A DNA stretch of 51,540 nucleotides from sequence record ON711395.1. One strand, 5' to 3'. Origin of the DNA: Escherichia phage brachmannus. Positions 1 to 51,540 of this stretch are shown one piece after another. The notes below the pieces were generated by a model. The model had not been told where the DNA came from and did no database searches. It worked only from the letters and a program-made list of their open reading frames with translations. Numbering within the stretch: the stretch's first letter is position 1; each line of letters starts with the position of its first letter. Made by a program: the position numbers and the translations under genes.

Positions 1-25
1 GCATCTAACCAAAGGAGGATTAATA

Positions 26-553
26 ATGGCTAAAAATGTTGAGCCTGCTGTAAAGGCATTAAATTTCAAAGAGTTATACAATAAAACTTATGGCGATATT
101 GTCACGCTAAATAACCGCCACAAGTACACGCCGGAACAGGTTTTTGATATGGCGATCCGCTATTTCACTTGGGCCGAAGAGAATCACATCCAGGCGGCTG
201 AAACTGCTTCCTTTCAGGGTGACGTGTACGAGAGCAGAGTTTACAAGCCTCGCGTTTTCACGGTTAACGGATTCAGCTTGTATCTCGGCGTTACTGAGGC
301 TGCCGTAAGCAAATGGCGTAAAGAGCCTGGATTCTGCGATGTGATGGAGTTTGTTGATAAAGTAATTTACGAGCAAAAATTCCAGCTTGCGGCAAATAAC
401 ATGATTAATGCTGGATTCATCGGTAAAGAGATCGGAGTAGATAAGCCAGCAACAGTGAGCGTTGAAGCGAGCGCGGCAGCTAATGCAAGCATTGACGCAG
501 TAACTGCCGATGAGGTGAAAGAGGCTGTGGTTGATATTCTGGAGCAACTTTAA
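26..553 (+). CDS. terS: terminase small subunit (putative)
   Basis: 175-aa ORF, RBS AGGAGG upstream of ATG 26, stop overlaps start of large terminase (ATGA); size and position typical of TerS. Confidence 0.6.
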   Translation: MAKNVEPAVKALNFKELYNKTYGDIVTLNNRHKYTPEQVFDMAIRYFTWAEENHIQAAETASFQGDVYESRVYKPRVFTVNGFSLYLGVTEAAVSKWRKEPGFCDVMEFVDKVIYEQKFQLAANNMINAGFIGKEIGVDKPATVSVEASAAANASIDAVTADEVKEAVVDILEQL

Positions 554-2121
554 TGATCATATGGGAAGATTTGACGGCGGCGCAAAAGCGAGCCATTAAA
601 GAAATCAGTGAGCATTCATTCGAAAAGATGATCAGAATCTGGTTCCAGTTATTGCAGGGGCAAAAATTCCAGAGTAACTGGCATTTTAGCTTATTGTGCA
701 GTGAGGTAGAGAAGATCATCAATGGAGAGTCGCAGAATGTGATTTTCAATATTACGCCAGGTAGCGGTAAGACTGAGATTTTCTCGATCCACATGTCACC
801 CTACGCGTCATTGAAAAGCCGGAAGGTGAGAAATCTTAACCTTTCGTTTAGTGATGGCCTTGTCCAGCAAAACAGCAACCGGATAAAGGAGATTATTGGT
901 TCTCCTGAGTGGCAAGAGCTATGGCCAGGAAAACTGGCAAAGGCGAGCGCTAAAGATCTGATAGTCACCGAAGGCGGCAAGGTTAAATTGCAAGTTAACT
1001 CACGTTCTATTGGCGGCCAGGTAACAGGTTTGCGTGGCGGCTATATGGACGATGGTTTTACTGGTATGCTGGTTCTTGACGATCCAGACAAGCCGGATGA
1101 TATGCTTTCTAAGGTAAAGCGTGAGGCTATCCACATGCGGTTAAAAAACACAGTGCGATCGCGTCGAATGAAAGACACAACTCCGATTGTTATGGTGCAA
1201 CAGCGACTACACGTTAATGATTCCACCTGGTTTATGCTTAATGGCGGGATGGGTGGTATTGAGTTTAAAGTCGTGAGCATTCCGGCTCTGGTTACGAAAG
1301 AATACCGCGAAACGCTTCCTGATTGGTTGAAGCCTGAATTTGATCGTGATGTGCTATCAAGTAAGCCAGTGATGATAGATGGCGTTGCTCATTATTCATT
1401 TTGGCCTGCAAAGGAAAGCGCGGAGGAATTGCTTGCATTGCGCAATGCAGATCCTTACACGTTCGCCAGCCAATACCAACAGCAACCAATCGCGCTGGGC
1501 GGGAACGTGTTTAAAACAGAGTGGTTCCAGTATTACGGCAGCGGCGAAAAATGCGCACTACCAAAACCTGATCGCTTTGAATACACATTTATTACTGGAG
1601 ATACCGCGCAGAAGGCCGGAGAGCTTAACGACTATTCAGTTTTTTGTTATTGGGGGATGTATAAGAATCGCGTTTACTTCATTGATGGCATTCGCGGAAA
1701 GTGGGAAGCGCCGGATCTTGAATTAAATTTTATTGCCTTCGTTAACCAGTGCTGGAAGCGCAATAAGGAGTGTGGCAGCTTGCGACGTATCCACATTGAG
1801 GATAAGGCCAGCGGCACGGGTTTGATTCAGGGGGCCAAAAAGAAGATCCCGATTGATATAAATCCCGTTCAGCGAAGCAATGACAAGGTGACGCGAGCAA
1901 TGGACGCCGCGCCAGTAATGAGGGCCGGACGTGTGGCACTGCCAGAAAATCACCCCATGCTGCCTGAGATACTAGCAGAGGTTGCAGCATTCACTTTTGA
2001 TGATTCTCATCCCCATGATGATATTGTCGATAATATAGTTGATGCTGTTAACGTCGAAATGAATTTGGCAGATGATCCGGTAGCAAGGATGAAAAAGCTG
2101 GCAGGTCTACGCAATAAATAG
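553..2121 (+). CDS. terL: terminase large subunit
   Basis: 522 aa; Walker A-like TPGSGKTE, Walker B-like LVLDDPD, C-terminal nuclease-like region; followed by hairpin+T-run. Confidence 0.9.
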   Translation: MIIWEDLTAAQKRAIKEISEHSFEKMIRIWFQLLQGQKFQSNWHFSLLCSEVEKIINGESQNVIFNITPGSGKTEIFSIHMSPYASLKSRKVRNLNLSFSDGLVQQNSNRIKEIIGSPEWQELWPGKLAKASAKDLIVTEGGKVKLQVNSRSIGGQVTGLRGGYMDDGFTGMLVLDDPDKPDDMLSKVKREAIHMRLKNTVRSRRMKDTTPIVMVQQRLHVNDSTWFMLNGGMGGIEFKVVSIPALVTKEYRETLPDWLKPEFDRDVLSSKPVMIDGVAHYSFWPAKESAEELLALRNADPYTFASQYQQQPIALGGNVFKTEWFQYYGSGEKCALPKPDRFEYTFITGDTAQKAGELNDYSVFCYWGMYKNRVYFIDGIRGKWEAPDLELNFIAFVNQCWKRNKECGSLRRIHIEDKASGTGLIQGAKKKIPIDINPVQRSNDKVTRAMDAAPVMRAGRVALPENHPMLPEILAEVAAFTFDDSHPHDDIVDNIVDAVNVEMNLADDPVARMKKLAGLRNK

Positions 2122-2137
2122 CACTAATTGCTAAAAA
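2119..2137 (+). promoter_or_regulatory. conserved motif variant TAGCACTAATTGCTAAAAA
   Basis: overlaps terL stop TAG. Confidence 0.5.
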
Positions 2138-2148
2138 GTTATATAATC

Positions 2149-2177
2149 AAGGCTGGATTTTTCCAGCCTTTTTTATT
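2149..2177 (+). terminator. intrinsic terminator after terL
   Basis: GGCTGG-loop-CCAGCC stem then T-run. Confidence 0.6.
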
Positions 2178-2191
2178 ATGGAGATTTGACT

Positions 2192-3484
2192 ATGAGCGAA
2201 AAAACAAGGCTAGTTAAGGCCGATGGATACAACGAGATTTTCAAGGGTAGCAAGGGCAATGGGCGTGTGGAGTTGCCTTTCTTTATGCAAGGGTTCAAAT
2301 ACACCACGCACGCTGATTTTTACATTCGCGACGGCCTAGCAAAACGAATTATCGACGTTGTTCCAGAAGAAATGGTGACACCTGGATTTAATATTGATGG
2401 CGTGGAAGATGAGGAGAGTTTTAGATCTTTGTGGGATGAGAAGCGACTAAACGATAAAATCATTGATGCGCTTTGCTGGTCGCGTCTTTTTGGTGGCGCG
2501 GCAATCGTGGCAATCGTTCAGGATGGCAGGTCGTTAAAGTCACCTGCAGCGCCTGGTGCAATCCTTGAAGATGTTCGCGTTTACGATCGCTTTCAGGTTC
2601 GCGTGGAAAAGCGAGAAACTAATCCACGCAAGGTGCGATATGGTGAGCCATTAATTTACACCATTTCACCTGGTGCGGACTTGCCAGAATATCAGGTTCA
2701 CTATTCGCGAGTCTGTATTATCGACGGTGAGCGGCTACCAAATCAGCGACGTCAGTCAAATGATGGTTGGGGTGAGTCAATCCTGAATAAGCGATTGGTT
2801 GAGGCTATTTGTGATTACAACTACTGCGAAAACTTAGCAACTCAATTGTTGCGACGTAAGCAACAGGCAGTATGGAAAGCTAAAGGACTTGCCGATCTTT
2901 GTGATGATGATGATGGTGTTAACGCCGCACGTTTGCGCCTTGCTCAAGTTGATGATGAGGGTGGCGTAGGTCGTGCGATCGGCATTGATGCGGAAGATGA
3001 GGAATATGATGTTTTAAATTCTGATATTTCCGGCGTCGATTCATTTCTGGAAAAGAAGATGGATCGCATTGTATCTCTTTCCGGCATCCATGAAATCATC
3101 CTCAAAAACAAGAACGTTGGCGGTGTTAGCGCGAGCCAAAACACGGCGCTTGAAACCTTCTACAAGCTGATCGACAGAAAGCGAAAGGAAGAATACAAAC
3201 CAATCCTTGAATTTCTGATCCCGTTCCTGATTCAAGAACAAGAATGGAGTATTCAGTTTGCGCCGTTAAGCGTTCCAAGCGAAAAGGACCAGGCCGAGAT
3301 CTTGAACAAGAATATTGATTCTTTGAGCAAGGCTATTGACGGTCAATTCATGGATACAGAGGAGGCGCGCGACACATTGCGAGCCATTGCGCCTAACGTT
3401 AAACTAAAAGACGGCAATAACATTAAATTACCTGAGCAGGACGTAGAGCCGGAGCCAGGAACAACCGAGGGTAGCAATCAATGA
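2192..3484 (+). CDS. portal protein
   Basis: about 430 aa directly after terL; ORF-track start 2186 is TTG, ATG at 2192 has GGAG RBS; acidic C-terminus typical of portals. Confidence 0.75.
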   Translation: MSEKTRLVKADGYNEIFKGSKGNGRVELPFFMQGFKYTTHADFYIRDGLAKRIIDVVPEEMVTPGFNIDGVEDEESFRSLWDEKRLNDKIIDALCWSRLFGGAAIVAIVQDGRSLKSPAAPGAILEDVRVYDRFQVRVEKRETNPRKVRYGEPLIYTISPGADLPEYQVHYSRVCIIDGERLPNQRRQSNDGWGESILNKRLVEAICDYNYCENLATQLLRRKQQAVWKAKGLADLCDDDDGVNAARLRLAQVDDEGGVGRAIGIDAEDEEYDVLNSDISGVDSFLEKKMDRIVSLSGIHEIILKNKNVGGVSASQNTALETFYKLIDRKRKEEYKPILEFLIPFLIQEQEWSIQFAPLSVPSEKDQAEILNKNIDSLSKAIDGQFMDTEEARDTLRAIAPNVKLKDGNNIKLPEQDVEPEPGTTEGSNQ

Positions 3485-4236
3485 TAGTGAAAGGCGTCGT
3501 TAAACAATGGCGCTTTCCTGAAGCAAGCGAGCGGCAATTGCGCCGCTCAATTCAGGAGGCGATAAGGGATCTTGTTGTGATGATGCGCAGCAAAACAAAG
3601 GAAATGAAATTTGACGCGGACACCGAAGAAATCAACGCCGCAGAAGATGAGATTAGTAGCTTCGCGTTAAAGCTAATAGCTGGCATCGCCGCATCACTTC
3701 CGGCTATCGGTCTTGCTGTTTATAAATTCAACGCAAAGCAATTTATTAACGTAGCGAAATCAACGGGAGGCAAGTCAAATTCAGCCGTTATCATCCTTAT
3801 GGCTATTGGGGCCAATGCGAATGAGAGTTGGTATAGGACGCTATACGGTCAATGGCATGACATGACGATCGCATCTCTTCAAAAACTATTTGGAAACATT
3901 GTGTCTGACTGGTCAACAAATATCAGATCGGCAAACTTTCGCGGAATGAGAGATAGTCAGGTTAATGAATTGGCTGGCAAGAGGTTCGCAGTTTATAGCT
4001 CTTGGGGTAAGACAAGGGCGGAAAACATTATAGGCGCTTGGAATAGTAGACTCATGCGCCAGCGTCTGTATGATGCAAAAGTAACTCATTATTTTTGGCA
4101 TGGCATGCTTGATGACAGAGAGCGATTGCAGCATGTACAATGGGAAGGTAAGCGCATTGCGCTAGATTCTGAACATGATTTTCCTGGTGAGCCTTTCGGT
4201 TGTCGTTGTTGGGCCATACCAGATTGGAACAGTTAA
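3481..4236 (+). CDS. head morphogenesis protein (Mu F / SPP1 gp7-like minor head protein)
   Basis: 251 aa, start overlaps portal stop, canonical position after portal. Confidence 0.5.
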   Translation: MIVKGVVKQWRFPEASERQLRRSIQEAIRDLVVMMRSKTKEMKFDADTEEINAAEDEISSFALKLIAGIAASLPAIGLAVYKFNAKQFINVAKSTGGKSNSAVIILMAIGANANESWYRTLYGQWHDMTIASLQKLFGNIVSDWSTNIRSANFRGMRDSQVNELAGKRFAVYSSWGKTRAENIIGAWNSRLMRQRLYDAKVTHYFWHGMLDDRERLQHVQWEGKRIALDSEHDFPGEPFGCRCWAIPDWNS

Positions 4237-4246
4237 GAGGTATTAA

Positions 4247-5362
4247 ATGAAAGCAAAACAAAGATTTGATAGCGCCAAAGTAAAGGCGCACTTTGATGAT
4301 AACGGGTTTTTAGTTGATCGCCCTATCGTGGCGCGAATTGGTTTACAAGTCTATCAGACTCCTTTCGGTGAGCGCAGAGAATTTCGTCCGGCGTCCGAAG
4401 TATTCAAGGCCGACTCACTAGCCACCTTCGCAGGGAAGCCAGTCACGGTTGGTCACGTTACGGTAACTCCAGAAAACGCCGAAAAGGTTGTGGTTGGTTC
4501 TTGTGCTGGCGCTGGTGTGCCGAACGGGATCGGCGTAGAGGTTCCGTTAAGCATTTACTCAAAACGAGCAATCGAAAGCGCGAAGAAGCGAGACACGGCG
4601 GAAATTTCAGTTGGTTATACATCGGTTGATATTGATAAACCAGGCTGGGGCAATAATAAAACTGGTGAGTACGTTTTCGATGAGGATGTTAGCGAAGACT
4701 GGAAACCGGATTCTCCTGATTGGGTTGAGTTTGATGCAATCCAGACTGAAATCAAGGTAAACCACATCGCGTTAGTTTTCCGAGGTCGGGCTGGTATTGC
4801 GAAATTAAACCTTGATAGTCAGCAAGATTTTCCGTATAGTGACGAAGTTATTAACAACAAAGAGGATCAAATCATGACTGTAAAAATTAAACTGGATGGC
4901 GCTGTAGAATTTGATGTTCCGAAAGCAGTTGCGGATCACATTGAATCACTGAAAGCTGATGCCAAAGCACAGAAAGAAAAGGCGGACGGCTTGGAAGCTG
5001 AGCGCGATGCGCTGCAATCCAAAGTAGATGGCATTCAGGATCAGATTGATGCCGCAGTCAAGAAGGCCAAAGAAGATGCCGAGCAATATGCTCAATTAGT
5101 GGCAGACGCTAAAGAGTTAGGCATCAAGTGCGACGGTCTGGATGCGAAAGCAATCAAGGTTGCATACATCAAAGAAGTTATGGGCAATGACGTTTCCGAT
5201 AAAACTGATGCCTATATCGAAACAGCTTTCGACATCGCCAAAAACTCTGATAAAATGGCGGCGCAGCGTAAGAGCATTAAGGGTGACTCTTTCGCGAATG
5301 AAAAACAGGATGAAGCAGGTTCTAAGCTGAATCCTAACGCTCGTTTTGAGAAACTGAAATAA
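4247..5362 (+). CDS. putative prohead protease / scaffolding protein
   Basis: 371 aa; globular N-terminal domain plus long K/E/A-rich coiled-coil C-terminus; located between head morphogenesis and capsid genes. Confidence 0.5.
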   Translation: MKAKQRFDSAKVKAHFDDNGFLVDRPIVARIGLQVYQTPFGERREFRPASEVFKADSLATFAGKPVTVGHVTVTPENAEKVVVGSCAGAGVPNGIGVEVPLSIYSKRAIESAKKRDTAEISVGYTSVDIDKPGWGNNKTGEYVFDEDVSEDWKPDSPDWVEFDAIQTEIKVNHIALVFRGRAGIAKLNLDSQQDFPYSDEVINNKEDQIMTVKIKLDGAVEFDVPKAVADHIESLKADAKAQKEKADGLEAERDALQSKVDGIQDQIDAAVKKAKEDAEQYAQLVADAKELGIKCDGLDAKAIKVAYIKEVMGNDVSDKTDAYIETAFDIAKNSDKMAAQRKSIKGDSFANEKQDEAGSKLNPNARFEKLK

Positions 5363-5374
5363 GGAGTAATTAAA

Positions 5375-5884
5375 ATGGCTAAAATTGGAGCAAGTTATTT
5401 TGACACTATGGCGCGTGCGCTTCCTGGTCAGGTATCCGACACGTCAGCATATAACATCGACGGCGCTTGCGTTCTTGACAAGGAAGACGGCATCCCAATC
5501 CTGGTTGGCGTGGCTGTTAAGCTAAAAGGCGTTGACTCAATGGGTAATAAGCTGATCGACGCTATTTCTGGTGGTGGTGATGTTCCTTATGGCGTTGGCG
5601 TTCGTTCGCACTTTCAAACTACGGCTGATAATGGTCGAATGGTTTATGAGGCTGGCGGCGGAATCAACGTTATGACTGAGGGCCGTGTCTGGATGATTGG
5701 CGATGATTCCGATAAAAGCAAAAAGCCAGAATATCGTGATCCTGTAAAAATTGATGAAAACTCTGGCAAGGTGAAAAGTGCTGGATCTATCAATACAAAT
5801 TGGGTTTACACTGGCGATAAAACCACTTTTGGAACTGGCAATAATATGTTGACTTTGTTTGAAGTTCAGGTCTTCCCAAGCTAA
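5375..5884 (+). CDS. capsid-associated structural protein (possible decoration protein)
   Basis: 169 aa, strong RBS, MAK N-terminus, paralogous to next gene (shared YNIDG and RGRVW motifs), followed by intrinsic terminator. Confidence 0.4.
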   Translation: MAKIGASYFDTMARALPGQVSDTSAYNIDGACVLDKEDGIPILVGVAVKLKGVDSMGNKLIDAISGGGDVPYGVGVRSHFQTTADNGRMVYEAGGGINVMTEGRVWMIGDDSDKSKKPEYRDPVKIDENSGKVKSAGSINTNWVYTGDKTTFGTGNNMLTLFEVQVFPS

Positions 5885-5888
5885 AATC

Positions 5889-5917
5889 AAGGCGCTCGCT
5901 TGAGCGCCTTTTTTATT
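5889..5917 (+). terminator. intrinsic terminator between capsid-associated paralogs
   Basis: GGCGCTC-GCTT-GAGCGCC stem then T6. Confidence 0.7.
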
Positions 5918-5934
5918 ATGTAAGGAGAAATGAA

Positions 5935-6723
5935 ATGGCTAAAGACTATTCATCTGTTATGGGCCTTTCTTGCCCTGGTTGTTTGGTTGATTCTACTCGC
6001 TACAATATTGATGGCACTGGTGTTTGCGGATCTGAGTCGATCATTGCTGGCAAGGTTGTTTTCTTCAAAGAGAGAGTAGAAGGTTATAACATATTTGTTG
6101 ATCAAAAAGAGGATGATGCAGTAGTTGCTGGTATTGCGCTAAGGAGCAACATAACAACAACAGTTAACGAGGAGGGCGGGTACTCTGACTACAAAGAAGG
6201 TGATCCTATTAGCGTTGTAACTCGTGGTCGCGTGTGGGTGTTAACTGAAAGTATTGATGAAGCTCCTTCACACGGTGAAAAAGTATATGTTAATAACGAT
6301 GGATTTGTTGGTAAGTCCGGCGACCAGGTTGTTGATGGGTGGATTTTTACAGGTGATTTTATGAAATTTGACAGTAGCATTAACATTGTAGGGATTCATA
6401 TCAAACCTGTAATAGTACATGTTCAAAAGTTAACAGCGGCTATTATTGAAGATGTTGATGGTAACAAGCCTGATGGAAACAGACCAAACAATGAGCCTGT
6501 TAATCTCAAGGTTACTGTAGAGCCTGAATATGCAACAGATAAAACTGGAACATGGGAGATTTCATTAGGAGGAGAATACGCATCAATTTCGCCAAGTGGT
6601 GACACGGCGCAAGTAACGCCATCAAGCAATGGTGATGTATATGTAAACTGGATGGCAAATGACGGATCTGGTGTATCTGACACATTTATCATCAACTTTG
6701 TAGATCCAGAGCCTGGCCCTTAA
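5935..6723 (+). CDS. capsid-associated structural protein with Ig-like C-terminal domain (paralog of previous)
   Basis: 262 aa; N-terminal similarity to 5375-5884 ORF; C-terminal beta-rich Ig-like region. Confidence 0.4.
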   Translation: MAKDYSSVMGLSCPGCLVDSTRYNIDGTGVCGSESIIAGKVVFFKERVEGYNIFVDQKEDDAVVAGIALRSNITTTVNEEGGYSDYKEGDPISVVTRGRVWVLTESIDEAPSHGEKVYVNNDGFVGKSGDQVVDGWIFTGDFMKFDSSINIVGIHIKPVIVHVQKLTAAIIEDVDGNKPDGNRPNNEPVNLKVTVEPEYATDKTGTWEISLGGEYASISPSGDTAQVTPSSNGDVYVNWMANDGSGVSDTFIINFVDPEPGP

Positions 6724-6735
6724 CATAAAAACATC

Positions 6736-6763
6736 TTGCACGTTTAACAAAAAGTGCTATCAT
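6736..6763 (+). promoter_or_regulatory. promoter-like TTGCAC-16-TGcTATCAT upstream of major capsid gene (overlaps inverted motif copy)
   Basis: -35-like hexamer, 16-bp spacer, extended -10-like TGnTATCAT. Confidence 0.4.
6742..6759 (-). promoter_or_regulatory. conserved motif copy in inverted orientation upstream of major capsid gene
   Basis: plus strand reads GTTTAACAAAAAGTGCTA. Confidence 0.5.
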
Positions 6764-6804
6764 CTAGGCCGTTACATTTAACGGCCTTTTATGGAGGAAA
6801 CAAA

Positions 6805-7776
6805 ATGGCTAAAAAATATGATGAACTAGATGCTACGATTGTAGCGAATCATTTGCAGATTCAGGGCGTTAAGAGCGACGCTTCTGATATGGGTATTTGG
6901 ACCGCTCAAGAGCTACACAAGATCCGCTCTACCGCATACGAGAAAGAGTATCCGGCAGGTTCCGCGCTTCGCGTATTCCCTGTAACAAACGAGCTTTCTG
7001 ATACTGACAAGACTTTCGAATATCAGACTTTTGATAAGGTTGGCTACGCGAAAATTATCGCCGACTACACCGATGATCTGCCGACTGTTGACGCGTTGAT
7101 GACTTCTGAGTTTGGCAAAGTGTTCCGCCTGGGTAACGCTTATCTGATCTCCATTGATGAGATTAAAGCAGGTCAGCGAACTGGCAAGAGCCTGTCAACT
7201 CGCAAGGCTAACGCTGCGCAAAATGCGCATGATCAGTTGATTAACTTCCTGGTGTTCAAAGGTTCTAAGCCTCATAAGATCGTTTCCGTTTTCGATCATC
7301 CTAACCTTACGAAAATTGCATCCAAAGGCTGGATGAGCAATGACGGCAATACCAAGTTCCCGCAGGTAGCAAGCGATGAACTGGAGGCCGCAATCGAAAC
7401 GATCGAGGAAGTAACAAAAGGCCAGCACCGCGCGACTAACATCCTGATCCCGCCGTCCATGCGCAAAGTCCTGACGGTTCGAATGGAAAATACCACTGAA
7501 AGTTATCTGGAATACTTCCAGAAGCAAAACGGCGGTATCACTATCGACTCTATCGCAGAGCTTGAGGATATTGACGGCAAAGGTACGAAAGGTTGCTTGG
7601 TTTACGAAAAAGATCCAATGAACATGAGCATTGAGATTCCAGAAGCGTTTAACATGCTTCCGGCGCAGCCAAAAGACCTACATTTCAAGGTTCCTTGCAC
7701 TTCCAAGTGTACTGGCCTTACGATTTATCGTCCGTTTACGATGGTGCTAATTACTGGCTTGAAAAAAGCTGAGTAA
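6805..7776 (+). CDS. major capsid protein
   Basis: 323 aa; ATG 6805 with GGAGG RBS (ORF-track start 6754 is upstream alternative); own promoter-like element and terminator hairpin downstream; position before head-tail genes. Confidence 0.75.
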   Translation: MAKKYDELDATIVANHLQIQGVKSDASDMGIWTAQELHKIRSTAYEKEYPAGSALRVFPVTNELSDTDKTFEYQTFDKVGYAKIIADYTDDLPTVDALMTSEFGKVFRLGNAYLISIDEIKAGQRTGKSLSTRKANAAQNAHDQLINFLVFKGSKPHKIVSVFDHPNLTKIASKGWMSNDGNTKFPQVASDELEAAIETIEEVTKGQHRATNILIPPSMRKVLTVRMENTTESYLEYFQKQNGGITIDSIAELEDIDGKGTKGCLVYEKDPMNMSIEIPEAFNMLPAQPKDLHFKVPCTSKCTGLTIYRPFTMVLITGLKKAE

Positions 7777-7788
7777 TTAGATAACATG

Positions 7789-7817
7789 GGGGAGCCTTAA
7801 GGGTTCCCCTTTTTTAT
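7789..7817 (+). terminator. intrinsic terminator after major capsid gene
   Basis: GC-rich stem then T6. Confidence 0.65.
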
Positions 7818-7833
7818 TTATGGAGTACGCAAA

Positions 7834-8100
7834 ATGAGCAAAAATTTAAAACTTAAAGTAACTGGCGTTTGCATGATCATTATGAACGGTAAGCGTTATC
7901 ATCCTGGTGATGAAATTGAAATTGAATCCGATCGCATTAATGATTCCGCAATTGAATACCTGATCGCTCGCGGTGATGTGGAAGTTAAAGACAATTCCGA
8001 AATTAACGAGCAAATCAAGGCGAAAGCGGAGAAGAAGCGCAAAAAAGATCCTACCGAGGGTAAGAGCCGCAAAGAACTAGAGGATGGCGGCGAATATTAA
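7834..8100 (+). CDS. hypothetical protein (K/E-rich C-terminus)
   Basis: 88-aa ORF with RBS. Confidence 0.4.
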
Positions 8101-8146
8101 TAATTGGGGCGCTTATGCGCCCCTTGTCACATCTGGAGAAAACAAA

Positions 8147-8566
8147 ATGGTAGATGAATTTTACACAGACGCTGAAATCGTTCAGCAAATCGTAAAGTTA
8201 GCGCCGCCAATGCAACAAGTTGATCCCGATTTAATTGTGGCATGGATTGAGCTTGCTAAAGAGTTTGTTTGCAAAAAGCGGTTTAAAAACTCATACCCGA
8301 AAGCGGTTGCGCTTTACACTCTTCATCTTATGACCTTAGACGGGGCAATGAAACAGGAAGGTGAAAGCGTAGAAAGCTATTCCCGCCGCGTCGCCTCGTT
8401 CACTCTGACTGGTGAGTTTAGTCAGACGTTTGATCGAATCTCTTCCGATACAAGCGGAAAGCAGATCCGACAAACGCCGTGGGGCAAAATGTACGAAGTG
8501 TTAAACCGTAAGCACGGTGGCGGTTTTGGCCTTGTAACTGGATTACGCCGGAGATGTTGCCTATGA
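8147..8566 (+). CDS. putative head-tail connector protein
   Basis: ATG 8147 with GGAG RBS (track start 8084 alternative); position between capsid and tail genes. Confidence 0.4.
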
Positions 8567-8934
8567 ACTACAATGAGATTGCAAGAATGGCTACGGCTGG
8601 GATTAACTTTTTCAGCGATGCTAACGGTATGTTTAAGTGCATCACGCAGCAGGGAGGGGTTGAGATTATCGGCGGAGAGGAAGTTACCAAGCCGGAGATT
8701 TCAGTGATGATAAAGGGGCTTGTTAGATCTCCGAGGACTAGAGAGGTTGACGGTGAAACAATCCGAGTAACCGACAAATTGGGGATATTCACCAATGAAA
8801 CTGAGATCAAAAATGGTTATCAGATTGAAATTGATGGCGAACGTTATGTTGTCGTTGAAGCAAGGCCAGTCAGGCAGACTAACATCACGGCGGCTTATCG
8901 TCCGATATTAAGGAGGATTGCTGTGCATGGCTGA
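8554..8934 (+). CDS. putative head-tail joining protein
   Basis: 126 aa, overlapping starts and stops with neighbours (translational coupling). Confidence 0.4.
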
Positions 8935-9370
8935 TAACTATAAGATCAGGGAATTTCACGGTGATATAAGCAGGTGGATTGATTCAGTAAGCAGCGGCCT
9001 TGTTGATTGCGTTGAAATGTTCGCGACAAACGTCCACGAGGATCTTGTAAATCGCTCGCCAGTTGATACGGGCCGATATAAAGCCAACTGGCAGATAACA
9101 GCAAACAAGCCGCCGCTGTATGCGCTCAACCAATACGATCGCGATGGTAGTAAAACCATTGCAGAAGGCAAGCGAGCAATATATGCAATCATGCGTGGTG
9201 GTGGCGCGGTGCGGTCAATCTATTTTTCAAACATGCTCATTTACGCCAATGCGCTTGAATACGGTCATTCAAAACAAGCGCCGTCCGGCGTACTTGGAAT
9301 CGTGGCGGTAAAGCTGCGATCTTATATGGCTAAGGCAATAAAGGATTCGAGGGCAAAAAATGCACTATGA
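8927..9370 (+). CDS. HK97 gp10-like neck / tail-completion protein
   Basis: ATG 8927 after AGGAGG (track start 8918 is TTG); SPVDTGRYKANW motif reminiscent of HK97 gp10 family. Confidence 0.45.
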   Translation: MADNYKIREFHGDISRWIDSVSSGLVDCVEMFATNVHEDLVNRSPVDTGRYKANWQITANKPPLYALNQYDRDGSKTIAEGKRAIYAIMRGGGAVRSIYFSNMLIYANALEYGHSKQAPSGVLGIVAVKLRSYMAKAIKDSRAKNAL

Positions 9371-9761
9371 TTTAATGTTGGCGGCAAGAAAGGCGCTGGC
9401 GGCTGAATATGAATCACGATTTAAGATAGCCTATGAAAACGTTGATTTTGTGCCGCCTGGAGATGGTTCTATGTGGTTAAAATTTAACTACATGGAAGCA
9501 GACACGGATCGCATATCTCTTGATAGAAAATGTGTTTCTTATATCGGTTTGGTTCAGGTTGGAATTGTCATTCCTCCTGGCGGTGGCACTGATAACGCTC
9601 GTTTACTGGCTAAAGAGATTGCGAGATTTTTCTATGATGGTAGAATGTTTGAAACTGGCTATATTAGCGAGGGAGCAAACGTCCACGCATTACTAAAAAG
9701 TGAAACAGGTTGGTTCTTGCCGATCCGTTTCAGTGTTAGGCTTGACACAAAGGAGGAATAA
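9360..9761 (+). CDS. putative tail terminator protein
   Basis: 133 aa immediately upstream of major tail protein. Confidence 0.35.
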   Translation: MHYDLMLAARKALAAEYESRFKIAYENVDFVPPGDGSMWLKFNYMEADTDRISLDRKCVSYIGLVQVGIVIPPGGGTDNARLLAKEIARFFYDGRMFETGYISEGANVHALLKSETGWFLPIRFSVRLDTKEE

Positions 9762-9763
9762 TC

Positions 9764-10426
9764 ATGCACTTGCCTAATGGTTCTCAAATTTTCATCGGCG
9801 TTAATATGGGTGAGCCAATTAGCGCTACTCAAATCACCAATGCTGATAATCCTGTTTTTACAGCTGCAAACACTCAAAGCATCAAAAAAGGCGCTTATGT
9901 TCTTATTGAAACATCTTCTTGGGGCAAACTTGTTAGTCGAGTGCTTCGAGTTAAGGAAGTATCAGATAATGTAAGTGTTACTCTTGAAGGTGTTAGCACT
10001 AAAGATACAAACGTATTTCCAGAAGGACAGAACACAGCAACGTTCCGAGAAGTGAAATCTTGGGTGGAGGTTCCTTGCGTACAGGATCTTGCGCAGGACG
10101 GCGGCGAGCAACAGTATTACACTTATCAGTGTTTGGCTGATGACCAGGAACAGCAGTTGCCGACATACAAGAGCGCCGTTTCTCTTACCTATACTTTCGC
10201 GCATGAATATGATAATCCGATTTATCCGATCTTGCGCAAGGCTGAGGAATCCGGCGACGTAACCGCTTTGCGTATGTACGTGCCGAAAGCTAAAGAGATG
10301 CGTTGCTGGGCTGGCGTATTGTCTTTTAATGACATTCCGCAAACCACTATGAACGAAATGGAAACTGTTTCCCTTTCCGTATCTCTGAAAGGTCGATTCA
10401 CGTTCTTACCTTCTGACGTTAAGTAA
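9764..10426 (+). CDS. major tail protein
   Basis: 220 aa, RBS AAGGAGG, followed by strong intrinsic terminator, directly upstream of chaperone and tape measure genes. Confidence 0.6.
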   Translation: MHLPNGSQIFIGVNMGEPISATQITNADNPVFTAANTQSIKKGAYVLIETSSWGKLVSRVLRVKEVSDNVSVTLEGVSTKDTNVFPEGQNTATFREVKSWVEVPCVQDLAQDGGEQQYYTYQCLADDQEQQLPTYKSAVSLTYTFAHEYDNPIYPILRKAEESGDVTALRMYVPKAKEMRCWAGVLSFNDIPQTTMNEMETVSLSVSLKGRFTFLPSDVK

Positions 10427-10428
10427 AA

Positions 10429-10453
10429 CAAGGGGCGTTGCGCCCCTTTTTTC
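10429..10453 (+). terminator. intrinsic terminator after major tail gene
   Basis: GGGGCG-TTG-CGCCCC stem then T6. Confidence 0.75.
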
Positions 10454-10493
10454 ATTCCTGTAAAATCAATCTATCAAATAAATTAATTCCACT

Positions 10494-10510
10494 TTTAACA
10501 AAAAGTGCTA
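10494..10510 (-). promoter_or_regulatory. conserved motif copy in inverted orientation abutting RBS of tail chaperone gene
   Basis: plus strand reads TTTTAACAAAAAGTGCTATAAGGAG. Confidence 0.5.
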
Positions 10511-10525
10511 TAAGGAGATCTTGAG

Positions 10526-10843
10526 ATGGCAAAGATGAAACTAACGTTAGGCCCACTGCCTGATTTTAAACTGCCTGTTTCTTTCGTGCTTCCAAATGGT
10601 GATGAGCAAGTTATTGTTTTCACTGTGCGCCACAAGAAGGCAAGCGAGATTCACGAACGATACACGGCAGAAAAGCCGATGAGCGACGTAGAAATGATCA
10701 CCTTCCTTGCTTCCGGTTGGGATCTGGAAGATGAATTTAACGAGGAAAACGTTGCTAAATTGCTGGATTATTACCCTTCTGCGTCATTATCGCTGACTGG
10801 TCATTATATGAAAGCACTTGCGGGGCAGCGGGTAAAAAACTAA
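10526..10843 (+). CDS. tail assembly chaperone (lambda G-like)
   Basis: 105 aa, between major tail protein and tape measure, ends 3 nt after slippery A_AAA_AAC. Confidence 0.7.
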   Translation: MAKMKLTLGPLPDFKLPVSFVLPNGDEQVIVFTVRHKKASEIHERYTAEKPMSDVEMITFLASGWDLEDEFNEENVAKLLDYYPSASLSLTGHYMKALAGQRVKN

Positions 10844-11160
10844 AGCGGGCGGTTTACCTGTTTTACCTCAAGCCGCCAACTGACGCACAATTAGAGGCCG
10901 TCGGCCTATCCCGTTCAGACTACGAAGGGGAGGAGCCGCCGGAGGTAATTTTTGATGAATCAATGTTTCAATCTTGGGATCTGTTTTGCGCAATGCAGAC
11001 GCAATGGAGATCTACTAGCGGCAGCGTGTATGGGTTCGACTATAACGTTTTGCCCATGCTTTTTGACATTTACAAGATTGATGATCGTGAGATGGCGCTA
11101 AATGATTTGCGCATCATGGAACAAAAGGCGCTAGAAATGATTCATTCAAACAAAACATAA
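10526..11160 (+). CDS. tail assembly chaperone frameshift product (lambda GT-like), -1 shift at about 10834-10840
   Basis: -1 frame is open from before 10801 through 11160 with no stop; heptamer A_AAA_AAC in zero frame; downstream ORF 10963-11160 lies in that -1 frame. Confidence 0.6.
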
Positions 11161-11181
11161 GCGCCGCGAGGCGCTTTTTTA
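11158..11181 (+). terminator. hairpin + T-run between chaperone and tape measure genes
   Basis: GCGCC-GCGA-GGCGC stem then T6. Confidence 0.5.
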
Positions 11182-11199
11182 ATATCTGGAGGTTTTAAA

Positions 11200-13881
11200 A
11201 TGGCTGAAAAATACGCTGGCCTAACGCTAGGCGTTGACGTGTCGCAGGTCAACAATGCTGTTAAATCATTGCAGCAATTCAAGAAGGCAAACGACGACGC
11301 AAAAAAAAGCGTTAATGAATTTGTTGATTCTGAGGTTGTGGCCCGACAGCAAGCAAAACAGCTTGCCGAAGAACTGGCGCGCCAGAAAGCAGAATTTAAG
11401 AAAATCCAGGAGTCAATTGATCCCACCGCATCAAAGATGGATAAGCTGAGAAAGGCAGCGACACAGCTTGATGCGCTATGGAAAAAGGGCGTTGTTCCTG
11501 ATCAGACTTTTTTTGAGCTTGGGGCAATTCTTGAGACGCAGCAAAACAAGCTGATCGCAACAAAAAAAGCGATGACAGAGGAAGGCCGCGCGGCGCTTGA
11601 GGAATCAAAGAACAAGGCGCGTGCAGCGGAAGAGGCTAAAAAATTCGTCCAGGCTTTGCGTGAGCAGGAAGAAGCAGCAGGAAAAAGCAAGTCTGAATTG
11701 CTGGAAATGAAAGCGGCACAGCTTGGAGTTAGCCAGGAGGCAGCACCTTACATCGCAAGGCTGAAAGAGCAGGAAAAGCAGATCCAGAAACTTGGGATTT
11801 CTACAGGCCAATACAAACAAGCAATGGCGCAATTGCCAATGCAGATCACAGACGTGGTGACTTCACTTGCTTCTGGTATGCCCGTTTGGTTGGTCGCAGT
11901 CCAGCAGGGTGGACAGATCAAGGATTCTTTTGGTGGTGCATCCAATGCTTTAAAGGCGTTGCTATCTTTCCTGAATCCAGTAAACGTGGCGTTTGGCTTG
12001 CTTTCCGGCACGATGGCAATTGCTGCATATAATTCCTACAAAGCACAGACAGAGCTTGAGGCAATTAAAAAAACCGTTCAGGAAACAACTGGCTTGAGTG
12101 GTGAGTTTGCCGAAAAGATTGCTATAGGAATCCAGGAGCTTTCCGACAAGACAGGCGAAAGCGCCGAAGATCTGGCAAAGGCTTACATAACAACGAAAGA
12201 CGGCGCGAGCGAGGCGATTAAAAAACTGGTTGACGTTGGAATGACTTATGATGACGCAAAAAAGAAAGTCAACGAGTACAAGGGCGCGTCTAGCTTTGTC
12301 AGCTTGAATAACGAAATTGCAAACCACAAAAACAAAGTCCTTGAGTTGGGTGAGTCGTGGTATGAAGTTTTGAAAGCTAAGCGTGATTACGCTTCCCCGT
12401 CCGGCGGCCTGTTAGGTAAAGAGCTTGGCTATGTTAATCCTATGCTTAAGTTTGCACTTAACACTTATGAAGACATTGGAAAGGTCGTAAAAGATGCGAA
12501 TAAGGACATGGCGGAACGAGCGGAGCGAATCGACAAAGAAAACCTGTCATTAAACAGAGTGCGAGCGGCGCAAGAGGCTTTAAACAAAGCCATTGAGGAT
12601 CAGAAGGGCGTGGCGCGTTCTGCTGATGAAGAACTGAAAAAGCGCGCGGCTGAAAACGTGGAGTTCAGACGCAAAGAGCTTGAGGAGATCAAGAAGCAGG
12701 AGCAGAAAAAGAAAGAGGCTAAAGGGGGAATAGTTCGCGGCCCTACTGAGCAGCTTGATAAAGAGTTGTACGTTTTAAAAGCGCAACTGGAAACTCTTAA
12801 AGAGCATCGCACTGTTAACGATGTTATTTCTCGCCAGCGTAAATCTTTATGGAGCATCGAAAAGCAGATCGAGATCCTGGAGAATGCGCAGAGCAAGCGG
12901 AAATTGACGGGAGCGGAACAGGCGCTACTAAACGAGCAAAAAGCCGTTCTTGAAATGGCAAGGCAAAAAGCTGAGCTAGGGGATCAGATTGTTTTGCAGG
13001 AGCGCAAAAACAAGCTGGAGCAAGATAGTCTTAAGTTTATCCGTGAAACGGAGGCGGCTATTGATGCGATTGGCCTTAAGCAACTTGGCTACACTGAAAA
13101 GCAGATCGAGCGTGAGCTAGAGTTACGCAAGCTGCGCACCGACTACGAGGCGCAAGGCGGAAGCGTTAGCGACGAAGTTTTTCAGCAAATGGAGACGAAA
13201 CTTAAGCTGTATTACCAGGCGCAAGACGAGGCGCAAGGAAACTGGTTAGCCGGAGCAAAGAACGCATGGGAGCTATTCGCGGAAGATGCAAACAATGCCT
13301 ATGGCAATGTTCAGCAGATTGCAAGCGAGGCGTTAAACGGCCTTACAAACCAATTAGCGAATTTTATCGCTACTGGCAAGGCAAACTTTAAAGACTTCTC
13401 GACTGCTATCATCAAAATGATTATTCAGATGATCACGAAAATGGTTGTCTTTAATGCGTTATCTGGCCTGATGGGTGGTCAAACCTGGACGATGGGGAGC
13501 TTGCTTAAGAATATTGGCGGATTTGCTGGCGGTGGATATACTGGCGACGGCGGGAAGTATGAGCCAGCCGGAATTGTTCATAAGGGTGAATTTGTCATGA
13601 CGAAGGAGGCAACGCAGCGTATCGGAGTAGGCAACTTGTACCGCATGATGCGAGGCTATGCTAACGGCGGCGTTGTTGGTGGTTCCGGCTATACTGGCGG
13701 TGGCACTGTCACTGGTGGAGCACCTCAATTTAACATCGGTGGGATTGATGTTAGCATCAATAACGGCAATGATCCGAAGGGTATCGAAACTGGTGTTAAG
13801 ATGATCTTTACTGATATGATTAGACGTTCCTGTATGCAGGGCGGGGAGGTTTACGAATTTGTTATGAGCAAGCGAGGTTGA
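11200..13881 (+). CDS. tail tape measure protein
   Basis: 893 aa, long coiled-coil, Gly-rich C-terminal region, canonical position. Confidence 0.9.
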   Translation: MAEKYAGLTLGVDVSQVNNAVKSLQQFKKANDDAKKSVNEFVDSEVVARQQAKQLAEELARQKAEFKKIQESIDPTASKMDKLRKAATQLDALWKKGVVPDQTFFELGAILETQQNKLIATKKAMTEEGRAALEESKNKARAAEEAKKFVQALREQEEAAGKSKSELLEMKAAQLGVSQEAAPYIARLKEQEKQIQKLGISTGQYKQAMAQLPMQITDVVTSLASGMPVWLVAVQQGGQIKDSFGGASNALKALLSFLNPVNVAFGLLSGTMAIAAYNSYKAQTELEAIKKTVQETTGLSGEFAEKIAIGIQELSDKTGESAEDLAKAYITTKDGASEAIKKLVDVGMTYDDAKKKVNEYKGASSFVSLNNEIANHKNKVLELGESWYEVLKAKRDYASPSGGLLGKELGYVNPMLKFALNTYEDIGKVVKDANKDMAERAERIDKENLSLNRVRAAQEALNKAIEDQKGVARSADEELKKRAAENVEFRRKELEEIKKQEQKKKEAKGGIVRGPTEQLDKELYVLKAQLETLKEHRTVNDVISRQRKSLWSIEKQIEILENAQSKRKLTGAEQALLNEQKAVLEMARQKAELGDQIVLQERKNKLEQDSLKFIRETEAAIDAIGLKQLGYTEKQIERELELRKLRTDYEAQGGSVSDEVFQQMETKLKLYYQAQDEAQGNWLAGAKNAWELFAEDANNAYGNVQQIASEALNGLTNQLANFIATGKANFKDFSTAIIKMIIQMITKMVVFNALSGLMGGQTWTMGSLLKNIGGFAGGGYTGDGGKYEPAGIVHKGEFVMTKEATQRIGVGNLYRMMRGYANGGVVGGSGYTGGGTVTGGAPQFNIGGIDVSINNGNDPKGIETGVKMIFTDMIRRSCMQGGEVYEFVMSKRG

Positions 13882-13883
13882 TA

Positions 13884-14234
13884 ATGAAGCTGGATCAGTT
13901 TAAGTGGTGTACGCAGGTTCAGAACGGCGGCGGGGCAATGACGTCATCGAATAACGATCGAGAGATTGCATTCGGTAACGGATACACACAGGTAGCATCT
14001 GGAGGTTTTAACACAATCCGGCGAGAGTTTAGCATTGTTTACGCTGGGCTTGATTACAGAGATGTTGTCAAGTTCCTGAATGAGCACAGGCTAAAGCCTT
14101 TCTTGTGGATCATGCCTGATGGAAGCCCTGGATTGTTCAGGGTGAAAAGCGGCAGCGTCGGCCTTACTCCACTGTCGCCAACCGTTCAGGAAGTAAAAGC
14201 CACTTTTACGGAGCAATTTACATCAATGCAATAA
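13884..14234 (+). CDS. minor tail protein (lambda M-like)
   Basis: about 116 aa directly after tape measure (track start 13878 is TTG); followed by terminator. Confidence 0.6.
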   Translation: MKLDQFKWCTQVQNGGGAMTSSNNDREIAFGNGYTQVASGGFNTIRREFSIVYAGLDYRDVVKFLNEHRLKPFLWIMPDGSPGLFRVKSGSVGLTPLSPTVQEVKATFTEQFTSMQ

Positions 14235-14237
14235 TTT

Positions 14238-14264
14238 AAAGCCGCCTTTGTGCGGCTTTTTTCT
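14238..14264 (+). terminator. intrinsic terminator after M-like gene
   Basis: AAGCCGC-loop-GCGGCTT then T-run. Confidence 0.65.
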
Positions 14265-14296
14265 TGATGTTACAATGAGCAAAAAGGAGGTAGAAA

Positions 14297-15058
14297 ATGG
14301 CTAATAAAGAATCAGGTAGAGTTGAATTTGAGAACTGCCTACAAAGTTTGTACCCAGGAGAAATTATAACGCTTGTAGAGATTGACGGGACGAAGTTCGG
14401 AGCAAATATTTACCGATTTCACAATGAGAACATCTCTTATACTGCCGAGGAATTAATGCAAGCGCAGCAAACCGGAATCTTGCCGCCGAAAGATATTATT
14501 TTCCAGGGTGAGGTTTACGGAGCGCGGCCTTTCGGTGTGAGCGGGATTAACTTCACAAGTAACGGCAGGGCAGATAAGCCTCAGCTTATAGTGTCAAACC
14601 TTGACAGCAGGGTTAGCGCCATGATCAGAAATTACAATGGCATGATGCAAGCAAAGGTGACTTTCTGGATCACGGCAAAGGAATTTATCGGAGAAGGCGG
14701 GGCAATCAAAGATGGCGCTTACAGAAAATTGGTTTATTACATTGAGCGCCCAAGCCAGTATAATAGAGAGGTGGCGAAATTTGATCTGACGTCGCCTTAC
14801 GATATGGATGGACTGATGATCCCGCCGCGCATCACTCAAAGCGTTTGCTATTGGGCGCAAAGGGGGTGGTACAGGAGCGGAAAGGGTTGCTCTTATAACG
14901 GATCGGCAATGTTCGATAAAGACAATAAGCCAGTAACAGATCCATCGCAAGACTATTGCGCAGGAACTGTAACGGCTTGCAAATTGAGATTCGGTCAGCA
15001 AAACGAGTTGGATTTCGGCGGTTGCGCGGTGGCGTCACTGCTACGGAGGAATCAATAA
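14297..15058 (+). CDS. minor tail protein (lambda L-like)
   Basis: 253 aa with C-terminal cysteine cluster as in lambda gpL Fe-S site; synteny M-L-K-I-J. Confidence 0.7.
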   Translation: MANKESGRVEFENCLQSLYPGEIITLVEIDGTKFGANIYRFHNENISYTAEELMQAQQTGILPPKDIIFQGEVYGARPFGVSGINFTSNGRADKPQLIVSNLDSRVSAMIRNYNGMMQAKVTFWITAKEFIGEGGAIKDGAYRKLVYYIERPSQYNREVAKFDLTSPYDMDGLMIPPRITQSVCYWAQRGWYRSGKGCSYNGSAMFDKDNKPVTDPSQDYCAGTVTACKLRFGQQNELDFGGCAVASLLRRNQ

Positions 15059-15789
15059 TGATTAGTGCAAAAATTAAACTTGAAATAATGCAGCACGTTA
15101 AAGAGGAATACCCTAAAGAGGCTTGCGGCGTCATAACTCAAAAGTCACGGGTACAGAAATATCACCGCATAACCAACGTGCATGACGATCCAGAAAATCA
15201 TTTTGAAATGGACGCCGTAGAATACGCTGAATCGCTCGACAAAGGCGAATTAATCGCGGTGGTGCATTCCCATTGCGGTGATGGTGCTAGTACGATACCG
15301 AGCGCGCACGACTCATGTATGTGCGATGAAATGGGTGTGTCGTGGATTATAGTGTCATGGCCCGAAGGTGATATGAGAATTGTCGAGCCGCAGGAGAGGC
15401 AGCTTATCGGTCGACCGTGGTCGCTTGGGTCGTTCGATTGCTGGGGTCTTATCATGGCGTGGCATAAACAGCACGGAGTAGTATTGAATGACTTCCGAAA
15501 GCCTTACGAGTGGTGGAAGTCAGAATATGGTGAAAATCTTTACCAGGATAATTATTTGAAAGAGGGATTTGTTGAAACTAACGAACCTCCAAAACCTGGT
15601 GATATGGTGATTATGCAGCTATCATCGCCAGTCTGGAATCATGCGGGGATTTATTTGGGTAACAATCAGCTATTACATCATGCGTTTGGAAAGCTATCTC
15701 GCATTGACTTGTATTCTGGATGGTATCAGGAGCACACTGTGAAAATTTGCCGACATAAGGATCTGAAATATGACATTGAAAGTAATTAA
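15058..15789 (+). CDS. tail tip protein (lambda K-like; JAB/MPN + NlpC/P60 domains)
   Basis: ATG 15058 overlaps stop of L gene; HSH...D JAMM-like motif and Cys/His NlpC/P60-like motifs (DCWGL, HAGIY). Confidence 0.75.
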   Translation: MISAKIKLEIMQHVKEEYPKEACGVITQKSRVQKYHRITNVHDDPENHFEMDAVEYAESLDKGELIAVVHSHCGDGASTIPSAHDSCMCDEMGVSWIIVSWPEGDMRIVEPQERQLIGRPWSLGSFDCWGLIMAWHKQHGVVLNDFRKPYEWWKSEYGENLYQDNYLKEGFVETNEPPKPGDMVIMQLSSPVWNHAGIYLGNNQLLHHAFGKLSRIDLYSGWYQEHTVKICRHKDLKYDIESN

Positions 15790-16366
15790 ACTATCTGGTT
15801 CCCTGGGGCGTAGATTTGGCGTCTTTCACAAAATGGCGGTTGACTCATACCCCGAAGCAATACGCGCGTTATCTTCCCAGGTTGACGGGTTCAAAGACTA
15901 CATGCAAAGCGAAGTTGGATCGCGCATGAAGTATGCTATATTCGTTGACGGTAAAAACATTGGTCAGCATGATGAAAAATCATGGAAGTGCGCGCGAGAG
16001 GTTAGAATAGTTCCTGTTCCAACTGGTTCTAAGTCCGGCGGCCTGTTCAATGTTGTTTTTGGTGCTGTAATTATGGCTACTGCGTTCATTACTGGCGGTG
16101 CAAGCCTGGCGGCTATGGGCGCTTTTGCATCTTCCGCATTTATGATGGGTGGTGCTATCGCGCTTGGCGGTGTCATGCAAATGATCTCACCGCAGCAGGG
16201 CGGAATAAAACTGCAAAGCCAATCAGCAGAAAACAAGCCTTCTTACGCTTTCGGCGGCGCAGTAAATACCACGGCGGCAGGCTATCCGGTTCCTTTGCCA
16301 TATGGATATAGGACAGTAGGCGGCGCGATCTGGTCGGCTGGCAGCTACGCAGAGGACAAAGCATAA
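15770..16366 (+). CDS. tail assembly protein (lambda I-like)
   Basis: 198 aa with glycine/alanine-rich hydrophobic C-terminal half; synteny. Confidence 0.7.
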   Translation: MTLKVIKLSGSLGRRFGVFHKMAVDSYPEAIRALSSQVDGFKDYMQSEVGSRMKYAIFVDGKNIGQHDEKSWKCAREVRIVPVPTGSKSGGLFNVVFGAVIMATAFITGGASLAAMGAFASSAFMMGGAIALGGVMQMISPQQGGIKLQSQSAENKPSYAFGGAVNTTAAGYPVPLPYGYRTVGGAIWSAGSYAEDKA

Positions 16367-16367
16367 A

Positions 16368-16386
16368 TAGCACAATATGTTAAAGC
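16368..16386 (+). promoter_or_regulatory. conserved motif variant TAGCACAATATGTTAAAGC + 8-bp hairpin + TACAAT upstream of HNH gene
   Basis: same cassette architecture as early-gene copies. Confidence 0.5.
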
Positions 16387-16427
16387 GAAAACGGATTTTC
16401 GCTTTACAATTAATTAAGGAGATGATC

Positions 16428-16904
16428 ATGTGGCGTGATATTTTTTATTATAATGACGGTAAGTTATTTTGGGCTGTAGACGTAGGAAGAAGGATAAAGA
16501 AAGGAAGTGAGGCAGGAAGCGTAAGCAAAAGCAAGAAGAGTGGAGAAAGGGTTAGAATATCAATTGATGGAGAAAGATACTACAGGAGCAGGATAGTTTG
16601 GGAAATTCATAATGGAGAAATACCGCATGGAATGCAAGTTGATCACATAGATCACAACACAATGAACGACAATATTTCAAACTTAAGACTTGTTAGAATG
16701 AGTGTTAACAACAAGAATAAGTCGCTTTACAGGAACAGCAAGACGGGAATTACTGGGGTAAACTTTAGTCGCGGAAAATGGATTGCAAGAGCAAAGATTG
16801 ATGGTGTTAGGCATGAATTTTACTTTGATTCATTTCAGGATGCGGCAGAAAAGAGGATAGAGATTGAAGTTTTAAACAAATTCCACATAAACCACGGAAA
16901 GTAG
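16428..16904 (+). CDS. HNH homing endonuclease with AP2-like DNA-binding domain
   Basis: HNH motif VDHIDHN...NLRL; AT-rich with AGA/AGG arginine codons unlike surrounding genes; inserted between tail genes I and J; paralog at 35773-36246. Confidence 0.8.
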   Translation: MWRDIFYYNDGKLFWAVDVGRRIKKGSEAGSVSKSKKSGERVRISIDGERYYRSRIVWEIHNGEIPHGMQVDHIDHNTMNDNISNLRLVRMSVNNKNKSLYRNSKTGITGVNFSRGKWIARAKIDGVRHEFYFDSFQDAAEKRIEIEVLNKFHINHGK

Positions 16905-16907
16905 ATT

Positions 16908-16933
16908 TAACCAGCATTGCGCTGGTTTTTTTG
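16908..16933 (+). terminator. intrinsic terminator after HNH gene
   Basis: AACCAGC-ATTGC-GCTGGTT then T7. Confidence 0.65.
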
Positions 16934-16981
16934 TGCATTTATAATGAGCAAACCAATAAACAGCACAAAAGGTTAAAAGTC

Positions 16982-19900
16982 ATGGATAAATGTATGATAA
17001 GTGGCAGTAAGGGCGGAAGCAAAAAGCCATACGTGCCAAAAGAGATGGAAGATAACCTGATCTCGATAAACAAGATTAAAGTTTTGCTGGCTGTATCTGA
17101 TGGCGAGTGCGATCCAGACTTCACGTTGCGTGATCTTTATCTTGATGATGTTCCGGTTATTGCCAGCGATGGCACTGTTAACTATGAGGGGGTAACGGCT
17201 GAATATAGACCAGGTACACAGACGCAAGATTACATCCAGGGGTTTACTGACACATCAAGCGAGGTGACAGTTTCGCGAGATATTACAGCAGACAATCCCT
17301 ATATTATCTCTGTAACAAATAAAAATCTTTCTGCAATCAGAATCAAGATTCTGATGCCAGTTGGCATAAAACAGGAGGATAACGGCGATCTTGTTGGTGT
17401 AAGGGTTCAATATGCCGTAGATATGGCTGTTGATGGCGGTTCTTATAGCGAGGTTATGAGAGATGTAATTGACGGCAAGACAAGATCAGGATATGACCGC
17501 AGCAGAAGGATTGATCTTCCTAAGTTTGATGAGCGCGTTTTAATCAGGGTCAAGCGGCTGACTCCAGACAGCACATCTTCAAAGGTGACTGATAAAATCA
17601 AACTGCAAAGTTACGCTGAGGTTGTGGATGCAAAATTCCGTTATCCTCTGACTGGCCTTGTATTCGTAGAGTTTGACAGCGAATTGTTTCCTACGCAAAT
17701 CCCTAACATTTCTATAAAAAAGAAATGGAAGATTATTAATGTGCCAAGCAACTATGATCCAATATCTAGAGAATATCACGGGTCATGGGATGGGACTTTT
17801 AAAAAAGCGTGGTCAAATAATCCTGCTTGGGTTCTTTATGATCTGGTAACGAATCAGCGTTATGGACTTGACCAGCGAGAGTTAGGAATACAGATCGACA
17901 AGTGGAGCTTATACGAGGCTGGTGTTTACTGTGATCAGAAAGTTCCAGACGGTAAGGGCGGTACAGAGCCTCGCTACCTATGCGATGTGGTGATCCAGAA
18001 TCAGGTTGAGGCTTATCAGCTAATCCGTGACATTTGCTCAATCTTTCGCGGAATGAGCTTTTGGAATGGAGAGAGCTTATCAATCGTAATTGATAAACCG
18101 CGCGATCCATCATACGTGTTTACTAATGAAAACGTCATCAACGGTGATTTTCAGTACACAGCAGCAAGCGAAAAAAGCATGTACACGCAATGTAATGTGA
18201 CGTTTGACGACGAACAAAACATGTATCAGCAGGACGTAGAGGGGGTTTTTGATACTGAGGCGGCATTACGATTTGGATACAATCCAACAAGCATTACAGC
18301 GATCGGGTGTACACGCAGGAGCGAAGCGAATCGTCGCGGTCGGTGGGTTTTGAAAACAAACCTTAGAAGCACTACTGTAAACTTTGCTACCGGACTAGAG
18401 GGGATGATTCCATCCATAGGTGATGTGATTGCTATCGCTGATAATTTTCAGAGCAGCAATCTAACGTTAAATCTTTCGGGCCGAGTAATGGAAGTTTCAG
18501 GCTTGCAAGTTTTCGTTCCGTTTAAGGTTGATGCGCGTCCTGGTGATTTTATTATCATCAACAAGCCGGACGGAAAGCCAGTTAAGCGAACGATCTCAAA
18601 GGTGAGCGCAGACGGAAAAACCATTGAGTTAAATATTGGCTTTGGTTTTGATGTTAAGCCTGATACTGTTTTTGCGATTGACCGTACTGACCTTGCGTTG
18701 CAGCAATACGTTGTGACAACTATCAGCAAGGGTGATGACGAAAACGAGTTTACCTATTCAATCACGGCTGTGGAGTACGATCCGAACAAATACGACGAGA
18801 TTGATTATGGAGTAAACATTGATGACAGACCGACTTCAATTGTTCAGCCTGACGTGATGGCAGCGCCTGAGAACGTTAAGATCTCATCTTATTCTCGCGT
18901 CGTGCAGGGTGTTAGCGTTGAGACTATGGTTGTTTCATGGGATAAGGTTCCTTACGCATCGCTTTATGAAATGCAGTGGCGAAAAGGTGATGGTAACTGG
19001 CTGAATACGCCGCAGACAGCTAACAAAGAGATAGAGGTAGAAGGGATTTACTCTGGCAACTACCAAGTAAGGGTGAGATCCGTTTCTGCAAGCGGTAACG
19101 CTTCCCCGTGGTCAAAGATTGCAACCGCCACTCTGACAGGTAAAGTTGGCGAGCCAGGAGCGCCGATTAATCTTACGGCTTCTGATAATGAAGTTTTTGG
19201 CATTCGTGTCAAATGGGGTATGCCGGAAGGATCGGGCGATACGGCTTACATTGAGCTTCACCAATCGCCAGATGGGACGGTGGAAAACTCAAGTTTGCTT
19301 ACGCTGATCCCGTATCCTCAATATGAGTATTGGCATAGCACGTTACCAGCGGGTCAAGTTGTATGGTATAGAATCCGTAGCGTTGACAGGATCGGCAACG
19401 TTTCCGGCTGGACTGACTTTGTTCGCGGCATGGCGTCAGATGATGTTGAATCTGTTTTAGGCGACATTCTGGACAAGATTTTTGATACCGAAGCGGGTCA
19501 AGAAATCAAAGAGAACGCCATAGACAGTGCAAACAAAATCAAAGACCAGGCGCAATCAATCATCCAGAACGCATTGGCAAACGATGCCGATGTGAAGTGG
19601 ACGCGAGTACAAAACGGAAAGCGTAAGGCTGAATATGGTCATGCACTGGAGCTTATTGCTACCGAAACGGAGGCGCGAGTAACTCAAATCGAAGAGTTAA
19701 AGGCGTCAATTGATGAAGATATAGTTTCAAGTATCAAAACCGTTCAGGAAGCGATTGCCAATGAATCAGAGACGCGAGCTACTCAAGTGCAGCAGCTTGA
19801 TTCTAAATTTACGAAGGAAATAGACGGCGTAAAACGAGATACGGCTGCAAGCATTGGCGAGGTAAGGCAAACCATTACCAATGAATCAGAAGCGCGTGCG

Positions 19901-20560
19901 CAAGCCGTTCAGCAGCTTGACGCTAAGTTTTCGAAAGAGATTAATGACCTTAACGATGCAATCAAGGTTGATGTTGAGGCGAACATATCAGAAGTAAGAC
20001 AGGCTATCGCTAATGAGACAGAGGCAAGGGTTCAGGCTGACCAGGCTTTAACAGCCAAATTCGGAGACGTTGAATCAGCACTAGCCGAAAAACTTGATTC
20101 GTGGGCTAACGTTGATTCTGTTGGCGCTAAGTACGCTATGAAATTGGGCCTTACTTACAAGGGGCAGAAGTACAGCGCAGGAATGATCATGCAGTTGTCG
20201 CAATCTTCTCAAGGCCTGATCTCGCAAATCTTGTTCGATGCTAACAGGTTCGCGATCATGACTAGCTCTACTGGCGGTACGTTTACATTGCCGTTTGTAG
20301 TAGAAAATAACCAGGTGTTTATCAACAGTTTGTTGGTGAAAAACGGGTCCATTACTAACGCAATGATTGGTAACGTGATTCAGTCAAATAACTTTGTTCA
20401 GAATCAGCAAGGATGGAGGCTTGATAAAAATGGTAACTTTGAGAACTACGGAACGAGAGCGGGGGAAGGAGCTACAAAATTCACTAACGAAGGCTTAAAG
20501 GTGAAAGATGCAAATGGACGATTGAGGGTTGAGATAGGGAGAATAACCGGAAGTTGGTAA
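16982..20560 (+). CDS. central tail fibre / host specificity protein (lambda J-like)
   Basis: about 1190 aa; N-terminus GSKGGSKKPYVPKEMEDNL resembles lambda J N-terminus; alternative start ATG 16994; C-terminal coiled-coil repeats. Confidence 0.85.
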   Translation: MDKCMISGSKGGSKKPYVPKEMEDNLISINKIKVLLAVSDGECDPDFTLRDLYLDDVPVIASDGTVNYEGVTAEYRPGTQTQDYIQGFTDTSSEVTVSRDITADNPYIISVTNKNLSAIRIKILMPVGIKQEDNGDLVGVRVQYAVDMAVDGGSYSEVMRDVIDGKTRSGYDRSRRIDLPKFDERVLIRVKRLTPDSTSSKVTDKIKLQSYAEVVDAKFRYPLTGLVFVEFDSELFPTQIPNISIKKKWKIINVPSNYDPISREYHGSWDGTFKKAWSNNPAWVLYDLVTNQRYGLDQRELGIQIDKWSLYEAGVYCDQKVPDGKGGTEPRYLCDVVIQNQVEAYQLIRDICSIFRGMSFWNGESLSIVIDKPRDPSYVFTNENVINGDFQYTAASEKSMYTQCNVTFDDEQNMYQQDVEGVFDTEAALRFGYNPTSITAIGCTRRSEANRRGRWVLKTNLRSTTVNFATGLEGMIPSIGDVIAIADNFQSSNLTLNLSGRVMEVSGLQVFVPFKVDARPGDFIIINKPDGKPVKRTISKVSADGKTIELNIGFGFDVKPDTVFAIDRTDLALQQYVVTTISKGDDENEFTYSITAVEYDPNKYDEIDYGVNIDDRPTSIVQPDVMAAPENVKISSYSRVVQGVSVETMVVSWDKVPYASLYEMQWRKGDGNWLNTPQTANKEIEVEGIYSGNYQVRVRSVSASGNASPWSKIATATLTGKVGEPGAPINLTASDNEVFGIRVKWGMPEGSGDTAYIELHQSPDGTVENSSLLTLIPYPQYEYWHSTLPAGQVVWYRIRSVDRIGNVSGWTDFVRGMASDDVESVLGDILDKIFDTEAGQEIKENAIDSANKIKDQAQSIIQNALANDADVKWTRVQNGKRKAEYGHALELIATETEARVTQIEELKASIDEDIVSSIKTVQEAIANESETRATQVQQLDSKFTKEIDGVKRDTAASIGEVRQTITNESEARAQAVQQLDAKFSKEINDLNDAIKVDVEANISEVRQAIANETEARVQADQALTAKFGDVESALAEKLDSWANVDSVGAKYAMKLGLTYKGQKYSAGMIMQLSQSSQGLISQILFDANRFAIMTSSTGGTFTLPFVVENNQVFINSLLVKNGSITNAMIGNVIQSNNFVQNQQGWRLDKNGNFENYGTRAGEGATKFTNEGLKVKDANGRLRVEIGRITGSW
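19640..20060 (+). repeat. intragenic tandem repeats (three units of about 35 codons) in J-like gene
   Basis: protein repeats I(A/T)NE(S/T)E(A/T)R...VQQLD(S/A)KF(T/S)KEI. Confidence 0.6.
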
Positions 20561-20586
20561 AAAAGGGGGCATGGCCCCCTTTAATT
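20560..20586. terminator. bidirectional terminator between J and convergent minus-strand genes
   Basis: GGGGGC...GCCCCC stem flanked by A-run and T-rich tract. Confidence 0.65.
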
Positions 20587-21201
20587 TTAATCATAGTGCG
20601 ATGAATTTATAACCAAAACAGATGATGCCGTGTAAATACCAACAGGACCAGGAGTTTGCGCAACCTGCCTAGATAAAGAATATACCCCGTTGCCATACGC
20701 GGCAGCTTGAGACTCAAATATCATGAATCCACCTAAAGACGGATTGGGCACAGAGTTTAAAGCTGTTAGTGATGGCATGATGGCGCAAGGGTATCCCAAG
20801 TTAACGTCAAAAGCGATCCCGCTTACAGATACAAGTTTTGCATCCAAAGGCTTCATCTTTCCATGATAAACCATCTCACCATTAGCATTATAAAAAGCTA
20901 TTCCGTGACTACCAGGAGGAGTAACCATGTTGCTAAAAGCATAAACAAATACCTCGCCTTGATTGTCGGACTTTTCTATCTTTATTGCGTGCTTCCCACC
21001 ATTATTAAACTGAGTAAATGCTATGTATGATTTTGATGTTAACCTTACAAAAAAGAAGCACGGTCTATTTATTGGTATAGAAGTATTAAAAACGGTTCCT
21101 GTTCTTGCTGATATTTTCCCTTTATCTATAAGGTTAACAGGAGTGAAATCTGGACTTAACCACAATGAACCGTCCGGTTTTTTTATGCTCATCCCGTACA
21201 T
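20587..21201 (-). CDS. hypothetical protein (possible tail fibre-associated)
   Basis: ORF on minus strand; ATG at 21199-21201 with GGGGG RBS-like run (track start 21213 is TTG). Confidence 0.4.
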   Translation of the reverse strand: MYGMSIKKPDGSLWLSPDFTPVNLIDKGKISARTGTVFNTSIPINRPCFFFVRLTSKSYIAFTQFNNGGKHAIKIEKSDNQGEVFVYAFSNMVTPPGSHGIAFYNANGEMVYHGKMKPLDAKLVSVSGIAFDVNLGYPCAIMPSLTALNSVPNPSLGGFMIFESQAAAYGNGVYSLSRQVAQTPGPVGIYTASSVLVINSSHYD

Positions 21202-21203
21202 TA

Positions 21204-21482
21204 TTACCCCCAAAAAGTATATATATATCTTGAGTCAGATCCAGAAAGGCCACTCCATGTAACGGTATCACCACTTACACCCAACTTTGGAGCGCCTGGA
21301 TCGCCTCCTCGCCACGAATTAATTCCAACATATATTGCTTTCAAAGACTTACCTGGCGGCCTGTTTGAGTAGGTCTTACTGCCGGATGATTGGGTAAATT
21401 TATCCAAGAAAAAAACTGGAGTTAAAAGACCAGTAACATTTCTACCTTGCTCATCATATATTGCATACCCATATTCAGCCAT
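21204..21482 (-). CDS. hypothetical protein
   Basis: 92-aa ORF with GAGGTG RBS; ends in T5G5 homopolymer region abutting downstream ORF. Confidence 0.4.
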   Translation of the reverse strand: MAEYGYAIYDEQGRNVTGLLTPVFFLDKFTQSSGSKTYSNRPPGKSLKAIYVGINSWRGGDPGAPKLGVSGDTVTWSGLSGSDSRYIYTFWG

Positions 21483-21750
21483 TTTTGCACCTCAAATCAA
21501 TGAATTTTCTTTCATCTTGCCAACGGTTGATAAATTTAACTTCTTTATTGTCAACGCTCAACCTGTATTGCTTTTGGCTGAATCTGTTTTCGCGGACAGC
21601 ATTAATTTTAACTTCATGGAATCCGTTAACAGGGAATGTTTTAACGTTAAATTTTGCCGTGCAATCGATCTCCTTGAAGTTGCCAGTAGGCGAAGAAGAA
21701 CATCCGGTCAGAGCGGCTACGGTGGCGATAACTGCGATTAATTTTTTCAT
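21475..21750 (-). CDS. lipoprotein, candidate Cor/Llp-like superinfection exclusion protein
   Basis: signal peptide with lipobox LTGC; AAGGAG RBS; small size; located next to tail fibre genes with own promoter region. Confidence 0.45.
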   Translation of the reverse strand: MKKLIAVIATVAALTGCSSSPTGNFKEIDCTAKFNVKTFPVNGFHEVKINAVRENRFSQKQYRLSVDNKEVKFINRWQDERKFIDLRCKNG

Positions 21751-21806
21751 CTTCAATACTCCTTAGTTGTTGTTGGCTGTAACTATACACGATCCGACAA
21801 GCTGAG

Positions 21807-21823
21807 TTTAGCAAAAAGTGCTA
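21807..21823 (-). promoter_or_regulatory. conserved motif variant + TATAGT upstream of lipoprotein gene (minus strand)
   Basis: minus strand reads TAGCACTTTTTGCTAAAC, TATAGT 21 bp after TTGCTA. Confidence 0.55.
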
Positions 21824-22193
21824 CTTGTTATTTTTTGTTTTCCAGTGTTATCGAATTTAAGACGGCGCAAATTTGGCGCAAATTTTAACCAACACAAGAG
21901 CAATAAACAACCAATAAAATAGATATATGCATATAAAATCAATAGTTTATTTATTTATGTATGTATATTTGTTTTTTCTTGTTATCTGTGTTTCTTGTGG
22001 TTTTGGTTGTTTGTGGTGATTTTTCTTTCTGAGTATCTGCATGTGCCATCATTCATGTGTATGTATATAATCCGGCGTATCTGAGAGAACAAGGGAACAA
22101 GAAAAATAACACATGTTAATCATTAACTTACGTGTCAGATTTGTTTTCTTGCCATCTGAGAACGTTTAGAAAACAGAAAAAACAAAACAACTA

Positions 22194-22221
22194 TTGACTA
22201 AATCAACCAAATGGCTACAAT
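22194..22221 (+). promoter_or_regulatory. sigma70-like promoter TTGACT-16-TACAAT upstream of recombination module
   Basis: near-consensus hexamers about 30 nt upstream of GAGGAG RBS of 22252 gene. Confidence 0.6.
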
Positions 22222-22251
22222 GCACACACAAAGCAACGAGGAGCATTAAAG

Positions 22252-23307
22252 ATGAGTGATTTTAACGCCTATACTAGCGAAGAAATGAGCAATGAGCTTT
22301 ATCATGATCCTAGCGCGTGGACGGCTGAATACGTCAGCGGTTCCAGCCTGGCGGAGATTTACAGCACTTGCCCGGCGTACTGGAAGTACAAACCTCGCCA
22401 GGAAACCAAAGCACTTGTTTTCGGTACGCAGTCGCATACCAATTTTGAAAGCAAGGAGTTATTCGAAAAAACATATCGCCGCGCACCGTCGCAGGATGAC
22501 TTTAAAGATCTGATCACAAGCCAAACGGCGTTAGCTGCAAAGCTGAAATCTTTTGGCCTGAAAGGTACGACGGGTAAGCAGTATCCAGAATTGCTGGAAA
22601 TGCTGTACAAGTGCGGTGAGGATCTCAATGTATGGTGGCTTATCGAAATGATGGCAGAATGCCAGGCCGCAGCGGACGGCGTGCAGTTAATCGACGCGAA
22701 AGATTATGATGCCTGTGTAGCGATGCGGCGCGTACTTGAGGCAATACCTGAGCATAATGCTTGCATGAATAGCCCAACCGCGCAGCGTGAAATGTCAATA
22801 TTCGGGATCATCAATGGCGTAAAAGTTAAAGTGCGCCTTGATCACGTTGACGTAAACAAGGATGTAAAGGCCACAATCATTAACGGTTACGACGAAAAAG
22901 GCCGACCGATTTATGAAGAAGTCATATATCCAGAAGCTGTGATTATAACTGACTATAAAACAACGGTTAGCGCAAATCCGGTTGACTTCCAGCGCCTGGC
23001 TTACAATCACGGCTATTATCTCAAAATGGCTTTGCAACATGATTTATTCAAAAAGGCGTATCCAGACGAGGAAAGACCAGTAATTGTGAGATTGCTTGCT
23101 CAAGAGAAGAAAGATCCTTACTTGCCGCTCGCATTCCGCATGAACATTGAGCAATTGAAGATTGGGCGTATCCAGTACATGAGCGTGATCAATAAGTTCA
23201 ATGTTTGCCAGAAGTTAGATGAATGGCCTTCGTATGCAAACGGGCAGCCAGAAATTGATCTTGATACTCCTGATTGGGTGCGCGCTCAATTCAGGCAGTA
23301 TCTATAA
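22252..23307 (+). CDS. PD-(D/E)XK recombination exonuclease (RecE/RecB-nuclease-like)
   Basis: 351 aa; motifs VRLDHVD and IITDYKTT and QRLAYNHGYY match RecB-family nuclease motifs; first gene after strong promoter; upstream of erf and ssb. Confidence 0.6.
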   Translation: MSDFNAYTSEEMSNELYHDPSAWTAEYVSGSSLAEIYSTCPAYWKYKPRQETKALVFGTQSHTNFESKELFEKTYRRAPSQDDFKDLITSQTALAAKLKSFGLKGTTGKQYPELLEMLYKCGEDLNVWWLIEMMAECQAAADGVQLIDAKDYDACVAMRRVLEAIPEHNACMNSPTAQREMSIFGIINGVKVKVRLDHVDVNKDVKATIINGYDEKGRPIYEEVIYPEAVIITDYKTTVSANPVDFQRLAYNHGYYLKMALQHDLFKKAYPDEERPVIVRLLAQEKKDPYLPLAFRMNIEQLKIGRIQYMSVINKFNVCQKLDEWPSYANGQPEIDLDTPDWVRAQFRQYL

Positions 23308-23368
23308 CAAACTAAACAAATAGCTAAACTTTTATAATGGTTGGTGATATAATTCGCCAACCAGATAA

Positions 23369-24037
<669 letters not shown>

Positions 24038-24080
24038 TAAACGGGGCGCTTGCGCCCCTTTTGTCATAGGAGAAAACAAA

Positions 24081-24533
24081 ATGCACGTTATTACAGGTGA
24101 GATTCGAAAAGAGCCAAAAGTAAAGCAAATGCCTAACGGCAGCACGCTATATGTTATTGAGCTTTCCGAACGATATAAAGATCGTGAAGGAAATTGGCAG
24201 TATACAAACTATGTGTTTTTCTTTAACGCGAAAACAGACGTCCTGAATGGTTGGTATGCTGAGGCGTTCCAGGTAGGCAAGGTTATTTCTGTTTCCTGCG
24301 ATACCTTGCGAGTTGAAACGCGAGAATACAACGGAAAGATTTACAGCACCGTGCAGCCTGGCGGATTTGCAAACTTGCTATTTAGCCAGAGAGGTGAAAG
24401 CCAGCAACAATATCAGCAGCGAACGCAAGGAGGATGGGGGCAACCACAACAGCAACAGCAACAAAATACTCAACAGCAGCCGCAGCAAAGCAATCAGCCT
24501 CCGATTGACTTTGACGACGATATACCATTCTGA
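24081..24533 (+). CDS. ssb: single-stranded DNA-binding protein
   Basis: OB-fold-like N-terminus, Gln/Gly-rich linker, acidic C-terminal tail DFDDDIPF; ATG 24081 with GGAG RBS (track start 24030 alternative). Confidence 0.9.
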   Translation: MHVITGEIRKEPKVKQMPNGSTLYVIELSERYKDREGNWQYTNYVFFFNAKTDVLNGWYAEAFQVGKVISVSCDTLRVETREYNGKIYSTVQPGGFANLLFSQRGESQQQYQQRTQGGWGQPQQQQQQNTQQQPQQSNQPPIDFDDDIPF

Positions 24534-24545
24534 TAACAAAAAGCC

Positions 24546-24577
24546 CCGCATATGCGGGGCTTTTTTAGTCTAACGTG
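24546..24577. terminator. bidirectional terminator after ssb
   Basis: AAAAAGCCCCGCA-TAT-GCGGGGCTTTTTT. Confidence 0.75.
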
Positions 24578-25089
24578 GTTGGTTTGTTTACCAGTGCCTC
24601 TACAACCGCTTTTAGCTCGTCAATTTCTTTTCTCATCTCATCGTTTTCCGCTTTCAGTTTCTTAACGTGGTGAATCAGTGGAACAGTGAGGCGGTCATAC
24701 ATAACGCCTTCCGCCACCATGCCATTACTTGAAGCAATGGCAGGATCTTCTCCTTCTTGCAGCGGTCGCCAGTGAACGTACTCCGGCGCAATTTCTCCAA
24801 CCTCTTCCGCGATTAGCCCGTACCATCCCCAATCTTTACGGTCGCTTTCACAAGTTGACCGATACCAAACAGGACGCATTTCAAGCATCAGATCCGCATA
24901 TTCATCAATAACCGATTCTACGCTGCGCTTATAACGAGAAGAGGAAGTGGAGCGTAAAACTTGCGAAACTCCAGCATTTGGATCAAGCCATAAGTTTGCT
25001 GATTGAGCGGTTGTGTTAAGATTAAATAAATAAAATGCATCGTTACCAGTTAGGGGGTAAAAACTCCCACTATACCTTCCGCTATCCAA
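24565..25089 (-). CDS. tail fibre C-terminal intramolecular chaperone-like domain protein (peptidase S74-like)
   Basis: SSSRYKRSVESVIDEY and YGLIAEEVGEIAPE resemble S74 chaperone domain motifs; C-terminal coiled coil; only TTG start available, likely fused with upstream ORF. Confidence 0.45.
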   Translation of the reverse strand: MDSGRYSGSFYPLTGNDAFYLFNLNTTAQSANLWLDPNAGVSQVLRSTSSSRYKRSVESVIDEYADLMLEMRPVWYRSTCESDRKDWGWYGLIAEEVGEIAPEYVHWRPLQEGEDPAIASSNGMVAEGVMYDRLTVPLIHHVKKLKAENDEMRKEIDELKAVVEALVNKPTTLD

Positions 25090-25238
25090 CTCGGACGATA
25101 GATCATTTTGTTTAGATACAACTTCAACTTATTGTCAACATCAGTAGTTGATGCTTTTCCTGCAACATCCTGTTTTAGTGTTGAAACGTCATTTTTCAGC
25201 TTCGTTATATCACTAGGTATAACAGTGACTGTAGCCAT
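25050..25238 (-). CDS. small coiled-coil protein, probable N-terminal part of split fibre/chaperone gene
   Basis: 62-aa ORF ending in T5C5 run; downstream ORF continues in -1 frame. Confidence 0.35.
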   Translation of the reverse strand: MATVTVIPSDITKLKNDVSTLKQDVAGKASTTDVDNKLKLYLNKMIYRPSWIAEGIVGVFTP

Positions 25239-25250
25239 TTTCCTAACTCC

Positions 25251-25529
25251 TTAAGCCCATTCTCTAATAGGCCGATCTAACTCAACCACGTATCCATTAA
25301 AAATTACGGCATCAAACTTATCATCAATGATTCGCACATTAACGAAATAGCCGTCGTTCTTTCGCGCAATCTCCTCGCCATCGTCATATCGTGCAATTAC
25401 TGTATAAGTATTGCCGATTACATCGAGCAGGGTTGCATCCTGAATGGATTCGTTTTCGTTCCATTCAATTTCTTCCAGAAAGGCGGAAAACTCCGCCTTG
25501 TCTACAAATTTCAGTGTTAAATCACGCAT
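25251..25529 (-). CDS. hypothetical protein (tail fibre-associated)
   Basis: ATG overlapping stop of tail fibre gene. Confidence 0.4.
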   Translation of the reverse strand: MRDLTLKFVDKAEFSAFLEEIEWNENESIQDATLLDVIGNTYTVIARYDDGEEIARKNDGYFVNVRIIDDKFDAVIFNGYVVELDRPIREWA

Positions 25530-27508
25530 TATACAATTTCCCCCAATTGATGATCTGTTAGTGCCTTGTGCCATATACGGAAGTTTCTAACGTGACCGAA
25601 AAGATGGCGTTCGCCTGTACTTGTTTGTCCGCCAATCCTTATAGTAGCCGTTGATACTATATATCTCCATTCCGTTTTTGTTTCGCTTGATATTCTGGCA
25701 TTACTTACACAACAAGTATTGTAATCACTCTTTACTCTCATTCCTATGATCATCTTTTTTAGTTTTGCATTCTCGTAAACCCTTCTTTTTGATCCACCTA
25801 TATCGCAATAAGGGAATCCATCATTATCGCCATCGGCAGGCCCGAAAGCAAGAATAATTGCCGCACCAGATTGATGACCTCCAGTATCGAAAACACGAGG
25901 CGCAGCATTTGGCGTTATATACCAGTTCTTATGTACCTCACAAAGAACAGTAAAAGGAAGATTATAAAGGTTATTCTTGATTGGGATTGTCACCATATCG
26001 CTTGCCCGTGTTACTGGAGTCTCTTCTGTAATAATAAACGATGAAGCGCACACACCTCCTTCAACTTGAGGGGTAGCAATATAAATATAATCACCTGCAC
26101 CAGTTCCCCCTCCATCTTTTGCTGGTGCATACTGCACCATTGCACCGATCATATTTTCTGTATCAAGCGCTTTAATTGTTGCCTCAAAGAAAATCCATTT
26201 GCTTGCTTCATCTTTAACAGCCCTTGCAGTAATACGATTTGCAGCGCCGCCAGTTTTTTCAATTGATAAATCTGTCAGATTTACGTAAGCATCACCCAAA
26301 AATGCATAAGAAGATCCATCGTAGTTTTCAAATCGTAATCGGCATCTTAAATTTGGAGTCCCACTTTGCGCCCTGCATGATATGGTTACATACTTTTCAT
26401 TTCCTGTTACATCAAAACCTCTACTGCCGGAAACGGTTACTATGTTAATCGCTGAAGTTTGTCCTACCATTTCTGGTTTTAATGTAAATTTTGCGTACTG
26501 GAATCCGAAATCATCTACACCTGATCTATCTAAGATCATATTTGATGACTTGTTCCATTTTGAAGGATTGGTACTATTTATAAGAAGGTTTGTTCTTTGC
26601 CCCTCAATGAGCAGACCATCCTTTTCAAATCTAGGTTCATCAATAGCAGCATTAGTAAGCACCCCAGACTTATTAATGTAAGTAGCGGTTGATGCTCGTT
26701 TAAACTTAACTATCTTGTCACCTGGCATCGTGATCTCATCGTCACCTATAACAATCTTTTTGTATGACGGCGAGAATCCGGTAATCATATCCAGGGAGTC
26801 ATTAAATGGTATCCACACGTCCGGCAACGGTTGCAATAAGTCCTTGTAAGGTTCTGCCGCCTGCTTTGCGTATTCCTCCGCTTGATCTCGCGCACTTTCA
26901 GCTCCTGCCTTTGCAGTGTTCGCAGCGTCACGCGCGGATTCAGCGCCAGACTTTGCTGCTTCAGCGCCAGTCTTTGCAGTGTTTGCAGCGTCGCGCGCGG
27001 ATTCAGCGGCAGCCTTTGCAGTATCAGCACCTTTCTTGCTATTCGCTGCATTTGTTGCGCTTGTCTTCGCGTTATTCTCGCTGGTTTTAGCTGCCTGCTG
27101 GCTTGCTGCTGCTGCGTCAGCATTTGTCTTTACGTCTTCCTGGATCTTCTGTAGCTTATCCCAATCAAAATCCTTGATGATCTCAATAAATCCAGCAAAC
27201 TCCGATTCCTTCCCCTGGTAATAACGCAGCGTTTCCGCTACGTCTTGCGCAAGACCGTCAACCGTTAACGAGTCATGAAGCAAGATCAGGTAATTTGTCT
27301 TCTGGACTACCGCGCCGCCAGTAGTAATTGCGCGAATGCTTGTATCGCTAATCACTTCTGTAATCACAGCAGCTTGCAAAGGTTGAGCAAGAAAGAAAAT
27401 AGTTGCGCCTGGGCGAATCAATGTTAATTGCTCACGCCATTTTGTACCGTAACCAGTTACATAACCTTGCTCGTCCATAGACGCTTGGCCTTGTCTGTAA
27501 ATCGCCAT
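25529..27508 (-). CDS. tail fibre protein
   Basis: about 660 aa; Ala/Ser/Thr-rich tandem repeats typical of fibre shafts; C-terminal lectin-like region (NFRIWHKALTDHQLGEI); ATG 27506-27508 with AGGAGG RBS. Confidence 0.7.
   Translation of the reverse strand: MAIYRQGQASMDEQGYVTGYGTKWREQLTLIRPGATIFFLAQPLQAAVITEVISDTSIRAITTGGAVVQKTNYLILLHDSLTVDGLAQDVAETLRYYQGKESEFAGFIEIIKDFDWDKLQKIQEDVKTNADAAAASQQAAKTSENNAKTSATNAANSKKGADTAKAAAESARDAANTAKTGAEAAKSGAESARDAANTAKAGAESARDQAEEYAKQAAEPYKDLLQPLPDVWIPFNDSLDMITGFSPSYKKIVIGDDEITMPGDKIVKFKRASTATYINKSGVLTNAAIDEPRFEKDGLLIEGQRTNLLINSTNPSKWNKSSNMILDRSGVDDFGFQYAKFTLKPEMVGQTSAINIVTVSGSRGFDVTGNEKYVTISCRAQSGTPNLRCRLRFENYDGSSYAFLGDAYVNLTDLSIEKTGGAANRITARAVKDEASKWIFFEATIKALDTENMIGAMVQYAPAKDGGGTGAGDYIYIATPQVEGGVCASSFIITEETPVTRASDMVTIPIKNNLYNLPFTVLCEVHKNWYITPNAAPRVFDTGGHQSGAAIILAFGPADGDNDGFPYCDIGGSKRRVYENAKLKKMIIGMRVKSDYNTCCVSNARISSETKTEWRYIVSTATIRIGGQTSTGERHLFGHVRNFRIWHKALTDHQLGEIV
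26880..27120 (-). repeat. intragenic tandem repeats in tail fibre gene (Ala-rich shaft repeats)
   Basis: repeated DNA blocks CTTTGCAGTGTT(C/T)GCAGCGTC(A/G)CGCGCGGATTCAGCG; protein AESARDAANTAK repeats. Confidence 0.6.
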
Positions 27509-27526
27509 TTGTAAAATCCTCCTAAA

Positions 27527-27546
27527 TAGCACTTTTTGCTAATGAC
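27527..27546 (+). promoter_or_regulatory. conserved motif copy TAGCACTTTTTGCTAATGAC (antisense to adjacent tail fibre gene start)
   Basis: abuts RBS of tail fibre gene on opposite strand. Confidence 0.5.
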
Positions 27547-27572
27547 AATGCAGATAATAGCATTTTCAAGTG

Positions 27573-27599
27573 CAAAAAAAAACCCCGCATAAGCGGGGC
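27573..27599 (-). terminator. intrinsic terminator after primase (minus strand)
   Basis: CCCCGC-ATAA-GCGGGG with A9 upstream on plus strand (T-run on minus strand). Confidence 0.7.
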
Positions 27600-27614
27600 A
27601 ATACTAGCGGAGTT

Positions 27615-28544
27615 TTATAGCAGTGATTCGGGCTTGTAGAGTTTTCTTTCTACTCCCTGTTTAAAATTATCGTTAACAGGCATCATTATGTCAAGCCCTC
27701 TTTCCTCTGCCGCGATTATCACATCACGATCATCTTTCCGGCAGACTACGCGCATTCTTCTTTCTCCTTTATATCTATGCGCAACCATTTCAAGATTTGA
27801 AGGAGTAAAACAGGCCCACACCTCTTGACCAGTTGATAAATGAACATGCTGAGAATCAACCCAATCAAGGCACAAATAGATCGTCTTATCTGTACTACCT
27901 GTTTTAACAACAGATCCTCGCGTGTAGTCGCGAGCTAAAAACCAATCCTTTCCATCCTCATCAATGAAAAGCACGTTACACATTTCATCATCCAGCCCGT
28001 CATCATGCACCAGGTGACAAGGTAGCGCGTGAATGTATCGACCATCCTTGACGCCGCAATCATAATGACAATCTTCCGGCGGATATATCCCCTCATAAAC
28101 GCTTAAAGGTGTGCGATCGAATTTTAATGTTTTTGCCATCACTTTTTCGCAACATTCATGACTTGCCTGTTTCCCGAACGAGTAACCAGAAGAACGCGAA
28201 GCGCATTTGTTTGCTCTGATCCTGTAATCTTGTGGCACTTTTCCGAGGAAGCGGCCCAAAATGTTGATGGCCTCGCTGTAAGGTTCGCCAGTTAATTTCA
28301 TTAACCAACCGATCCCCGTGTCGTTGCCGCACACGTTGCAGATCGCGCCGCCGTCGCCCTCTTCATTTAGCTTATCAGTCCATCTAAAACGATCCTTACC
28401 GCCGCAGTGTGGGCAAGGTTGATGCTTTTTGTTGAAAACATCGCTATGCAGTCCGCAAATGCTTTGTAGTGCTTCACGCCATAACCCCTTCATATATGGC
28501 AAAACATCTTCTTTCTGATAGGTCATAAAGTTTTCAGTATTCAT
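27615..28544 (-). CDS. DNA primase (zinc-binding)
   Basis: CPHCGG...CNVCG zinc ribbon; acidic toprim-like region; ATG at 28542-28544 with GAGGT RBS. Confidence 0.6.
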   Translation of the reverse strand: MNTENFMTYQKEDVLPYMKGLWREALQSICGLHSDVFNKKHQPCPHCGGKDRFRWTDKLNEEGDGGAICNVCGNDTGIGWLMKLTGEPYSEAINILGRFLGKVPQDYRIRANKCASRSSGYSFGKQASHECCEKVMAKTLKFDRTPLSVYEGIYPPEDCHYDCGVKDGRYIHALPCHLVHDDGLDDEMCNVLFIDEDGKDWFLARDYTRGSVVKTGSTDKTIYLCLDWVDSQHVHLSTGQEVWACFTPSNLEMVAHRYKGERRMRVVCRKDDRDVIIAAEERGLDIMMPVNDNFKQGVERKLYKPESLL

Positions 28545-28599
28545 GGCAAACCTCAATAAAAAAGCCCAGCAAATATTATCATTTCGCTGGGCCTTATCA

Positions 28600-29076
28600 T
28601 TAGCTATTCGTGCTGTTATCACCTTTGTAGAATCGTCCGCCTGGTTCGTAGTCTGAATTTTTGACTACGCGCAACATATCGTATTTGTCGCAACGGGTAG
28701 TAAGAGGCTTACCGTTAGAATCAAACCGCAGATCTGGACGACAAAATGATGCGCGGTATCCTTTGCATCCATTATATTTGTAGTCGTTATGCACCTTTTG
28801 TGCTCCAGCGGCTGAAATCATACCACGCTTTCGCCACTGGTTAACGACTTGCTGAGATACGCGCAGACGTCGAGCCATAGCAGGAACGCCGCCGTAATAC
28901 TCGATCAGAATGTCAAGGCGAGATTTCAGGCTTGCTTTTACCTCATCTCGCAGGATAAGAAATCCGGTTCGGTGTTTTCGTGGTTTTTTGTCTTTACCTC
29001 GTCGCGTTCCGTTGTTACCGTTAATAGTGCGCTTGTCGATCTCACCAGTAGATACTGCAATTCGTGCATCTTTCAT
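28600..29076 (-). CDS. HTH DNA-binding protein (putative transcriptional regulator)
   Basis: helix-turn-helix-like segment GVPAMARRLRVSQQVVNQWRKRG; basic N-terminus. Confidence 0.45.
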   Translation of the reverse strand: MKDARIAVSTGEIDKRTINGNNGTRRGKDKKPRKHRTGFLILRDEVKASLKSRLDILIEYYGGVPAMARRLRVSQQVVNQWRKRGMISAAGAQKVHNDYKYNGCKGYRASFCRPDLRFDSNGKPLTTRCDKYDMLRVVKNSDYEPGGRFYKGDNSTNS

Positions 29077-29088
29077 CTAGTCACCTCA

Positions 29089-29107
29089 TAGCATTTTTTG
29101 TTAAAAC
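29089..29107 (+). promoter_or_regulatory. conserved motif copy TAGCATTTTTTGTTAAAAC upstream of helicase
   Basis: TATTAT 22 bp downstream of TTGTTA. Confidence 0.55.
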
Positions 29108-29163
29108 AGTTTATTGTAATGAGTCTATTATATACTCCAAATGGCATTTTTTAAAGGTTTAAG

Positions 29164-31161
29164 ATGATTCCAAATATCGAAAAACAAATATCAGCATTAG
29201 GCGAGGCAGTAATAAAAAGCATCCAAGAGCGATTCACGGTTGGCAATATAGTGCCTTATCCTTATCAGTGCGTTGCGTATGCAGAGATCGCAAAGCGCAT
29301 GAAAAACTATGATCATCCTTTCTTTGTTAAGGCTTCTGTATCGGCTGGCAAAACATTGATGTTTGCGATGGTTGCGGCGCAATGCCGCAAAATGGGATTG
29401 AAAATGATGGTCCTTGCTCGCCAGGCTGAAATTGTTGATCAGGATTCGGAAGAGATCAGCAATCTTGGCGTGCCAAACTCAATCTATTGCGCCGGACTGA
29501 AAACAAAAAGCGCATACTTTCCGATCGTAGTAGGTTCTGAGGGCACTGTAGTAAACGGATTGTTTAAGTCGTTAGGTGATTATGTTCCGCACGTTATCGG
29601 TATTGATGAATGTCACCAGGTGGATTGGGAGGATCTCGCGGACGCGATAGAAAATAATGAATCTTACCAGCAGATGACCACTAAGAAGGATTTGCCTGTA
29701 CTGATTGGAGAAGAACAGCAATTTGATTCCAATGGCGATCCAATGTTCGGAACAGGGCGCACACAGTACACCGTAATAATCATGGAAATGATGCGTAGGT
29801 GTCGCGAGGCATACGGGCACGAATTGCGAATATTCGGCATGACTGGATCTGAGTTTCGCGGCGTGGTTACAATACTGGTTGAAGATAAGAACAAAAAGGG
29901 ATTCTGGCGTGAGCAGGTGACTAACATAGACACAAACTACTTAATCAAATTCGGTTCGGTAGTGCCAACAAACTTCGGCGACGTAGGCGACCTGGGTTAT
30001 GACCTTTCAGAGTTCGAAGCCAGTAGCGAGGATGGCGTTTCAGACTTTGACGCTAAAACATTGCGCAAGATGGAAGAAAAGATCCATCAAGACGCAACAA
30101 TGACACAGAAAATCATGGCTAAAGTCCATGAGATATGCAAAGACAGGAACGGAGTTTTAGTTACATGCGCAGGGGAAAGGCACTGCAAGGAGGCCGCCGC
30201 CGCACTGCCGCCAGGCGTTGAATACAGGATCATAACTGGCAAGACTGGAGATAATCAGCGTAAAGAGTGGCTGAGGGAGGCATACGAGGGAAAAGTAAAA
30301 TACATCTTCCAGGTACAGGCGCTTACCACTGGCGTTAACGTTCCGTTTTGGGATACTTCGGTAATACTGAGAAAAATAGGATCTCTAACATTGCTTATCC
30401 AGCTTTTGGGGCGCGGCATGCGACTGCTTAAGCAATGGCACATTGAGCAGGGATTCAAGAAAAAAGATCATCTTGTATTGGATTTTGCAGGTACTATGGA
30501 TGAGTTAGGTGATTTGTATTTCGATCCAATCCTTGAGCAAGCGCAATTCCAAAAGAGATTTACAAACGGGAAAGAGCCTAAGACTTGTCCGATATGTGGA
30601 ACGCTAAACAGCTTTTACGCTCGCCGATGTATGCACGTAGACGATAACGGGAAGCGATGTGAGCATTTTTGGACTTACAGAATTTGCGAGGATCAGGTAG
30701 ATCAGAGAACGAAAAAGATAATCAAGCGCGGTTGCGGAACAAAAAACGACGTAGTGGCGAGAGTATGCCGTTGTTGCGATATTTCTCTTGTCGATCCTAA
30801 CGAGAAGTTAAGCGGTAAGCACTACACCAAAAACGATTGGTGCAACGTTAAATCTTTCCGCGTTGATATGACGAAAAACCAGAAAGGAATTATTTTTTGC
30901 TATGAGCTTGAGGCCAACGGCGATACGTTCAAGGCATACGAAAGATTTTTCCCTGAGTCAGAAAGCAACATTTGCCGGACGATATGGAGAAAAATAGCAT
31001 TGCAGCACATACCGGATCGCAAGATTGCTGGTATGGTGGCGAGCTATAGAAATGCTCGTAAAATAATGTCATACGCTCATCACATCATGCCGCCTGTACG
31101 CGTAACGCATCGCAAAAACGGCAAAGGTGAGGATAACATTGCAAAACGGGAGTTTGTTTAA
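29164..31161 (+). CDS. SF2 DNA helicase (DExH-box) with C-terminal Cys-rich domain
   Basis: Walker A SVSAGKT, DECH box, multiple CxxC pairs in C-terminal third. Confidence 0.75.
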   Translation: MIPNIEKQISALGEAVIKSIQERFTVGNIVPYPYQCVAYAEIAKRMKNYDHPFFVKASVSAGKTLMFAMVAAQCRKMGLKMMVLARQAEIVDQDSEEISNLGVPNSIYCAGLKTKSAYFPIVVGSEGTVVNGLFKSLGDYVPHVIGIDECHQVDWEDLADAIENNESYQQMTTKKDLPVLIGEEQQFDSNGDPMFGTGRTQYTVIIMEMMRRCREAYGHELRIFGMTGSEFRGVVTILVEDKNKKGFWREQVTNIDTNYLIKFGSVVPTNFGDVGDLGYDLSEFEASSEDGVSDFDAKTLRKMEEKIHQDATMTQKIMAKVHEICKDRNGVLVTCAGERHCKEAAAALPPGVEYRIITGKTGDNQRKEWLREAYEGKVKYIFQVQALTTGVNVPFWDTSVILRKIGSLTLLIQLLGRGMRLLKQWHIEQGFKKKDHLVLDFAGTMDELGDLYFDPILEQAQFQKRFTNGKEPKTCPICGTLNSFYARRCMHVDDNGKRCEHFWTYRICEDQVDQRTKKIIKRGCGTKNDVVARVCRCCDISLVDPNEKLSGKHYTKNDWCNVKSFRVDMTKNQKGIIFCYELEANGDTFKAYERFFPESESNICRTIWRKIALQHIPDRKIAGMVASYRNARKIMSYAHHIMPPVRVTHRKNGKGEDNIAKREFV

Positions 31162-31580
31162 TGGCTATAACTGATAAAGGAGATTATCTTGAGTTTTACG
31201 AAAGAGATCCAACCGACACGAGAAAGGAAGTTAATCACCAGATAGATAGCTTTCAGTGGTTGACTTATGCTCATCCTTATTTGCTAGCGTGGCATACGGT
31301 AAACGAGAATGAGAAGTCGAAAGTAACGGCGATGATTGATCAGCAGTCCGGCTTGGTTAAGGGGGTAAGCGATTTCATCATCCTGATTGGTTCAAACGGA
31401 AAATACCCCTTTGCAGCGATTGAGATCAAACGAGTGAATAAATCAGGCAAGGGGAAAGCATCACCAGTCAGCGATGAACAAAAGGCTTTTTTGCGTCGCG
31501 TTCGCAGCTTAGGAGGATTCGCTGCGGTCGCCTACGGATTTAATCAGTTTAAGTTAGCTATTGAATACATGCTTAAATAG
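31161..31580 (+). CDS. VRR-NUC-like PD-(D/E)XK nuclease
   Basis: motif GVSDFIIL...AIEIK; start overlaps helicase stop. Confidence 0.5.
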   Translation: MAITDKGDYLEFYERDPTDTRKEVNHQIDSFQWLTYAHPYLLAWHTVNENEKSKVTAMIDQQSGLVKGVSDFIILIGSNGKYPFAAIEIKRVNKSGKGKASPVSDEQKAFLRRVRSLGGFAAVAYGFNQFKLAIEYMLK

Positions 31581-31596
31581 CACTTTTTGTTAAAAC
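31578..31596 (+). promoter_or_regulatory. conserved motif TAGCACTTTTTGTTAAAAC + hairpin + ATAAT
   Basis: overlaps stop TAG of VRR-NUC gene; hairpin TGGCGC...GCGCCA. Confidence 0.6.
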
Positions 31597-31660
31597 TGGC
31601 GCGATGGATTGCGCCATAATTCAATAACACGAGATGGCTTTTGATAGCGGAGAAATGAAA

Positions 31661-32386
31661 ATGGCTAAAGATATTTTAGATAAAGACACCCATGACGCAT
31701 TTGTTAGCTTTGAGCAGTTGGAGAGAGAAACGTTTATAGGAAATGCTCTTGCAACTGGAGGCCATTACCAAGCAGTAAAGCCAAATCAATATTATAAGGT
31801 AAGCGGCAACCGATACGCTGGAAGCACTACGCCGGACGTTGTGCGCGATATGTGGAGCACACCTCAAGAGATCGTGGAGTGGATGGAATCAGAATTTGGC
31901 GAATACGATCTCGACGCGGCAGCAAGCCAGGAAAACGCAGTTTGCGAGAAGTTCTATAGCAAGAAAACAAACTGCTTAAAGCGTTGGTGGGGTAGCAACA
32001 AGCACGTATGGCTTAACCCGCCGTACAGCAACCCAACTCCATTTATCAAGAAAGCAATTGAGCAAATGGAGCACAACAACCAAATTGATGTTTTGTTGCC
32101 ATCCGACAACTCTACAGCATGGTTTTATGAGGCGCAGAAAAACGCGGCTGAAATCATCTGGATCACTGGCGAGGTTTACGAAGAGGGGGGAGTGGAATAT
32201 TCCCGCACCGGAAGAATCGCCTTTGTGTCTGGATTGACTGGCGAGCCTGTACAGGGCAACAATAAGGGAAGCGTGATTTTTGTCATGCGCAAACTTAAAG
32301 AAGGCGAGGAGCAGAAAACGCGATACGTTAAGATCAGCGATATTTGCCCCTCTGTAACCGAACGCCGCGCGCGCAAACGGAGCTAA
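31661..32386 (+). CDS. dam: DNA N6-adenine methyltransferase (phage Dam-type)
   Basis: LNPPYSN catalytic motif; ATG 31661 with GGAG RBS (track start 31634 alternative). Confidence 0.8.
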   Translation: MAKDILDKDTHDAFVSFEQLERETFIGNALATGGHYQAVKPNQYYKVSGNRYAGSTTPDVVRDMWSTPQEIVEWMESEFGEYDLDAAASQENAVCEKFYSKKTNCLKRWWGSNKHVWLNPPYSNPTPFIKKAIEQMEHNNQIDVLLPSDNSTAWFYEAQKNAAEIIWITGEVYEEGGVEYSRTGRIAFVSGLTGEPVQGNNKGSVIFVMRKLKEGEEQKTRYVKISDICPSVTERRARKRS

Positions 32387-32390
32387 CACG

Positions 32391-32648
32391 ATGAAAAAAG
32401 AGAGAAGCGTTTATTTAAATGAAACTGGCGAGTGGTTGTTATTTCGCGCTATGGTGTGCGATGCACTTGATAAAAACCCTAACGTGAAAAAGATGATTGA
32501 TTGCGATCCGTGGGAATTTTCAAGCGCATTAGATATGAGCTTTGATGAGACAAGAAAACTCCCTCTTGAAAAATGGCACGAACAAATCAGAAATGATATG
32601 CAAGAGTTTGTAGATTCGTGGAATTTTCAGAACGGAATGATCCACTAA
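32391..32648 (+). CDS. hypothetical protein
   Basis: 85-aa ORF, ends at TAATAG preceding motif copy. Confidence 0.5.
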   Translation: MKKERSVYLNETGEWLLFRAMVCDALDKNPNVKKMIDCDPWEFSSALDMSFDETRKLPLEKWHEQIRNDMQEFVDSWNFQNGMIH

Positions 32649-32667
32649 TAGCACTTTTTGTTAAAAC
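32649..32667 (+). promoter_or_regulatory. conserved motif + hairpin + CATAAT
   Basis: after TAATAG; downstream leader TCATCGAAACGA...GAGGAAA shared with the 43503 copy. Confidence 0.6.
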
Positions 32668-32723
32668 GCCCGGCATTTTGTCGGGCATAATTATTTCATC
32701 GAAACGAACGTGAGGAAATGAAA

Positions 32724-32903
32724 ATGGTAGTATATAGCAAGAAAGCATTTGACCAGGCGCAACAAGCCGCACGCGAGGCGGTAAAAGGTGGAACGAAAAA
32801 CAATATGCAGCTTGATTGGGGCGCTGCAATGATTCTACTTCGCGTTGCATATGGTCACTACCCATTAGAATTTGCGGAGGCATATTATAAGCATGAAGGT
32901 TGA
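32724..32903 (+). CDS. hypothetical protein
   Basis: ATG after GAGGAAATGAAA leader conserved with other early genes. Confidence 0.45.
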   Translation: MVVYSKKAFDQAQQAAREAVKGGTKNNMQLDWGAAMILLRVAYGHYPLEFAEAYYKHEG

Positions 32904-33135
32904 ACAAGGTAGAGAGGCGGTATGGAATCACGCTAAAGAATGCGGAATAGCCGACGATATAAAGAAGATCGCGCAATACTTTGATATTGCAGATGTGAGC
33001 ATAATTAGCGGTGATAAGATGACTTTCCTCAAGGAAAGGCCGCGAAAAATGGTAAGAGTTCCAGCAGTTCCAACAAAAATTGATTTCAAAGAGGCAATGG
33101 CTAAAATCCGAGAGCCTCGCAAATATTATAAATGA
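32893..33135 (+). CDS. hypothetical protein
   Basis: ATG 32893 overlapping previous stop (track start 32872 is TTG). Confidence 0.4.
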   Translation: MKVEQGREAVWNHAKECGIADDIKKIAQYFDIADVSIISGDKMTFLKERPRKMVRVPAVPTKIDFKEAMAKIREPRKYYK

Positions 33136-33229
33136 GGATAGTTATCATGTGGCGCTTGTTTGTTCTACCGTTACCCGTTATCATCGCTGTTACAGTTATG
33201 TACCATATAGTGATGAGATAGGTAGCAGA

Positions 33230-34345
33230 ATGAAAAATGTAAAAATTACAGATGAGCAATTCAAGATCGAACGGGCGGCTGGTAAGACATATAAACAGAT
33301 CGCTCAAGAGTACGGAATGAATGTGAGAAGCGTCGAGCGTCGCGCGGCGCGACTTGCAAAGCAAGGCCAAGTATCCACAATTGGAGCGCCTGGTTTTGGC
33401 GTTCATGGTGAGTCAGTAATGACTGACAAAGAAGGCAACATAATCCTAAAGTGGACTAAAACCAGCAAGGATAAAGAGCAATTAGAAGCATTAATGCGCG
33501 CAGCAATGGAGGCATTTAGCGAGGAAGTGCCGCGATTAGATCCGGTTCCATTACAGGAGCGCGACTATAACGAAACGCTTTCCTTGTATCCGATCTTTGA
33601 CATGCACTTAGGCGCTATGGCCCATAAGCACGAATGCGGCGAAAATTGGGATACTGCCACGGCAGAGCGCGTTATGAATAACTTTATCGACTATGCTTTA
33701 ATGTGCGCACCGGATAGCGAAAAGGCTGTCATCCTGATTGGCGGCGATATGCTGCATAGCGACGGCCTGGAGGCGGTTACACCTGCAAGCGGTCACGTAC
33801 TGGATCAAGATAGTCGATATGCAAAATTGGTTTACGTTGCCATCCGTGCAATGCGACGCGCAATCAATAAAATGTTGTTAAAGCATAAACATGTTGAAGT
33901 CCAGATCGTAGAGGGCAATCATGACCAATCAGGAATGATTTGGCTACGCGCAGCAATGGCGGCAGCATATGAAAACGAGCCGCGCGTTTACGTTGATGTT
34001 TCCCCTCGCGTTGTGCACCACACGCAATACGGAAAAACTTTCCTTGCGTACCATCACGGGCACACAGTGCGTAAACCGGAGGCTTTGCTAATGATGTGCG
34101 CGTCAGATTGGCGGGAGGACTTCGGAAACTCAAAAACGATGTATGCGCACGTAGGGCACTGGCATCACCAGACCGTGACAGAAACGTCTCTTGGCATCGT
34201 TGAGGTGCATAGCACCCTGGCGGCAAAAGACGCATACGCAGCGCGCGGTGGCTGGCGATCTCGACGCCGTGCGGCGGTTATCATTTACGACAAAGAGCAT
34301 GGAGAGGTTGGGCGATTTGTTCACTATCCAGAAATGATGAATTGA
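33230..34345 (+). CDS. calcineurin-like metallophosphoesterase with N-terminal HTH-like region
   Basis: motifs GDMLHSDG, EGNHD, HHGH, GHWHH; N-terminal KQIAQEYGMNVRSVERRAARL HTH-like. Confidence 0.5.
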   Translation: MKNVKITDEQFKIERAAGKTYKQIAQEYGMNVRSVERRAARLAKQGQVSTIGAPGFGVHGESVMTDKEGNIILKWTKTSKDKEQLEALMRAAMEAFSEEVPRLDPVPLQERDYNETLSLYPIFDMHLGAMAHKHECGENWDTATAERVMNNFIDYALMCAPDSEKAVILIGGDMLHSDGLEAVTPASGHVLDQDSRYAKLVYVAIRAMRRAINKMLLKHKHVEVQIVEGNHDQSGMIWLRAAMAAAYENEPRVYVDVSPRVVHHTQYGKTFLAYHHGHTVRKPEALLMMCASDWREDFGNSKTMYAHVGHWHHQTVTETSLGIVEVHSTLAAKDAYAARGGWRSRRRAAVIIYDKEHGEVGRFVHYPEMMN

Positions 34346-34389
34346 TGAATTTTTATTTAAATCAATGACAAATTAAATCAAAAACTTGC

Positions 34390-34421
34390 AAAGGGGCGGC
34401 GTTTGTCGCCTCTTTTTTTTG
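34390..34421 (+). terminator. terminator after phosphoesterase gene, before lysis cassette
   Basis: GC-rich hairpin then T8. Confidence 0.6.
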
Positions 34422-34490
34422 TTTAATTTTTTACCATGTACGTTTATCATGCGGTCAATATATTGACTTTAATTAATATGGAGAATAAAA

Positions 34491-34706
34491 ATGAAAGATT
34501 TTATTAACGCAGCTACCGCTGGATCTGGCGGTTCATCTATCGCAAGCGCCGCTACAGGGCAGTTAACCATTGCTATTGCCAGCTTTGTTTTAATGGCTGC
34601 ATTCGGTGCATGGGGCGCTTACCTTCGCTGGCGTGATAGTAAAAAATTCCACGAGGCGATCGAAAAAGGTGATATTCAAAAAGCTATTGAGATCAGGGGC
34701 AAGTAA
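34491..34706 (+). CDS. holin
   Basis: 71 aa, single hydrophobic TMD, charged C-terminus, immediately upstream of endolysin. Confidence 0.6.
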
Positions 34707-35197
34707 TGAGCATAAAGAACAGGGTAGCGGCTGCGGCCTTTGGCGTTGCGGTTGCCTTGACTTCTCCACTTCTTGAAGAGATCGAAGGTGTAAGATACAA
34801 GCCATACAAAGATATTGCTGGAGTATGGACGGTTTGCGCAGGAATCACCGGACCAGATGTTATCCTGGGGAAAACGTACACTAAAAAAGAGTGTGATGCT
34901 TTGTTGGCTAAGCATATCCAGGTTGCTAAAAAGGAAGTTGATAAGCAAGTTAAGGTTGACATTCCTGATAGTATGCGTGCAGCAATGTACTCATTCACCT
35001 ACAATGCAGGTGTGGGAGCTTTCAGAAATTCAACAATGCTGAAACTCATCAACCAGGGGAAATTAAGCGAGGCTTGCGATCAGCTTTATCGTTGGACGTA
35101 TTACCATAACCCAAAAACAGGAAAGCGCGAGAAGTCTAAAGGCTTACTTAACAGGCGCAAGGTCGAATACAAATATTGCACAATGGATCTGAAATGA
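34706..35197 (+). CDS. SAR endolysin (GH24 lysozyme)
   Basis: N-terminal signal-anchor-release-like hydrophobic segment; catalytic E-x8-D-x5-T motif ([16 protein letters not shown]). Confidence 0.8.
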
Positions 35198-35589
35198 TGA
35201 AGAAATTTTTAATCGCACCAATCGCAATGGCGGTGATCTTGTCTGGATGTTCAAGCGTTACGCCACTGACCGGATTAATCGGCAGTAAGCCGGAAATCAC
35301 AGCACAGGCTGGCGCGGAGAACGTGAAGCAGACAGTCGGCATTACAGCAAAGCAGGACACTAGCACAAAACAGGAAACCACAATAAAGGAATCTGCGGTT
35401 GATAAGGTGGACACGTCCAGCAAGAAGGATTTCACAACATCAACCATTCAGGCCAATACCATCAAGGCAGACAAAATTCAGGTCGTGCAGGGTAATAACG
35501 GCAGATGGTACGATCCAATAATCATATGCGTGGTTGTGTTCATTGTGCTGATTTGTCTTTACTGGAGGGAAAAGAAAAAGGAGGCTTAA
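35194..35589 (+). CDS. unimolecular spanin (u-spanin, T1 gp11-like)
   Basis: N-terminal lipoprotein signal with lipobox LSGC plus C-terminal transmembrane helix; start overlaps endolysin stop. Confidence 0.7.
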
Positions 35590-35603
35590 TGCCTCCTTTG
35601 TTA
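35574..35603. terminator. bidirectional terminator after lysis cassette
   Basis: AGGAGGC-TTAAT-GCCTCCT with flanking A and T tracts. Confidence 0.6.
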
Positions 35604-35783
35604 TTCGATACGCTTTACAGTAACCAACAAAACGCCGTCTTCATCACACAAATTATGCTCTGATATATCAAACGCTCGCATGTCAGAATGAATGAGCGTT
35701 AACATTGCGTGCATGAAGTCGTCATGTGAGATTTGAGAAGTGGCGCAAAATTTAAGAATTTCATCTATCAGTTTACTTTCCAT
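35601..35783 (-). CDS. hypothetical protein
   Basis: about 60 aa from internal ATG (MESKLIDE...). Confidence 0.35.
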   Translation of the reverse strand: MESKLIDEILKFCATSQISHDDFMHAMLTLIHSDMRAFDISEHNLCDEDGVLLVTVKRIE

Positions 35784-36246
35784 GATTTTTGTGGTAGCCA
35801 AATTTAACCTCCGCCTGTTCCCTTGCCTTAATTGCATCATCAAGACTTAAAAAATATCCTAAATGCACGCTCTTACCGTTATCATATATAGTTGCGTGCC
35901 ATCTTTTGTTTTTCTTATTCCAGCAAACACCAACTCGACCAGAGTTATTTCTTTTTAGTAGAGATACGTTTTTGCTGTTATCTAATCTTGATGCAAGCCT
36001 TAGATTTTCAATTCTGTTATCGCTCCTATTGTGCCATATATGGTCTATTTCCATTCCTTCTGGTATTTTTCCATTGTGCATTTCCCATATTATCCTATGC
36101 GCCAAAAACAATACACCATTATACCTTATTCTCACATATCCATTTTCACATACACATCCCGCAACGCTTCCAGGCTTTGCTTTCCCTCTTCTGTTTCTCC
36201 ATCTCAATATTCCATTGTCATATATAAATACTTCATTCCAATCCAT
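35773..36246 (-). CDS. HNH homing endonuclease with AP2-like domain (paralog of 16428-16904)
   Basis: EIDHIWHN...NLRL HNH motif; AT-rich, AGA/AGG codons; similar to first HNH gene. Confidence 0.8.
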   Translation of the reverse strand: MDWNEVFIYDNGILRWRNRRGKAKPGSVAGCVCENGYVRIRYNGVLFLAHRIIWEMHNGKIPEGMEIDHIWHNRSDNRIENLRLASRLDNSKNVSLLKRNNSGRVGVCWNKKNKRWHATIYDNGKSVHLGYFLSLDDAIKAREQAEVKFGYHKNHGK

Positions 36247-36628
36247 ATCTTTTCCTTAGAGCTTTTATTTGTTGTCTATTAGCTTTTGCCTGGAACAATT
36301 CATCATCGCCCATCTCCCCTATTCTCGCCATATCCCTGATCCAGTCGTTGCGCATACCATCCAGGCTATACAATTCGAATCCGAAAGGCCGCTTTGACGA
36401 TCCTTTGGACCAGTATTTACCGCAGACCCCATCTATATAGCCAGCCGTCATCATTCTTGCGCAAAATTCCTTAGATGTAAGGCTGGCGAACATTCGCGGC
36501 GTAAGTCCGGCGGCCCGTGCGAGCCGCTCGCATTCTCTATGCTGATAGATAAATTTGGCTATGTGCTGCCTGTTAAACCAGTCGTATGACTCACACCATT
36601 TATACAGATCAAGCAAAAACATAATCAT
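36233..36628 (-). CDS. hypothetical protein
   Basis: 131-aa ORF, overlapping neighbours. Confidence 0.45.
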   Translation of the reverse strand: MIMFLLDLYKWCESYDWFNRQHIAKFIYQHRECERLARAAGLTPRMFASLTSKEFCARMMTAGYIDGVCGKYWSKGSSKRPFGFELYSLDGMRNDWIRDMARIGEMGDDELFQAKANRQQIKALRKRYGLE

Positions 36629-38205
36629 CCCAGCAGTATTGGATTGACAAAAATAACACCATTAATCACGCAAACATAATTTCTTTCTTCCAGCATTGGC
36701 AGCAAGTGCCCCTCTATCCTCTTCATTACGCCAGCCTGACCAACGAAAGGTTTTACCTTTCTCGCTGATTCGTACAGGGCGCGAATATTCAGAATCCCTT
36801 TATTAGCCTTGCCGTGTCTAGTGATCAATTCAATCAATTTGCCCATTTCAGCATCATCACCAGCATAACCAGAAGCATTGGCGGCGCTAATGTATGTTTT
36901 GCTCAATTCCTGAAACATGATCAACGCCTCTTGCATTGTTTCCACGTCGATCTCTTTCGACTTCTGCGGGTATCCAGCAGGATTAAACCAGTTGCGGATA
37001 ACATGCAGGACGGAAGCAAGCCTGATCACCTGTTTATCCATTTTACCCAGCGCGCCGCGTAACATTGTATGAGAATACTTTCCGCCGTCTGCAAGATGCG
37101 GTTCCATATCCTGGCGAGCAATGTTGAGCACTCGCATAGCTGAACGGCTTATTTTCAGCGATATATTTGATTCGCTCATGATGTTATGCACCAATTGATA
37201 ATATTGGGCCTTCAATTCAGGATCCACCGCCTCATAGGTAGAATCACCATTTTCATCAATGAATGAGCGACGGCCTAAGAATGATCCCTCTCGGACCAAC
37301 AAAAAACGCTCACTAACACCGATGCCTCGCGATCCAGCGTCCATGATTCCGCTTATCGTTTCATCCTGGGCTATGACGCTCATACATCCAAGCGCGCGAA
37401 AACTCATATTATTGTCAGCATTAGCACGGGCAATTGATACGTGACCATTATCCCACGCCTTAAGCACTAACTCACTGTTAGTCTTCCTTTCGCTATTTGC
37501 ATAGGTCAAGCCTAACAGACTGTTAATACTTGTTGCTTCATCAGATATTACGGCAAAGTTACCTTGCTTGTTGTTGATTTTCGCCAAGCCTTCTGGAGTT
37601 GTATCTGAAACAGGAAAAGTTATATCACACATTTTTTCCAGCTTTTCCTCCAGATCCTCTTTTTCCTGGTATAGAGATTCCATATCAGCGCCGGATCTTT
37701 CGCTTTTCATCTCCTTTGCAAGACCTGCCAACTTTGCCTGTATTTTCTTTCTTTCCTTGCGGCGTTGCTCGTTGATCTTCTCAACTTCCGCAATCATCGG
37801 AGCAATAGCCATACTGTTGATTGCAGATTTACCAGTTGACGGCGGTTGGCTTGTAACGACGTAAAGCGCAGTCGGCTGATCGGTTCCGTGATAGTCAACC
37901 GTAAAGCGTCCAAGCATAGCGGCAGAAATGCAGCCGATAAAGTGCATGTAAGCCGATGATTCAGGGAATTGAACGGATCGCGCAATGCTGCGTGATAGCT
38001 TGCCGACAACATCAATATCATTACCAAGAGAAATAACGGGGTAGCGATCGTGGCCGCTATTTACATCCTTCACGTCGCCCCAAAAGCTGGACGACTGGCG
38101 ATAGCCGTTAGCCTGAATTGATACGCGAACTGGTGAAAGGTTCTGGCTTTCAGCCATAGCGATTATTTGCTGTGGAGTTAATTTGTTCGTTTCTAATGAA
38201 AACAT
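36625..38205 (-). CDS. P-loop ATPase, possible replication-associated helicase-like protein
   Basis: 526 aa; Walker A-like QPPSTGKSA and Walker B-like AVISDEATS. Confidence 0.4.
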   Translation of the reverse strand: MFSLETNKLTPQQIIAMAESQNLSPVRVSIQANGYRQSSSFWGDVKDVNSGHDRYPVISLGNDIDVVGKLSRSIARSVQFPESSAYMHFIGCISAAMLGRFTVDYHGTDQPTALYVVTSQPPSTGKSAINSMAIAPMIAEVEKINEQRRKERKKIQAKLAGLAKEMKSERSGADMESLYQEKEDLEEKLEKMCDITFPVSDTTPEGLAKINNKQGNFAVISDEATSINSLLGLTYANSERKTNSELVLKAWDNGHVSIARANADNNMSFRALGCMSVIAQDETISGIMDAGSRGIGVSERFLLVREGSFLGRRSFIDENGDSTYEAVDPELKAQYYQLVHNIMSESNISLKISRSAMRVLNIARQDMEPHLADGGKYSHTMLRGALGKMDKQVIRLASVLHVIRNWFNPAGYPQKSKEIDVETMQEALIMFQELSKTYISAANASGYAGDDAEMGKLIELITRHGKANKGILNIRALYESARKVKPFVGQAGVMKRIEGHLLPMLEERNYVCVINGVIFVNPILLG

Positions 38206-38257
38206 TCGTTAGCTTCTCCTTTGTGGGCCGTAAATTTTAACGGCCCAATACTACCCC

Positions 38258-38276
38258 GTTTTGTCAAAAAGTGCTA
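38258..38276 (-). promoter_or_regulatory. conserved motif variant (TTGACA form) + hairpin, minus strand
   Basis: minus strand TAGCACTTTTTGACAAAAC; overlaps stop of 38274 gene. Confidence 0.55.
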
Positions 38277-38495
38277 TTTGATCCGCTCTATTGCAACCAG
38301 AAGTCGATCAGGCTGGCGGTCGCTGTAGCATTCTCCTGCAATCCCATCCTTAAACGTAAAGTAAAGCGCCTTATGATATGAAAAACCAATCAGCCAACCT
38401 ACCGCCGTTTTTTTGATGGGCCTGACTATATCGCCAGGCTTGAAAGTCTTTGTGGTAGAATGCGTTACTTTGTAACGGTTTTCACTGTTTATCAC
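38274..38495 (-). CDS. hypothetical protein
   Basis: 73 aa, stop codon embedded in motif copy. Confidence 0.45.
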   Translation of the reverse strand: MINSENRYKVTHSTTKTFKPGDIVRPIKKTAVGWLIGFSYHKALYFTFKDGIAGECYSDRQPDRLLVAIERIK

Positions 38496-38878
38496 AGATA
38501 TTTGCCCTCAAACAGATAACAGCCGCCAGCAGAGAATCCGACCTCTTCACGGTACAGGTTCCAGCGGTCGCCGCACTCATCAAAAACATAACCCGCAACG
38601 CTTCCAAGCGGTCGCCCTTTCTCGATCTGGTATCGCTTGCCCTGCTTAAAGTGCTTTTTGCACGGCATGTTATGATCTACAAACGTGCAAAGAACGGTCT
38701 TTGTGTTAATTGCGCGGTAATCATCTCGGTTTGCTGGAAGCCAACGGCTACCCTTAACAAGCGTCTTAACCTGGAACTCTTCCACCTCGATCACATCATT
38801 ACTTCCTGCAATCTTCTGATAAACAGTTTTAAAACGGCCTTTCATCAATACGTTGGTTTCATTACAGATAACATTCAT
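38492..38878 (-). CDS. hypothetical protein
   Basis: 128 aa downstream of motif-hairpin cassette. Confidence 0.45.
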   Translation of the reverse strand: MNVICNETNVLMKGRFKTVYQKIAGSNDVIEVEEFQVKTLVKGSRWLPANRDDYRAINTKTVLCTFVDHNMPCKKHFKQGKRYQIEKGRPLGSVAGYVFDECGDRWNLYREEVGFSAGGCYLFEGKYL

Positions 38879-38932
38879 GATTAGATCTCCTTTGTTTGTT
38901 CGATGTGATTATGCCAGGTTTTTACACCTGGC

Positions 38933-38950
38933 TTTTAACAAAAAGTGCTA
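38933..38950 (-). promoter_or_regulatory. conserved motif + hairpin GCCAGGTG...CCTGGC + CATAAT, minus strand
   Basis: overlaps stop of methyltransferase-like gene; upstream of 38878 start. Confidence 0.6.
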
Positions 38951-39658
38951 TTTTGAGTTTGACTCAAAGACGGCGCGAGCAAAGCCGCGCGGAGTGAGGG
39001 AGCGGATCATCTTTGTGCGCGATGACTTGCCGCCAGTTTTGGCCCAGCCTGGATTATCTTTGTCTTCCTCTTTCGGCAGGATTAAAGCGCGCGGAGGAAT
39101 AACAAAGCCGTTGCCAGTCCAGAGGCACGTTCTCTTAAAGTAGCGATCCCGCGCCGGAATAATATCAGGGAAGTCGGGATGTTTATCATCTTCCGGCAGA
39201 TAGCCAGCGTAATCGCACGGATGGAACGTATAATCAGGCTTACGCCATAACGTTGACAACTTGCCAACCGGATTTTCGATCATGTAAGGAACACCGAAAT
39301 AATCAGCTATATCAGCCGCGATTCTGCAAGTGTCTGCGGCCTCATCCTGGAACGATGGATTCTCAAGGCGTTTTTTGGCCCAATGGCGAGATCCGCTATT
39401 TGCAAGGTCGGTGCAAGGAGGGAACGCCATAATAAAATCAGGATTGCCCCACTCATTATTGATTGCCTTAACATAAAAAGCATCATCAATCCAGACGTTA
39501 ACGTATTCGATATTCTCATGCTGTATGCGCACTGACTGGTAATCACCGTGATCGCCGCCGTCAGCATTAAAGCAAATGCACTTATATCCATTATCAGCCC
39601 AATCTTTAACGGCTTTACCAGATCCATCAAATAGGGAGAATATTAAACCTTTATACAT
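38948..39658 (-). CDS. C5-cytosine DNA methyltransferase-like protein (short, no obvious target-recognition domain)
   Basis: motifs LFDGSG (I), FPPC (IV), ENPVG (VI), GNGFV (X-like), SLTPRGFARAV C-terminal; ATG 39656-39658 with GAGGT RBS. Confidence 0.5.
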   Translation of the reverse strand: MYKGLIFSLFDGSGKAVKDWADNGYKCICFNADGGDHGDYQSVRIQHENIEYVNVWIDDAFYVKAINNEWGNPDFIMAFPPCTDLANSGSRHWAKKRLENPSFQDEAADTCRIAADIADYFGVPYMIENPVGKLSTLWRKPDYTFHPCDYAGYLPEDDKHPDFPDIIPARDRYFKRTCLWTGNGFVIPPRALILPKEEDKDNPGWAKTGGKSSRTKMIRSLTPRGFARAVFESNSK

Positions 39659-39668
39659 CGTCATTACC

Positions 39669-39893
39669 TCAAAACGGAAAACAGCGCGGACAACCAGGAT
39701 CGAAAACGCATCCACAATCATTAACAATCATAGTGGGATCTGCAAATATTGCGCTTGATTCAAGATCCATATCCATATCACCTAAAGCCTCATCAAGACT
39801 CTTAATTTTATATGCCACTTCAAGCGCCGCCTCTTTATTTAGTCCGGCATCTTCTGCCATTTGAAGGCGCTCAAAAAATCCGTCTTGACTCAT
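39669..39893 (-). CDS. hypothetical protein (Cys-rich C-terminus)
   Basis: 74 aa; CGC...CPRC pattern. Confidence 0.4.
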   Translation of the reverse strand: MSQDGFFERLQMAEDAGLNKEAALEVAYKIKSLDEALGDMDMDLESSAIFADPTMIVNDCGCVFDPGCPRCFPF

Positions 39894-40018
39894 CGCATAA
39901 TCCCCTTAATAACAGCCAAGATAATAGCCATGCCAGCAGCAGTAACCAAAAAACAAACCGCGCCAATAATCGAATAAAAAAAGAAATCAATAGCTTTATC
40001 TATCACTTTCCACCTCAT
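39890..40018 (-). CDS. small hydrophobic membrane protein (42 aa, not in ORF track)
   Basis: manual translation MRWKVIDKAIDFFFYSIIGAVCFLVTAAGMAIILAVIKGIMR; stop overlaps next gene start (ATGA); no clear RBS. Confidence 0.3.
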   Translation of the reverse strand: MRWKVIDKAIDFFFYSIIGAVCFLVTAAGMAIILAVIKGIMR

Positions 40019-40048
40019 TTAAAAGGCGGCAACACGCCGCCAGATTAA

Positions 40049-40276
40049 TTAAAGAGCGCGCCAGCTTTGAATATAGAAAGCGTTTTCTTCCAGTAATTCT
40101 TTTAACTGATCTTTATTGTATTTGCGCACCTTACCGCCTGGATGGATACCAATAAGATAGCCGCCTTTGCCCTCGGTGATAGTGATTTGGCTAATTCCAC
40201 AAGACTTATCAAGTTTTACAGCCACGCGGTGATGAGCGTCAATAGTTGACATAATGTTTAAAACTTTTGCTTTCAT
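40049..40276 (-). CDS. hypothetical protein
   Basis: 75-aa ORF followed by hairpin+T-run. Confidence 0.45.
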   Translation of the reverse strand: MKAKVLNIMSTIDAHHRVAVKLDKSCGISQITITEGKGGYLIGIHPGGKVRKYNKDQLKELLEENAFYIQSWRAL

Positions 40277-40384
40277 TTAAATATCCTCAATTGAAATATG
40301 AATGGCGTCGTGCTCTTTTTCCGTCGCCGACGTAATGGTAATTTGCAACCGCTACCATCCAGGCATTTTTGAAAATAAATAGCC

Positions 40385-40597
40385 TCATTTATTATTTTTC
40401 ATCTTAAATTTATGGCCTGGAACACCAGCACCAATATAGCCATCGTTGTATCCCATTAAATAAAGGCGAAGGCCATTATCTGAAATTACATGAGGATATT
40501 CTTTGAGATTTCCCATTAGCGGGTATTCTTTTCCGCGCGTAAATCTCCAAGTTGAGTCATAAGTTTCTACGCATTTAAGTTTTAATTGCTTTGCCAT
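40385..40597 (-). CDS. hypothetical protein
   Basis: 70 aa; TAATG overlap with upstream gene. Confidence 0.45.
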   Translation of the reverse strand: MAKQLKLKCVETYDSTWRFTRGKEYPLMGNLKEYPHVISDNGLRLYLMGYNDGYIGAGVPGHKFKMKNNK

Positions 40598-40794
40598 TAG
40601 ATGATCTCCATGTATGTTTCAAAGCCATTTAACTTGAACAGGTCGTTTTCACATTTGCGAACGTTCCAAGTTAGCCCTGAGTGGTACGCCTCCATATCAT
40701 CAAGGTCAATGGTGATTTCAGCACCTTTCTTAAACAAACCTTTTTCGTGAGACTTGTCGCGCTTAACAACTTTAACATCAACCTGATTTTCCAT
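40597..40794 (-). CDS. hypothetical protein
   Basis: 65 aa. Confidence 0.45.
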   Translation of the reverse strand: MENQVDVKVVKRDKSHEKGLFKKGAEITIDLDDMEAYHSGLTWNVRKCENDLFKLNGFETYMEII

Positions 40795-40848
40795 CTTTAA
40801 ATCCTCGTTTGTTGTCGATGCGCTTACTATACCAATCAGCAGCGCATC

Positions 40849-40868
40849 GTTTTTAACAAAAAGTGCTA
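40849..40868 (-). promoter_or_regulatory. conserved motif + 8-bp hairpin + TATAGT, minus strand
   Basis: minus strand TAGCACTTTTTGTTAAAAAC then CGATGCGC...GCGCATCG. Confidence 0.6.
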
Positions 40869-40869
40869 T

Positions 40870-41133
40870 TTAGTCCAGAAATTCGATTTCACGCTCTCCA
40901 GTTAACGGATCTACAAGCCAGAATCCGAGCGGTTCGCCGTGCATACCGCCATAGAATCCAAGCGCCGCCAGATCTTCACCTTTAACAAATACCAGGTTTC
41001 CGCTACGGCTTACGTGAGACACGTTAACGATAACCGGAAATGTGCGATCCTTAAATTCGGGCCGCAGGGCGTAACACCCGTTATTGAGCAAGCGTGCTTT
41101 GCGCTTAACTGGAATAGGTGCATTAATTTTCAT
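40870..41133 (-). CDS. hypothetical protein
   Basis: 87 aa; stop embedded in motif copy. Confidence 0.45.
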   Translation of the reverse strand: MKINAPIPVKRKARLLNNGCYALRPEFKDRTFPVIVNVSHVSRSGNLVFVKGEDLAALGFYGGMHGEPLGFWLVDPLTGEREIEFLD

Positions 41134-41359
41134 GGTTATTACTCCTTATCGTAAAGATTTAAAGACGTATAGTTTATTTCGGTAACTATATATCCGCATT
41201 GTTATTTCTCGCAGCGCAATATATTCCTTCCTGTTTTCCGGAAGACTGGCGAGCAACAACAGGCAGTATTTATAAGCGCGGTCAAGATTCCTTTCCGTGC
41301 CCCTGCAATATCCCTTGTTGCGCCTGGAGCGGTACAGCCATAACAATTTCTTGAACATT

Positions 41360-41569
41360 TCAGATACGCCCATACAGATCGCAAACTTCGTTGATAAAAC
41401 AGCGTTGAGACTCTTTATCCTGCTTCTCAAAAATTGCGCGGCATTCAAACTTAAGATTATGCACGATGACTACAACCATATTTTCAGGCATTGAGCGGTT
41501 ATAGCGTCGCGCGTCAGTGATTAAAACATCCATACCCATCTCATGTGCTTTCTTGATCACATCCAACAT
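41360..41569 (-). CDS. hypothetical protein
   Basis: ATG with GGAGAAG RBS; alternative overlapping ORF 41146-41448 judged less likely. Confidence 0.35.
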   Translation of the reverse strand: MLDVIKKAHEMGMDVLITDARRYNRSMPENMVVVIVHNLKFECRAIFEKQDKESQRCFINEVCDLYGRI

Positions 41570-41823
41570 TTTTTCTTCTCCTGCAATAAGCAAACATCAT
41601 TGATAAAATCAGCACGGCCCTTAATGTTGCTGATGTGGAACGTCTTTTCAGCGTACAGGCCATCACCTTCAATCACGATCATTACGCGAGTCGGTTTATT
41701 CACTGGCGCACACGAAAAGAGTGGTCGCGCCGGAAGAAATTTAGTGGTCACATCCAGGTTAGCCCTGGCGGCCCTGCAAAACGCCTCCGCCAGATCCAAA
41801 TCATTTTCGGTAATCACCGCCAT
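41557..41823 (-). CDS. hypothetical protein
   Basis: 88 aa. Confidence 0.45.
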   Translation of the reverse strand: MAVITENDLDLAEAFCRAARANLDVTTKFLPARPLFSCAPVNKPTRVMIVIEGDGLYAEKTFHISNIKGRADFINDVCLLQEKKKCWM

Positions 41824-42095
41824 TACTTTTTGATCTCCTTACTGATAAATTTCAGCACCTGGCGCAAGAAAACTTCGTTGTTGATAGTCGCTGGCAATTC
41901 TTCTTTCACTTCTTGCGGCAGATAGATATTGCCGTGCCAGGTCAAGCAATCGTAGTTGATACGATAAGAGCAAAGCCACTCGCAATCGTTATCTGCTTCC
42001 CAAATGCAGAGTTGCAGAACATCGCCAAAATCTTCAACAGTCAGATCCAGACCGTGACGCTTAGCGAAATTGAAAGTGGTTTTGCTGATGTTCAT
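41823..42095 (-). CDS. hypothetical protein (first gene of minus-strand early block)
   Basis: 90 aa downstream of motif-hairpin cassette. Confidence 0.45.
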   Translation of the reverse strand: MNISKTTFNFAKRHGLDLTVEDFGDVLQLCIWEADNDCEWLCSYRINYDCLTWHGNIYLPQEVKEELPATINNEVFLRQVLKFISKEIKK

Positions 42096-42154
42096 TTACT
42101 ATCTCCTGAGCGGTTCGTTTCGATGTGTGTAATGTACCCGATCAGGCGGCCTGA

Positions 42155-42173
42155 TTTTTAACAAAAAGTGCTA
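42155..42173 (-). promoter_or_regulatory. conserved motif + hairpin, minus strand, upstream of first minus-strand early gene
   Basis: minus strand TAGCACTTTTTGTTAAAAATCAGGCCGCCTGAT. Confidence 0.55.
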
Positions 42174-42713
42174 TTTGACGGTTAGCACCAGGATTGTGAT
42201 CGAAATAATCAAAAGTAATCATTCGTAATCAAATCACGTCAAAATGATGATTGCCTTTGCAAATTTGATGAGAAAAGTAATCACGTTTAATCATTGGTTG
42301 CAGGGGAGATAGTGAAACCTTCCCCTCTTGCCTCACTTTTCCGCCCGGCTGTCAGTGGTTGTTATGTTCCGTTCCCGCCTGTTCTTTTGTTGACCTTCCG
42401 CAAAATACGATAACAAAAAATAACAAACAGTACCTATATAATACATTGAAAAATAAGTATTATTTATTTATATGTATCTATATATTCTCTTTTGTTATCT
42501 TGGTTATTGTGGTATTTGGTGGGGTATATAGTTTTTGTGTATCTGTATGTGTGTATGGGTATGTAGGGGGCATATATATCTATATGGCACTTTCCGCGAG
42601 AAAACTTCGATAACAGGCAATGATAACATTGATTTATAAGGAAAAATAACGCCCATATTGTTATTGTGCCACCATATAAAATTGATAAAACACGCGGGAA
42701 CAAGAAAAAACAG

Positions 42714-42742
42714 TTGACACATTAAATAGCATTATTGATAAT
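42714..42742 (+). promoter_or_regulatory. sigma70-like promoter TTGACA-17-GATAAT upstream of plus-strand early array
   Basis: consensus -35 and good -10 about 30 nt upstream of AGGAGG RBS of 42772 gene. Confidence 0.6.
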
Positions 42743-42771
42743 GCCGACACCTAACAACCAGGAGGTAGAAA

Positions 42772-43236
42772 ATGAGCGAGCAATCATTCACTGACACGCT
42801 GCGCCGTGCAGCTATTATGCTGGCTAATGGCGAGGAAGAGACGATCAAGATTCCTGACGCGTATTTGCAGGTCCACATGTTCGGTAAGAAGTCGGCAAGC
42901 AATCCGGCGGCCTACATTCGCCAGATCATGAGTCGAGTGCCAGAAGTCGCCGAGCGGGGGCGCGTATCCGTTACCCGTGGCGTTTACGGGCCGGAAGATG
43001 AAAACTTCGGTAGCACTTTCTACGAGGTGCGGATTGTTGAAGGCCGTCGCAAGGTTTACAACAAAGAGGCACTGGAAAAGGCAGTGCGCCAGGCTAAGCG
43101 CAAGGTTGCAGAGGCGATCATTGATATGTCACCAAACCTGGCAAACTATGCGCCGGAAGAGTACGAAACATTATCAAAGGCCGTCGCTGACTTTCACGCG
43201 ATGATCAAAAAAACTTTCCTGGAGGATGAGCAATGA
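42772..43236 (+). CDS. hypothetical protein (first plus-strand early gene)
   Basis: 154 aa, AGGAGG RBS, downstream of TTGACA-17-GATAAT promoter. Confidence 0.55.
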   Translation: MSEQSFTDTLRRAAIMLANGEEETIKIPDAYLQVHMFGKKSASNPAAYIRQIMSRVPEVAERGRVSVTRGVYGPEDENFGSTFYEVRIVEGRRKVYNKEALEKAVRQAKRKVAEAIIDMSPNLANYAPEEYETLSKAVADFHAMIKKTFLEDEQ

Positions 43237-43505
43237 AAAAGGCATTAATCAGCGTTTTGGCGGCAATGGCATTCCTGACCGGATGCAAAGAAGATGGCGC
43301 GCATGTTGGCAATGTGCAGATGGCTAACCCTGGCGATGACTACAGCGTAAGGGAGCTATTCACCGCTGACGGTTGCACCGTTTACCGATTCTATGACGAT
43401 CGCACTGTTTACTTCACCAACTGTAAGGGCACGACTATCTGGGAAGTGTCGAAAAGCAATGGCAAAGGCACGAAGACAGAACATATGACCGTCGAGACAA
43501 AATAG
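43233..43505 (+). CDS. small lipoprotein
   Basis: signal peptide with lipobox LTGC. Confidence 0.5.
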   Translation: MKKALISVLAAMAFLTGCKEDGAHVGNVQMANPGDDYSVRELFTADGCTVYRFYDDRTVYFTNCKGTTIWEVSKSNGKGTKTEHMTVETK

Positions 43506-43521
43506 CACTTTTTGTTAAAAC
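43503..43521 (+). promoter_or_regulatory. conserved motif + hairpin GCCAGGC-GCAAA-GCCTGGC + ATAAT
   Basis: overlaps stop TAG of lipoprotein gene. Confidence 0.6.
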
Positions 43522-43577
43522 GCCAGGCGCAAAGCCTGGCATAATAGCCTCATCGAAACGAGATTGAGGAAACAAAA

Positions 43578-43763
43578 ATGGCACGTCGCATCACCAAAGA
43601 CCTTAAAGTCCTGAACAAAGAAAACGTAGTTAAAATCCTGGTTATCTGGGGCTACAACGAAGAAACAGCAAAGCAGAAGGTAGAGGCAGGTTATGACCTG
43701 GCTGTAAAAGCAATGCCAAACGATGACGCCAAAGGCATTGCAAACTATGTAGCGTTCTTTTAA
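43578..43763 (+). CDS. hypothetical protein
   Basis: 61 aa with RBS, after motif-hairpin cassette. Confidence 0.45.
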   Translation: MARRITKDLKVLNKENVVKILVIWGYNEETAKQKVEAGYDLAVKAMPNDDAKGIANYVAFF

Positions 43764-43778
43764 TTAGCAGGTGAATAG

Positions 43779-43964
43779 ATGAAAACGAAATTAGTCCATA
43801 AATCAGAAATCAAGATCGGCGATACTGTGATTCACAACGGCGAGCTTAGAACGGTTGGCAAGGAGTCAATAAGCCACGATGAATTTATGGGGATCTTGTT
43901 GTTCGGTGACTCTTATCGTCTTGGTTACAAGATGGTTGAGCTTGTGGAAGATGTCAAATTCTAA
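43779..43964 (+). CDS. hypothetical protein
   Basis: 61 aa. Confidence 0.45.
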   Translation: MKTKLVHKSEIKIGDTVIHNGELRTVGKESISHDEFMGILLFGDSYRLGYKMVELVEDVKF

Positions 43965-43965
43965 A

Positions 43966-43984
43966 TAGCACTTTTTGTTAAAAC
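43966..43984 (+). promoter_or_regulatory. conserved motif + CATAAT
   Basis: follows stop TAA; CATAAT 22 bp after TTGTTA. Confidence 0.55.
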
Positions 43985-44062
43985 TCTAAAACGATAACCA
44001 GGCATAATAAATCACATAGGGCGGCACGGCGTCGCCCACAAAACCAATCAGGAGAAAGCACC

Positions 44063-44323
44063 ATGTTAAAACTTGCTGACATTAAATTCCAGATCACCTT
44101 CGAATCTCGCGGCATTGGTCATTACATTTTTACCGATGAAAAAACATGCCATAAGGTTGATATGAATAGCGACAAACTAAGCCCATCAGACATGGAGATT
44201 GAACACTTCATTGATGCGCACAATACGCAGTACAACGCACTTAAAGACTATGGCTATGCAATGCCAGGATATACCAGCTTCCACTACAAGCCATATAAAG
44301 GCCAGGTGTTGCCAGTGCGCTAA
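44063..44323 (+). CDS. hypothetical protein
   Basis: 86 aa. Confidence 0.45.
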   Translation: MLKLADIKFQITFESRGIGHYIFTDEKTCHKVDMNSDKLSPSDMEIEHFIDAHNTQYNALKDYGYAMPGYTSFHYKPYKGQVLPVR

Positions 44324-44344
44324 CCGGAACGCGCAGAGATTCCG

Positions 44345-44956
44345 ATGGTCGAGATGAAAACATGCGACTACAAAAAGCTGTGGTGCTTAAGTGTGGACAA
44401 TATCAAGTATCCGATCACGTTCTACACGGTTGGTAATTCAACGATTCGATTCACATCGCGCGACAATGGCGTTTATAGCGATGGTACGAAATCAGAGTTG
44501 AAAGTTGATTTCTTTGTCAACGGTCACAATAGATACAATCCGCACAACGAAAAAGATAAAGTGTATTACGTGGAAGACATTACAAAACACTTGTTTGGAG
44601 AAACTCCATTCGGCGGCGGTAAGACGTCAATTCAAAAAATCATTGGCGATGAGATCCACAAAGCGGCTGCCGAAATGAAAGCGCCTGGAGGCTGGCGCAT
44701 TGACAAGAGCGCATTTGCAAATCAAGAAATCGTAACGCAGGGCGCAATTGAAGATATGCCAGTTGCAGCCACTCTAAAAGGAGTCCGGCTTGATGACGGC
44801 ACCTGGTATGAAGTAACGGCTACACCAAAGACGATCGAGATTCATGATGACGTTGTTATCCTTCTGCTTCACTACGGCGGCTATAAAAACCGGACGATTG
44901 CAGGTGAGACCAGCATTAAGCGCGGAACGATGGTTAAGTGGAAGGTGAAGATTTGA
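44345..44956 (+). CDS. hypothetical protein
   Basis: 203 aa. Confidence 0.5.
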   Translation: MVEMKTCDYKKLWCLSVDNIKYPITFYTVGNSTIRFTSRDNGVYSDGTKSELKVDFFVNGHNRYNPHNEKDKVYYVEDITKHLFGETPFGGGKTSIQKIIGDEIHKAAAEMKAPGGWRIDKSAFANQEIVTQGAIEDMPVAATLKGVRLDDGTWYEVTATPKTIEIHDDVVILLLHYGGYKNRTIAGETSIKRGTMVKWKVKI

Positions 44957-45032
44957 GTTTGCTCACTGCGGCGCACGTCGCCGCATGGATCGGATTGTTT
45001 TCCTACCTGTTTAGCTTTTATTTAGGTGAGAG

Positions 45033-45176
45033 ATGGCTACCTGGATTTTGCTGATTCTTATGATTGATGGCGGCGTTGACCATATCGAAATGAATAGCCA
45101 GCAATCTTGCATTGAGGCACGAGAGCAGATCAAGAACAACAACAGGTTTTATGCGTACACTCACACGCTATGTATT
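45033..45176 (+). CDS. small hydrophobic protein (47 aa, not in ORF track)
   Basis: manual translation MATWILLILMIDGGVDHIEM...; GGTGAGAG RBS-like upstream. Confidence 0.3.
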
Positions 45177-45180
45177 AAGA

Positions 45181-45199
45181 AATAGCACTTTTTGTTAAA
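45181..45199 (+). promoter_or_regulatory. conserved motif + hairpin with TATAAT in loop
   Basis: GGCCAGGTATAATGGCC. Confidence 0.6.
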
Positions 45200-45254
45200 A
45201 CTCAAATGTGGGGCCAGGTATAATGGCCTCACTTTCAACGAAGGAGATAAAACG

Positions 45255-45473
45255 ATGTACATTAAAAAGAAGATGAAATGCGTTTCCGTTAACTACGCTT
45301 GCTCTGGCATGTTCAAGCCTGGCGAAATCTATACGGCGCAAAAACTGAAATCATCAACCGGATCTTTTTACGTGAGCAATAGTAAGGGGCATCGCATGTT
45401 CCTGAACGGCGGCGAAGGCACTAAGGTTATGGCACACGCTATGGTAATGGCTGAATTTGAGGAGGTGAAATAA
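45255..45473 (+). CDS. hypothetical protein (paralog of next gene)
   Basis: ATG 45255 with AAGGAG RBS; shares LNGGEGT...AEFEEV pattern with 45473-45706. Confidence 0.5.
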   Translation: MYIKKKMKCVSVNYACSGMFKPGEIYTAQKLKSSTGSFYVSNSKGHRMFLNGGEGTKVMAHAMVMAEFEEVK

Positions 45474-45706
45474 TGATCATTGAAAACAACTTTCTTTGCG
45501 TTAAGAGCAATAGACCATTCTTCACGCCTGGCAAGGTGTACCAGGGCAAGAAGGACACAAGAGATGGTCACTCTTATCATGTTCACTGCAACAACGGATA
45601 CAAGTTTTACCTTAACGGCGAGAATGGAACTGAGATCGTTGCGTTTGAAAACGTAGTTGCAGAGTTCGAGCAGGTTACAGACGCGGAATTTGAGGAAGTG
45701 CAATAA
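45473..45706 (+). CDS. hypothetical protein (paralog of previous gene)
   Basis: 77 aa; tandem duplicate. Confidence 0.5.
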   Translation: MIIENNFLCVKSNRPFFTPGKVYQGKKDTRDGHSYHVHCNNGYKFYLNGENGTEIVAFENVVAEFEQVTDAEFEEVQ

Positions 45707-45888
45707 TGGATGATTTTACTCGGCTTGTTCTCGGCTGGATTGTGTTTCTTTTTGCGTGGCTTATCCACTGTGCGAGGCATAAATTCAGACTGAGCTATGA
45801 TAATTCATTCGTTATGACCTGCTTCAGTATTCCAGGATGGATCATTTTGCTTGTGGCTACTGCTGAATACATCCATAAAACATTTTAA
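45706..45888 (+). CDS. small membrane protein
   Basis: 60 aa with two hydrophobic segments. Confidence 0.4.
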   Translation: MDDFTRLVLGWIVFLFAWLIHCARHKFRLSYDNSFVMTCFSIPGWIILLVATAEYIHKTF

Positions 45889-45898
45889 GGATTAATAT

Positions 45899-46441
45899 AT
45901 GAAAAAATACACTTTCGAACTATGGGGCAAGAAATACGAATTAATGACCAGCAAGCCTATTGTTATCGTTGATCTGGATGGCACGCTATCTGACGGATCG
46001 CATCGTTTGCACTTGCTGCCAACCGAAAACTTGCACCTTACGGAATCGTGGAGCGAATTTAACAGGGCAGCCGCCGGAGATTCACCGATTAAGAGCACGA
46101 TTGCTGTTATCAATGGTTTGTGGGTATCTGGCTTTGCCGTCGTTATTCTTACCGGACGCAGTGACGAGGTTCGCTATGAAACCTGCAAATGGTTGAATGA
46201 GAACGGCGTGAAGTTTGACGAAATCATCATGCGCCGCCAGGAGGACAACCGAAAGGATACGGTTATTAAAGAAGAAGCCTTGCGCGCTATTGGCCTGGAC
46301 AACATTGTTTGCGCCTTTGACGATTCTCCGAACGTGGTTAAGCACTTCCGCAGCTTGGGGATAACAACCTATCAGGTCACGGAATACGACAAGCCTCACG
46401 CTCACCTGCAATCTCACGGCGTGGAGGAGTTGCAGAAATGA
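45899..46441 (+). CDS. HAD-superfamily phosphatase (PNK 3-prime-phosphatase-like)
   Basis: motif I VIVDLDGTLSD; small HAD fold size. Confidence 0.55.
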   Translation: MKKYTFELWGKKYELMTSKPIVIVDLDGTLSDGSHRLHLLPTENLHLTESWSEFNRAAAGDSPIKSTIAVINGLWVSGFAVVILTGRSDEVRYETCKWLNENGVKFDEIIMRRQEDNRKDTVIKEEALRAIGLDNIVCAFDDSPNVVKHFRSLGITTYQVTEYDKPHAHLQSHGVEELQK

Positions 46442-46647
46442 TCCTGAATGTAGCATATGCTAACCCTCGCGGCTGCAATATATACGGCTTTAAGGTTGGC
46501 GCGACGGTCAACGCCAGGATAAACGAAAAAGGCGTATTAGTTGTCAAGTCACCTAAAACTGGCATTGATATGCGCATCAAGGAGAACGGCGGAAGATTGT
46601 TTATCAGGTCAATGTCTGGTCAAACGCTCGCAACTTTCACCAAATAG
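46438..46647 (+). CDS. hypothetical protein
   Basis: 69 aa, stop TAG within motif variant. Confidence 0.45.
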   Translation: MILNVAYANPRGCNIYGFKVGATVNARINEKGVLVVKSPKTGIDMRIKENGGRLFIRSMSGQTLATFTK

Positions 46648-46663
46648 CACGAATTGCAAAAAC
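46645..46663 (+). promoter_or_regulatory. conserved motif variant TAGCACGAATTGCAAAAAC
   Basis: overlaps stop TAG of 46438 gene. Confidence 0.5.
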
Positions 46664-46718
46664 AGATCATCGGGCTTGCTGTATGGTAAGCACATCAACA
46701 ACAAACGAGGATTAAATC

Positions 46719-46982
46719 ATGGCTAACAAGATCGAATTTTTTAAAGCGGTAGACATTATTGATGGTGCGCCTAGCTTCTTTGCGATCCATTCTATTGACG
46801 GCAAGGATATTGGGTACAACGTTATCAGTCGAGATGGAATATCAAAACTTAGTGACCTGGTAGGCCATATTGTGTCAATCGGGAAATGCGCATGGCCCGA
46901 TTCGCCACGAGAGCCGCTCCGCAGCGACATGATTAATCCTGAATTGCTTTACACGCTGGTAGTAGAGGGAGAAAATAAATGA
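46719..46982 (+). CDS. hypothetical protein
   Basis: 87 aa. Confidence 0.45.
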   Translation: MANKIEFFKAVDIIDGAPSFFAIHSIDGKDIGYNVISRDGISKLSDLVGHIVSIGKCAWPDSPREPLRSDMINPELLYTLVVEGENK

Positions 46983-47164
46983 TTTGGTTACTTGCTTTTT
47001 TGGTTGTTTTTCTTTACATTTCAGGCTTGTTTACGTTCCGCGCGTTGGTGAAATATTCTGACGCGACAGACAAAGACGATAAAATCGTTCTCGCTTTCTG
47101 GTTTGTTTGGGTGTGGTTAGCAATTTACGAGAACATCAGAGACAAACAGAAATTTGAGTGGTGA
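46979..47164 (+). CDS. small membrane protein
   Basis: 61 aa hydrophobic. Confidence 0.4.
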   Translation: MIWLLAFLVVFLYISGLFTFRALVKYSDATDKDDKIVLAFWFVWVWLAIYENIRDKQKFEW

Positions 47165-47220
47165 TTCTTGCTATGGCGCATTCATGCAGTGCGCCATGTT
47201 GAGAAAACATAAAGGGGGAA

Positions 47221-47364
47221 ATGATGCGTAACTTTGAAAAAATCATTACCAAAAAGAAGCGTCGCGGGTACGATGAGCATGTGGAGTTTGTGAACAAGCA
47301 GCGCAAGAAGCGCCATAGACGCGAAATGCTGCATAATATCAACTCACGCTATGGAGGAAACTAA
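47221..47364 (+). CDS. small highly basic protein (47 aa, not in ORF track)
   Basis: AAGGGGGAA RBS then ATGATG; translation MMRNFEKIITKKKRRGYDEH...; stop abuts next start. Confidence 0.4.
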   Translation: MMRNFEKIITKKKRRGYDEHVEFVNKQRKKRHRREMLHNINSRYGGN

Positions 47365-47556
47365 ATGCAATTGCCACCATTTAACGAAAAAAGCGAAGAG
47401 ATTGCCAAAACTGCATGTCACCTTCGAGAGCTTGCCGACATGATAGATCGCGGTCAGGTTATGATTGTCAATATGGCGATTAAAAGCGAGAATAGAAATT
47501 TCAAGGTTTTAAGCGAGACAACAGAAATTACTGTGTTGAAAGCAAGGGGAGAATAA
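47365..47556 (+). CDS. hypothetical protein
   Basis: 63 aa. Confidence 0.45.
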   Translation: MQLPPFNEKSEEIAKTACHLRELADMIDRGQVMIVNMAIKSENRNFKVLSETTEITVLKARGE

Positions 47557-47558
47557 TC

Positions 47559-48149
47559 ATGAAACGAGACATTATTATCCTTAATGGGCCGCCTGGCTGT
47601 GGAAAGGACACTATTGCAGCTTACCTAACGGGCCATCGTTACCCAGCGGTTAAGGCGTCATTCAAACAGCCGATGTTCGATATTGCGTTTTCCATGCTGG
47701 GCGTGTACCTATACGATGAATTTATGGACCTGTACAACGACCGAGAACAAAAAGAAAAGCCTCAAGTTATTTTGGGCGGCAAGTCACCTCGACAATTCAT
47801 GATCTGGATTAGCGAGGATGTAATGAAGCCAGTTTTTGGAGATCACTATTTCGGGCGTCGAATGGTTGAAGAGATTCACGAGATGTACCGAGATTTGGCG
47901 GTTGTGATCAGTGATGGCGGATTCCCCGAAGAAATCAAGCCGCTGGTTAAGGCAGGGCATGAAGTGCATATTTGCCGATTGCATCGCGACGGCTTCACGT
48001 TTGCTGGCGATTCGAGAGACTATATTGACCTGAGCGGTTATCACTATCGAATCCATCACTATGACTTCCACTTGCAGGACGGCAAGCCGGAACTGGCTGT
48101 AAACGAGATCGTCAATGCTGTCAAATGGAAGCACACAAAGATTAAATAG
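47559..48149 (+). CDS. P-loop nucleotide kinase (dNMP kinase-like)
   Basis: Walker A NGPPGCGKDT close to dNMP kinase G-x-GKDT signature. Confidence 0.5.
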   Translation: MKRDIIILNGPPGCGKDTIAAYLTGHRYPAVKASFKQPMFDIAFSMLGVYLYDEFMDLYNDREQKEKPQVILGGKSPRQFMIWISEDVMKPVFGDHYFGRRMVEEIHEMYRDLAVVISDGGFPEEIKPLVKAGHEVHICRLHRDGFTFAGDSRDYIDLSGYHYRIHHYDFHLQDGKPELAVNEIVNAVKWKHTKIK

Positions 48150-48165
48150 CACGAATTGCTAAACG
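48147..48165 (+). promoter_or_regulatory. conserved motif variant TAGCACGAATTGCTAAACG + TATAAT at 22 bp
   Basis: overlaps stop TAG of kinase gene. Confidence 0.55.
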
Positions 48166-48219
48166 CGGGGCGCAATGCCTCGCTATAATGCAAACACCAA
48201 TCAACGAGAGGAAATCACA

Positions 48220-48600
48220 ATGGTTAACATCAGAAAAATCCGCGTCGGCACTAAATTCTTAGTTACTTACGCAATTCCAGATAGCGGAATGAAGAAGGGC
48301 CAGATTGTTAAGGTTGATAGCAAAAGATTTGGAATCCCTGGTATCAATGGCTATCTAATCAATAAAGATCTTGGATTCGGCGGATTCGCTATCCGTTCGC
48401 TTGAGGGTATTGTTGCCACCCTTAAACGAATCACAAATCATCGAGGCTGCCCAATCAAGACTATTAAAGCGCCAACCAATCACGGCAAACTGGATAATCG
48501 TCGAATCCGCCGCCTGGCGCGTAACGCGTTAAAATTCCGTGGCGTAGGCGATGATTTCTACTATGGATACAAGAGGATTGCGCGCAATGCTGGGAAATAA
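48220..48600 (+). CDS. hypothetical protein
   Basis: ATG 48220 with GAGAGGAAA leader (track start 48175 alternative). Confidence 0.45.
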   Translation: MVNIRKIRVGTKFLVTYAIPDSGMKKGQIVKVDSKRFGIPGINGYLINKDLGFGGFAIRSLEGIVATLKRITNHRGCPIKTIKAPTNHGKLDNRRIRRLARNALKFRGVGDDFYYGYKRIARNAGK

Positions 48601-48699
48601 CAATAACGCAACGAATCCTAAGCCACCTTTTGATTTTCATTCCGCAATGATTGCGGTATTATCAATGCTACTTTTTCTTTATAGCATGAGGGCGCTACT

Positions 48700-48948
48700 A
48701 TGGTTTTTAACGCATTGAAACGACTGTTTAAGCCGGAATACCGGATCGTATTTTGCCGCGACTGTTCTACTTATCATGTGCAGCGACGCAGCTTAGGCGG
48801 CAATTGGCACTATGTTACAGATGACTTTTTCGGCATCATTGCCACTGAATTTAAGTGTTATAGCGATGCTTATATGTACGTCAAGAAGCGCCACCGCTTA
48901 CGCAAGTGTCGTTTTTCCGCACTGATTCACTTTAATGATTGTTACTGA
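48700..48948 (+). CDS. hypothetical Cys-containing protein
   Basis: 82 aa; CRDC...C pattern. Confidence 0.4.
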   Translation: MVFNALKRLFKPEYRIVFCRDCSTYHVQRRSLGGNWHYVTDDFFGIIATEFKCYSDAYMYVKKRHRLRKCRFSALIHFNDCY

Positions 48949-48955
48949 GGTGAAA

Positions 48956-49138
48956 ATGAAAACTGGTGTTATTATTCTTTTTCTGATCCTTTTAGGCAGC
49001 CATTTAACCATTAACTATGAGGGCATTATGGCCTTTTGGGGCAACTTGATGATGTTTGCTGCTGGTTCAATTGCTGGCTACTCTGACGGGAAAAATGATG
49101 GTGTGCGCAAGATGCTGATGGGGCTTAAACAAAAATAA
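48956..49138 (+). CDS. small membrane protein
   Basis: ATG 48956 with GAGGTG RBS; two hydrophobic helices. Confidence 0.4.
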   Translation: MKTGVIILFLILLGSHLTINYEGIMAFWGNLMMFAAGSIAGYSDGKNDGVRKMLMGLKQK

Positions 49139-49149
49139 GGGGATATGAA

Positions 49150-49440
49150 ATGGCAAACAAAACTTACCGCAAACTACTGGTTAACGCTTTTGAAAACATC
49201 GCGCAGTGTAACAAGTGGAACGACTCTAAACACTCGCCAATCACAATGAAGCGCGCCGGATTCAAAAATACTCGTTCATGGGCGCGAGCTTTCGCAGCTT
49301 GCTATATGCCGGATGGCGGACTAGGGGTGATGAACGATTTTTTGATCAACATGATAGAGGAAGCTGCGCGAGAGGATCGACCGCTGACACAGCGAGATTT
49401 TGACGACTTCGCGCGCGATGAGCTTTACTATCTGAGCTAA
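49150..49440 (+). CDS. hypothetical protein
   Basis: 96 aa; stop followed by TAG of motif copy. Confidence 0.45.
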   Translation: MANKTYRKLLVNAFENIAQCNKWNDSKHSPITMKRAGFKNTRSWARAFAACYMPDGGLGVMNDFLINMIEEAAREDRPLTQRDFDDFARDELYYLS

Positions 49441-49459
49441 TAGCACTTTTTGTTAAAAC
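49441..49459 (+). promoter_or_regulatory. conserved motif + hairpin AAGGGCA...TGCCCTT
   Basis: after TAATAG. Confidence 0.55.
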
Positions 49460-49515
49460 TTCCGCAAGGGCATTTGGTAAAGTGCCCTTATTGAAGCGAA
49501 ACAGAGGAAAGCGCA

Positions 49516-49728
49516 ATGAAAATTAAAATCACCAAAATCGACACCATCAACGGAGACGGATCAATCACTCTTGAGCAATGCGGTTTGGTTGTTGGTGATG
49601 TGCTGGAAGTTGACGGTCATTTCAGCTACGGATCTTATTGTGTTATTGCGCCGCGTAACAGCGAGTTTATCAAGGCTGGCGACAATATTAGTGTTAACCA
49701 TGACGAATGCGAGGTAGTAGAAGAATGA
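49516..49728 (+). CDS. hypothetical protein
   Basis: 70 aa. Confidence 0.45.
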   Translation: MKIKITKIDTINGDGSITLEQCGLVVGDVLEVDGHFSYGSYCVIAPRNSEFIKAGDNISVNHDECEVVEE

Positions 49729-49988
49729 TCACGATTAACCTGTCAGAGCAGCAAGCGCGCATTATGTTGTCGGCCTTCGGTTGGCGAGACAATGACGGTT
49801 TACAGGCCACAGTTAAAATTTATGAGCCAGTGGCGCGTGAAGTTTTCAGCCAGCTAGAACACGCATTTGATCCTGCTGGGACTGAGCAAGCGGAAACTGC
49901 CGCATGGTTCGGAGAGAACGGATACAGAGATCAGCAAGTCGAAAACTGGAAGCGCATAAACGAGACTATGGAGGAATCAGGTTTATGA
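49725..49988 (+). CDS. hypothetical protein
   Basis: ATGA overlap with previous gene. Confidence 0.4.
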   Translation: MITINLSEQQARIMLSAFGWRDNDGLQATVKIYEPVAREVFSQLEHAFDPAGTEQAETAAWFGENGYRDQQVENWKRINETMEESGL

Positions 49989-50299
49989 TTTACATTCACT
50001 ACTACCAAATCGGAACTAACGAGAACAAAAAAGAGCATCGTTTCATCCACGATGATTTGGACAAGGCAAAGGCCCAGCAACAGGTTTTAGGCGGCGTCAT
50101 TCAGGCTTTTGAGCCTGTAGAGGATATTGAGTACCGCGAGCATTTAAAAGATGTTGTTATTGATGAGATCTCTTGCTTGATTGATGATATGACAAATCAC
50201 GGCCCTGGTTCCCCGTGGGAAGACGCAGGATCTGTAACGTGGGACAAGGCCAAAGTTAAGACGCTAAACAACTTTCGAGAGATTCTCGACGGTTTTTAA
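49985..50299 (+). CDS. hypothetical protein
   Basis: ATGA overlap with previous gene. Confidence 0.4.
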   Translation: MIYIHYYQIGTNENKKEHRFIHDDLDKAKAQQQVLGGVIQAFEPVEDIEYREHLKDVVIDEISCLIDDMTNHGPGSPWEDAGSVTWDKAKVKTLNNFREILDGF

Positions 50300-50497
50300 T
50301 TAAAAACGCATAGCCGTTAGAGCGCCTCAATCGCATTCTAACGAGCTATTTTTCTGGTAAGGTGATTTAATGGATGAGTACAAACAACCTTCGCAGTGGT
50401 GCAAAGAGAAGCAAGAAGAGGCACTGGAGCGCGGAGATGTGGAAGAAGCTATGAACTATTTCAAACTTGCGGAAGAATGGAAGGGGAGAGGATACTG

Positions 50498-50728
50498 ATG
50501 TTCGGCATGAATGAGGCGCAATTCAACGCAGCTAAACGCCAGGCTAAAAAGTGCGGCGAGGCGATGAAAGCGGATGTGGAAAAGCGCGGGAAGTATGTTG
50601 ATGAAGTAATGAAGGGCATCATTGCAGAACACTACCAGCCAATCGCGCCAATGTTGACGATCACTCAATTCATTTGGCTATGTGGTTACTTGCGTGGACG
50701 TTGGGGGAACGCTTTCGACAGGGAATGA
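50498..50728 (+). CDS. hypothetical protein
   Basis: ATG 50498 after GGGGAGAGG RBS; alternative small ORF 50370-50498 upstream. Confidence 0.35.
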   Translation: MFGMNEAQFNAAKRQAKKCGEAMKADVEKRGKYVDEVMKGIIAEHYQPIAPMLTITQFIWLCGYLRGRWGNAFDRE

Positions 50729-50890
50729 TTGACAACTCTTTCCTGATTGGTTAGCATGGCGTCGTTTACATAAGAGCGGCTTAGTCCGAACGCGTGACGC
50801 GATAGTCACACAACAACGGCGATATGCAGGAGGTTTTTGCAATGAAAAATAATCCGTAAGACGTATCGCCTTTTTTAATGGAGATCCAAA

Positions 50891-51124
50891 ATGATTAAAT
50901 ACAAATTAACCGTTTCTTTCCGTGATACCGTTATCCATCCTTTCTACAATAGCTTTGTTAACAGCTTTACAGTAGAAGCGACAGAGGATCAGCTAGACGG
51001 TGACGAAACTTGCATTTCTATTGGAAATGTTGCTTACCCGATTCACAACATTACCAGCATTAAGCGTGAGGTTGTCGCTGATGAATTACAAAGTGAAGAT
51101 GACGATCCGGCGAATGGGGCGTAA
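50891..51124 (+). CDS. hypothetical protein
   Basis: 77 aa. Confidence 0.45.
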   Translation: MIKYKLTVSFRDTVIHPFYNSFVNSFTVEATEDQLDGDETCISIGNVAYPIHNITSIKREVVADELQSEDDDPANGA

Positions 51125-51266
51125 TTGCCAATCATGCAAACAGGAATATGAATGCGTAGTTGATGCTCTTGATGAACTTGAAGCAGTAGCAAAAGCAAAA
51201 GAGCAATCGGGCGCTAATCCTGAAACACATCAATTTTCAATTAACCTTGTGAGGGCTTTACAATGA
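51099..51266 (+). CDS. small Cys-containing protein (start uncertain)
   Basis: CQSC...C pattern; overlaps previous gene end. Confidence 0.3.
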   Translation: MTIRRMGRNCQSCKQEYECVVDALDELEAVAKAKEQSGANPETHQFSINLVRALQ

Positions 51267-51487
51267 TCGCATTATCTTTCTGCATTGGTTTTATCATGGC
51301 TATCATTATCTTTTCCGTTGTCATGCGCTTTGCTTATAAGTTCGTGATCAATAAAGGCTGGTACGCTTCTGCAATCTGGAGCGAAAAACAAAAGAAATGG
51401 CTTGTACGTGGTCAATACCTGATGATCGGCAGCAAGATCCTAAATTCCATTCGAGCCAAAGATGGAAAAGTAAAATATACAGCTTAA
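51263..51487 (+). CDS. small membrane protein
   Basis: 74 aa, N-terminal TMD; followed by intrinsic terminator. Confidence 0.45.
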   Translation: MIALSFCIGFIMAIIIFSVVMRFAYKFVINKGWYASAIWSEKQKKWLVRGQYLMIGSKILNSIRAKDGKVKYTA

Positions 51488-51491
51488 AAAT

Positions 51492-51518
51492 TACCCGCCG
51501 CACGGCGGGTTTTTTATT
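51492..51518 (+). terminator. intrinsic terminator at end of plus-strand early array
   Basis: CCCGCCG-CAC-GGCGGG then T6. Confidence 0.7.
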
Positions 51519-51528
51519 GCCCGTTGTC

Positions 51529-51537
51529 TGGTATAAT
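51529..51537 (+). promoter_or_regulatory. extended -10 element TGgTATAAT at window end
   Basis: perfect TGnTATAAT after terminator; would read toward terS if genome is circular or permuted. Confidence 0.4.
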
Positions 51538-51540
51538 CAG

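What the first reader, a model, noticed from the sequence alone, without database searches (positions are those of the whole stretch)
33230..34345. Metallophosphoesterase fused to an N-terminal HTH-like segment
The product has calcineurin-like motifs (GDMLHSDG, EGNHD, HHGH, GHWHH) preceded by a helix-turn-helix-like segment. Within what I can recognise by eye, this combination is uncommon; it could be a DNA-targeted phosphoesterase or nuclease, or a phosphatase acting on host signalling.
Basis: partly seen in the sequence, partly recalled or inferred. Interest (0 to 1): 0.45.

Follow-up and report, generated by a model that had tools for sequence, protein, structure and literature searches.

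The report
Phage HTH-linked metallophosphoesterase, probable nuclease
This is a real two-part phage protein: a DNA-binding helix-turn-helix joined to a metal-dependent phosphoesterase. It belongs to a very common, already catalogued phage family that is probably a DNA nuclease, but nobody has tested its function.

Summary
ORF 33230-34345 (+) encodes 371 aa with all five calcineurin-type metallophosphoesterase (MPE) motifs, after an N-terminal three-helix HTH. These features are invariant or strongly conserved in thousands of relatives and are reproduced by an AlphaFold model (pLDDT 86).

The window is a complete T1-like coliphage (Drexlerviridae, Warwickvirus). The protein is 100% identical to gp49 of phage tonn and is the homologue of T1 gp16. 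It is a full-length member of PHROG 704, annotated 'DNA repair exonuclease' or 'putative phosphoesterase'.

The fusion is not uncommon:
- It occurs in 2,040 of 50,697 phage records.
- A published survey reports the exonuclease-lysis gene module containing it in 508 of 522 Drexlerviridae.
- It occurs in many proteobacterial prophages.

Best reading, confidence about 0.55: a stand-alone Mn-dependent DNA nuclease tethered by its own HTH, acting in phage DNA metabolism. It is a candidate for the still-unassigned host-DNA degradation activity of T1. The sequence is already known, the function is untested, and interest is modest.

The parts
33230..34345 (+). Complete gene for the 371-aa HTH-metallophosphoesterase protein, stop codon included. 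It is the homologue of T1 gp16 and is identical to phage tonn gp49.
   Evidence: ORF and translation. PHROG 704 E 7.5e-149 over aa 5-370. 100% tblastn identity to phage tonn. Homologues 60-86% identical start at this ATG, not at the RefSeq GTG at 33149.
33215..33222 (+). Possible weak ribosome-binding site: GAGATAGG, with AGG ending 7 nt before the ATG.
   Evidence: Read from the sequence. Inference only.
33251..33367 (+). N-terminal helix-turn-helix domain, aa 8-46, three helices, net charge of aa 1-50 is +6.
   Evidence: AF2 helices at 8-16, 21-28 and 32-44. Sub-threshold Sigma70_r4_2, HTH_28 and HTH_23 matches. Family-wide HTH Pfam hits. Ala/Gly/Val signature conserved. Charge.
33395..33523 (+). 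Linker module: beta-hairpin (aa 56-80) plus a long helix (aa 82-98), with conserved S62, G69, W75, K77 and D81.
   Evidence: AF2 secondary structure. Conservation in A3. No named domain was found for it.
33575..34324 (+). Calcineurin-like metallophosphoesterase catalytic domain, aa 116-365.
33596..33613 (+). MPE motif I, FDMHLG (D124, H126).
   Evidence: Invariant in 99 representatives. Aligns to SDWHLG of the Thermotoga Mre11/SbcD-type nuclease 2q8u.
33743..33766 (+). MPE motif II, GDMLHSDG (D173, H176, D178), the Mre11-like GDxxH form.
   Evidence: D173 is invariant and H176 and D178 are at least 90% conserved. Aligns to GDLLHS of the Thermotoga Mre11/SbcD-type nuclease 2q8u.
33776..33829 (+). 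Family-specific conserved loop VTPASGHVLDQDSRYAKL (T184, D192, D194, R196 invariant or nearly so). Predicted flexible; a candidate substrate-binding element.
   Evidence: Conservation. Low pLDDT for aa 181-200. The proposed role is inference.
33911..33925 (+). MPE motif III, EGNHD (N230, H231, D232).
34052..34063 (+). MPE motif IV, HHGH (H276, G277, H278).
34154..34168 (+). MPE motif V, GHWHH (G309, H310, H312).
34214..34288 (+). Conserved Arg-rich C-terminal loop and strand, TLAAKDAYAARGGWRSRRRAAVIIY.
   Evidence: D334, G341 and R346 are invariant in A3. pLDDT dips at aa 331-340. The function is inferred.
34390..34425 (+). Intrinsic-terminator-like hairpin plus T-run directly after the gene. 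It separates the gene from the holin/endolysin/spanin cassette.
   Evidence: 11-bp stem with 6 GC pairs, then TTTTTTGTTTA. A terminator is annotated at the same place in T1.

Best explanation
The gene encodes a stand-alone, two-metal (probably Mn2+) phosphodiesterase that acts on DNA.

Anatomy:
- The C-terminal two thirds (aa ~116-365) form a calcineurin-like MPE domain with a complete metal-binding site. Its motif I (DxHLG) and motif II (GDxxH) are of the Mre11/SbcD type.
- The N-terminal ~45 residues form a basic three-helix HTH, joined through a beta-hairpin and a helix.

Proposed mechanism: the HTH holds the enzyme on duplex DNA. It takes the place of the capping domain and Rad50 clamp that position Mre11, or the polymerase partner that positions PolD DP1. 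The MPE site then cuts phosphodiester bonds as an exo- and/or endonuclease.

Proposed role: in the phage it works with the DNA-metabolism genes. It processes or degrades DNA so that replication, recombination and nucleotide salvage can proceed. The most specific version is that it contributes to the host-chromosome breakdown and nucleotide re-use known for T1 and TLS, whose gene has not been identified.

Shown here: architecture, motif conservation, fold, family size, gene context. Inferred: DNA as substrate, nuclease chemistry, biological role.
For: Active site:
- It is intact and under strong selection. D124, H126, D173, N230, H231, H276 and H312 are invariant in 99 distant representatives.

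Fold and sequence neighbours:
- AF2 pLDDT is 86.
- Foldseek ranks 1 and 2 are Mre11.
- A profile of the MPE domain alone recovers only a Thermotoga Mre11/SbcD-type nuclease (three sequence variants) and an unrelated ribosomal protein from the PDB. It aligns DxHLG and GDLLHS, at E 0.49, which is not significant.
- The nuclease PdeM is the only NCBIfam enzyme model hit, in 19 of 99 relatives (best E 1.6e-5).

HTH:
- It is conserved family-wide and basic.

Context:
- In the window the gene follows a helicase, a VRR-NUC-type endonuclease-like gene and Dam, and ends at a terminator.
- It lies next to DnaB in an E. coli lambdoid prophage.
- In Pseudomonas phage MR4 it lies between an endonuclease gene and phosphatase, dNMP kinase and ligase genes.
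- It is next to PNK in PY100.
- dNMP kinase is the commonest identified downstream neighbour in 79 prophage loci. dNMP kinase and PNK are the genes most often found directly after it in Drexlerviridae that lack the SH3 gene (PMC13164509).

Precedents for lone phage MPEs, by fold and chemistry only (Bxb1 gp47 showed no specific profile link here; Gp48 was not compared):
- Bxb1 gp47 has the same Mre11/DP1 structural neighbours. [quoted passage not shown]
- Mycobacteriophage Gp48 has phosphodiesterase activity and disrupts host genomic DNA (PMC12287305).

Open question it could answer:
- T1 and TLS degrade host DNA, and the responsible product is unidentified (PMC11447400).
Against: - No experiment exists for any member of this family.
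- The fold match is generic: TM about 0.4, 12-18% identity. A small-molecule phosphodiesterase (MJ0936) scores as well as the nucleases.
- All sequence links to named nucleases are below significance.
- There is no capping domain and no Rad50/SbcC gene in the genome, so it is not a canonical Mre11 system.
- Gene position varies. It often lies beside lysis genes or just before terminase genes rather than in a replication module.
- The family is common in temperate prophages, which from general knowledge do not usually destroy the host chromosome. That weakens the host-degradation version.
- Other nucleases in the genome (RecE-like exonuclease VIII, the VRR-NUC-type protein, HNH) could equally carry out host DNA breakdown.
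Confidence: 0.55

Rival explanations
1. Phosphodiesterase for small nucleotides. The MPE domain hydrolyses cyclic or linear (oligo)nucleotides, for example immune second messengers, cAMP, Ap4A or 2',3'-cNMP, or it trims nucleotide pools. The HTH only localises or regulates it.
For: - Neighbours are often nucleotide-metabolism genes: dNMP kinase, dATP/dGTP diphosphohydrolase, ThyX.
Against: - A conserved DNA-binding HTH has no obvious role for a soluble small-molecule enzyme.
- Motifs I and II are of the Mre11 form.
- There are no hits to defence or anti-defence models.
- The characterised phage enzymes that degrade immune signals (Acb1, Apyc1) have other folds. This point is from my own knowledge and was not tested here.
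Confidence: 0.15
2. Nucleic-acid end-healing enzyme. It removes 3'-phosphate, 2',3'-cyclic phosphate or other blocking groups at broken DNA or RNA ends, so that a polynucleotide kinase and a ligase can reseal them. This would counter host nucleases.
For: - It is adjacent to a short polynucleotide kinase in PY100. PNK is among the genes most often found directly after it in Drexlerviridae lacking the SH3 gene (PMC13164509).
- Phosphatase, dNMP kinase and DNA ligase genes follow it in MR4.
- There are weak hits to PdeM of the ligase-associated repair cluster.
- MPE domains do this job in bacterial Pnkp. This point is from my own knowledge.
Against: - This window has no PNK or ligase next to the gene.
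- The PNK and ligase association is present in only a minority of contexts.
- The HTH points to duplex DNA rather than to tRNA ends.
Confidence: 0.12
3. Transcription regulator. The sigma-region-4/LuxR-like HTH binds promoters of late (lysis and packaging) genes, and the MPE domain is a sensor or accessory module.
For: - The HTH resembles sigma-70 region 4, ECF sigma and GerE.
- The gene often lies directly upstream of late genes: the lysis cassette in this window and T1, and the terminase genes in JL1 and a Paraburkholderia prophage.
Against: - All catalytic residues are invariant, which argues for an enzyme.
- HTH recognition-helix positions are poorly conserved.
- A terminator separates the gene from the holin gene.
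- In many prophages it lies after the lysis genes, not before them.
- In other phages it sits among replication or nucleotide-metabolism genes.
Confidence: 0.08
4. Protein Ser/Thr/Tyr phosphatase like lambda NinI (lambda-PPase) that rewires host signalling.
For: - It is the same superfamily.
- Lambda carries an MPE phosphatase in its nin region (own knowledge). Some prophage homologues lie near NinB or NinG genes.
Against: - The PPP signatures GDxHG and GDxVDRG are absent.
- There is no Pfam or NCBIfam phosphatase hit.
- The HTH is left unexplained.
Confidence: 0.05

Closest known systems
PHROG 704 / T1 gp16 (ST16) / tonn gp49, annotated 'DNA repair exonuclease' or 'putative phosphoesterase'
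   Same: It is the same family and, for tonn, the same sequence. The HMM match is full length at E 7.5e-149, identity to tonn is 100%, and T1 has the same gene order and terminator.
   Different: Nothing differs. The family name is a prediction, and I found no experimental study of it. The HTH module is not mentioned in any of the record annotations I saw.
Mre11 / SbcD nucleases
   Different: There is no capping domain after the MPE core. No Rad50/SbcC gene is present in the 51.5-kb genome. Neither NCBIfam nor Pfam assigns it to an SbcD/Mre11 family. It has an N-terminal HTH instead.
Bxb1 gp47 (cluster A mycobacteriophage MPE; recombination directionality factor; required for DNA replication; weak exonuclease)
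   Same: It is a lone phage-encoded MPE. Its structural neighbours are Mre11 and PolD DP1, and it lies among replication genes (PMC11795197). It is the best experimental precedent for how such an enzyme works.
   Different: It is 255 aa without an HTH. It shows no specific profile relationship (hhalign probability 4%, motifs III-V only). The window has no serine-integrase partner.
Mycobacteriophage A10ZJ24 Gp48 (MPE that disrupts host genomic DNA)
   Same: It is a phage MPE with the five motifs and has phosphodiesterase activity. It disrupts host genomic DNA integrity early in infection (PMC12287305). This parallels the host-DNA-degradation version of the hypothesis.
   Different: It belongs to the cluster A MPE group, as Bxb1 gp47 does. 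It was not compared directly here, so homology beyond the superfamily is untested. No HTH is mentioned in the parts of the paper I read.
Phage T5 A1 (essential for host DNA degradation)
   Same: The A1 family has invariant residues in MPE-like order: GDxH, HD, NH, H, GHxH. Some homologues have N-terminal HTH Pfam hits. Motif III is locally similar: IVESNHDLALSRWL against IVEGNHDQSGMIWL.
   Different: A relationship is not established. hhalign probability is 12-40% and covers only one motif or the HTH, and global alignment fails. A1 is not among the top 50 BFVD structural hits. A1 is 556 aa with a large extra middle region.
PdeM / Pseudomonas putida 'Nuclease MPE' (ligase-associated DNA damage response)
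   Same: It is the only curated enzyme model that family members touch: 19 of 99 relatives, best E 1.6e-5. The PDB entry 6nvo is named 'Nuclease MPE' and the NCBIfam model describes an endonuclease; that it is Mn-dependent and acts alone is from my own knowledge.
Lambda Ser/Thr protein phosphatase (NinI) and other PPP phosphatases
   Same: It is the same superfamily and is also phage-encoded.

Membership tests
Calcineurin-like metallophosphoesterase superfamily | Five metal-binding motifs in order: DxH, GD, GNH[D/E], H, GHxH | tested here: met
   FDMHLG, GDMLHSDG, EGNHD, HHGH and GHWHH are at aa 123-313. The key residues are invariant in 99 representatives.
Calcineurin-like metallophosphoesterase superfamily | Beta-sandwich MPE fold | tested here: met
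Calcineurin-like metallophosphoesterase superfamily | Pfam PF00149 Metallophos at the gathering score | tested here: not met
   The score is 16.6 bits against a cut-off of 21.5, E 0.011. 22 of 99 relatives hit PF00149 at E<=0.01. The family is a divergent branch that the Pfam model barely reaches.
PHROG 704 ('DNA repair exonuclease') | Full-length match to the family HMM | tested here: met
   E 7.5e-149, aa 5-370 against profile positions 3-389 of 390.
Helix-turn-helix DNA-binding domains (sigma-70 region 4 / LuxR-GerE-like) | Three-helix bundle with the HTH sequence signature | tested here: met
   AF2 helices at 8-16, 21-28 and 32-44. Ala25, Gly29 and Val35 are conserved in 75-79 of 99 relatives.
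Helix-turn-helix DNA-binding domains (sigma-70 region 4 / LuxR-GerE-like) | A Pfam HTH model at the gathering score | tested here: not met
   For this protein the best is Sigma70_r4_2 at 18.4 bits against 25.7. Relatives score much better: Sigma70_r4_2 E 1.5e-9 and GerE E 2.4e-8. PF08281 is precomputed for P0025, P0026, P0030 and P0088.
Helix-turn-helix DNA-binding domains (sigma-70 region 4 / LuxR-GerE-like) | Actual DNA binding | not testable with these tools
   This needs a gel shift or ChIP.
Mre11/SbcD nucleases | MPE nuclease domain with DxHLG and GDxxH motifs | tested here: met
Mre11/SbcD nucleases | C-terminal capping domain next to the active site | tested here: not met
   The protein ends about 6 residues after the last MPE strand, and the model has no extra domain.
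Mre11/SbcD nucleases | Rad50/SbcC ATPase partner gene | tested here: not met
   Of the 18 ORFs of at least 250 aa in the window, 16 were scanned (besides the target) and assigned to terminase, portal, protease, capsid, tape measure, tail, exonuclease VIII, primase, helicases and methyltransferases. None is SMC-like. Four ORFs of 251-277 aa were not scanned but are far too short for a Rad50.
Mre11/SbcD nucleases | Match to curated SbcD/Mre11 sequence models | tested here: not met
   No SbcD or Mre11 model appears among the NCBIfam or Pfam hits for the query or in the listed top families for its relatives.
PdeM (ligase-associated DNA damage response endonuclease, TIGR04123) | Score above the curated cut-off | tested here: not met
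   16.5 bits against 150. Weak local hits occur in 19 of 99 relatives.
PPP-family protein phosphatases (lambda NinI type) | GDxHG, GDxVDRG and GNHE signatures and a close PPP fold | tested here: not met
T5 A1 family (PHROG 1745) | Significant profile or structural similarity | tested here: inconclusive
   hhalign probability is 12-40% over a single motif or the HTH only. Global alignment fails. A1 hits only PHROG 1745. It is absent from the top 50 BFVD hits. The motif order and the N-terminal HTH in some A1 homologues are nevertheless similar.
Known anti-phage defence or counter-defence proteins (PADLOC) | Match to any PADLOC model | tested here: not met
   No families at E<=1.

The most novel reading that the evidence does not exclude
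The HTH-MPE family (T1 gp16 / PHROG 704) is the host-takeover nuclease that degrades the bacterial chromosome in T1-like infections. That activity has been known for T1 since 1981, and its gene product is still unidentified (PMC11447400). On this reading it releases mononucleotides that neighbouring dNMP kinases recycle. It would then be a functional, and possibly distantly related, counterpart of T5 A1, spread across roughly 4% of sequenced phages.
Probability: 0.2. Interest if true: 0.6.

Novelty: already known. Interest (0 to 1): 0.3.

Why it matters
This is one of the most widespread phage gene families with no experimental function:
- It is present in about 4% of the phage genome records searched.
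- Its gene heads a conserved module reported in 508 of 522 Drexlerviridae (PMC13164509).
- It is common in proteobacterial prophages.

Showing that it is an HTH-tethered nuclease would explain how an Mre11-like active site can work without Rad50. It would also give a concrete, easily tested candidate for the old unanswered question of which T1 or TLS gene degrades host DNA. That could lead to T1-type phages that transduce better or are safer to use. As a sequence feature, however, it is already deposited and annotated. The new content here is interpretation, not discovery.

Tried and rejected
1. Direct sequence link to a solved structure. phmmer and profile searches of the PDB found nothing significant.

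2. Specific homology to T5 A1, the host-DNA degradation protein. The motif order and a local motif III match looked promising. hhalign gave only 12-40% probability over short stretches, global alignment failed, and A1 is not among the top BFVD neighbours. I kept it only as a lead. A1 has no Pfam hit and no related PDB entry.

3. Specific homology to Bxb1 gp47. hhalign probability is 4%, so the relationship is at superfamily level only.

4. Defence or anti-defence membership. No PADLOC hit.

5. A lambda-Q-like arrangement (promoter, then terminator, before the lysis genes). The order here is gene, terminator, weak promoter-like site. Promoter-like sites are no more frequent than in shuffled sequence: 11 against 12.8 +/- 3.8.

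6. A single conserved gene partner. Contexts differ widely. Only loose associations emerged, with endolysins upstream and dNMP kinase downstream.

7. Mapping to T1 genetic gene 2.5. The T1 genome paper is not in the library and the searches found nothing. The T1 record carries no genetic-map names.

8. Literature on the family's function. Only annotation-level mentions were found.

9. The first AF2 run, with 21 close sequences, gave pLDDT 73. I replaced it with a 139-sequence run.

I repeated it with A5.
Full report
**What the window is.** The 51,540-bp window is a complete T1-like siphophage genome. The region around the finding is 99.0-99.6% identical to Escherichia phages EC195, tonn, JK16 and others. 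Tonn is classified as Drexlerviridae, Tempevirinae, Warwickvirus. My own PHROG scans of the large ORFs give the gene map:
- terminase, portal, protease, capsid, tape measure, tail tip J
- a RecE-like exonuclease VIII, tail fibre, primase
- two helicases, two DNA methyltransferases, an HNH endonuclease
- a holin/endolysin/spanin cassette

**The observation.**
- ORF 33230-34345 (+) is open from ATG to TGA and encodes 371 aa.
- The ATG at 33230 is the better start. The RefSeq record of tonn starts 27 codons upstream at a GTG. Homologues 60-86% identical all begin at the ATG position, and the PHROG profile starts at residue 5.

**Is it more than chance?**
- The protein matches PHROG 704 end to end (E 7.5e-149).
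- tblastn finds it in 2,040 of 50,697 phage records, 1,955 of them near full length.
- An exhaustive phmmer search of 1.84 billion representatives finds 4,614 clusters at E<=1e-3 and 1,053 at E<=1e-30, mostly 370-420 aa long.
- In 99 representatives only 33-54% identical to the query, D124, H126, D173, T184, N230, H231, H276, G277, G309 and H312 are invariant. H176, D178, D232, H278 and H310 are at least 90% conserved.
- The single sequence is below Pfam's gathering score for Metallophos (16.6 against 21.5 bits). This is a divergent MPE branch, which is why annotation pipelines disagree: some records call it hypothetical, others phosphoesterase or 'DNA repair exonuclease'.

**The HTH.**
- For this sequence the HTH Pfam hits are also sub-threshold: Sigma70_r4_2 at E 0.0017, plus HTH_28 and HTH_23.
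- Across the family the signal is consistent. 97 of 99 representatives align through the segment. The three signature positions are Ala in 78, Gly in 75 and Val/Leu/Ile in 79 of the 99.
- Individual members hit HTH_1, HTH_8, HTH_50, Sigma70_r4_2 (1.5e-9), GerE (2.4e-8) and others.
- AlphaFold2 with a 139-sequence alignment (pLDDT 86.3, pTM 0.71) gives three short helices at aa 8-16, 21-28 and 32-44. A beta-hairpin (56-80) and a long helix (82-98) follow, then the MPE core from about aa 116 to 365.
- Residues 1-50 carry a net charge of +6.
- The fusion is therefore ancestral and defines the family. It is not a peculiarity of this phage.

**Which kind of MPE?**
- Foldseek ranks Mre11 first and second, with low TM scores of about 0.4.
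- A profile of the MPE domain alone pulls only a Thermotoga maritima Mre11/SbcD-type nuclease (three sequence variants) and one unrelated ribosomal protein from the PDB, at E 0.49. It aligns tdlhlG to SDWHLG and GDLLHS to GDLLHS. That is not significant, but it shows that motifs I and II are of the Mre11 form.
- Among curated NCBIfam models, the only enzyme family that relatives touch is the nuclease PdeM: 19 of 99, best E 1.6e-5.
- Canonical Mre11/SbcD membership fails on defined features. There is no capping domain and no Rad50/SbcC gene in the genome. No SbcD or Mre11 family appears among the Pfam or NCBIfam hits listed.
- The PPP phosphatase signatures are absent.

**Context.**
- In the window the gene closes a rightward block: helicase (29164-31161), a phrog_824 protein annotated VRR-NUC in tonn, with a weak endonuclease hit (31161-31580), Dam methyltransferase (31634-32386), three small ORFs, then the MPE gene. 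A strong terminator-like hairpin follows at 34390-34415, then holin, endolysin and spanin. T1 has the same layout with annotated terminators.
- A published pangenome analysis found the module exonuclease-holin-endolysin-spanin in 508 of 522 Drexlerviridae. In phages lacking the SH3 gene, polynucleotide kinase or dNMP kinase most often lie directly after the 'exonuclease' gene (PMC13164509).
- Elsewhere the position varies:
  - next to DnaB in the replication module of an E. coli lambdoid prophage
  - directly before terminase genes in Dhillonvirus JL1 and a Paraburkholderia prophage
  - after lysis genes in several phages and prophages
  - among nucleotide-metabolism genes in an N4-like roseophage
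  - in T7-like Pseudomonas phage MR4, between an endonuclease gene and phosphatase, dNMP kinase and ligase genes
  - beside PNK in PY100
- At least 107 species-representative bacterial genomes of Alpha-, Beta- and Gammaproteobacteria carry a relative, many inside large chromosomal contigs.
- I made a crude neighbour census of 79 such loci, taking the two largest ORFs within 4 kb on each side. Endolysin domains were the commonest identifiable upstream neighbours: Phage_lysozyme 7, GH19 4, GH108 2, Amidase_2 2, M15_4 1. Downstream, dNMP kinase (7) and integrase (6) were commonest.
- There is no single obligatory partner, so the protein probably acts on its own.

**Literature.**
- I found no experimental work on this family.
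- Three papers bear on how it may work:
  - The Bxb1 RDF gp47 is a lone calcineurin-like phosphoesterase whose best structural matches are Mre11 and PolD DP1. [quoted passage not shown]
  - Mycobacteriophage A10ZJ24 Gp48 is an MPE with phosphodiesterase activity that disrupts host genomic DNA (PMC12287305).
- I tested direct relationships. Bxb1 gp47 aligns only at superfamily level (hhalign probability 4%).
- T5 A1 is needed for host DNA degradation. Its family has an MPE-like set of invariant residues, and some homologues have N-terminal HTHs. Profile comparison gives only 12-40% probability over short stretches. A1 is not among the top BFVD neighbours. That link stays a lead.

**Most likely mechanism (confidence about 0.55).** I propose an HTH-tethered, two-metal DNA phosphodiesterase. 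The HTH holds the enzyme on duplex DNA. The Mre11-like site, flanked by two highly conserved flexible loops (aa 183-200 and 329-346), cuts the DNA. The enzyme serves phage DNA metabolism, either by processing ends and structures or by breaking down DNA for nucleotide salvage. The architecture, conservation and fold are shown. Substrate and role are inferred.

**Rivals.**
- small-nucleotide phosphodiesterase (0.15)
- end-healing enzyme working with PNK and ligase (0.12)
- late-gene regulator (0.08)
- protein phosphatase (0.05)

**Verdict.** It is a known, annotated, very widespread phage family whose function has not been tested. Interest is modest (0.3). It would rise if the protein proves to be the missing T1 host-DNA degradation enzyme, which I rate at about 0.2.

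Noticed in passing
window 35773-36246 (-): An HNH homing-endonuclease ORF (157 aa, phrog_99 E 2.4e-67) lies between the spanin gene and the YdbL-like gene. The same interval in the near-identical phage tonn is about 200 nt shorter and has no HNH annotated. This suggests a mobile-endonuclease gain or loss.
   Followed up: partly
window 33149-33229 (+): RefSeq annotates the tonn orthologue from a GTG 27 codons upstream (398 aa). Homologue N-termini and the PHROG profile support the ATG at 33230 instead, so the deposited start is probably too long.
   Followed up: yes
L011 1706-3376 (-) (phage T5 gene A1) and alignment A4: Pfam finds nothing in T5 A1. Yet its family has invariant residues in the order of MPE motifs (G302-D303-x-H305, H338-D339, N395-H396, H475, H500-x-H502), and several homologues have N-terminal HTH Pfam hits. 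A1 may be an unrecognised HTH-MPE nuclease. No significant link to the T1 family could be shown.
   Followed up: partly
window 32668-32686 and 34390-34415 (+): Two terminator-like hairpins bracket a short unit made of two small ORFs of unknown function (32718-32903, phrog_2180; 32872-33135, phrog_2817) and the MPE gene. T1 has the same bracketed layout (ST18-ST16). No convincing promoter was found for the unit.
   Followed up: partly
loci L016-L095 (proteobacterial genomes): In prophages the gene commonly lies after an endolysin gene and near a dNMP kinase (PF21448) or the integrase end of the prophage. This differs from its position before the lysis cassette in Drexlerviridae. The census was crude: only the two largest ORFs within 4 kb on each side were scanned.
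   Followed up: partly
L002 5665-10559 (E. coli lambdoid prophage): A 67%-identical homologue sits between an O-like HTH_36 protein plus a T5orf172/DUF4379 protein and a DnaB-type helicase. That is inside the replication module, where lambda has its P gene.
   Followed up: no
whole window (1-51540): No ORF of at least 250 aa is a DNA polymerase or a Rad50-like ATPase. Of the 18 such ORFs, four of 251-277 aa were not scanned. Replication must therefore rely on the host polymerase, which leaves room for a phage-encoded editing or processing nuclease.
   Followed up: partly

Follow-up and report, generated by a model that had tools for sequence, protein, structure and literature searches.

The closest described counterparts of the locus reported here are the lysis genes of phage T1, in which the holin, endolysin and spanin genes (13, 12 and 11) follow an exonuclease gene (gene 16). 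T1 gene 11 is the prototype of the unimolecular spanins (u-spanins); it complements a lambda Rz/Rz1 defect and defines the class (PMC6139136). Membership of the T1gp11 family requires at least 40% identity across at least 40% of the length, and the 28 members recognized in 2018, of which phage F19 is one, are with two exceptions found in cassettes together with a pinholin and an endolysin of the signal-anchor-release (SAR) type; the periplasmic domain of the family is described as a short helix and, after it, at least four beta elements (PMC6139136). T1 gp12 is a predicted SAR endolysin, and the cassette of phage TLS has similarly been described as combining a pinholin with a SAR endolysin and a u-spanin of the T1 family, the holin being assigned to class II of the pinholins with two proposed transmembrane segments (PMC11447400). 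The name pinholin is applied to the T1-family holins as a prediction only (PMC6139136, PMC11447400, and the KanT1 paper, PMC13164509). A module of exonuclease, holin, endolysin and spanin genes is present in 508 of 522 Drexlerviridae genomes, and a standalone SH3 gene (T1 gene 14) lies beside the cassette in 188 genomes, mostly of the Tunavirinae, Braunvirinae and Rogunavirinae (PMC13164509). A more distant point of reference is the lysis cassette of phage 21 and of the DLP12 prophage, with an S21/EssD holin, an R21/RrrD endolysin and a spanin of the Rz/Rz1 type (RzpD/RzoD).

Organization of the lysis cassette

The window, by which we mean the whole 51,540-nucleotide stretch of DNA analyzed, contains three forward-strand open reading frames at exactly the position (34491–35589) where the original prediction had placed a compact cassette of holin, SAR endolysin and u-spanin, and all of these assignments hold. 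The features of the cassette and its flanks are as follows.

34390–34425, + strand: terminator-like hairpin with a run of T that closes the upstream exonuclease gene and bounds the lysis unit on the left (11-pair stem with 6 G-C pairs, then TTTTTGTTTA)
34491–35589, + strand: lysis cassette of three overlapping genes (holin, endolysin, u-spanin)
34491–34706, + strand: holin gene, 71 aa, ortholog of T1 gp13 (phrog_2877 holin; 55% identity to T1 gp13)
34706–35197, + strand: endolysin gene, 163 aa, coding for a muramidase of the T4 lysozyme type (R21 SAR class), ortholog of T1 gp12 (PF00959; T1 gp12; 3hde)
34724–34774, + strand: predicted signal-anchor-release segment, endolysin residues 7–23 (composition; alignment with the R21 SAR domain)
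34784–34831, + strand: catalytic triad region of the endolysin, E27-x8-D36-x5-T42 (pattern match, alignment)
35194–35589, + strand: unimolecular spanin gene, 131 aa, ortholog of T1 gp11 (phrog_1804; T1 gp11; synteny)
35194–35250, + strand: signal peptide of the spanin lipoprotein, ending in the LSGC lipobox; Cys19, encoded at 35248–35250, is predicted to be acylated (pattern match, alignment)
35512–35565, + strand: the spanin's C-terminal transmembrane helix, approximately residues 107–124 (hydropathy, AlphaFold2, eight relatives)
35577–35599, strand unassigned: G+C-rich hairpin AAAGGAGGC-TTAAT-GCCTCCTTT, which overlaps the stop codon of the spanin gene (hairpin scan, - strand)

The motif, profile and homolog matches for the three genes are far beyond chance level, and NCBIfam gave nothing above cut-off for the holin, the endolysin or the spanin. 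Membrane and lipoprotein calls here and below are based on Kyte-Doolittle hydropathy, a PROSITE-style lipoprotein pattern and homology. The genes are tightly coupled; the holin ATG has a GGAG 8 nt upstream, the holin stop codon and the endolysin ATG overlap by one base (TAATG), and the endolysin stop codon overlaps the spanin ATG (ATGA). For the spanin, a mechanical list of open reading frames begins at a TTG at 35176, and the RefSeq annotation of the near-identical phage tonnikala uses the ATG that gives a 131-residue protein.

The hairpin at the right end of the cassette was reported on the reverse strand and is followed on the forward strand by TTTGTTATT; it is probably a terminator for convergent genes of both strands. 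A promoter scan returned two sites, with 3.5 expected by chance, and one of the two overlaps a start codon, so we do not claim a promoter for the cassette.

The region from 34300 to 35800 is 97.9% identical in DNA sequence to Escherichia phage tonnikala (Drexlerviridae, Tempevirinae, Warwickvirus), and many further coliphages of this group match the 1.5-kb region at about 98% identity. Judged by these sequence comparisons the source is a T1-like siphophage of the Drexlerviridae, genus Warwickvirus, and the segment 34491–35589 is very probably its late lysis operon, orthologous to T1 genes 13-12-11; none of our results speaks against this identification.

Comparison with T1 and other phages

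The cassette contains the same three genes as that of T1, in the same order and after the same exonuclease gene. The LSGC lipobox and the spacing of the catalytic triad are identical in the two phages, and the T1 annotation places a terminator across the end of gene 11, just as the window cassette ends at a probable terminator facing convergent genes. There are departures on the left side. In T1 a rho-independent terminator lies just past gene 16, and two genes (15 and 14), an HNH endonuclease gene and a small SH3-like gene (gene 14), are located between the exonuclease and holin genes and separate the terminator from the latter, whereas in the window there is only a 145-nt spacer. We found no homolog of the standalone SH3 gene in the window, the best tblastn match having an E-value of 0.11 and falling outside any listed reading frame of at least 25 aa. 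This agrees with the Tempevirinae affiliation and with the reported scarcity of gene 14 outside the Tunavirinae, Braunvirinae and Rogunavirinae. A smaller difference is that the cytoplasmic tail of the window spanin is a few residues shorter than that of T1 gp11.

Phage tonnikala is the nearest comparison at the protein level. In the RefSeq record a DNA repair exonuclease gene is followed immediately by holin, endolysin and Rz-like spanin genes, and tonnikala gp09–gp11 differ from the window proteins by point substitutions only, with none in the holin, three in the endolysin and seven in the spanin. Phage TLS, also of the Tempevirinae, has the same layout (HolN, LysN and RzlA), although its holin has a possible dual start (M1RDFLLM) that the window holin lacks. 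Besides T1, the spanin gene is the last in a holin–endolysin–spanin cassette in all four of the siphophages compared (TLS, Rtp, Shfl1 and Klebsiella phage KL).

More distant systems share some of these components and not others. In phage 21/DLP12 the order of holin, endolysin and spanin genes and the overlapping junctions are as in the window, and the endolysin is a clear homolog, including its SAR region, but the linker from the SAR segment to the catalytic Glu is six residues shorter in the window than in R21. The holin EssD has no detectable similarity to the window holin, and the spanin is a two-component embedded pair, whereas that of the window is a single protein. In the KP34-like podophages F19 (Klebsiella) and Buco (Shigella) of the Autographiviridae the spanins are of the same family as that of the window (40–43% identity, with the invariant G-C-S and a C-terminal helix), but the order is spanin–holin–endolysin, and neither the endolysin nor the holin is the same protein as in the window.

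Endolysin

The second gene of the cassette codes for a lysozyme that matches PF00959 (Phage_lysozyme) with 133.6 bits (E 6.2e-39; the Pfam gathering cut-off is 22.3) and is 66% identical to T1 gp12 (E 1e-80). Its catalytic triad was found by pattern match as E27-x8-D36-x5-T42, and all three residues are invariant in an alignment of its relatives. The N-terminus consists of a basic MSIKNR followed by 17 uncharged residues, 53% of which are Gly, Ala, Ser or Thr; the segment is Ala/Gly-rich and weakly hydrophobic, the best 19-residue Kyte-Doolittle mean being 1.44, below the 1.6 usually required of a stable membrane helix. The catalytic Glu27 comes just three residues after this segment, whose position is conserved among the aligned T1-like endolysins.

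The best solved relatives are R21 (3hde, full length, and 3hdf) and RrrD of DLP12 (4zpu), with E-values of 5e-47 to 5e-45. Residues 2–159 of the window protein align with the phage 21 SAR endolysin R21 in 3hde (E 4.7e-47), and the 3hde and 4zpu alignments both begin at residue 2 and span the SAR domain. Our alignment of endolysins also has an R21 row; for the comparison with R21 we rely on the independent 3hde and 4zpu alignments. The SAR-like segment and the triad that the original prediction had described are thus both present, the segment aligning with the SAR region of R21 and the triad lying at E27, D36 and T42.

Two modes of activation have been described for SAR endolysins, refolding as in R21 and disulfide isomerization as in P1 Lyz. 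The SAR segment of the window endolysin contains no Cys, which therefore points to activation of the R21 type and not of the disulfide-caged P1 Lyz type. An assignment as a SAR endolysin of the R21 type (glycoside hydrolase family 24) is supported, and by analogy with R21 the enzyme would be exported by Sec, tethered to the membrane and released on depolarization.

Spanin

The third gene product matches phrog_1804 (Rz-like spanin) with an E-value of 6.5e-48, and homologs are present in 1096 phage records. It is 47% identical to T1 gp11 (E 1e-38) over 131 of 133 residues, the alignment taking in residues 2–131 of the 131 of the window protein. Its N-terminus fits the PROSITE-style lipoprotein pattern, with an LSGC lipobox, Cys19 and Ser20 at the +2 position; Ser at +2 is compatible with sorting to the outer membrane by the Lol system. 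The signal is followed by an 89-residue periplasmic segment rich in Thr, Lys, Ser and Gln, and the protein ends with a hydrophobic stretch (about residues 105–124; 19-residue Kyte-Doolittle mean of 2.43) and a basic tail, REKKKEA. In a hydropathy scan this C-terminal helix was the most hydrophobic stretch among the credible genes of the window.

We also modeled the single spanin sequence with AlphaFold2, without an alignment. Confident helices were predicted only at residues 4–19 and 108–130, the block-mean pLDDT being 81–87 over residues 111–130, and residues 20–107 were without secondary structure at pLDDT 42–49. The beta-rich periplasmic domain known from the family is not reproduced in this model, which speaks neither for nor against it.

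An alignment of eight spanin relatives, with members from T1, Shfl1, TLS, Rtp, Klebsiella phage KL and the podophages F19 and Buco, spans four Drexlerviridae lineages and two Autographiviridae genera. There are 19 invariant columns, among them G18-C19-S20, and the C-terminal hydrophobic block and basic tail are at the same place in all eight, with the sequence of the block varying. The window spanin is 40–55% identical to seven members of the T1gp11 family, and the 47% identity to T1 gp11 over the full length is within the limits by which that family is defined. On the strength of this sequence evidence the third gene is an ortholog of the prototype u-spanin T1 gp11 and not simply a look-alike, and the function of its product is predicted from that orthology. 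The original prediction of a T1 gp11-like u-spanin, with a lipobox and a transmembrane domain at its C-terminus, is therefore borne out by a full-length homolog at the same genome position in a T1-like phage, and by pattern, hydropathy and homology for the two membrane features.

Other lipoproteins and candidate spanins

The window was also claimed to encode a single spanin and no separate pair. We scanned every reading frame from every possible start for lipoprotein signals, and every open reading frame of at least 50 aa for membrane helices. Besides the u-spanin and reading frames that are not credible, the lipoprotein scan of the whole window in all six frames yielded only two proteins:

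21475–21750, - strand: Cor-like exclusion lipoprotein (phrog_1119)
43233–43505, + strand: DUF4884 lipoprotein (lipoprotein scan)

The Cor-like gene is placed among reverse-strand genes between the tail and recombination genes. No neighbor of either lipoprotein gene codes for a protein with an N-terminal membrane helix, and no credible reading frame of i-spanin size (at least 90 aa) in the window starts with one. Two alternative-frame reading frames within the spanin gene (35399–35521 and 35505–35663) have no lipobox, and an antisense reading frame at 35148–35447 was caught by a loose lipoprotein pattern but is not credible. By the lipobox and N-terminal-helix scans the window thus contains no two-component spanin of the Rz/Rz1 type, either separate or embedded, and the claim of a single spanin stands.

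Holin

The holin matches phrog_2877 (holin) over residues 1–71 of 71 (E 3.8e-32) and aligns with T1 gp13 along all 71 residues at 55% identity (E 4e-29). Five aligned T1-like holins share 18 invariant columns, and the tonnikala holin is identical to that of the window. To call it a pinholin is a reasonable inference from its pairing with a SAR endolysin.

Alternative interpretations

Two of the gene assignments invite comparison with other kinds of exported protein. A lipoprotein of the Cor or Llp kind, which would act in superinfection exclusion by blocking the outer-membrane receptor of the phage, is suggested for the third gene because residues 2–66 match phrog_1119 weakly (Cor superinfection exclusion protein; E 7.9e-06), but most of this match falls in the region of the signal peptide and lipobox, and the spanin match is 42 orders of magnitude stronger. 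The third protein has a C-terminal membrane helix that the Cor-like lipoprotein of the window lacks, and its full-length homolog T1 gp11 complements lambda Rz/Rz1 (PMC6139136). With so weak a signal-region match, and with a separate Cor-like gene already encoded at 21475–21750 on the reverse strand, we reject the Cor-like reading of the third gene as extremely improbable and retain its assignment as a u-spanin. The N-terminal segment of the endolysin can likewise be read as a cleavable Sec signal peptide, giving a soluble periplasmic enzyme that is controlled by means other than signal-anchor release; the shortness of the uncharged stretch (17 residues) and an AVA at residues 15–17 that resembles a signal-peptidase I site are in keeping with this. 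However, a cut at residue 17 would leave very little protein ahead of the active site, with Glu27 following three residues after the stretch, and the Ala/Gly richness is as in SAR domains. In alignments the segment matches the SAR domain of R21 and RrrD, whose membrane-tethered and released structures are known (3hde, 3hdf, 4zpu), and T1 gp12 and its relatives have been classed as SAR endolysins (PMC6139136, PMC11447400, PMC13164509). Because the segment is homologous to a proven SAR domain, a cleavable signal peptide is unlikely, and we give it little weight beside signal-anchor release.

The class of the holin is less settled. Residues ~25–45 form one clear membrane helix (mean hydropathy 1.83), followed by a charged C-terminal tail, and they are the only part of the protein to pass the standard hydropathy threshold; the T1 record likewise annotates gp13 with a single transmembrane domain. 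These features, together with the lack of a charged or polar loop between residues 4–23 and 25–45, would suit a conventional large-hole holin, or a single-pass holin with the N-terminus out and the C-terminus in, in place of a two-helix pinholin of the S21 kind. The holin also gave no BLASTP alignment with the S21-type pinholin EssD at E-values up to 100 and no match to a Pfam holin family at E-values up to 1, and for these reasons its second membrane segment is uncertain. The composition of residues 4–23 argues in the other direction; 80% of them are Gly, Ala, Ser or Thr, and their mean hydropathy of 0.65 is close to the 0.70 of the releasable first transmembrane domain of EssD. Depolarization is all that the partner SAR endolysin requires, and the T1 and TLS holins are termed pinholins in the literature, by prediction (PMC6139136, PMC11447400, PMC13164509). 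We consider a holin that is not of the two-helix pinholin kind to be possible, although the less probable reading.

A proposed model for lysis

Our analysis shows the structure of the genes, their motifs, homology and synteny, and that a two-component spanin is lacking. The events of lysis can be proposed from work on T1 gp11 and on R21 of phage 21, and it is from these orthologs that we infer how the endolysin is exported, tethered and released, how large a hole the holin makes, and that the membranes fuse. The endolysin would be exported by the host Sec system and held inactive, tethered to the inner membrane through its weakly hydrophobic N-terminal SAR segment, while the 71-aa holin builds up in the same membrane. 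At a set time the holin would trigger and collapse the proton-motive force. On depolarization the SAR segment would leave the bilayer, and the enzyme would refold to its active form and degrade the peptidoglycan. The spanin would by then already span the periplasm, with the acylated Cys19 in the outer membrane, as the Ser at +2 suggests, and the C-terminal helix in the inner membrane, and would be held in the mesh of the cell wall until the wall is degraded. With the mesh gone, it would fuse the two membranes, so that the outer membrane is destroyed and the virions are released.

Implications

The cassette is a well-described lysis module typical of the T1-like phages and is already known; its compactness reflects a layout found across the family and is nothing special to this phage (PMC13164509, PMC6139136). 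The significance of the analysis lies mainly in correct annotation, with the window confirmed as that of a T1-like phage that has a single-protein spanin route through the outer membrane, a route for which T1 supplied the description and the tests and which has been surveyed throughout the family.

The one wider scientific point that the locus touches is the topology of T1-type holins and the size of the hole they make, both of which are asserted in the literature by analogy. We tentatively suggest, as the less favored possibility, that the T1-family holin may be a single-pass protein with its N-terminus out and its C-terminus in, the Gly/Ala/Ser-rich N-terminal 24 residues being periplasmic. 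If true, this would make the T1-family holins a structurally distinct class of depolarizing holins whose partnership with SAR endolysins is convergent, and it would apply to the family as a whole and not to this phage in particular.

Regions flanking the lysis cassette

Two leftwards-oriented reading frames, together spanning 35601–36246, adjoin the G+C-rich hairpin, probably a terminator, that overlaps the stop codon of the spanin gene:

35601–35843, minus strand, 80-residue open reading frame with no match in the family search
35773–36246, minus strand, HNH_3 endonuclease (PF13392, E = 8e-22) with a weak AP2-like region

Among the best 20 matching records listed, the near-identical phage tonnikala is the only one that matches this stretch, and in the others the match to the window ends at approximately 35599–35605. 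The segment looks like a homing-endonuclease insertion adjoining the cassette. On the other side, the exonuclease and holin genes are separated by a spacer of only 145 nt (34346–34490) containing a terminator-like hairpin, whereas in phage T1 this site is occupied by two genes, one for an HNH endonuclease and the SH3-like gene 14; no homologue of T1 gene 14 was found anywhere in the window.

Other small lipoproteins and membrane proteins

The window encodes two other small lipoproteins:

21475–21750, minus strand, 91-residue Cor-like lipoprotein (MKKLIAVIATVAALTGC...)
43233–43505, plus strand, 90-residue lipoprotein with the lipobox LTGC

The first matches phrog_1119, the Cor superinfection-exclusion family, weakly (E = 6e-08), and lies immediately upstream of two small minus-strand reading frames (21204–21482 and 20587–21213). 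The second is not spanin-like; it matches DUF4884 at 31.8 bits, barely over the cut-off of 30, as well as PHROGs of unknown function, and its start is overlapped by the stop of an upstream 154-residue gene. A hydropathy scan also picked out several reading frames of 60–74 residues, each containing one or two strongly hydrophobic helices; they probably belong to the early region:

45706–45888, plus strand, small predicted membrane protein
46979–47164, plus strand, small predicted membrane protein
48935–49138, plus strand, small predicted membrane protein
51263–51487, plus strand, small predicted membrane protein

The cassette in records labelled Campylobacter phage

Phage database matches place the lysis cassette in about twenty records named ‘Campylobacter phage’, with Campylobacter jejuni as the listed host; the spanin of one of these, A136 (MG065687.1), is 88% identical to the window spanin over residues 1–108. 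A resemblance this strong to T1-like phages of E. coli suggests incorrect host labels or contaminated preparations.

What the first reader, a model, noticed from the sequence alone, without database searches (positions are those of the whole stretch)
35773..36246. Second, paralogous HNH-AP2 endonuclease beside the lysis cassette
A second HNH-AP2 gene on the minus strand is clearly related to the first (IVWEIHNGEIPHGMQVDHIDHN versus IIWEMHNGKIPEGMEIDHIWHN) and has the same AT-rich codon usage. Two copies in one genome suggest active homing or intragenomic spread.
Basis: seen in the sequence. Interest (0 to 1): 0.45.

Follow-up and report, generated by a model that had tools for sequence, protein, structure and literature searches.

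The report
Free-standing HNH-AP2 homing endonuclease gene
This is an ordinary selfish "homing endonuclease" gene in a T1-like coliphage; it is already annotated in a sister phage, and its one unusual feature is that it sits inside the overlap of two phage genes and carries rewritten spare ends for both.

Summary

The window is a Warwickvirus (Drexlerviridae), about 96% identical to phage tonnikala, which encodes the identical, already annotated protein.

Homing is supported by comparison only:
- The gene is absent from most Warwickviruses; roughly 5% of ydbL-bearing contigs are occupied.
- Its orthologues (60-100% identity) always sit at the same junction, between ydbL and a small ORF.
- dS against Fulano1 is 0.34 for the gene, but 1.3-1.8 for the flanking genes.
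- dN/dS is 0.15-0.24.
- An 850-bp mismatch-free tract shared with tonnikala spans the cassette.
- The downstream flank is Hanrivervirus-like (97.5% versus 68% identity).

Intragenomic spread is not supported. The two copies are only 37-39% identical, share no flanking sequence, and segregate independently.

The new detail is the insertion anatomy. The cassette splits the overlap between ydbL and the small ORF and supplies a recoded end for each gene.

Verdict: ordinary mobile element, low to moderate interest.

The parts
35773..36246 (-). HNH-AP2 endonuclease gene ('HNH2'), 157 aa, identical to tonnikala YP_009901152.1
   Evidence: ORF. Pfam HNH_3 at 8.4e-22. phrog_99 at 2.4e-67. Exact-sequence look-up.
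35962..36246 (-). Residues 1-95: I-HmuI-like N-terminal beta-sheet DNA-contact region plus the HNH (beta-beta-alpha-metal) nuclease core, with D68, H69, N81 and N90
35797..35949 (-). Residues about 100-150: AP2-type DNA-binding domain (three-stranded sheet plus helix)
36233..36271 (-). Left arm of the cassette: a recoded replacement for the last 12 codons and stop of ydbL (QIKALRKRYGLE*). It contains the AAGGA ribosome-binding site (36253..36257) and the start codon of the HNH gene, so the two genes overlap by 14 nt.
   Evidence: Alignments with empty alleles. YdbL C-termini fall into two discrete classes, and the ...GLE class is always followed by the HNH gene.
35722..35783 (-). Right arm of the cassette: a new start (ATG 35781..35783, overlapping the HNH stop as ATGGAAAGTAA) and a recoded 5' end of the small ORF (MESKLIDEILKFCATSQISH). 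It contains the displaced, now frame-broken old ydbL tail, with a relic TGA at 35722..35724.
   Evidence: Three-frame translations of the empty segment and of the left and right segments; alignment A2.
35601..35783 (-). Small ORF (60 aa, phrog_9539, function unknown). In empty alleles it is 64 aa and starts inside ydbL. Here its 3' 121 bp are Hanrivervirus-like, that is, a co-converted flank.
   Evidence: phrog_9539 at 2e-23, residues 4-59 matching profile positions 8-63 of 64. 97.5% identity to Henu8 and Fulano1 versus 68% to SECphi27.
36233..36628 (-). ydbL (phrog_2794, function unknown), the upstream host gene whose 3' end receives the insertion. Warwickvirus-type up to 36272.
36265..36306 (-). 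Relic of the original small-ORF start inside ydbL (GGGGAG ribosome-binding site, ATGATG...). It now stops after 13 codons (MMNCSRQKLIDNK*).
   Evidence: Sequence read. The full-length equivalent is seen in SECphi27 and Henu8.
35577..35599 (-). Intrinsic terminator ending the helicase-ydbL-HNH-small ORF operon. It lies between this operon and the convergent lysis cassette and marks the right-hand edge of the recombinant patch.
   Evidence: identity profile.
35569..36418 (.). 850-bp tract with no mismatch to tonnikala. It spans the cassette plus about 30 bp on one side and about 145 bp on the other, and is the second-longest such tract in genomes that otherwise differ by about 3-4%.
16377..16904 (+). 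The 'first' HNH-AP2 paralogue (HNH1), part of a clean 542-bp insertion (16368..16909) between tail genes I and J. Its real start is probably the ATG at 16428.

Best explanation
The gene is a free-standing (not intron- or intein-borne) homing endonuclease gene of the HNH-AP2 type, resident at one specific site of T1-like phages.

Inferred mechanism:
- During mixed infection with a relative that lacks the gene, the enzyme nicks or cuts the 'empty' allele at or near the ydbL/small-ORF overlap. The I-HmuI-like HNH core does the cutting. The AP2 domain and the N-terminal sheet read the DNA.
- The break is repaired from the occupied genome. This copies the roughly 670-bp cassette and some flanking sequence into the recipient.

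Shown directly by sequence:
- In empty alleles, ydbL and a 64-codon small ORF overlap in two reading frames.
- In occupied alleles, the endonuclease gene lies inside that overlap. The overlapping segment is present twice, recoded each time. The upstream copy keeps only the ydbL frame and provides the endonuclease's ribosome-binding site and start codon. The downstream copy keeps only the small-ORF frame and starts on the endonuclease's stop codon.
- All three genes therefore stay translatable in one operon. The occupied allele no longer contains the intact target sequence.

History of this copy: the window's lineage, a Warwickvirus, acquired the cassette together with a Hanrivervirus-type downstream flank. 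In doing so it lost the 74-codon gene that other Warwickviruses carry there.
For: Protein identity:
- Pfam HNH_3 at 77 bits.
- A family profile matches I-HmuI at E 5.8e-7 with the catalytic D, H, N and N residues aligned.
- AlphaFold2 pLDDT 94.

Free-standing: no Rfam intron anywhere in the window, and a separate ORF that overlaps its neighbours.

Sporadic distribution:
- Only tonnikala among about 60 records at 95-99% identity carries it.
- About 5% of Warwickvirus-type ydbL contigs have the HNH-linked tail.

Site specificity: the same junction is used in tonnikala, Fulano1, BEK7, A16a and the metagenomic loci L014-L017, L019, L021 and L022.

Horizontal movement:
- dS between window and Fulano1 is 0.34 for the HNH gene, against 1.30 for ydbL and 1.84 for the endolysin.
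- The window is SECphi27-like outside 35600..36279 and Hanrivervirus-like inside.
- An 850-bp mismatch-free tract is shared with tonnikala.

Still under selection: dN/dS is 0.15-0.24.

Anatomy of the recoded arms.

Published precedent: free-standing endonuclease genes that overlap the upstream gene and co-convert flanks are described for T4 (PMC2988022). HNH-AP2 is a named class in T4-like phages (PMC2993671, Table 5).
Against: - No cleavage, nicking or preferential-inheritance data exist for this protein or any close relative. The target site is inferred only from the insertion point. Characterised free-standing endonucleases often cut hundreds of bases away from their gene (PMC2988022).
- General homologous recombination between co-infecting phages could also produce the mosaic patch and the identical tract. 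A longer mismatch-free tract (1297 bp) exists elsewhere in the genome.
- The Pfam AP2 score is below the gathering threshold.
- Some alleles are truncated (BEK7 128 aa; P0220; P0221), so not all copies need be active.
Confidence: 0.82

Rival explanations
1. The gene is a passenger. It was once an endonuclease but is now catalytically or functionally inert, and it spreads only because ordinary homologous recombination shuffles this part of T1-like genomes.
For: - Mosaicism is common in these phages. Another mismatch-free tract of 1297 bp is shared with tonnikala elsewhere in the genome.
- Truncated copies exist.
- A16a has a 3-residue deletion inside the HNH motif.
Against: - dN/dS of 0.15-0.24 over dS up to 1.1 shows sustained purifying selection on the protein.
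- All four catalytic positions are kept.
- The 157-aa length is kept in two lineages that are only 60% identical.
Confidence: 0.1
2. The gene is kept because it benefits the phage. This need not exclude homing. It could exclude competing relatives by cutting their genomes, or blunt a host defence, as reported for another I-HmuI-like phage endonuclease.
For: - bas24_0090, an I-HmuI-like HNH endonuclease from a BASEL coliphage, attenuates GAPS4 defence even as a catalytic mutant, and it inhibits related phages (bioRxiv 10.1101/2025.09.07.674715).
- The gene is under purifying selection.
- Translation of the small ORF is now coupled to it.
Against: - It is present in only about 5% of relatives, which is not what a generally useful gene would show.
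- No relationship to bas24_0090 was tested here.
- No link to any defence system was tested or seen.
Confidence: 0.2
3. The second copy arose by recent duplication or transposition of the first copy within this genome.
For: Both belong to phrog_99, share the same two-domain fold, and are low in GC.
Against: - Identity is only 37-39%.
- All 60 sampled database homologues are closer to HNH2 than HNH1 is.
- The flanks share no similarity.
- Each copy has near-identical orthologues at its own site in other phages, and the two occur independently.
Confidence: 0.01

Closest known systems
I-HmuI (PDB 1u3e), the HNH endonuclease encoded in a group I intron of Bacillus phage SPO1
   Different: I-HmuI is intron-encoded, and its C-terminal DNA-binding part is made of helices plus a helix-turn-helix (from my own knowledge of the 1u3e structure paper). 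Here the gene is free-standing and the C-terminal module is an AP2 domain. I-HmuI is a strand-specific nickase (own knowledge). Whether this enzyme nicks or cuts both strands is unknown.
HNH-AP2 putative homing endonucleases of T4-related phages (RB49, RB43, RB16, JSE) and of cyanobacteria and ciliates
   Same: The same two-domain combination. It is listed as a separate endonuclease-gene category in PMC2993671, Table 5, which cites Magnani et al. 2004 and Wuitschick et al. 2004.
   Different: The host phage family is different (Drexlerviridae). No direct sequence comparison with those proteins was made here.
Free-standing endonucleases of T4 (seg and mob genes, for example mobE, segF, segG)
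   Same: - Sits between host genes.
- Its start overlaps the upstream gene, which suggests translational coupling.
- Sporadic among relatives.
- Moves with co-conversion of flanks ('intronless homing') (PMC2988022).
   Different: The T4 genes sit in intergenic spaces (PMC2988022). This one sits inside a two-frame gene overlap and carries recoded substitute ends for both genes. I did not find that arrangement described in the papers I read.
HNH genes next to the lysis cassette of Drexlerviridae (Eremina et al. 2026, PMC13164509)
   Same: That paper mapped HNH nuclease genes near the lysis cassette and found them sporadic (25 of 522 genomes). It suggested a homing role.
   Different: The example described there (T1) lies on the other side of the cassette, between the exonuclease and the holin, next to an SH3 gene. 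The ydbL/small-ORF site and its anatomy are not discussed in the passages I read.
Integrating elements that restore the 3' end of the gene they insert into (for example, phages that integrate into tRNA genes or into icd)
   Same: The mobile DNA brings a substitute, partly synonymous copy of the gene end it displaces (own knowledge; offered as an analogy only).
   Different: Those elements use integrases and att sites. Here the vehicle is an endonuclease gene that moves by recombinational repair, and two overlapping gene ends are replaced rather than one.

Membership tests
HNH_3 / I-HmuI-like HNH nucleases (PF13392) | Sequence match to the family model above the curated threshold | tested here: met
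   77 bits against a cut-off of 24.8, E 8.4e-22, residues 48-91. phrog_99 'HNH endonuclease' at 2.4e-67.
HNH_3 / I-HmuI-like HNH nucleases (PF13392) | Catalytic and metal-binding residues (I-HmuI D74, H75, N87, N96) | tested here: met
   They align with D68, H69, N81 and N90. D68 and H69 are invariant and N81 and N90 nearly invariant across 62 homologues.
HNH_3 / I-HmuI-like HNH nucleases (PF13392) | Beta-beta-alpha-metal fold | tested here: met
HNH_3 / I-HmuI-like HNH nucleases (PF13392) | Metal-dependent DNA nicking or cleavage | not testable with these tools
   Needs purified protein.
AP2 DNA-binding domain (PF00847) | Sequence match above Pfam's gathering score | tested here: not met
   22.3 bits against a cut-off of 33.3, E 1.6e-4, residues 103-132. 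Profile against PDB: WRI1 AP2 at E 0.002 and TEM1 at E 0.045. Some homologues do carry a precomputed PF00847 hit.
AP2 DNA-binding domain (PF00847) | Three-stranded antiparallel sheet packed on one helix | tested here: met
AP2 DNA-binding domain (PF00847) | Sequence-specific DNA binding | not testable with these tools
   Needs binding assays.
Free-standing homing endonuclease gene | Not inside an intron or intein; an ORF of its own between host genes | tested here: met
   No Rfam family in the window. Separate ORF overlapping ydbL by 14 nt and the small ORF by 11 nt.
Free-standing homing endonuclease gene | Presence/absence polymorphism among close relatives | tested here: met
Free-standing homing endonuclease gene | Same insertion site in different genomic backgrounds | tested here: met
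   Found in Warwickvirus and Hanrivervirus backbones and in metagenomic contigs, always as helicase-ydbL-HNH-small ORF.
Free-standing homing endonuclease gene | Element less diverged than its flanks, with co-converted flanking sequence | tested here: met
   dS 0.34 against 1.30 and 1.84. Downstream flank 97.5% Hanrivervirus-like against 68% Warwickvirus-like. 850-bp identical tract.
Free-standing homing endonuclease gene | The enzyme cuts the empty allele and is preferentially inherited in mixed infection | not testable with these tools
   Needs in-vitro cleavage mapping and phage crosses.

The most novel reading that the evidence does not exclude
The endonuclease gene has become structurally entrenched. 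It sits inside a two-frame gene overlap and supplies the only intact 3' end of ydbL. It also supplies the only translatable start of the small ORF, which has no ribosome-binding site of its own and starts on the endonuclease's stop codon. As a result, simple deletion or decay of the element would damage two phage genes. The element could then be lost only by recombination with an empty allele. This would be a way for a selfish endonuclease gene to escape the usual cycle of invasion, decay and loss. It would also be a natural case of a mobile element resolving an overlapping gene pair into two separate genes.
Probability: 0.3. Interest if true: 0.5.

Novelty: new member of a known kind. Interest (0 to 1): 0.27.

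Why it matters
In itself it matters little. HNH-AP2 genes are abundant in phages (3556 phage records match at E <= 1e-5), and this exact protein is already annotated in tonnikala.

Three things make the locus a convenient experimental system:
- Empty and occupied alleles, and two endonuclease lineages only 60% identical, exist in easily grown K-12 coliphages. Homing, marker exclusion between Warwickvirus and Hanrivervirus, and target recognition by a bacterial-virus AP2 domain could all be tested directly.
- The recoded duplicate gene ends show how a selfish gene can enter a coding overlap without harming the host.
- Recent work attributes fitness effects to such phage endonucleases: interference competition and attenuation of a host defence (10.1101/2025.09.07.674715), and amplification of anti-defence genes (PMC13096335, abstract only).

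Tried and rejected
- **Third paralogue.** phmmer of both proteins against all ORFs of the window found none.
- **Shared flanks or target between the two copies.** Only 68 bp of HNH-motif coding sequence match.
- **Single-sequence search of PDB.** Nothing significant. The family profile was needed.
- **NCBIfam.** No hit for either HNH protein or for YdbL.
- **Junction-specific 35-mer scans.** They found only the 2019SD1 record in viral contigs and nothing in metagenome contigs. The viral-contig protein scan added nothing new. The protein-cluster route was more productive.
- **Introns and tRNAs as possible hosts or targets.** No Rfam family and no tRNA in the window.
- **'The left arm is just the ydbL end of a donor lineage whose genes do not overlap.'** Rejected. 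All HNH-less YdbL proteins from all genera end ...ALR(R/K/S)KF(N/G)xx. The ...RKRYGLE and ...RRRHGLE tails occur only next to the endonuclease gene, and their last four codons are dictated by its MDWN start.
- **'The empty allele is a deletion product of the occupied one.'** Rejected. The right-hand copy has stops in the ydbL frame, and the empty form is the one shared by all genera.
- **Packaging-associated HNH.** Not pursued. The gene is far from the terminase genes (26..2121) and is not conserved among relatives.
- **Shigella phage 2019SD1 partial copy.** Residues 15-114, in an 'UNVERIFIED_ASMBLY' record with odd strand layout. Not interpreted.

Full report
**Observation.** The 'first' copy is the ORF at 16377..16904 (+). 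BLASTP between the two gives 39% identity over 160 columns, E = 9e-31. phmmer against every ORF of the window of at least 40 aa finds these two and no third. Both genes are low-GC islands: 36.3% and 36.9% against 44.5% for the window, the third and fourth lowest of all 474-bp windows.

**What genome this is.** The region is 98.4% identical to Escherichia phage tonnikala (Drexlerviridae, Tempevirinae, Warwickvirus) and about 98% identical to some 60 other Warwickvirus records. Over the whole genome the window is about 96% identical to tonnikala, so it is a different isolate. Local gene order is exonuclease, holin, endolysin and spanin on the plus strand. These converge on helicase (DUF3987), ydbL, the HNH gene and a small ORF on the minus strand. 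A terminator at 35577..35599 lies between the two sets. No promoter-like site precedes the HNH gene, so it is probably read as part of the helicase operon (inference).

**What the protein is.**
- Pfam HNH_3 scores 77 bits against a cut-off of 24.8. AP2 scores 22.3 bits, below its cut-off of 33.3.
- A 62-sequence alignment gave an AlphaFold2 model with mean pLDDT 94.
- The family profile finds I-HmuI by sequence (E 5.8e-7) from residue 1. I-HmuI D74, H75, N87 and N96 fall on D68, H69, N81 and N90, which are invariant or nearly so in the family.

'HNH-AP2' is therefore right for both genes. It is a recognised class of putative homing endonucleases in T4-like phages (PMC2993671, Table 5). No Rfam intron or any other RNA family occurs in the window, so both genes are free-standing.

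**Distribution.**
- In the phage collection, the 3.9-kb region is fully matched only in tonnikala. About 100 other records cover 83% of it, with the gap at the HNH gene.
- Orthologues occur at the same place in the Hanriverviruses Fulano1 (87% aa identity), BEK7, BEK12B, BEK1-23 and BEC3 (84%, with a 1-nt deletion giving a 128-aa product), and in A15a and A16a (60%).
- Metagenomic contigs that encode proteins 80-94% identical show the same order, helicase-ydbL-HNH-(small ORF)-spanin-lysozyme-holin.
- Two lineages share the site. Type A comprises the window, tonnikala, L021 and Fulano1 (87-100% identical). Type B comprises A16a and L019 (about 60% identical to type A).

**Anatomy of the insertion.** This is the most informative result.
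- In empty alleles (SECphi27, Henu8, grams), ydbL ends ...ANRQ(N/D)(I/L)E(V/A)LRRKFN(L/I)T*. A small ORF (phrog_9539, 64 profile positions) starts inside ydbL in another frame, behind a GGAG-type ribosome-binding site (MKNCLRQMLIDKILKFCAVSSISHDD...). The two genes overlap by about 75 nt.
- In occupied alleles the endonuclease gene lies inside this overlap, and the overlapping segment is present twice.
- The upstream copy (36233..36271) keeps only the ydbL frame (QIKALRKRYGLE*). It is recoded so that it contains AAGGA and the endonuclease's ATG. The final GLE* of YdbL is dictated by the codons for MDWN.
- The downstream copy (35722..35783) keeps only the small-ORF frame (MESKLIDEILKFCATSQISHDD). 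It has stops in the old ydbL frame, and it begins at an ATG that overlaps the endonuclease's stop codon (ATGGAAAGTAA).
- A 13-codon stump of the old small-ORF start remains inside ydbL (36265..36306).
- Among 88 YdbL homologues the C-termini fall into two discrete classes. The ancestral ...LRRKFNxx type is found in all genera. The ...RKRYGLE type (P0121-P0129 and P0183; about 32 contigs) and the ...RRRHGLE type (P0176) are always followed by a 157-aa HNH_3 gene where checked.
- By contig counts, about 5% of Warwickvirus-type ydbL genes are occupied (my sum; rough).

**Evidence of movement.**
- Outside 35600..36279 the window tracks SECphi27 at 93-100% per 40-bp window. Inside that interval it tracks Fulano1.
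- The 121 bp of small ORF downstream of the cassette are 97.5% identical to Hanrivervirus alleles but only 68% identical to SECphi27.
- The 74-codon gene (phrog_27210) that SECphi27 and grams carry there is missing. Contig L019, which has a Warwickvirus-type YdbL, has the endonuclease and still carries another small (73-codon) gene after the small ORF. So the loss looks like a co-conversion accident of this lineage, not a requirement.
- Between window and Fulano1, synonymous divergence is 0.34 in the endonuclease gene, against 1.30 in ydbL and 1.84 in the endolysin.
- Between window and tonnikala, which differ at about 3-4% of sites, an 850-bp tract (35569..36418) spanning the cassette has no mismatch. 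It is the second-longest such tract in the genome.
- dN/dS is 0.15-0.24 in four comparisons, so the protein is kept functional.

All of this is what intronless homing with co-conversion predicts (PMC2988022). None of it is a direct demonstration, and ordinary recombination could mimic parts of it.

**Relation between the two copies.**
- HNH1 is a clean 542-bp insertion (16368..16909) between tail genes I and J, replacing 5 bp of tonnikala sequence.
- It is present in atuna, JLBYU10, mar001J1, JLBYU01, Phunderstruck, Kalemo and orkinos. It is partial in tonn and ityhuna, and absent from most relatives, including tonnikala.
- It is 36-38% identical to every junction-type HNH examined and more distant from HNH2 than any of 60 sampled database homologues. 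The flanks share nothing.

The two genes are old paralogues that came and go independently. There is no sign of spread within this genome.

**Mechanism.**
- Shown: domain make-up, intact catalytic residues, site, recoded arms, sporadic distribution and recombinant patch.
- Inferred: the enzyme nicks or cuts empty alleles at or near the ydbL/small-ORF overlap, and repair from the occupied genome copies the cassette and its flanks. The occupied allele is immune because the site is split and recoded. The endonuclease is translated from its own ribosome-binding site embedded in the recoded ydbL tail, and the small ORF is translated by re-initiation after the endonuclease.
- Unknown: the actual cut site (free-standing enzymes can cut far from their gene; PMC2988022), whether the enzyme makes a nick or a double-strand break, and whether the gene has any benefit to the phage.

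**Comparison and novelty.**
- The exact protein is already in GenBank as 'HNH endonuclease' of tonnikala, YP_009901152.1.
- Sporadic HNH genes near the Drexlerviridae lysis cassette have been noted (25 of 522 genomes; PMC13164509).
- The kind of element is well known. I did not find in the papers I read either the placement inside a two-frame overlap or the substitute ends for both genes. That placement suggests the element may be hard to lose by simple deletion, but this is speculative.
- Overall this is a new member of a known kind, of low to moderate interest.

Noticed in passing
window 16377..16904 (+), especially 16416..16430: The first HNH-AP2 ORF probably starts at the ATG at 16428 (MWRDIFYYNDG..., 158 aa), not at 16377. 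An AAGGAG ribosome-binding site lies 6 nt upstream of 16428. The 17 extra N-terminal residues have low model confidence and no counterpart in homologues.
   Followed up: partly
L003 2261..2734 (Fulano1 gp51); L008 1721..2233 (pSf-1 gp17); L021 and L022 1484..1996. Corresponds to window about 36625..36630.: The helicase/ydbL junction is a second hot spot for HNH genes of the same family (45-53% identical to HNH2). It is empty in the window, where the two genes overlap by 4 nt. Some phages carry endonuclease genes on both sides of ydbL.
   Followed up: partly
L014 2501..2974 (protein P0004): This orthologue looks chimeric. Its first roughly 30 residues match the type-B lineage (A16a-like) and the rest matches type A (Fulano1-like), which suggests recombination between endonuclease alleles at the shared site.
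   Followed up: no
L004 1488..1874 (BEK7 and three sister records); proteins P0220 and P0221; L009 (A16a): There are signs of decay in some copies. The BEK phages have a 1-nt deletion in an A-run, giving a 128-aa product without an intact AP2 domain. The same 90% cluster contains 121- and 132-aa members. A16a has a 3-residue deletion inside the HNH motif. Sequencing error was not excluded.
   Followed up: partly
L002 2706..2930 (SECphi27 gp09, 74 aa, phrog_27210); absent from window around 35600: A small gene of unknown function that most Warwickviruses carry between the small ORF and the terminator is missing from the window and from tonnikala. It was apparently lost when the cassette arrived with a Hanrivervirus-type flank.
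   Followed up: partly
window 21738..22211 and 42192..42665: These are the two lowest-GC stretches of the window (31% and 34%), lower than either HNH gene. Their content was not examined.
   Followed up: no
window 16905..16945 versus tonnikala (L010) 40538..40580: The terminator hairpin after tail gene I has a different stem sequence in the HNH1-bearing window (ACCAGCATTGCGCTGGT) than in HNH1-less tonnikala (ACCCGCCTTGCGCGGGT). It may be a co-converted flank of HNH1.
   Followed up: no
whole window: The window contains no tRNA gene and no Rfam family at gathering threshold.
   Followed up: yes

What the first reader, a model, noticed from the sequence alone, without database searches (positions are those of the whole stretch)
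36625..38205. Large P-loop ATPase of unknown role in the minus-strand early block
The 526-aa protein has Walker A-like (PPSTGKSA) and Walker B-like (AVISDEATS) motifs but is distinct from the SF2 helicase at 29164-31161. It may be a replication initiator or helicase-like ATPase, or an ATPase with anti-defence function.
Basis: partly seen in the sequence, partly recalled or inferred. Interest (0 to 1): 0.4.

Follow-up and report, generated by a model that had tools for sequence, protein, structure and literature searches.

The report
MCM-like DUF3987 helicase of T1-like phage
The gene encodes the DUF3987-family, MCM-like ring-helicase ATPase that all T1-like phages carry and that databases already call "DNA helicase"; it is most likely the phage's own replication-fork helicase, so the finding is real but ordinary.

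Summary
The ORF at 36625-38205 (minus strand, 526 aa) is real, and so are both motifs. It is not an orphan ATPase. It matches Pfam DUF3987 (E=1.4e-43) and PHROG 2373 "DNA helicase" (E=9e-244). The surrounding 3 kb (36000-39000) is 98.5% identical in DNA to phage tonnikala (Warwickvirus, Drexlerviridae), where the same-length gene, gp15, is annotated "DNA helicase". The T1 orthologue is ST9.

Relatives are fused to, or sit next to, DnaG-type or AEP primases. One PriCT-DUF3987 protein (AgaPH) has been shown to be a Walker-dependent 5'-3' helicase.

The window encodes a DnaG-type primase, an SSB, Erf and a RecE-like nuclease, but no polymerase was found. I therefore read this protein as the phage's replicative helicase, possibly self-loading, working with the phage primase and host Pol III. 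Fold and family are shown here. The replicative role, oligomeric state and polarity are inferred.

Already known; low interest.

The parts
36625..38205 (-). CDS, 526 aa: DUF3987-family AAA+ (MCM-like, superfamily 6) helicase; orthologue of tonnikala gp15, SECphi27 gp11 and T1 ST9
38216..38220 (-). Shine-Dalgarno AGGAG, 10 nt upstream of the ATG
   Evidence: read from the sequence
38020..38205 (-). N-terminal region, residues 1-62: three short helices (11-21, 25-33, 36-41) followed by a linker. It has no OB fold and no zinc module. Its function is unknown; primase or partner contact is only a guess.
   Evidence: secondary structure; searches give no separate fold match
36916..37965 (-). DUF3987 domain (residues 81-430), i.e. 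the AAA+ core plus helical lid
37825..37848 (-). Walker A / P-loop, QPPSTGKS (residues 120-127); K126 is invariant
   Evidence: K in 141/141
37633..37824 (-). Long antiparallel helical hairpin (residues 128-191) that extends the Walker A helix. It is an insertion relative to MCM. The Lys-to-Glu spacing is 97 residues here, with a family median of 98 and a range of 54-106.
   Evidence: helices 126-168 and 172-191. It also caused the spurious coiled-coil hits.
37591..37599 (-). Conserved TPE motif (T203 in 140/141, E205 in 139/141) just before the helix that precedes the Walker B strand; role not assigned
37537..37557 (-). Walker B, FAVISDE (residues 217-223). E223 is invariant. The Asp position (D222) is Asp in only 57/141 relatives (Ala 46, Ser 32).
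37396..37443 (-). Beta-hairpin (residues 255-270) immediately before the sensor-1 strand, in the position of the MCM pre-sensor-1 hairpin. It carries invariant R260; position 263 is Arg in 125/141 relatives. The DNA-contacting role is inferred.
   Evidence: strands 255-258 and 267-270, then strand 273-279
37360..37374 (-). IAQDE at the end of strand 273-279; Q280 (140/141) is in the sensor-1 position (inferred)
37303..37314 (-). SERF (residues 298-301) just before strand 301-305. R300 is invariant and is the candidate arginine finger, by analogy with the MCM 'SRF' motif (inferred).
   Evidence: (MCM sequences show LLSRFDL)
37033..37059 (-). RGALGKMDK in the lid helices (residues 383-391). K388 is invariant and R383 is kept in 103/141. 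This is the candidate sensor-2 region (inferred).
36628..36858 (-). C-terminal winged-helix domain (residues 450-526); it is a separate PHROG (7327) on its own
36233..36628 (-). Downstream 131-aa ORF (labelled 'YdbL' in relatives, phrog_2794, unknown function). Its start overlaps the helicase stop by 4 nt. Relatives, T1 (ST10) included, also have a small ORF directly downstream; homology of ST10 was not tested. A possible accessory role was also not tested.
27615..28544 (-). DnaG/T7-type primase (309 aa, zinc ribbon). It is the inferred partner of the helicase and lies about 8 kb away in another transcription unit.
   Evidence: Zn_Ribbon_Prim, E=4.6e-15; phrog_510 'DNA primase', matching only the first half of the 667-position profile

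Best explanation
The gene encodes the DUF3987-family AAA+ helicase of a T1-like phage (Warwickvirus, Drexlerviridae). The proposed mechanism follows. The AAA+ cores assemble into a ring, probably a hexamer. ATP is bound by the P-loop (K126) and hydrolysed with E223. R300 of the neighbouring subunit acts as arginine finger. Basic residues on the hairpin before sensor 1 (R260) pull single-stranded DNA through the pore and unwind the phage duplex. The C-terminal winged helix and the small N-terminal domain are proposed to target the ring to DNA or to partners. The ring would work with the separately encoded phage DnaG-type primase, the phage SSB and the host Pol III holoenzyme, because I found no DNA polymerase gene in the window ORFs I scanned and the TLS paper says T1 and TLS have none. 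Shown here: gene, family, motifs, MCM-like fold, winged helix, conservation across Drexlerviridae, and linkage with primases in relatives. Inferred: ring formation, polarity, which residue plays which role, and that this protein rather than the SF2 helicase drives the fork.
Against: No experiment exists on the T1-like protein itself. The primase is not adjacent here; it is 8 kb away in a different transcription unit. The phage has a second helicase (SF2), divergently transcribed from a site close to the primase and separated from it only by a small regulator gene, and the TLS paper treats that one as 'the' helicase. My own profile-profile comparison with a 3-sequence MCM profile was not significant, so the MCM link rests on the predicted structure and on the published HHsearch result. 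The Walker B aspartate is not conserved in the family. No iterons or other origin-like repeats lie next to the gene. The ring state could not be modelled.
Confidence: 0.72

Rival explanations
1. It is an MCM-like motor for recombination or repair (branch migration, D-loop extension, recombination-dependent replication), like ComM or MCM8/9. On this view the fork helicase is host DnaB or the phage SF2 helicase.
Against: Family members are fused to primases and to the DnaB N-terminal primase-binding domain. This is the signature of fork helicases and is not known for ComM or MCM8/9. The one tested family member works with a primase-polymerase. SF2 helicases paired with VRR-NUC are not known fork helicases in phages (own knowledge).
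Confidence: 0.15
2. It is an origin-binding AAA+ initiator or loader, like ORC/Cdc6 or DnaC, that opens the origin and loads host DnaB but does not itself translocate.
Confidence: 0.1
3. It is an anti-defence or host-takeover ATPase unrelated to replication.
For: It lies in a block of small early genes of unknown function. A 128-aa SECphi27 protein, possibly the orthologue of the 128-aa ORF two genes upstream, is reported to trigger Mokosh type I.
Against: It has no match to defence or anti-defence families; PADLOC gave only a coiled-coil artefact. It is a core gene across Drexlerviridae and in Akira-like and Vibrio phages, syntenic with a primase and an SF2 helicase. Anti-defence genes are typically accessory and variable (own knowledge).
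Confidence: 0.03

Closest known systems
DUF3987 (Pfam PF13148) helicases, including the characterised PriCT-DUF3987 helicase AgaPH of Seonamhaeicola sp. S2-3 (PMC11724360), E. coli CP4-57 YfjI (own knowledge) and phage proteins such as Corndog and N4 dns (PMC4889955)
   Same: The domain matches end to end (profile positions 3-350 of 364). It has Walker A GK[ST], a Walker B glutamate and a C-terminal winged helix. A PriCT_2-DUF3987 fusion shares 29% identity over residues 66-519. It is linked to primases at the genome level.
   Different: Here the protein stands alone, with only a 60-residue helical N-terminus instead of PriCT or a primase. The primase is of DnaG type and lies 8 kb away, rather than being an adjacent AEP PrimPol. 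Activity, polarity and oligomeric state are untested for the T1-like proteins.
MCM helicases (archaeal MCM, eukaryotic MCM2-7, MCM8/9), superfamily 6
   Different: It lacks the N-terminal OB-fold and zinc domain. It does not hit Pfam MCM, and my profile comparison was not significant. It has a 64-residue helical hairpin inserted after the P-loop helix. Sensor 1 is Gln rather than Asn. The Walker B Asp is variable. The one tested DUF3987 helicase runs 5'-3', opposite to MCM.
Self-loading MCM-like or AAA+ helicases of staphylococcal mobile elements: Cch of SCCmec (5dgk) and SaPI Rep / DUF927 (7ola, 8tch)
P4 alpha / D5-type SF3 primase-helicases
   Same: The functional logic is the same: primase, ring helicase and winged-helix DNA binder in one replication module. 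The window's primase matches only the primase half of a 667-position primase profile (phrog_510). T1's primase is annotated as similar to a prophage CP-933 'alpha replication protein' and to the phi-R73 primase.

Membership tests
DUF3987 (PF13148) helicase family | Significant full-length match to the family profile | tested here: met
   149.9 bits against a cut-off of 27, E=1.4e-43, profile positions 3-350 of 364. PHROG 2373 E=9e-244.
DUF3987 (PF13148) helicase family | Walker A GxxxxGK[ST] and a Walker B acidic residue, both required for activity in AgaPH | tested here: met
   QPPSTGKS at 120-127 and ISDE at 220-223. K126 and E223 are kept in 141/141 relatives. The Asp before the Glu is variable in the family.
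DUF3987 (PF13148) helicase family | [quoted passage not shown] | tested here: met
DUF3987 (PF13148) helicase family | Association with an AEP or DnaG primase, fused or encoded nearby | tested here: inconclusive
   A DnaG-type primase is in the same genome but 8 kb away. In relatives the primase is fused or lies within 1-3 kb.
DUF3987 (PF13148) helicase family | Oligomeric, ATP-dependent DNA unwinding | not testable with these tools
   Known only for AgaPH (PMC11724360).
Superfamily 6 / MCM-clade AAA+ fold | AAA+ core most similar to MCM | tested here: met
Superfamily 6 / MCM-clade AAA+ fold | Pre-sensor-1 beta-hairpin with a conserved basic residue, and an arginine finger before strand 5 | tested here: met
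   The hairpin at 255-270 precedes strand 273-279 and carries R260 (141/141). R300 (141/141) in SERF precedes strand 301-305. The assignment rests on position; coordinates were not superposed.
Superfamily 6 / MCM-clade AAA+ fold | Sequence-profile relationship to MCM | tested here: inconclusive
   hhalign against a 3-sequence MCM core profile aligned only the P-loop (E=0.066). Published HHsearch gave 98% probability for the phage Corndog DUF3987 protein.
MCM family proper (PF00493, with N-terminal domain) | N-terminal OB-fold and zinc DNA-binding collar, and a Pfam MCM match | tested here: not met
   The N-terminus is about 60 residues of short helices. Pfam MCM did not hit even at E<=1.
SF3 helicases (D5, P4 alpha, E1, LTag) | SF3 AAA+ core and D5_N or SF3 profile matches | tested here: not met
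Known anti-phage defence or anti-defence proteins | Match to a PADLOC model | tested here: not met
   only JetC at E=0.012 over residues 138-196, which is the coiled-coil hairpin.

The most novel reading that the evidence does not exclude
The T1-like DUF3987 protein is a self-loading initiator-helicase. Its winged helix would recognise an unmapped phage origin. The MCM-fold ring would then translocate 5'-3' on the lagging strand, as AgaPH does and opposite to MCM. It would dock the phage DnaG-type primase and capture host Pol III, making T1-like phages independent of DnaA, DnaB and DnaC. The family-specific helical hairpin after the P-loop, and the 131-aa ORF directly downstream whose start overlaps the helicase stop, would be the adaptor elements.
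Probability: 0.3. Interest if true: 0.45.

Novelty: already known. Interest (0 to 1): 0.15.

Why it matters
T1-like phages are a classic model and a frequent laboratory and fermentation contaminant, yet their replisome has never been reconstituted. Recognising the DUF3987 protein as the likely fork helicase, rather than the SF2 helicase that the TLS genome paper nominates, tells experimenters which gene to mutate or purify. It also offers a tractable E. coli system for asking how an MCM-fold ring can run 5'-3' with a bacterial-type primase and a borrowed host polymerase. As a genome-scan finding it adds nothing new: the family, the fold class, the predicted role and the annotation are all already in the public record.

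Tried and rejected
1. Sequence search of the PDB with the protein and with a 34-sequence profile gave only coiled-coil noise (Augmin, designed helical proteins). No solved homologue is detectable by sequence.
2. NCBIfam gave no match.
3. PADLOC gave only a JetC coiled-coil artefact, so the anti-defence reading was rejected.
4. hhalign of the DUF3987 alignments (34 and 141 sequences) against a small MCM core alignment, built from PDB sequences printed, was not significant. Only the P-loop aligned. I could not reproduce the published sequence link to MCM. The cause is probably the shallow MCM profile and the 64-residue insertion.
5. The second word-indexed homologue search with the alignment returned almost the same set as the first and added only 7 new proteins.
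6. A repeat search for iterons or an origin near the gene (35500-43500) found nothing convincing next to it, only short AT-rich repeats in the divergent intergenic region around 42100-42770.
7. Promoter and terminator scans were at or below the shuffle expectation.
8. Rfam gave no RNA family anywhere in the window.
9. The supplement of PMC4889955 is not held, so I could not confirm that the authors listed T1 itself.
10. A literature search for host dna-gene requirements of T1 found nothing in the library.
11. The plus-strand ORFs inside the gene (51-98 aa) were not searched separately. The homologous region in relatives is annotated only with the minus-strand gene.

Full report
**Observation**

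The window has one long ORF at 36625-38205 on the minus strand. It has an ATG start and encodes 526 aa, and the end coordinate includes the stop.
- An AGGAG lies 10 nt upstream of the ATG.
- The stop overlaps the ATG of the next ORF (36233-36628) by 4 nt.
- PPSTGKSA is residues 121-128 and AVISDEATS is residues 218-226.

**What the window is**

The 3 kb around the gene is 98.5% identical to Escherichia phage tonnikala (Warwickvirus, Tempevirinae, Drexlerviridae). It is about 98.5% identical to SECphi27, swan01, tonn and others.
- In these RefSeq records the same-length gene is annotated "DNA helicase" (tonnikala gp15, SECphi27 gp11).
- tblastn finds a homologue in 925 phage records, 910 of them at full length.
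- T1 itself has one (ST9, 58% identity, also labelled "DNA helicase").
- More distant copies (about 36% identity) occur in Akira / Vi II-E1-like phages, and one at 27% in a Vibrio phage.

It is thus a core gene of T1-like phages.

**Family**

- Pfam: DUF3987, E=1.4e-43, residues 81-430.
- PHROGs: phrog_2373 "DNA helicase", E=9e-244. The C-terminal 85 residues also match a separate family, phrog_7327.
- NCBIfam gives nothing.
- PADLOC gives only a coiled-coil artefact.
- An exhaustive HMMER search of 1.84 billion cluster representatives finds 2,496 relatives at E<=1e-3.

**Fold**

An AlphaFold2 model built on a 34-sequence alignment is confident (mean pLDDT 88.7, pTM 0.86). Its parts in order are:
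- three short N-terminal helices (residues 11-41);
- an AAA+ alpha/beta core starting near residue 66;
- a helical lid;
- a C-terminal helix-helix-helix-strand-strand winged helix (residues 450-526).

The sequence-level link to MCM could not be reproduced with the shallow MCM profile I could assemble. Kazlauskas et al. 2016 report 98% HHsearch probability for another phage member of the family.

**Motifs**

I aligned 141 divergent representatives to the family profile.

| Residue | Conservation | Position in the model | Proposed role |
|---|---|---|---|
| K126 | 141/141 | P-loop | Walker A lysine |
| E223 | 141/141 | end of strand 217-221 | Walker B glutamate |
| R260 | 141/141 | hairpin 255-270, before the sensor-1 strand | DNA contact, as in the MCM pre-sensor-1 hairpin |
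| Q280 | 140/141 | end of strand 273-279 | sensor 1 |
| G296, R300 | 141/141 | GVSERF, before strand 301-305 | arginine finger, like the MCM SRF |
| K388 | 141/141 | lid helices | sensor-2 region |
| T203 / E205 / E306 | 140 / 139 / 139 | before the helix preceding Walker B; E306 after strand 5 | not assigned |

- The residue before the Walker B glutamate is Asp in only 57/141 relatives (Ala 46, Ser 32). The family's Walker B is therefore non-canonical.
- Between Walker A and Walker B lies a 64-residue antiparallel helical hairpin (residues 128-191) that MCM lacks. The Lys-to-Glu spacing is 97 residues here, with a median of 98 and a range of 54-106 among relatives.
- The roles in the table are assigned from position in the predicted secondary structure. 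They do not come from a coordinate superposition and are inferences.

**Link to replication**

Long relatives carry the DUF3987 module at the C-terminus of:
- a DnaG CHC2 zinc ribbon (P0162);
- a PriCT_2 domain (P0230);
- the DnaB N-terminal primase-binding domain (P0200).

The viral structure library adds fusions to PrimPol, Toprim and NrS-1-type domains. P0230 aligns with residues 66-519 of the window protein at 29% identity, E=3e-47. The whole helicase-plus-winged-helix module is therefore shared.

Phage Akira has DUF3987, a primase, an SF2 helicase and exonuclease VIII within 7 kb. Vibrio phage BUCT006 has DUF3987 with a primase and another annotated helicase within about 5 kb downstream.

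The window encodes:
- a DnaG/T7-type primase (27615-28544);
- an SF2 helicase plus VRR-NUC (29164-31580);
- Dam;
- a RecE-like nuclease;
- Erf;
- an SSB;
- an Mre11-like exonuclease.

No DNA polymerase was found in the window ORFs I scanned. The TLS paper notes that T1 and TLS have none.

**Literature**

- DUF3987 was classified as a divergent SF6 (MCM-related) helicase with a C-terminal wHTH. It was predicted to be a phage replicative helicase, often fused to or next to AEP or DnaG primases (PMC4889955; PMC5862659).
- In 2025 a PriCT-DUF3987 protein, AgaPH, was purified. It is oligomeric and binds its PrimPol. It unwinds 5'-tailed and forked DNA with ATP or dATP, and it is dead when Walker A or B is mutated (PMC11724360).
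- The 2024 TLS paper still names only the SF2 protein as "the helicase" of T1-like phages.

**Mechanism proposed**

A ring of this AAA+ protein would unwind phage DNA at the fork. ATP hydrolysis would depend on K126 and E223 in cis and on R300 in trans, with R260 hairpins in the pore. The ring would cooperate with the phage primase, the phage SSB and host Pol III. The winged helix may provide DNA or origin targeting.

I put 0.72 on this. The fold and family part is above 0.9.

| Rival | Confidence |
|---|---|
| Recombination or branch-migration motor of the ComM / MCM8-9 type | 0.15 |
| Non-translocating initiator or loader for host DnaB | 0.10 |
| Anti-defence ATPase | 0.03 |

No origin-like iterons flank the gene. 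No Rfam family is present in the window.

**Verdict**

The gene is an already annotated member of a described family, so novelty is "already known" and interest is low (0.15). What remains open is experimental:
- nobody has shown activity, polarity, ring state or essentiality for the T1-like protein;
- the 5'-3' polarity reported for an MCM-fold relative makes it a reasonable model system.

Noticed in passing
window 38492-38878 (-): A 128-aa ORF of unknown function (phrog_2684) lies two genes upstream of the helicase and corresponds in position and length to SECphi27 gp13, in a stretch that is 98.6% identical in DNA. [quoted passage not shown] This may be that protein, but I could not see their table to confirm it.
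   Followed up: partly
window 35773-36246 (-): An HNH_3 plus AP2-domain homing-endonuclease gene lies downstream of the 'YdbL' ORF. Among the 25 best megablast hits only tonnikala covers window 36000-36272; all the others start matching at 36273. The HNH gene therefore looks like a recent mobile insertion. T1 has a different HNH gene abutting the other end of its helicase gene (ST8).
   Followed up: partly
window 36233-36628 (-): A 131-aa ORF (phrog_2794, labelled 'YdbL' in relatives, no Pfam hit) has a start codon that overlaps the helicase stop (ATGA). T1 has a small ORF (ST10) in the same position; its homology was not tested. It could be a helicase accessory or loader.
   Followed up: no
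window 27615-28544 (-): The 309-aa primase matches only positions 7-316 of the 667-position PHROG 510 'DNA primase' profile. It looks like the primase half of a longer primase or primase-helicase type of protein. T1's primase note calls it similar to an 'alpha replication protein' of prophage CP-933 and to the phi-R73 primase.
   Followed up: partly
window 38225-38246 (-): A perfect 7-bp GC-rich hairpin (GGGCCGT...ACGGCCC) lies in the 68-nt gap just upstream of the helicase ribosome-binding site. No T-run follows it. It could be an RNA stability or processing element or a weak attenuator.
   Followed up: no
window 42100-42770: An AT-rich intergenic region sits between the leftward block that contains the helicase and a rightward block. 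It holds several short direct and inverted repeats (D2, D3, D9, D10, I2, I7, I8) and the best sigma-70-like match in the scan (TTGACA-17-GATAAT at 42714-42742, + strand). It is a candidate early promoter region or origin.
   Followed up: no
phage records MG065643.1 (Campylobacter phage E6) and OR786094.1 (Streptococcus phage MBBL140): Records labelled as Campylobacter (21 records) and Streptococcus phages carry this helicase at 80-88% protein identity to an E. coli T1-like phage. This suggests mislabelled hosts or contaminating coliphages in those submissions.
   Followed up: no
relatives P0098, P0107, P0111, P0112, P0118; BFVD A0A0N6WGC8 and A0A6M5CCU5: Several T1-like phage records hold truncated, split or multi-stretch versions of this helicase (294-451 aa). 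One Vibrio phage Vc1 protein labelled 'DNA primase' (529 aa) matches 186 columns at 74% identity. These are probably gene-calling or assembly artefacts, or genes interrupted by mobile elements.
   Followed up: no

What the first reader, a model, noticed from the sequence alone, without database searches (positions are those of the whole stretch)
38948..39658. Short C5-cytosine methyltransferase-like gene in addition to a Dam methylase
The 236-aa product carries the ordered motifs LFDGSG, FPPC, ENPVG, GNGFV and a C-terminal SLTPRGFARAV that resembles the conserved R-x-L-T-P-R-E segment of Dcm-like enzymes, but it is too short for a typical target-recognition domain. With the Dam-type enzyme at 31661-32386 this gives two DNA-modification candidates, possibly anti-restriction or a base-modifying enzyme with a methyltransferase fold.
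Basis: partly seen in the sequence, partly recalled or inferred. Interest (0 to 1): 0.65.

Follow-up and report, generated by a model that had tools for sequence, protein, structure and literature searches.

The report
Compact phage C5-cytosine DNA methyltransferase
The gene is real and encodes a very small DNA cytosine-C5 methyltransferase common in T1-like coliphages, and a close relative (89% identical) has already been shown to put 5-methylcytosine on DNA and to trigger the bacterial retron Ec86 defence, so it is an ordinary, already described gene.

Summary
The ORF exists at 38948-39658, on the minus strand (236 aa). All five quoted motifs are present. The window is a complete T1-like coliphage genome (Drexlerviridae, Tempevirinae, Warwickvirus-like; 98-99% nt identity to tinuso and swan01).

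The protein is 99.6% identical to the BASEL phage FritzSarasin protein annotated "Dcm-like C5 cytosine methyltransferase". It is 89% identical, same length and gap-free, to the KarlJaspers orthologue. The dcm of a KarlJaspers-like phage (K42, 711 bp as here) was shown by Wang et al. (bioRxiv 2023; Cell Rep 2024) to raise 5mC on retron Ec86 msDNA and to trigger that defence. Its catalytic residues were C82, E128, K175 and K176; here they are C82, E128, K175 and R176.

The enzyme has a minimal target-recognition region and no canonical motif X. It is not a homologue-by-sequence of E. coli Dcm.

The Dam gene at 31661-32386 is confirmed. GATC and CCWGG are the only short palindromic sites not depleted in a genome that strongly avoids restriction sites.

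The parts
38948..39658 (-). Gene for the 236-aa compact C5-cytosine DNA methyltransferase (phage 'Dcm-like', PHROG 757); the stop codon is at 38948-38950.
   Evidence: ORF and translation. PHROG 757 at E = 1.3e-84. 99.6% identical to FritzSarasin 'Dcm-like C5 cytosine methyltransferase'. 89% identical to KarlJaspers bas06_0055.
39666..39670 (-). Shine-Dalgarno sequence GAGGT, 7-8 nt upstream of the ATG at 39658.
   Evidence: Sequence. In KarlJaspers the same GAGG lies at -11 to -8. The K42 escaper mutation (C to A, 9 bp upstream of dcm) reported falls on one of its G residues; this mapping is my inference.
39617..39634 (-). Motif I, LFDGSG (residues 9-14): the F-x-G-x-G AdoMet-binding loop after strand beta1.
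   Evidence: D11, G12, S13 and G14 are invariant in 35 homologues. It aligns to motif I of DNMT3B. It follows strand 4-8 of the model.
39413..39424 (-). Motif IV, FPPC (residues 79-82), containing the catalytic nucleophile Cys82.
   Evidence: P81 and C82 are invariant. It aligns to the PC motif of DNMT3B and to FPCQ of E. coli Dcm. C82 is one of four residues (C82, E128, K175, K176) changed together in the inactive quadruple mutant of the K42 orthologue.
39263..39277 (-). Motif VI, ENPVG (residues 128-132; the canonical form is ENV), with Glu128.
   Evidence: E128, N129 and P130 are invariant. It lies at the end of strand beta5 of the model. E128 is one of four residues (C82, E128, K175, K176) changed together in the inactive quadruple mutant of K42 Dcm.
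39131..39136 (-). Basic pair K175-R176, just before strand beta7; the motif VIII equivalent.
   Evidence: K175 is invariant and residue 176 is K in at least 90% of the 35 aligned homologues. K175/K176 were named substrate-binding residues by superposition on DNMT3A and were mutated in K42 Dcm.
39101..39115 (-). GNGFV (residues 182-186): the conserved turn after beta7, at the entry to the short target-recognition segment. It is not motif X.
   Evidence: Its position relative to the model's secondary structure is shown, and it lies upstream of motif IX. G182, G184 and F185 are nearly invariant.
38969..39001 (-). Motif IX-like segment SLTPRGFARAV (residues 220-230), followed by only 6 more residues. 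No canonical motif X (GNxV) follows.
   Evidence: I218 to G225 are invariant. The best local BLASTP match to E. coli Dcm pairs IRSLTPRGFARAV with RRLTPRECARLM, although E = 2.1.
31661..32386 (+). Companion T1-type Dam N6-adenine DNA methyltransferase (241 aa, NPPY motif).
   Evidence: PF05869 at E = 2.4e-61. NPPY at residue 119. Annotated as dam in swan01 and KarlJaspers.

Best explanation
The gene encodes an active, AdoMet-dependent DNA cytosine-C5 methyltransferase of the compact phage family sold in databases as 'Dcm-like' (PHROG 757). It is the orthologue of the dcm gene of the KarlJaspers-like phage K42.

Mechanism (inferred from the canonical C5-MTase mechanism). The F-D-G-S-G loop binds AdoMet. 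Cys82 of the PPC motif attacks C6 of a flipped-out cytosine. Glu128 of the ENP motif protonates N3. K175/R176 hold the base and backbone. The methyl group then goes to C5.

Target reading (inferred). Recognition must be done by a very small apparatus: a conserved 30-residue insertion between strands beta6 and beta7 (residues 146-175), plus about 40 residues between beta7 and motif IX. The enzyme therefore resembles the DNMT3 catalytic domain more than bacterial Dcm.

Target and role. The likely target is CCWGG, as reported for the orthologue on retron msDNA. Together with the phage Dam (GATC), the enzyme would pre-methylate replicating phage DNA against methylation-sensitive restriction. As a side effect the same activity betrays the phage to retron Ec86/Eco1, whose msDNA stem-loop carries CCTGG.

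Shown versus inferred. Shown here: the gene, its conservation, its fold, intact catalytic residues and orthology. Shown by others for the 89%-identical orthologue: 5mC formation, dependence on the catalytic residues, and retron triggering. Inferred: the CCWGG specificity of this particular protein and its anti-restriction role.
For: - Orthology. 89% identity and 93% similarity over 236/236 residues with no gaps to KarlJaspers bas06_0055, in identical synteny: DUF3987 helicase, two small ORFs, dcm, small ORF. 99.6% identity to FritzSarasin 'Dcm-like C5 cytosine methyltransferase'.
- Experimental literature on phage K42, whose genome is 95.4% identical to KarlJaspers. All four retron-Ec86 escapers disrupt the 711-bp dcm. 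Dcm expression raises 5mC on msDNA by LC-MS. The C82A/E128A/K175A/K176A mutant is inactive. Mutating the CCTGG in the msDNA stem-loop abolishes defence. The work was published as Wang et al., Cell Rep 2024, 43:114857 (reference seen).
- Family conservation. D11-G12-S13-G14, P81-C82, E128-N129-P130, K175 and I218-G225 are invariant in 35 homologues with 53-82% identity to the query.
- Profiles. PF00145 is the only recurrent Pfam family among members, in 16 of 35, but below threshold. PHROG 757 'DNA methyltransferase' matches at E = 1.3e-84.
- Genome statistics. CCWGG is 129 observed vs 129.1 expected and GATC is 311 vs 310. In contrast CCSGG is 3 vs 19.3, and 31 of 64 six-base palindromes are below 25% of expectation.
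Against: - No Pfam or NCBIfam model reaches threshold.
- The profile search against PDB sequences is only marginal, E = 0.09.
- hhalign against an E. coli Dcm orthologue profile gives probability 1.7%.
- No canonical motif X follows motif IX, and the Glu of the motif IX 'RE' is a Gly.
- In what I could read, CCWGG specificity was assumed from E. coli Dcm rather than mapped genome-wide. The experiments were run in dcm+ MG1655, where host Dcm did not methylate the msDNA or trigger the retron. The phage enzyme therefore differs from host Dcm in specificity, substrate access or dose.
- BASEL found no simple link between Drexlerviridae methyltransferase genes and restriction resistance.
- The lack of CCWGG and GATC depletion is equally expected from host Dam and Dcm.
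- No experiment has been done on this exact protein.
Confidence: 0.88

Rival explanations
1. It is an active C5-cytosine DNA methyltransferase, but its target or substrate preference is not that of E. coli Dcm. Possibilities include the outer C of CCWGG, a shorter or overlapping motif, or a preference for hairpin or single-stranded DNA made accessible by its small size. 'Dcm-like' would then be a misnomer as regards specificity.
For: There is no detectable sequence relationship to E. coli Dcm outside the catalytic motifs: BLASTP E = 2.1 and hhalign probability 1.7%. The target-recognition region is unrelated and about three times shorter. In dcm+ MG1655 the msDNA showed low 5mC and the retron stayed silent until the phage enzyme was expressed. 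Substituting either or both of the two cytosines (AATGG, ACTGG, CATGG) abolished defence, so the assay does not say which C is methylated.
Against: The CCTGG site in msDNA is required for triggering. CCWGG is exactly at expectation while its sibling CCSGG is six-fold depleted, which fits protection of CCWGG specifically. Over-expression from a plasmid, rather than different specificity, could explain the difference from host Dcm.
Confidence: 0.2
2. It transfers a group other than methyl, for example carboxymethyl from Cx-SAM as the phage enzyme CmoX does, and so starts a DNA hypermodification.
Against: LC-MS detected 5mC as the product of the orthologue. CmoX systems come with a phage CmoA and usually a ligase, and use an active-site Arg. 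No such genes are annotated in the syntenic genomes swan01 and KarlJaspers. DNMT3B and other plain methyltransferases score as well or better.
Confidence: 0.03
3. It is not a DNA enzyme at all. It would be either a Dnmt2-like RNA/tRNA methyltransferase or a catalytically dead methyltransferase-fold protein acting as a DNA-binding decoy or anti-defence factor.
Against: The Dnmt2 hits score no better than generic Rossmann proteins. Every catalytic residue is invariant across the family. DNA 5mC was measured, and retron triggering was catalysis-dependent, for the orthologue.
Confidence: 0.03

Closest known systems
Dcm of phage K42 / KarlJaspers (Bas06) bas06_0055, the phage trigger of retron Ec86 (Eco1); Wang et al., bioRxiv 10.1101/2023.08.16.553469 and Cell Rep 2024, 43:114857
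   Same: Both are 236 aa from a 711-bp gene, 89% identical to KarlJaspers without gaps, with the same neighbours and strand context. C82, E128 and K175 are at identical positions, and the upstream Shine-Dalgarno sequence is the same.
   Different: 25 substitutions, mostly in the region of residues 32-66 and at the C-terminus. Residue 176 is R instead of K. The host phage genus differs: Warwickvirus-like here versus Hanrivervirus. No experiment has been done on this allele.
Catalytic domain of mammalian DNMT3A/DNMT3B
   Different: Identity is only about 18%. DNMT3 enzymes read CpG, work as DNMT3L-containing tetramers, and retain a motif X. The phage protein is about 50 residues shorter still and carries a 30-residue insertion between beta6 and beta7.
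E. coli Dcm / M.EcoRII-type CCWGG methyltransferases (PF00145 + PF18284)
   Same: Same chemistry (C5 methylation) and the same reported target, CCWGG. Both have the PC and ENx motifs and an R-x-L-T-P-R segment.
   Different: E. coli Dcm is 472 aa, with an N-terminal PF18284 domain and a target-recognition region of about 115 residues. There is no significant pairwise or profile similarity, and no vsr partner gene accompanies the phage gene. The phage protein is an analogue in function, not an orthologue.
Classical bacterial type II C5-MTases M.HhaI / M.HaeIII (PF00145)
   Different: The bacterial enzymes are about 330 aa, with a separate small target-recognition domain and a full motif IX-X pair. 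The phage family stays below the PF00145 gathering score: best 17.1 bits against a cutoff of 22.
CmoX, the DNA cytosine C5-carboxymethyltransferase of Synechococcus phage S-B43 (PDB 8yf3; PMC12783734)
   Different: CmoX is 333 aa, uses Cx-SAM through an active-site Arg, acts on a GC motif, and is encoded next to CmoA and a ligase. None of these features applies here.

Membership tests
DNA cytosine-C5 methyltransferases (C5-MTase superfamily, Pfam PF00145) | Motif I, the F-x-G-x-G AdoMet-binding loop after beta1 | tested here: met
   F10-D11-G12-S13-G14; D, G, S and G are invariant in 35 homologues. It aligns with motif I of DNMT3B and follows strand 4-8 in the model.
DNA cytosine-C5 methyltransferases (C5-MTase superfamily, Pfam PF00145) | Motif IV, the Pro-Cys dipeptide with the catalytic cysteine after beta4 | tested here: met
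   P81-C82 are invariant. They align with the PC of DNMT3B and of E. coli Dcm. C82 is one of four residues (C82, E128, K175, K176) changed together in the inactive quadruple mutant of the orthologue.
DNA cytosine-C5 methyltransferases (C5-MTase superfamily, Pfam PF00145) | Motif VI, the E-N-V glutamate at the end of beta5 | tested here: met
   E128-N129-P130 are invariant and lie at the end of strand 124-128. V is replaced by P. E128 is one of four residues (C82, E128, K175, K176) changed together in the inactive quadruple mutant of the orthologue.
DNA cytosine-C5 methyltransferases (C5-MTase superfamily, Pfam PF00145) | Motif VIII basic residues (R-x-R type) | tested here: inconclusive
   K175 is invariant and residue 176 is K in at least 90% of aligned homologues (R in this protein), just before strand 176-181. 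The equivalence to the DNMT3A residues comes from the superposition in the paper. I had no model coordinates and could not verify it.
DNA cytosine-C5 methyltransferases (C5-MTase superfamily, Pfam PF00145) | Motif IX (R-x-L-T-x-R-E) followed by motif X (G-N-x-V) closing the AdoMet pocket | tested here: not met
   A motif IX-like I-R-S-L-T-P-R-G is invariant and pairs with the RRLTPRE of Dcm, but Glu is replaced by Gly. The protein ends 11 residues later with no GNxV. GNGFV lies upstream of motif IX. An invariant N234 near the C-terminus might substitute; this was not tested.
DNA cytosine-C5 methyltransferases (C5-MTase superfamily, Pfam PF00145) | Score at or above the Pfam PF00145 gathering threshold | tested here: not met
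   The query gives no hit even at E <= 10. 16 of 35 family members hit PF00145 below threshold, best E 0.0022. Distant members reach at most 17.1 bits against a cutoff of 22.
DNA cytosine-C5 methyltransferases (C5-MTase superfamily, Pfam PF00145) | C5-MTase three-dimensional fold as the best structural match | tested here: met
DNA cytosine-C5 methyltransferases (C5-MTase superfamily, Pfam PF00145) | Formation of 5-methylcytosine in DNA from AdoMet | not testable with these tools
   Reported for the 89%-identical K42/KarlJaspers orthologue by LC-MS of msDNA, and lost in the catalytic mutant.
E. coli Dcm / M.EcoRII family (orthologues of chromosomal Dcm) | Sequence homology over the whole enzyme, including the N-terminal PF18284 domain and the CCWGG target-recognition domain | tested here: not met
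   BLASTP E = 2.1 and hhalign probability 1.7%. Dcm orthologues carry PF00145 + PF18284 and are about 472 aa.
E. coli Dcm / M.EcoRII family (orthologues of chromosomal Dcm) | Methylation of the inner cytosine of CCWGG | not testable with these tools
   Assumed in the paper; supported by the loss of defence when the msDNA CCTGG is mutated. The genome shows no CCWGG depletion, 129 vs 129.1, which is compatible but not decisive.
Phage compact 'Dcm-like' methyltransferases (PHROG 757; retron Ec86 trigger family) | Full-length match to the family profile, length of about 210-260 aa, and orthology to the tested K42/KarlJaspers protein | tested here: met
   PHROG 757 at E = 1.3e-84 over residues 2-235. 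89% identity to KarlJaspers in conserved synteny. Family lengths are shown.
CmoX-type DNA carboxymethyltransferases | Co-encoded CmoA (Cx-SAM synthase) and ligase, and an Arg that binds the cofactor carboxylate | tested here: not met
   No CmoA or ligase is annotated in the syntenic genomes swan01 and KarlJaspers; the features of the family are taken. The Arg position could not be checked without model coordinates.

The most novel reading that the evidence does not exclude
The compact 236-aa enzyme is not a functional copy of host Dcm. Lacking a canonical motif X and a separate recognition domain, it may read DNA through the conserved beta6-beta7 insertion, possibly as a dimer. It may also have a specificity or substrate range that host Dcm lacks, such as the outer C of CCWGG, a relaxed motif, or hairpin or protein-bound DNA. 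That would explain why retron Ec86 stays silent in dcm+ cells yet fires on the phage enzyme. It would also make this the smallest sequence-specific C5-MTase architecture characterised.
Probability: 0.2. Interest if true: 0.4.

Novelty: already known. Interest (0 to 1): 0.12.

Why it matters
It matters little as a discovery. The gene is annotated as a Dcm-like C5 methyltransferase in near-identical GenBank records, and its orthologue has been characterised as the trigger of retron Ec86.

It remains useful as annotation in three ways:
- It predicts that this phage will be sensitive to retron Ec86/Eco1, for example in E. coli BL21.
- It predicts that virion DNA carries 5mC in addition to Dam m6A, which is relevant for cloning, restriction mapping and nanopore basecalling.
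- It shows that Pfam and NCBIfam miss a large phage methyltransferase family, with more than 2000 clusters at 50% identity.

The open points are the exact specificity of the enzyme and how such a small protein reads its target.

Tried and rejected
- Pfam and NCBIfam scans of the protein gave nothing. Scanning 35 family members and 10 distant representatives gave only sub-threshold PF00145 hits.
- phmmer and a profile hmmsearch against PDB sequences gave only marginal DNMT3B hits, E 0.09-0.6, covering motifs I-IV.
- BLASTP and hhalign against E. coli Dcm and a profile of its orthologues showed no significant similarity. The Dcm homologue search returned only close orthologues (>= 74% identity), so that profile was shallow. 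I therefore rejected the idea that the gene is a captured or truncated host dcm.
- I considered the longer TTG start at 39727, which the RefSeq swan01 annotation uses (774 bp). I rejected it in favour of ATG 39658 because of the Shine-Dalgarno sequence, the overlap with the upstream gene, the homologue starts and the BASEL annotation.
- I tried to read the published Cell Reports version; it is not held. A literature search for genome-wide methylome data on this phage family found nothing specific.
- The promoter and terminator scan of 36000-43500 was not above the shuffled background and added nothing on regulation.

Full report
**Observation.** The interval 38948-39658 contains an ORF on the minus strand, from ATG at 39658 to a stop at 38950-38948, encoding 236 aa.

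The mechanical ORF can be extended to a TTG at 39727, and the RefSeq record of phage swan01 annotates such a longer form. The ATG at 39658 is better supported. It is preceded by GAGGT at a 7-8 nt spacing and lies 10 nt after the stop of the upstream gene. Most homologues start there. The BASEL annotation of the orthologue is exactly 711 bp.

The companion Dam claim also holds. 31661-32386 (+) matches PF05869 at E = 2.4e-61 and carries NPPY.

**What the window is.** The 51,540-bp window is essentially a whole T1-like siphovirus genome. The region around the gene is 98-99% identical at the nucleotide level to Escherichia phages tinuso, tunzivis and swan01 (Drexlerviridae; Tempevirinae; Warwickvirus).

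The gene sits in a minus-strand block of small early-type ORFs. It lies two small ORFs away from a DUF3987 helicase-like gene at 36625-38205. The arrangement is the same in swan01 and in BASEL phage KarlJaspers.

**What the protein is.**
- Pfam and NCBIfam do not recognise it.
- PHROG 757 "DNA methyltransferase" matches end to end at E = 1.3e-84.
- tblastn finds it in 1499 phage records: Escherichia, Klebsiella, Salmonella, Shigella and Vibrio phages, including rV5-like myoviruses. It is variously annotated as DNA methyltransferase, putative C-5 cytosine methylase, or hypothetical.
- A profile search of 1.84 billion representatives finds 2123 clusters at 50% identity (961 at E <= 1e-10), nearly all 210-260 aa long. 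This is a large, coherent family of compact proteins.
- In an alignment of 35 members (53-82% identical to the query) the invariant positions are the ones expected for a C5-MTase: D11-G12-S13-G14 (motif I), P81-C82 (motif IV), E128-N129-P130 (motif VI), K175 (motif VIII region) and I218-R-S-L-T-P-R-G225 (motif IX-like).
- PF00145 is the only Pfam family hit recurrently by members (16 of 35), though always below threshold.

**Structure.** An AlphaFold2 model built on that alignment is confident (pLDDT 88.8, pTM 0.88). It shows the alternating beta/alpha Rossmann-type pattern, with the motifs at the expected strand ends.

**Literature.** The decisive evidence is published. Wang et al. (bioRxiv 10.1101/2023.08.16.553469; published as Cell Rep 2024, 43:114857, reference seen) selected escapers of retron Ec86 using phage K42, a KarlJaspers-like phage. 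Their findings:
- All four escapers disrupted a 711-bp dcm gene.
- Dcm expression was toxic only in the presence of the retron.
- LC-MS showed elevated 5mC on msDNA with wild-type Dcm but not with the C82A/E128A/K175A/K176A mutant.
- Changing the CCTGG in the msDNA stem-loop abolished defence.

I fetched KarlJaspers (MZ501090). Its "Dcm-like C5 cytosine methyltransferase" (bas06_0055, 711 bp) is 89% identical and 93% similar to the window protein over all 236 residues without a gap. C82, E128 and K175 are conserved, and residue 176 is K there and R here.

Two of the reported escapers carry a C-to-A change 9 bp upstream of dcm. On the coding strand that position is a G of the GAGG Shine-Dalgarno sequence, which is conserved in KarlJaspers and in the window. 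This mapping is my inference. It independently supports the start codon.

The window protein is also 99.6% identical to the protein BASEL annotates as Dcm-like in FritzSarasin.

**How it most likely works.** The enzyme should use the canonical C5-MTase mechanism (established knowledge, inferred for this protein). AdoMet is bound by the FDGSG loop. Cys82 attacks C6 of a flipped cytosine, assisted by Glu128. The methyl group is transferred to C5, followed by beta-elimination.

What is unusual relative to textbook bacterial enzymes is the economy of the rest of the protein:
- Only about 40 residues separate the motif VIII region from motif IX, against about 115 in E. coli Dcm.
- The protein ends 11 residues after the motif IX-like T-P-R-G, so there is no canonical motif X.
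- The Glu of the 'RE' is Gly.
- A conserved 30-residue insertion (146-175) lies between strands beta6 and beta7.

Target reading is therefore probably done by the 146-175 insertion plus residues 182-217 (inference). In overall size and architecture the protein resembles the DNMT3 catalytic domain.

It is not a sequence homologue of host Dcm beyond the catalytic motifs: BLASTP E = 2.1 and hhalign probability 1.7%. 'Dcm-like' therefore describes function only.

**Biological role.** The role is inferred. With Dam, the enzyme would methylate replicating phage DNA faster than the host enzymes can, protecting GATC and CCWGG sites from methylation-sensitive restriction.

The genome statistics fit this. 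The phage avoids restriction sites very strongly. 31 of 64 six-base palindromes are below 25% of the Markov expectation, and 19 are absent, including EcoRI, EcoRV and HindIII sites. CCSGG is 3 observed against 19.3 expected. GATC (311 vs 310) and CCWGG (129 vs 129.1) sit exactly at expectation.

This is compatible with protection of those two sites by the phage enzymes, but it is equally expected from host Dam and Dcm. BASEL also found no simple relation between Drexlerviridae methyltransferase genes and restriction resistance. The cost of the gene is documented: it exposes the phage to retron Ec86.

**Residual uncertainty.** In what I could read, CCWGG specificity was taken over from E. coli Dcm rather than mapped. 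The experiments were done in dcm+ MG1655, where msDNA 5mC was low and the retron was silent until the phage enzyme was expressed. The phage enzyme therefore differs from host Dcm in dose, substrate access or specificity. This is the only part of the finding where something new could still emerge. I give it about 0.2.

A CmoX-like carboxymethyl transfer is unlikely. No CmoA or ligase gene is annotated in syntenic genomes, and 5mC was the measured product.

**Verdict.** The gene is an already known, already annotated and (in an 89%-identical orthologue) experimentally characterised phage C5-cytosine DNA methyltransferase. Interest is low.

Noticed in passing
whole window 1-51540: The genome avoids restriction sites to an extreme degree. 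31 of 64 six-base palindromes are below 25% of the Markov expectation, and 19 are absent (AAGCTT 0 vs 19.6, GGCGCC 0 vs 17.5, GATATC 0 vs 15, GAATTC 0 vs 12.1; TCCGGA is 1 vs 22). The total for six-base palindromes is 531 observed against 834 expected. GATC (311 vs 310) and CCWGG (129 vs 129.1) are not depleted at all. The absence of EcoRI and EcoRV sites may explain the restriction resistance that BASEL reports for the near-identical FritzSarasin.
   Followed up: partly
window 22371, 32669, 42344 (the only CCSGG sites): CCSGG is the most depleted interrupted pentanucleotide palindrome, with 3 observed against 19.3 expected, while its sibling CCWGG is at expectation. This suggests selection by CCSGG- or CCNGG-type restriction enzymes of enterobacteria, with CCWGG escaping through methylation.
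   Followed up: partly
window 39659-39727 and L001 9949-10722: The RefSeq and ENA records of swan01 annotate the dcm CDS with an upstream start (774 bp) that overlaps the preceding gene by 53 nt. The ATG at 39658, with its GAGGT Shine-Dalgarno sequence, is the better start, as in the BASEL annotations (711 bp).
   Followed up: yes
window 36625-38205 (-): A 526-aa protein annotated as 'DNA helicase' in relatives matches only DUF3987 (PF13148, E = 1.4e-43). Two conserved small ORFs of unknown function (38274-38495 and 38492-38878) lie between it and dcm. One K42 escaper lost a 2,262-bp segment containing four genes including dcm (the other three are not named in the text read), so that segment is dispensable.
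   Followed up: no
BFVD entries A0A6J5SE15 (1397 aa) and A0A6J5NPY6 (1126 aa): The same compact methyltransferase module (about 28% identity, TM about 0.64) also occurs as one domain of very large proteins from uncultured phages, one of them annotated as helicase/UvrB N-terminal. These are methyltransferase-helicase fusions.
   Followed up: no
phage collection hits: 20-39 records named 'Campylobacter phage' with host Campylobacter jejuni (for example MG065648 A144 and MG065663 A134, both unannotated) carry this T1-like coliphage gene and region. They look like mislabelled or contaminant coliphage sequences.
   Followed up: no
window 40025-40041 (-): A strong terminator-like hairpin, GGCGGCGTGTTGCCGCC followed by TTTT, lies on the gene's strand about 370 nt upstream of dcm, between small ORFs. 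dcm may therefore depend on read-through or on an unrecognised promoter downstream of it.
   Followed up: no
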